Source of the DNA: a virus
Taxonomy: Duplodnaviria; Heunggongvirae; Uroviricota; Caudoviricetes
DNA length: 4,548 nucleotides
Strand: one strand, 5' to 3'
Virus record (IMG/VR): IMGVR_UViG_2671180296_000009
Shown: positions 1 through 4,548 of the stretch, piece after piece
Layout: each line of letters begins with the position of its first letter
Position numbering within the stretch: the stretch's first letter is position 1
Notes under the pieces: model-generated
What the model saw: the letters and a program-made list of their open reading frames with translations, nothing else
Told to the model about the DNA's origin: nothing
Database searches by the model: none
Translations under genes and position numbers: made by a program

Positions 1-656
<656 letters not shown>

Positions 657-674
657 ATTTTATAACCCCAATAC

Positions 675-700
675 GGGCGCCAGAAATGGCGCTTTTTTAT
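675..700 (+). terminator. Rho-independent terminator candidate between J and lom
   Basis: Stem GCGCCA (677-682), loop GAAA, stem TGGCGC (687-692), followed directly by TTTTTTATT (693-701). Confidence 0.6.
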
Positions 701-722
701 TGCAGAAAAGCGAGAGGTAATT

Positions 723-1322
723 ATGCGTAAATTATGTGCTGTTATTCTGTCTGCAGTAGTCTGGCTGGTCGCCGCTGGTACGCCAGCGAGTGCAGCAGAG
801 CATCAGTCCACACTAAGCGGCGGGTATCTTCAGTCCCATACTGATATGCCCGGAAACGATGACCTGAAGGGCATTAACGTGAAATACCGTTATGAGTTTA
901 CGGACACGCTGGGGCTGGTGACGTCATTCAGCTATGCAGGAGACAAGAATCGCCAGCTGACCCGTTACAGTGATACCCGCTGGCATGAAGATTCCGTTCG
1001 TAACCGCTGGTTCAGCGTAATGGCGGGGCCGTCTGTGCGCGTGAATGAATGGTTCAGCGCGTATGCGATGGCGGGTGTGGCTTACAGCCGTGTGTCGACT
1101 TTCTCCGGGGATTATCTCCGCGTAACTGACAACAAGGGGAAAACGCACGATGTGCTGACCGGAAGTGATGACGGTCGCCACAGCAACACGTCTCTGGCGT
1201 GGGGGGCTGGCGTGCAGTTTAACCCGACCGAATCCGTGGCCATTGATATTGCTTATGAAGGCTCCGGCAGTGGTGACTGGCGCACTGACGGTTTCATCGT
1301 GGGTGTCGGTTATAAATTCTGA
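723..1322 (+). CDS. lom: Lom outer-membrane beta-barrel protein (Ail/Lom/OmpX family), a lysogenic-conversion moron
   Basis: 199-aa ORF. Shine-Dalgarno GAGAGG at 713-718, 4 nt before the ATG. N-terminus MRKLCAVILSAVVWLVAAGTPASA/AEHQ is a typical Sec signal peptide with an AxA cleavage site. The translation is near-identical over most of its length to lambda Lom as I remember it (…GINVKYRYEFTDTLG…SFSYAGDKNRQLTRYSDTRWHEDSVRNRWFSVMAGPSVRVNEWFSAYAMAG…SLAWGAGVQFNPTESVAIDIAYEGSGSGDWRTDGFIVGVGYKF). Same position as in lambda, between J and stf. Confidence 0.93.
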   Translation: MRKLCAVILSAVVWLVAAGTPASAAEHQSTLSGGYLQSHTDMPGNDDLKGINVKYRYEFTDTLGLVTSFSYAGDKNRQLTRYSDTRWHEDSVRNRWFSVMAGPSVRVNEWFSAYAMAGVAYSRVSTFSGDYLRVTDNKGKTHDVLTGSDDGRHSNTSLAWGAGVQFNPTESVAIDIAYEGSGSGDWRTDGFIVGVGYKF

Positions 1323-1348
1323 TTAGCCAGGTAACACAGTGTTATGAC

Positions 1349-1377
1349 AGCCCGCCGGTTCAGGCGGGCTTTTTTGT
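1349..1377 (+). terminator. Rho-independent terminator candidate downstream of lom
   Basis: Perfect 8-bp stem AGCCCGCC (1349-1356) / GGCGGGCT (1363-1370) with 6-nt loop GGTTCA, followed by TTTTT (1371-1375). It ends about 10 nt before the stf start. Confidence 0.65.
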
Positions 1378-1386
1378 GGGGTGAAT

Positions 1387-3477
1387 ATGACAGTAAAGAT
1401 TTCAGGTGTCCTGAAGGACGGAGCGGGTGAGCCTGTCGTAAACTGTGCGATTGAATTGCGTGCCAGAAGAACCAGTCCGACAGTTGTGGTTAATATTGTG
1501 GCAACCTGTCTTACGGGAAGTGATGGCGGGTATACTATTAATGCTGAGCCGGGATTTTATGATGTATTTTTGTCCCGCTCAGGGCATCCTCCTGTAAAGG
1601 CGGGGGAAATTTATGTTGCACCGACAGATGAGCCGGATACGCTGAATGCTTTTCTGGATGCACCAAAGGAGGGTGATTTACGCCCTGAGGTAATGAAGCG
1701 TTTTGAGGAAATGGTAAATACCGTTGTTCGCTTGTCTGAGCAGGTGGTCAGTGACAGGGAGAGAGCAGAAACAGCGGCTGATGATGCAATCAATGCAGCA
1801 ACATCTGCGGCGGTTAGTAAGGATGAGGCAGAAGAGCTAAAAAATCAGACACAGCAGAGCGCCGAAGCTGCAGCCGGAAACGCACAGCAGACCGCGCAGG
1901 ATGTGGAGGCAACGGTCACCGCCCGTGATGATGCGGAACGTTTTGCGGGTGAGGCAGAAAACAGCGCACAGACATCAGGCACAGCGCGGGACGAATCAGT
2001 CGATGCCGCCGAACGTGCCCGCCTTTATCATAATGCCGCATCATCAGCTGCAACCAGCGCGGAAAATGCAGCAAATGCTGCACTCGGGCATGAAAATAAC
2101 GCTGCCGAATACGCCCGACAGGCTAAAGACAGCCAGGATGCAGGTGCAGACAATGCGCAGGAAGCGAAACAGTACAGGGATGAGGCGCAGCAGATAGTTG
2201 ATGACCTGAATGCAACAAATGCCAGCACGACAGAAAAAGGTCTGGTGCAACTGTGTAGTGATACGGACAACGACAGCGATGAACTGGCTGCCACGCCAAA
2301 GGCTGTCAAAGCCGTCATGGACGAAACGAAAACAAAAGCGCCACTGGACAGCCCGGCCTTCACCGGCACCCCAACCACCCCAACCCCACCGGATGATGCC
2401 GCCGGTCTGGAAGCAGCGAACGCAGCGTTTGTGCGCAAACTGCTTGCTGCGCTGGTTGGCTCATCGCCGGAAGTTCTGGACACCCTGAACGAGCTGGCAG
2501 CGGCGCTGGGCAATGACCCGAACTTTGCGACCTCAATGATGAATGCGCTGGCAGGCAAACAACCGCTTAATGACGTCTTAACGGCAATCAGCGCACTGAC
2601 GCAACGGGCAGATAATCTTCTGTACTTCAATACAGACGGGAATGCCTCACTGTCTCTGCTGTCAGAGAAGGGCCGCGCATTACTGGCGCATGACACGGCT
2701 GAAGCCATGCGCACGGAGCTTGAGCTGAACGCGGCTGCGACGATGGAACCCCAGAGTGATATCCGTGACCGCACACCGGGCAGGCTGGCCCTGTCCGGGA
2801 TGTATGGGTTTGGACAGGCATTCACCAGAGCCGAAGCTCTGTCATTTAACGGACAGGCTGATTTCGTTATATGGCTGCAGACAGTCACACCGGGGCGTTA
2901 TGCGGTCAGTATTGCGGACTCTTCCACGCTGCTGAAGGGGACCACGAAATTTAACGGTATCATTGATGTGATGTGGTCACCGTCTGATAACGACGAATCA
3001 GACACGGCGCGTAAATTCAAAACGCTGCTGTACTACAACCAGTATTACGAGGATGAGCACAACATACATTGCATGCGTTATCATTACAGTGATAACACCT
3101 GGACCGCAACATCAAACATGATTGTGTATGACGGCAACTCCCTGGCATATCTGATGTCCTCAACCGCCGGTAATGGTCCGTTCTCATATTACCAATACCC
3201 GGCACTTGGCGTGCCGATTATGGCGGTATATCAGGGAGAAAGTTTTGGTGAAAATGCTTCTCTGGGACTCGGTGATACTGTGCCGGGTTCCCGTCTTGGT
3301 CCTCTGGCCATGAGTGCACCGGTTAGTGATACAGGGACATACGCATCCTCACCGCAGGTTGTGATTGGCGGTGCCGGTGAATACAACTTCCCCGGTCGTT
3401 ACACGGCGCTTTCTGGCCTGGGTAACAATTATGGTACTCAGCGTGGCTTTATCGGTCTTTTTGTACGCATTGAGTAA
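1387..3477 (+). CDS. stf: Side tail fibre protein (Stf-like), mosaic: lambda-Stf-like N-terminus, Ala/Glu/Asp-rich shaft, conserved fibre motifs, divergent C-terminal putative receptor-binding domain
   Basis: Open frame 1381-3477. I place the start at ATG 1387 (GGGG at 1378-1381 as a Shine-Dalgarno-like element, 5 nt spacing); GTG 1381 is the alternative used by the ORF track. N-terminus MTVKISGVLKDGAGEPVVNC resembles lambda Stf MAVKISGVLKDG…. The central part carries motifs recurring in P2 gpH / Mu S / lambdoid Stf fibres: ATPKAVK (2287-2307), SPAFTGTPTTPT (2350-2385) and LNELAAALGNDPNFA. The last ~250 aa have no motif I recognise. Confidence 0.88.
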   Translation: MTVKISGVLKDGAGEPVVNCAIELRARRTSPTVVVNIVATCLTGSDGGYTINAEPGFYDVFLSRSGHPPVKAGEIYVAPTDEPDTLNAFLDAPKEGDLRPEVMKRFEEMVNTVVRLSEQVVSDRERAETAADDAINAATSAAVSKDEAEELKNQTQQSAEAAAGNAQQTAQDVEATVTARDDAERFAGEAENSAQTSGTARDESVDAAERARLYHNAASSAATSAENAANAALGHENNAAEYARQAKDSQDAGADNAQEAKQYRDEAQQIVDDLNATNASTTEKGLVQLCSDTDNDSDELAATPKAVKAVMDETKTKAPLDSPAFTGTPTTPTPPDDAAGLEAANAAFVRKLLAALVGSSPEVLDTLNELAAALGNDPNFATSMMNALAGKQPLNDVLTAISALTQRADNLLYFNTDGNASLSLLSEKGRALLAHDTAEAMRTELELNAAATMEPQSDIRDRTPGRLALSGMYGFGQAFTRAEALSFNGQADFVIWLQTVTPGRYAVSIADSSTLLKGTTKFNGIIDVMWSPSDNDESDTARKFKTLLYYNQYYEDEHNIHCMRYHYSDNTWTATSNMIVYDGNSLAYLMSSTAGNGPFSYYQYPALGVPIMAVYQGESFGENASLGLGDTVPGSRLGPLAMSAPVSDTGTYASSPQVVIGGAGEYNFPGRYTALSGLGNNYGTQRGFIGLFVRIE

Positions 3478-3491
3478 TGAGGAAATCAGGC

Positions 3492-4070
3492 ATGAAAATC
3501 AGAGCGGTGAAAGGTATCAGAAACGCACATTATCTTGAAAATGGTGCGGTTGACTGCGAGGTGTTATTTGAAGGTGAAACGGAGTTCGTCCTGTATACCG
3601 CCATACAGGATGATATGGCCCCGACAGGCCAGCATGTCTGGCAGGAGCTGCAAAGCGGGAAATGGGGCGAAATCGCCCCGTTCACCGTCACGCCGGAACT
3701 TATTGCAGCGGCAAAGGATGCCAAAAGGCGGGAAATTGAGGCATGGCGAGACAGTCAGGAAAACGTTGAGTTTATTTTCACGTTTGATGGCCGTCGTTTT
3801 GATGGCGGAAAAACCTCGCAGTCACGCCTTGCCCCCGTGGTTGCAACAGCACAGGCCGGACTGCTTCCGGAGGGTTTTTTCTGGACTGATGCGGATAATA
3901 ACAACGTCGTACTGACCAGGGAGAAACTTATTGCGCTGAACGATGCCATGATGGTGGCCATGGTGACGGAGGGTTTTAAAATCCACGAACGTCAGCGGGA
4001 GATGAAGGAACAACTGAATAATCTGGATGATTTGCGTTCAATCAGGGAAATGGTGATTAGCGATAATTAG
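3492..4070 (+). CDS. Putative tail fibre assembly chaperone (not lambda-Tfa type); function inferred mainly from position
   Basis: Open frame 3477-4070. ATG 3477 overlaps the stf stop (TAATG), but ATG 3492 has the better ribosome-binding site (GAGG at 3479-3482, 9 nt spacing), so I call 3492; 3477 remains possible. Sits immediately 3' of stf, where phages encode the fibre chaperone. It lacks the conserved lambda-Tfa C-terminal block that is present in the downstream remnant. Confidence 0.65.
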   Translation: MKIRAVKGIRNAHYLENGAVDCEVLFEGETEFVLYTAIQDDMAPTGQHVWQELQSGKWGEIAPFTVTPELIAAAKDAKRREIEAWRDSQENVEFIFTFDGRRFDGGKTSQSRLAPVVATAQAGLLPEGFFWTDADNNNVVLTREKLIALNDAMMVAMVTEGFKIHERQREMKEQLNNLDDLRSIREMVISDN

Positions 4071-4126
4071 CGGTCAATTCCGGGCTTTTTGGGCGCGCTT
4101 TCCGCCCAGAATTATACGTCAATTAG

Positions 4127-4375
4127 CCCAGAAAAAATCGCGAAGTTACAATTGGCCCGGCAACACCACTGAGTCATACAGCGAAACTTGATACTGTTCG
4201 TGTAGCCATAATGGAATGCTGCTCCACGCTGAATCTCCCGTTTGTTGATATGCGTGATGTGGTGAACAGCAGTAACAGGCAGCTGTATACAGGGGCTGAC
4301 GATGTTCACCCTAATGATGTCGGTCATGTTTTCGGGGGCTGCAGGCAGCAATGCGGGTGTTGCAGTTTTATGTGA
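4127..4375 (+). other. Short open frame (ATG at 4211, 54 codons) containing an SGNH/GDSL-hydrolase block-V-like motif; possibly the 3' remnant of an esterase gene or a chance ORF
   Basis: Frame-2 translation …[25 protein letters not shown]… contains D-x-x-H-P-N-x-x-G-H (nt 4298-4327), which resembles block V of SGNH hydrolases (consensus about DGxHPNxxGy, with the catalytic Asp and His). No blocks I-III are present and there is no room for them after tfa ends at 4070. Confidence 0.2.
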
Positions 4376-4548
4376 TACAGATAGCCAGTGAGCATATTGC
4401 GCCGCTTCAGGATGCTGCAGATCTGGAAATTGCAACGGAGGAAGAAAACTCGTTGCTGGAAGCCTGGAAGAAGTATCGGGTGTTGCTGAACCGTGTTGAT
4501 ACATCAACTGCACCTGATATTGAGTGGCCTGTAATACCAGAAGTTTAA
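4351..4548 (+). pseudogene. tfa: 3' remnant of a lambda-type tail fibre assembly gene (tfa); only about the last 57-60 codons are Tfa-like, N-terminal part absent
   Basis: Translation from about 4369 ([59 protein letters not shown]) matches the conserved C-terminus of lambda/Rac/Qin Tfa as I recall it (…[53 protein letters not shown]…). Codons before 4369 (MRVLQF) are not Tfa-like, and a stop precedes the ATG at 4351. Confidence 0.7.

Follow-up and report, generated by a model that had tools for sequence, protein, structure and literature searches.

The window, by which we mean the whole 4,548-nt stretch of DNA analyzed here, is the right end of a lambda-like prophage; its source is a lambdoid prophage adjoining bioA. 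It carries, in order, the 3' end of J, lom, the side-tail-fiber gene stf, a DUF4376 gene and a series of gene relics (Table 1). RefSeq annotation already covers all three genes. J is 87.6% identical to lambda at the nucleotide level over positions 55-215, and the region from about 150 to 600 has only 55-79% identity to the closest relatives. The spacer between lom and stf contains a terminator-like hairpin (1349-1370). Nucleotide similarity to lambda extends from 1195 to 1421 at 87.7% identity, and none was found past 1421 until position 4373.

Table 1. Features of the window, their placement and the evidence for each.
Feature	Position	Strand	Evidence
J 3' end (tail tip / central fiber)	1..546	+	Pfam PF12421 Ig_GpJ_C and PF09327; context only
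lom (Ail/Lom outer-membrane protein)	723..1322	+	PF06316, E=1e-121; Ail/Lom annotation in relatives; context only
Left homology arm: lom-stf spacer and first 35 nt of stf	1340..1421	+	Limits of similarity to lambda and RM9088
stf, side tail fiber, 696 aa, intact	1387..3477	+	ORF and gene calls; PHROG 2636 over full length, E=4e-177
Stf N-terminal tail-attachment domain	1387..1788	+	PF08400, E=2e-40; PDB 9e7m, E=1e-20
Phage tail fiber repeat (collar), conserved shaft segment	2224..2343	+	PF03406, E=6e-14
Shaft-tip joint motif ELELNAAATMEPQSDIRDRTPGRLALSG, recombination joint	2716..2799	+	Ends of matches from unrelated fibers
Stf tip domain, aa 456-696, presumed receptor-binding	2752..3474	+	No lambda match; C-terminal family
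DUF4376 gene, 192 aa, presumed cognate tail-fiber chaperone	3492..4070	+	PF14301, PHROG 1141, synteny
Chaperone N-terminal beta-rich domain, aa 1-86	3492..3749	+	Identity matrices, alignments
Chaperone C-terminal DUF4376 domain, helices and short beta-hairpin, rare variant	3750..4067	+	Identity comparison, AF2
82-bp native 3' flank of DUF4376 genes, right module end	4071..4152	+	Limits of similarity to RM9088 and SerU-LTIIb
SGNH/GDSL hydrolase gene relic, 3' fragment, frame of 4073	~4145..4345	+	PF13472, tblastn
Rfam RF02111 IS009 (candidate sRNA family) match, overlapping the tfa relic	4311..4508	+	138.1 bits, gathering threshold 117
Lambda-type tfa relic, last 56-58 codons and stop codon	4372..4548	+	Lambda nucleotide match, PF02413

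The stf reading frame can be opened at 1381 or 1387, and the ATG at 1387, chosen both by PGAP and in the source contig, yields the 696-aa product. The gene lies directly after J and lom, the place of a lambda-type stf in the lambdoid tail operon. The original prediction had described a lambda-like N terminus and conserved fiber motifs in the center of the protein, and both descriptions hold. Besides matching PF08400 and PDB 9e7m, a solved tail-fiber N-terminal fragment, residues 1-117 are 54% identical to lambda Stf; in the center, which includes the PF03406 repeat, residues 263-439 are 52% identical. Resemblance to lambda Stf is confined to these two segments (~53% protein identity). The alignment with lambda Stf ends at window position ~2697, and lambda orf-314 aligns to residue 54 only.

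Beyond 2697, comparison with lambda found no homology in Stf to Tfa-dependent tips of the lambda Stf or T4 gp37 type, and the last ~240 aa had no match in Pfam, NCBIfam or PDB sequences (NCBIfam returned zero matches for all three proteins). To that extent the tip does match no recognized fiber, as had been noted; PHROG 2636, however, spans the whole of Stf, so the tip is no orphan. It belongs to a family of ~93 representative clusters at 50% identity, every one of which lies at a protein C terminus. The boundary of this region had been placed at 2578, where nothing changes. Similarity of related fibers ends instead at 2729, 2762 and 2799, corresponding to Stf residues 448-471 and the motif ELELNAAATMEPQSDIRDRTPGRLAL. 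The joint motif ELELNAAATMEPQSDIRDRTPGRLALSG is conserved among members of the tip family; P0009, P0012 and P0014 have two copies of it, one on each side of an inserted domain. We presume that the last 241 aa of Stf are the receptor-binding tip. A monomeric AF2 model of the tip reached a pLDDT of about 70-89, and a fold search with this moderate model returned no reliable match. Searching the literature on the tip family, phiP27 L56/L57 and chimeric Stf designs, we found no specific receptor or experiment.

Only 14 nt separate stf from the DUF4376 gene, and the same pairing of fiber and DUF4376 genes is found in 11 other loci. This gene had been judged not to be lambda-Tfa-like, correctly apart from its length, which is 192 rather than 193 aa: the protein matches PF14301 (DUF4376) with a score of 69.8 bits, the cutoff being 25, PHROG 1141 spans it entirely, and PF02413 (Caudo_TAP) was not matched in the Pfam search. 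An hhalign comparison with five Tfa sequences gave a probability of 0.3%, both profiles being shallow (Neff 1.7 for DUF4376), and a TfaMu-like fold (PDB 5YVQ) was not found for the protein. An alternative start at ATG 3477 was rejected in favor of ATG 3492, which has a GAGGAA Shine-Dalgarno sequence upstream and was the choice of both gene callers. In the AF2 model (pLDDT 89.7), residues 68-90, 107-121 and 143-176 are helical and residues 94-105 form a hairpin; a fold search with this model gave generic helical-hairpin matches only, with no intramolecular chaperone structure among the PDB matches listed.

The DUF4376 gene, too, is a mosaic according to sequence comparisons, its parts meeting at 3748. 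Nucleotide similarity of the N-domain to other types runs from 3510 or 3543 to 3748, and E. coli W-type similarity within the gene ends at ~3760. The window and E. coli W are 70% identical in the tip, 90% in the chaperone N-domain and 39% in the C-domain, whereas the corresponding values for Rac-SA53 and E. coli W are 39%, 66% and 79%. The C-domain encoded by the window has 37-47% identity to the enterobacterial copies compared and 25% to that of the rV5-like Av-05; other enterobacterial C-domains are 62-90% identical among themselves. According to identity matrices and alignments of 12 loci, which are not independent of one another, chaperone residues 1-45 follow the tip type. Residues 46-86 and the C-domain are common to very different tips.

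Two relics lie downstream. The SGNH fragment matches PF13472 at positions 124-176 of 178 (E=3e-6), with a score that its fragmentary state keeps under the cutoff, and it matches phage SGNH-domain proteins by tblastn (E=5e-15). The block V DxxH motif is present as DDVHPND. Homology begins at model position 124, and there is neither a start codon nor a GDS(L) catalytic-Ser block; upstream lie a stop codon (4124-4126) and the DUF4376 flank. Nucleotide relatives of the fragment were found in two genomes only, where they lie in junk sequence flanked by IS remnants and sitD, and the nucleotide search found no intact donor gene. A minus-strand ORF of 133 aa (4112-4513), antisense to both relics and without matches, was rejected as a gene.

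The second relic had been identified as the 3' remnant of a lambda-type tfa and not an intact gene, and our results bear this out. Its nucleotide sequence is 97.5% identical to lambda tfa over 4373-4531, and its translation matches PF02413 at positions 76-131 of 131 (E=4e-26), so that the conserved C-terminal domain is present. When all frames were examined, Tfa residues 136-191 alone were detected; residues 1-135, the variable N-terminal fiber-binding domain (about 135 aa in lambda), left no trace in any frame. In-frame stop codons lie upstream, and PGAP/RefSeq labels the equivalent stretch a pseudogene, 'tail fiber assembly protein, incomplete, missing N-terminus'. The well-aligned part of the overlapping IS009 match starts at ~4370, that is, with the tfa coding sequence. 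The relic is nearer to lambda (97.5%) than J-lom is (87%) and may not be an in-situ leftover of the phage's own ancestor. Similar stacks of relics, comprising tfa and DUF4376 3' relics, are found at other prophage ends.

Comparison with other prophages delimits the segment that moves. Prophage RM9088, on a different backbone, has exactly 1340-4152 in common with the window at 96.8% identity, and similarity to SerU-LTIIb reaches its right limit at 4151. A query of 4071-4375 matched 717 genomes at 60-90% identity, nearly all among the matches listed covering bases 1-82 only, and in both of the loci examined at the ompW/yciE prophage end the 82-bp flank lies 3' of a DUF4376 relic. Of 5426 genomes, 26 carry the 5' part of stf (1425-2150), in a median of 5 copies each, and 80 carry the tip together with the DUF4376 gene; five genomes have the complete arrangement of the window. 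Because nucleotide similarity to lambda stops at 1421, RM9088 shares 1340-4152 and the 5' part of stf is this rare, we take the mobile unit to be the whole of stf with the DUF4376 gene and its 82-bp flank.

The proposal of an imported cassette thus stands in part. Tip and non-Tfa chaperone-like gene do move together, being neighbors in five phage backbones with the tip always beside a DUF4376 gene; carriers of the pair are the lambdoid SerU-LTIIb, the P27-like phiP27, Rac-SA53, pPE4 and E. coli W prophage, and the rV5-like Av-05. It is the whole of stf, however, and not the tip only, that constitutes the unit. Nor does the cassette abut the tfa relic: the SGNH-hydrolase 3' fragment stands between them, which implies a history of more than one step.

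These observations bear on a narrower form of import, in which tip and chaperone alone (from ~2578) entered an ancestral lambda-type stf and in a single step took the place of both the stf 3' end and the tfa 5' part. Such an event would explain why protein similarity to lambda lasts to Stf residue ~439 and is then lost, and both the real recombination joint at 2729-2799 and the occurrence of tip and chaperone together in many backbones are compatible with it. It is nevertheless very improbable in our judgment, given that Stf residues 1-439 are only ~53% like lambda and nucleotide similarity is over at 1421, that the tip and the 5' part of stf are equally rare, that RM9088 has the whole stf from 1340 in common, that no change occurs at 2578, and that a single event is insufficient to account for the intervening SGNH fragment.

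We consider it probable that a rare, complete stf-DUF4376 module replaced an older Tfa-dependent fiber module and that the DUF4376 protein chaperones the tip. The replacement of the earlier side-tail-fiber module would have covered about 1340/1422-4152, with recombination joints in the lom-stf spacer, in the shaft and joint motif, in the segment encoding chaperone aa 46-86, and at the chaperone 3' end with the 82-bp flank. Use of conserved segments as recombination joints implies that the module itself is mosaic, and sequence comparison places its internal joints at 2729-2799 and 3748. The remains of the SGNH gene (its 3' end) and of a lambda-type tfa (its conserved C-terminal third) would mark earlier gene content and illegitimate joins. 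We infer this order of events; that the old tfa tail was left behind is plausible.

The direction might also be reversed, the tfa relic having come, by way of a tfa 3' homology arm, with the DNA that follows it, which comprises the stress-gene block and the end of the prophage, and the stf-DUF4376 module being the older resident. Recombination does occur inside the tfa relic: 08-00022 splits from the window there, after 4506, and has other downstream genes. The 176-nt tfa 3' end, present in 5003 of 5426 genomes (92% of E. coli genomes, with at most 8 copies each), the higher identity of the relic to lambda (97.5%, versus ~87% for J-lom), and the usual position of DUF4376 genes as the last before attR would all suit such an origin. 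Yet the junction block 4060-4380 is at least 99.7% identical in all five carrier genomes despite their different downstream DNA, indicating that the tfa relic moves with the module side, and homology-driven exchange at tfa requires a tfa already there; we therefore regard arrival from downstream as unlikely.

Returning to replacement by a complete module, a division of labor among its parts can be proposed. The Stf N-terminal domain would dock on the tail tip, the shaft would end at the conserved joint (aa 444-470), and the last 241 aa would form the receptor-binding tip. The 192-aa DUF4376 protein would serve as an intermolecular chaperone of the tip, its first ~45 residues, in the beta-rich N-domain, recognizing the tip type, and its helical C-domain with the short beta-hairpin supplying a generic trimerizing or capping function. 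The replacement may have changed the receptor; a host-range switch, with the tip binding an uncharacterized receptor, had been suggested and would be in keeping with this scheme.

Published work on other DUF4376 proteins informs the role of the chaperone. A role as fiber chaperones has been established experimentally for such proteins of Alteromonas and Campylobacter phages. V22 gp27, from an Alteromonas phage, and the gene downstream of the fiber in the Campylobacter CJIE1 prophage are needed for functional fibers (PMC7289586, PMC10579305, PMC7882524), and A5 gp9, from another Alteromonas phage, is dispensable for folding, yet remains bound as a 'cap' (PMC10579305). Tfa proteins are modular in design, and TfaMu and Ur-lambda Tfa stay on virions (PMC9608196). 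By analogy with A5 gp9 and these Tfa proteins, the DUF4376 protein might be not, or not only, a folding chaperone and might persist as a distal cap or adhesin with a part in receptor recognition, in the manner of T2 gp38 or bound TfaMu; the name 'tail fiber protein' in PHROG and several GenBank records and the rare C-domain variant of the window would agree with that. We give this role a low probability, as functional fibers require V22 gp27 or the CJIE1 homologue, and the sharing of aa 46-86 and the C-domain by very different tips is more in keeping with a generic role than with receptor contact. In Alteromonas models, the fiber contact lies in the DUF4376 hairpin and not in the N-domain. On the basis of that contact, and since divergence from E. 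coli W is greatest in the distal half of the tip, the unusual C-domain of the window might also be tip-specific.

Several known systems resemble the locus. With lambda Stf/Tfa it shares the position after J-lom, the N-terminal attachment domain, the collar repeat and a small gene directly 3' of the fiber gene, and the conserved Tfa C-terminal domain persists here as a relic. It differs in that the tip (aa 456-696) is unrelated, the DUF4376 partner could not be related to Tfa by sequence or fold, and tfa is reduced to its last 56-58 codons; the designs of Tfa and the DUF4376 protein are parallel, not homologous. Further counterparts are the second fiber pairs of P27-like and Rac-SA53-like myoviral prophages (phiP27 L56/L57, Rac-SA53 tail3/tail4 and the E. 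coli W prophage), in which a PF08400 fiber with the same joint motif and tip family precedes a DUF4376 gene that closes the prophage at attR, no other gene lying between. Nucleotide identity to these second fibers is 84-87% in the shaft (2120-2799) and 75-79% in the chaperone N-domain, whereas the tips are 31-37% identical (70% for E. coli W) and the chaperone C-domains 37-47%. The pair in the window also differs from them in occupying a siphoviral lambda backbone after J-lom, without a preceding first fiber/Tfa pair.

V22 gp27, A5 gp9 and CJIE1 offer another parallel. Their PF14301 proteins of ~190-240 aa are likewise encoded directly downstream of a fiber gene and may share with the protein of the window a helical body with a beta-hairpin 'tentacle', but the partner fibers are unrelated, and the enterobacterial proteins are set apart by a beta-rich N-domain in which the first ~45 aa go with the tip type. 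The tfa relic resembles the tfa fragments of K-12 cryptic prophages and Rfam IS009 in being a truncated tfa with only the conserved 3' segment, and it scores above the IS009 gathering threshold; the match is essentially to tfa coding sequence and is known here from the sequence alone. As a tentative extension, the enterobacterial DUF4376 proteins could be a second class of tail-fiber chaperone that independently reached the Tfa layout, in which a short N-terminal module specific to the tip is combined with a generic, exchangeable C-domain, and would serve a ~240-aa tip family, absent from Pfam, that binds a receptor not assigned to any coliphage fiber. If so, the ~45-aa N-terminal 'address' of the chaperone could help to predict, or to engineer, which chaperones work with which tips.

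The range of cells to which lambdoid phages adsorb is determined by the side-tail-fiber tips and their chaperones, also in the many such prophages that Shiga-toxin-producing E. coli carry, and the same parts are exchanged when phage-derived delivery vehicles are retargeted. Mosaic fiber genes and leftover tfa fragments have long been known, and the locus represents the usual phage route to host-range change, not a new kind of system. It is a clean natural case of a lambda-type fiber with a DUF4376 chaperone in place of Tfa. As such, it offers usable joints, namely the lom-stf spacer, the ELEL..AAT..QSDIRDRTPGRLAL motif, chaperone residue ~86 and the 82-bp flank, and it points to the part of the chaperone that tracks the tip.

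Gene order in the window was read from the six-frame ORF list together with Pfam matches, and is tabulated below with the nucleotide joints. Identical sequence occurs on NCBI contig LFZI01000008.1 (GCA_001264195.1), where the 3' side of the window continues into a Mn-catalase/DUF892/DUF892/KGG block, then ybhB and bioA-bioD; the window is the right end of a lambdoid prophage near the chromosomal bio operon. In the closest complete genomes RefSeq labels the genes, in the same order, gpJ, Ail/Lom, 'prophage tail fiber N-terminal domain-containing protein' and 'DUF4376 domain-containing protein', and the remnant is a 'tail fiber assembly protein' pseudogene 'missing N-terminus'. The block of Mn catalase, two DUF892 (YciE/YciF-like) proteins and KGG/con-10 (YciG-like) protein, at 4856-7069 of the source contig locus (L011, downstream of the window) and 10667-12880 of locus L001, resembles the yciGFE-katN stress operon. 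It sits between the tfa relic and ybhB/bioA, and may be cargo carried by the prophage or else a separate islet next to the bio operon. Strong terminator-like hairpins (+ strand) lie 3' of J (675-694) and 3' of lom (1349-1370), the latter within the stf module's left homology arm.

Coordinates of genes, relics and similarity boundaries (window positions unless a comparison locus is named)
Feature	Position	Strand	Basis or remark
J 3' end	1-546	+	ORF list, Pfam
lom	723-1322	+	ORF list, Pfam
stf (696 aa)	ATG 1387 to 3477	+	ORF list, Pfam; in-frame GTG at 1381
192-aa gene	3492-4070	+	ORF list, Pfam
About 480 bases without an intact gene, after the 192-aa gene	ends in 65-codon ORF 4351-4548, open to last base		ORF list
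82-bp flank copies	window 4071-4152; L016 3001-3085; L017 3001-3084
SGNH/GDSL hydrolase 3' fragment	~4145-4345	+	frame of 4073; between DUF4376 flank and tfa relic
End of lambda similarity	1421		87.7% from 1195; stops 35 nt into stf, back only at 4373
Exact span common to RM9088	1340-4152		96.8%
P27/Rac-SA53-type fibre match	2120/2164 to 2729, 2762 or 2799		84-87%; end = Stf aa 448-471
P27/Rac-SA53-type fibre match, resumed	3510/3543-3748		chaperone aa 7-86
SerU-LTIIb match	3990-4151
Ends of E. coli W-type match	~3075 and ~3760		~79-82% from ~2338

The original prediction began an imported tip and chaperone cassette at 2578. The pairing stood, since tblastn with the tip and the DUF4376 protein found the two adjacent in lambdoid SerU-LTIIb, in the P27-like phiP27, Rac-SA53 and 'Actinobacillus' phage pPE4, and in rV5-like phages such as Av-05, and the pair is also present in E. 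coli W and ETEC prophages. The boundary did not: nucleotide comparisons have no change point at 2578. The RM9088 prophage lacks lom upstream and the tfa relic downstream of the common span. Where the E. coli W-type match ends depends on the query, being lost at ~3069-3075 with 2100-3100 and traced to ~3760 with 2700-4070. Among 5426 complete E. coli genomes, the stf 5' part (1425-2150) was found in 26 (median 5 copies per genome), the tip plus DUF4376 gene in 80, the junction block 4060-4380 in 5 and the 176-nt tfa 3' segment in 5003. Judged from these joints and frequencies, the mobile unit is the entire stf, the DUF4376 gene and the 82-bp flank: a rare module, here set in a J-lom backbone that is very common and bordering on a tfa segment that nearly every genome has.

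The module is in turn a mosaic whose pieces meet at conserved linkers. Its joint at Stf aa 448-471 falls within the motif ELELNAAATMEPQSDIRDRTPGRLAL, which is kept across the tip family and is doubled around an extra inserted domain in three database proteins. In these three fibres (P0009, P0012 and P0014 of the A2 alignment) the extra domain has ~110 aa and lies between two copies of QSDIRDRTPGRLAL, which shows the motif serving as a joint for recombination or duplication. In the few genomes 08-00022, 06-00048, OkiPb017xx, N96 and RM9088, most of them from bovine or food isolates, the module occupies 3-8 places per genome, which suggests that it has spread or been homogenised between lambdoid prophages sharing a host. 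The J C-terminal receptor-binding domain (~150-600) shares just 55-79% identity with the two closest relatives, N96 and 08-00022, against at least 94% for bases 750-1800 and most others (two 150-nt bins dip to 87-93%), and is probably a second, independent host-range module exchanged within the window.

As predicted, the Stf N-terminus is lambda-like (PF08400, E=2e-40; solved 94-residue tail-fibre fragment 9e7m, E=1e-20; 54% identity to lambda Stf over aa 1-117) and the centre carries conserved fibre motifs, with a PF03406 collar repeat and 52% identity to lambda over aa 263-439. The lambda orf-314 alignment stops at its residue 54, window 2697. The last ~240 aa gave no match in Pfam, NCBIfam or PDB sequence searches, but the tip is no orphan: PHROG 2636 spans the entire Stf, and in an exhaustive phmmer comparison with 1.84 billion representatives 93 clusters reached E<=1e-3, with almost every full-length match finishing at the C-terminus of 250-1300-aa proteins. 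By these alignments the tip is a genuine C-terminal module, and its family is of modest size. A word-indexed search returned 91 relatives, of which E. coli and Salmonella supply nearly all. Many of them, dozens of NCBI records in all, and some RefSeq features as well, call tip fragments 'shikimate transporter, partial', which looks like propagated misannotation. The tip of vB_Apl-pPE4 (PP818812.1) is 93-98% identical to its counterparts in an ETEC prophage and in the E. coli P27-like phages phiP27 and Rac-SA53; for the chaperone N- and C-domains the figure is 82-88%. Actinobacillus as its host looks doubtful. Every tip in the family ends ...LF(V/M)R(I/V/T)(E/A/S/N) (window 3460-3474) and lambda Stf ends ...YIVRLA; this likeness of the last strand between tips that depend on DUF4376 and tips that depend on Tfa may reflect a common element for chaperone docking, or chance.

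The downstream gene, expected to encode a 193-aa protein unlike Tfa, encodes 192 aa; it matches PF14301 (DUF4376; 69.8 bits, cutoff 25), PF02413 is absent from its Pfam matches, and PHROG 1141 spans it entirely. The predicted model has a beta-rich N-domain (strands 6-14, 20-26, 33-37) and a C-domain of helices 68-90, 107-121 and 143-176 with a short hairpin at 94-105. Functional fibre production depends on the essential DUF4376 protein gp27 in V22 (PMC7289586), and receptor-binding protein function in Campylobacter CJIE1 requires a DUF4376 gene downstream of the H-fibre gene (PMC7882524). A5 gp9 remains bound, and its authors propose a transient cap resembling intramolecular chaperone domains (PMC10579305). 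Identities between the window and E. coli W are 70% for the tip, 90% for the chaperone N-domain and 39% for the C-domain; between Rac-SA53 and E. coli W they are 39%, 66% and 79%. Across 12 phylogenetically non-independent loci, tip identity appears to track the N-domain. Type-specific differences are concentrated in aa 1-45, aa 46-86 being nearly invariant in the alignment, and the window's C-domain is a rare variant (37-47% identity to other enterobacterial copies, themselves 62-90% identical). The protein may share the division of labour of Tfa (layout in PMC9608196), with a specific N-terminal and a generic C-terminal part; we infer an analogue, not a homologue, of Tfa. Alteromonas phage models place fibre contact in the DUF4376 hairpin, whereas our reading would put specificity in the N-domain.

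To the right of this gene lie the 82 bp that natively border DUF4376 genes on their 3' side. When 4071-4375 served as query in a distant search, 717 E. coli genomes matched, almost all of them via these first 82 bases, and in the two loci examined, O157:H7 TR01 and NCTC86, the flank follows a DUF4376 pseudogene at a prophage end in ompW, beside yciE-yciF-yciG. In NCTC86 (L017, 1502-3000) a recombinase pseudogene accompanies a stack of three 3' relics, two of tfa and one of DUF4376; these look like layers laid down as one fibre module after another was replaced. The SGNH fragment that follows the flank in the window reads in one frame (...VTIGPATPL...LNLPFVDMRDVV...), covers the last third of PF13472 (positions 124-176 of 178, E=3e-6) and matches T4-like phage proteins that have an SGNH domain (tblastn E=5e-15). 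Because it lacks both a start codon and the catalytic serine block, it is a second relic; at the nucleotide level its sole relatives are stretches of junk DNA close to sitD, seen in two genomes.

The expected lambda-type tfa remnant lies 3' of this fragment in another reading frame, with homology from 4372/4373 and 97.5% identity to the lambda tfa 3' end over 4373-4531. Only Tfa residues 136-191 were found in any frame by tblastn, and stop codons lie upstream in its frame, so the relic is truncated rather than frameshifted. An Rfam match to RF02111 (IS009, a candidate prophage-associated sRNA family; 4311-4508, +; 138 bits, gathering score 117) aligns well over conserved tfa 3' coding sequence; the family may therefore largely model tfa C-terminal domains. 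With the SGNH fragment intervening, the simple replacement originally proposed does not hold: the right side requires at least two rearrangements, or a single import of already-scrambled DNA. That an old tfa tail was left behind is plausible. Other prophage ends have comparable piles of 3' relics from tfa and DUF4376 genes, and the junction block is at least 99.7% identical in all five genomes having it, despite differing downstream DNA in some. Against this, the relic is nearer lambda than J-lom is (87%), and 08-00022 parts from the window inside it; the relic or its downstream DNA may therefore have been exchanged separately, a rival that we consider unlikely.

The locus is a real, well-delimited receptor-binding module, stf-DUF4376, which is intact, lies in a lambda-like prophage and has two relics downstream. 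That fibre genes are mosaic, that chaperones are transferred with them and that fragments of tfa occur is already established, and automated annotation names each piece. Mildly new are the finding that in E. coli a lambda-type Stf is paired with a DUF4376 chaperone, the exact joints of the module, and a hint that chaperone aa 1-45 may encode tip specificity.

Follow-up and report, generated by a model that had tools for sequence, protein, structure and literature searches.

Two stacked gene remnants, of an SGNH hydrolase gene and a lambda-type tfa gene, at the tail end of a lambdoid Escherichia coli prophage

Mosaic joints in lambdoid phages arise by illegitimate recombination, in the modular mode of evolution associated with Hendrix. 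Relaxed homologous recombination with defective prophages has been found to place crossovers within the tail fiber assembly gene tfa, with a third of lambda x Rac recombinants crossing over on the right in the tfa 95% homology region (De Paepe et al., 2014; PMC3945230). The N-terminal domain of Tfa is reported to bind the fiber tip, and its C-terminal domain has been proposed to mediate trimerization (PMC9608196). Truncated tfa copies that comprise the C-terminal block only are represented by K-12 tfaX (b0563), in the DLP12 prophage, and by the partial tfa pseudogenes annotated by PGAP; published work on tfaX deals with a promoter island close by and not with its protein.

The 4,548-nucleotide stretch of DNA analyzed here (IMG/VR virus record IMGVR_UViG_2671180296_000009; hereafter the window) covers the tail end of a lambdoid E. 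coli prophage. The locus at its 3' end is an ordinary, already annotated tfa pseudogene scar, for which K-12 tfaX is the long-standing precedent. The refinements over its description as a recombination scar are an SGNH remnant upstream of the tfa remnant, joints with microhomology, the chimeric nature of the ORF that spans the scar, and natural evidence for a crossover inside the tfa block. The features of the window are as follows.

1-546, plus a shifted frame to 654: 3' end of J
723-1322: lom
1340-4152, + strand: incoming fiber module, made up of stf, the DUF4376 gene and an 82-nt trailer
1387-3477, + strand: stf, side tail fiber gene
3492-4070, + strand: DUF4376 gene
4151-4152, no strand: joint 2, between the stf-DUF4376 module and the SGNH remnant, with a 2-nt overlap AT
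4151-4376, + strand: SGNH/GDSL hydrolase 3' remnant, the last 75-76 of ~456 codons (tblastn, nucleotide identity, PHROG)
4311-4508, + strand: match to Rfam RF02111 'IS009' (cmscan, 138.1 bits against a gathering threshold of 117, E 5e-33)
4351-4548, + strand: chimeric ORF of 65 codons, 7 from the SGNH tail (MRVLQFY) and 58 from tfa
4370-4376, no strand: joint 1, between the SGNH remnant and the tfa remnant, a 7-base microhomology (ATGTGAT)
4372-4548, + strand: lambda-type tfa 3' remnant, codons 136-193 of 193 plus the stop (tblastn, Pfam, PGAP annotation)

Positions 4050-4548 match the genome of E. coli N96 (NZ_CM169999.1) at 100%, and the N96 prophage adjoins ybhB-bioA. Looking beyond the window end, as the first-pass annotation had proposed, reveals ~120 bp followed by opposite-strand genes for a Mn catalase, two ferritin-like proteins and a con-10/KGG stress protein. 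At the other end of the window, the tail tip gene J is frameshifted near 528-531 relative to J of N96: its ORF ends at 546 (…AGHGMSP, then a stop), and the conserved end (VTLTFNVSS…) runs in another frame to 654. This frameshift reflects either a tip protein that lacks its last ~40 residues, in a defective prophage, or a sequencing error. The fiber's partner in this prophage is the DUF4376 protein (PHROG 1141, 'tail fiber protein') rather than a Caudo_TAP chaperone (window 3492-4070, 2701-3474); the DUF4376 product may be a chaperone or a distal fiber subunit. A hairpin at ~4070-4140, just 3' of the DUF4376 gene, folds no better than shuffled sequences (z -1.18). Neither a minus-strand ORF at 4112-4513 (133 aa) nor the frame-1 peptide of 4071-4169 has a Pfam match, and both were taken as spurious.

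The last 177 bases of the window are confirmed as a lambda-type tfa gene's 3' end, by all appearances a dead one. Translation of 4387-4536 gives the conserved C-terminal block of Tfa, within the ORF at 4351-4548, and this ORF matches the Pfam family Caudo_TAP (PF02413) with an E-value of 4.2e-26, over profile positions 76-131 of 131 only. In tblastn searches, residues 136-193 of a full-length 193-aa Tfa from Z1323HEC0475 (L005 4595-5176) match positions 4372-4545 at 95% identity (E 4e-33), and residues 1-135 find nothing better than E 0.4 in the six window frames; Caudo_TAP profile positions 1-75 likewise have no match in any window frame. The first-pass annotation had stated that only the C-terminal block of Tfa is present, with no N-terminal portion in any frame, and these searches bear it out. 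The alignment to full-length tfa genes that it suggested defines the breakpoint, with nucleotide homology beginning at 4370-4373. RefSeq/PGAP annotates the corresponding stretch of N96 (L001 8323-8499, equal to window 4372-4548) as 'tail fiber assembly protein, incomplete, missing N-terminus', and the remnant in strain GB089 also bears a partial-pseudogene annotation. What survives is the C-terminal domain conserved throughout the family, which is met again in lambdoid, P2-like, Mu, P1, APSE and Ralstonia phages and is the sole part of lambda-type Tfa that can be aligned to Mu TfaU (PDB 5YVQ_B; residues 113-175, aligned via the full-length homolog).

Over 167 nt (4382-4548) the remnant is identical to the full-length tfa of Z1323HEC0475. 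The three differences from this closest full-length gene (4372, 4377 and 4381) are all non-synonymous (L>V, M>I and V>I) and all fall no more than 12 nt from the joint; they may represent the original allele, or else changes that arose during repair there. The remnant has no internal stop or frameshift, and it may simply be young, so that neutrality is not demonstrable from its own sequence.

Like tfaX, the remnant lies near a prophage end, downstream of tail-fiber genes, and duplicates a tfa 3' end. The two differ in their upstream joint, which is to an SGNH tail in the window and to unrelated sequence in tfaX, and in their state of preservation: the window copy is whole to its native stop, whereas K-12 tfaX is cut short by a premature stop and remnants of the tfaX type no longer resemble Tfa past ...RVDTS. 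With full-length Tfa (lambda Tfa, TfaD/TfaQ/TfaR) the remnant shares the 95% amino-acid identity to residues 136-193, and with Mu TfaU (PDB 5YVQ) the conserved C-terminal domain alone. Unlike full-length Tfa, it is without the N-terminal 135 residues, a native start codon and adjacency to stf, from which it is separated by the DUF4376 gene and the SGNH remnant.

Immediately upstream, the 226 bases at 4151-4376 form a second remnant, the decayed terminal part of an SGNH/GDSL hydrolase gene, which the first-pass annotation overlooked; the locus thus has two stacked scars. Residues 381-456 of a 456-aa SGNH protein encoded by a Mu-like prophage of STEC719 match this stretch (tblastn, E 2.5e-29), with residues 443-455 matching in a shifted frame. 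A Logan contig (L012) is 85% identical to it at the nucleotide level, and positions 426-498 of 502 of PHROG 9703 match as well. A match to Pfam Lipase_GDSL_2 (PF13472; positions 124-176 of 178, E 3e-6) scores 28.2 bits, below the curated cut-off of 32.9, and the SGNH assignment therefore rests on tblastn and on nucleotide identity to the Logan contig. The remnant keeps the C-terminal DxxH block (DDVHPN), and the N-terminal catalytic Ser block is absent. Relative to its homologs (L003 from STEC719, and P0001/L012), which end in ...GH(V/I)FRGLQ.AMRV.QFM followed by the stop, it has lost 1 nt within 4329-4338 and gained a T in the run at 4366-4369. When the repaired SGNH fragment was searched against proteins, just two came back, the remnant itself and a homolog on a short Logan contig; the latter helped to define the ancestral C-terminus but added no wider context.

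The one-base T insertion brings the ATG at 4351, an internal Met codon of the SGNH gene, into frame with the tfa remnant, and in-frame stops at 4312-4317 bar any earlier start. From its sequence, the 65-codon ORF would be an accident of this slip in the T run. It had been presented as a tfa fragment from ATG 4351, a description that fails for its first seven codons, the ATG included, which are SGNH tail.

An unannotated fragment ~75% identical to part of the SGNH remnant (window 4176-4333) is also present in E. coli SMS-3-5 (L004 6001-6157), and most of the further 694 E. coli genomes with a match have fragments of this type. In SMS-3-5, the one genome from which the context was taken, the fragment lies between an IS1 fragment and sitD, beside sitABCD and the aerobactin genes, and it looks like a phage-derived scrap beside an iron-uptake gene cluster.

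Both joints can be placed to the base. At joint 1 (TTTATGTGATACAGATAGCC), SGNH homology extends through ...TTTATGTGAT to 4376, with both homologs diverging immediately after GTGAT, and tfa homology sets in at A4370, where tfa reads ATCTGATGCAGGTAGCC. In alignments to L003, L012 and L005, the seven shared bases ATGTGAT agree with the SGNH gene at 7/7 positions and with tfa (ATCTGAT) at 6/7, and they contain the SGNH stop codon TGA (4373-4375). A microhomology of seven bases at a gene boundary argues for an illegitimate rather than a homologous joint. The first-pass annotation had proposed that the remnant records a homologous exchange of fiber cassettes: an orphan left by recombination it does seem to be, but with a microhomology joint in place of a homologous breakpoint. 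At joint 2, homology to RM9088 stops at 4152 and SGNH homology begins at 4151. Like other lambdoid mosaic joints, those in the window set module boundaries at gene ends, with 2-7 nt of microhomology; compared with lambdoid mosaicism at large there is no substantive difference, and the locus is one more instance, with two nested remnants. A draft NCBI contig (L011; GCA_018953615.1) begins exactly at window position 4152, as would be expected if the upstream module were a multi-copy repeat at which short-read assemblies break.

Comparison with related prophages points to the course of events that produced this arrangement. In Z1323HEC0475 (L005), the gene order is J-lom-stf-full-length tfa, followed by the downstream genes shared with N96, and from the joint onward the two genomes are 97.3% identical over 3 kb of downstream genes. 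Z1323HEC0475 thus shows the un-replaced state, and the comparison finds the remnant still in its original place, directly upstream of the downstream genes (Mn catalase and those that follow) that in Z1323HEC0475 come after a full-length tfa. The stf-DUF4376 module, together with 82 nt past the DUF4376 stop, also occurs, at 97-98% identity, in further prophages where both its left and its right flank are different. It matches RM9088 to 4152 and 06-00048 to 4042, and in both it stands beside different left-hand genes as the last gene block before host genes.

We consider it about 85% probable that 4372-4548 is a non-functional fragment (58 of 193 codons) of a tfa gene that once ended the tail operon and was truncated in the course of two replacements, and that the 65-codon ORF is accidental. 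In the first step of the proposed scenario, a fiber cassette ending in an SGNH/GDSL gene would have replaced the old fiber genes together with tfa codons 1-135, joining by illegitimate recombination at the 7-base microhomology on the SGNH stop codon. In the second, the stf+DUF4376 module (1340-4152) would have replaced most of the SGNH cassette, leaving the last 75-76 SGNH codons, and the SGNH stub would afterwards have acquired its two frameshifts. Because each incoming cassette carried its own terminal gene, the truncated residents would have been dispensable, kept as stacked 3' remnants. Exact-pattern scans for the SGNH/tfa joint (CAGTTTTATGTGATACAGATAGCC) recovered three contigs in IMG/VR, all of which also have joint 2, and none in metagenomes or GTDB genomes; an intermediate with an intact SGNH gene and this tfa joint was therefore found in none of these collections, and the order of the two replacements is accordingly inferred. 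The prophage of STEC719 provides a mirror case, in which the SGNH gene is intact and the stub after it is a 50-codon ORF, the 3' remnant of a DUF4376 gene (L003 6222-6374; …YQRQREMKEQL…); this reverse order suggests that cassette replacement repeatedly leaves 3' stubs.

The tfa 3' block itself is widespread, occurring in 5004 of 5426 E. coli genomes; the median number of places per genome is 2 and the maximum 8. Strain GB089, along with three more, carries 4071-4371 at 99.7-100% identity, joint 1 included, and the remnant of this type turns into tfaX-type sequence between 4393 and 4404; the right flank of the GB089 group differs, with an alpha/beta hydrolase gene and ompT. This hybrid is a clear natural case of a homologous crossover inside the tfa block that swaps the genes to its right. 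Together with the lambda x Rac crossovers (PMC3945230), with which crossing over within tfa is shared, it lends support to the earlier claim that the conserved Tfa C-terminus is a site of homologous exchange. Direct repeats of the tfa 3' block are found in Z1323HEC0475 (L005 4595-9037) and in K-12 DLP12 (L013 7535-9061), where the tfa/tfaD…tfaX repeats bracket genes for Mn catalase, ferritin-like proteins and the methyltransferase ybcY. Such an arrangement predicts deletion or exchange of the bracketed genes by homologous recombination. The remnant in the window offers ~175 bp at 85-99% identity to the tfa copies of most E. coli genomes, and the one activity that can be demonstrated for it is a passive one: it serves homologous crossovers as a substrate, by which the sequence to its right is reshuffled.

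Other readings of the locus were weighed against this one. That a joint might be an assembly chimera is brought to mind by the repetition of the stf-DUF4376 module within genomes and by the one draft contig that breaks at 4152. Both joints, however, co-occur in five of 5426 complete E. coli genomes, in three IMG/VR contigs and in a draft contig, and their recurrence across genomes and contigs speaks against an assembly artifact; with an identical 4071-4371 stretch and joint present in five independently finished genomes and in the three IMG/VR contigs, the chance of a chimera is negligible. The first-pass annotation had itself raised the cases that 4071-4548 forms a single intact gene from a different family or that a frameshift hides a full-length tfa. 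We found no point in support of either and give them practically no credence: stops interrupt all three forward frames, the upstream part aligns to the C-terminus of an SGNH hydrolase (E 2.5e-29) and not to Tfa, and Tfa residues 1-135 are absent in all six frames. The RF02111 match, with 138.1 bits against a gathering threshold of 117, could mean that the stretch is an IS009 small RNA gene, retained because its RNA has a function. Yet the model overlies the 3' portion of the tfaD/tfa coding sequence, scoring 228 bits inside K-12 tfaD (L013 7857-8055) and 224 bits in the tfa of Z1323HEC0475 (L005 4938-5136). In the window the alignment is good only over about model positions 62-199; the 5' third falls, unmatched, in SGNH sequence with low posterior probability, one helix contains non-standard pairs, and no promoter-like site was found. 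A functional IS009 copy is highly improbable on these grounds, and the match appears to be explained by tfa coding homology.

No evidence favors a protein function for the 65-codon ORF. The suggestion that the fragment, if expressed, might contact fiber proteins is weakened by its accidental SGNH ATG and by the loss of the fiber-binding N-terminal domain. In a stronger form of this idea, the 65-aa product would be a Tfa C-terminal mini-protein that co-oligomerizes with full-length Tfas, whether of its own phage or of co-resident or superinfecting phages, and so modulates or poisons fiber assembly. The ORF is intact, no terminator separates it from the late genes, and the C-terminal domain is the one proposed for Tfa trimerization (PMC9608196). 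Moreover, some PHROG families consist mostly of this block (phrog_2341, 88 positions; phrog_3792, 78 positions) and tfaX is annotated as a CDS in K-12. We nevertheless regard expression of such a mini-protein as very unlikely: its start is an internal codon of another gene, put in frame by a slip mutation, and lies within a small hairpin; the only Shine-Dalgarno-like element is a weak one (AGG at 4343-4345, 5 nt upstream of ATG 4351); the domain that binds the fiber is missing; sister remnants are visibly decaying; and the resident fiber has DUF4376, not Tfa, as its partner. Promoter and terminator scans around the remnant yielded nothing above shuffled expectation and, since no terminator lies between it and the late operon, the remnant is probably transcribed by late read-through in lytic growth. 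Orphan tfa blocks are common in phage genomes too, as seen in the PHROG families and in induced phages. Among the latter, phage 2G7b (NC_049954.1) has a second, unannotated partial tfa block at 23690-23797. That some orphan Tfa C-terminal ORFs (the present one, tfaX and those of the phrog_2341/3792 type) are kept for prophage exclusion, or that the block is selected as a homology 'landing pad', seems to us very unlikely. If exclusion were true, a helical oligomerization domain would co-assemble with the Tfa of other phages and disturb fiber maturation; if the landing pad were true, the prophage would capture new fiber or accessory-gene cassettes.

For the reading preferred here, of a non-functional tfa fragment beneath two cassette replacements, the import beyond correct annotation is small: annotators should not call the 65-codon ORF a gene, and IS009 matches in E. 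coli prophages mark tfa genes or their remnants, not necessarily an sRNA. What the locus provides are base-level joints for two probable successive replacements of a tail-fiber cassette, and as such it illustrates the established mosaicism of lambdoid phages.
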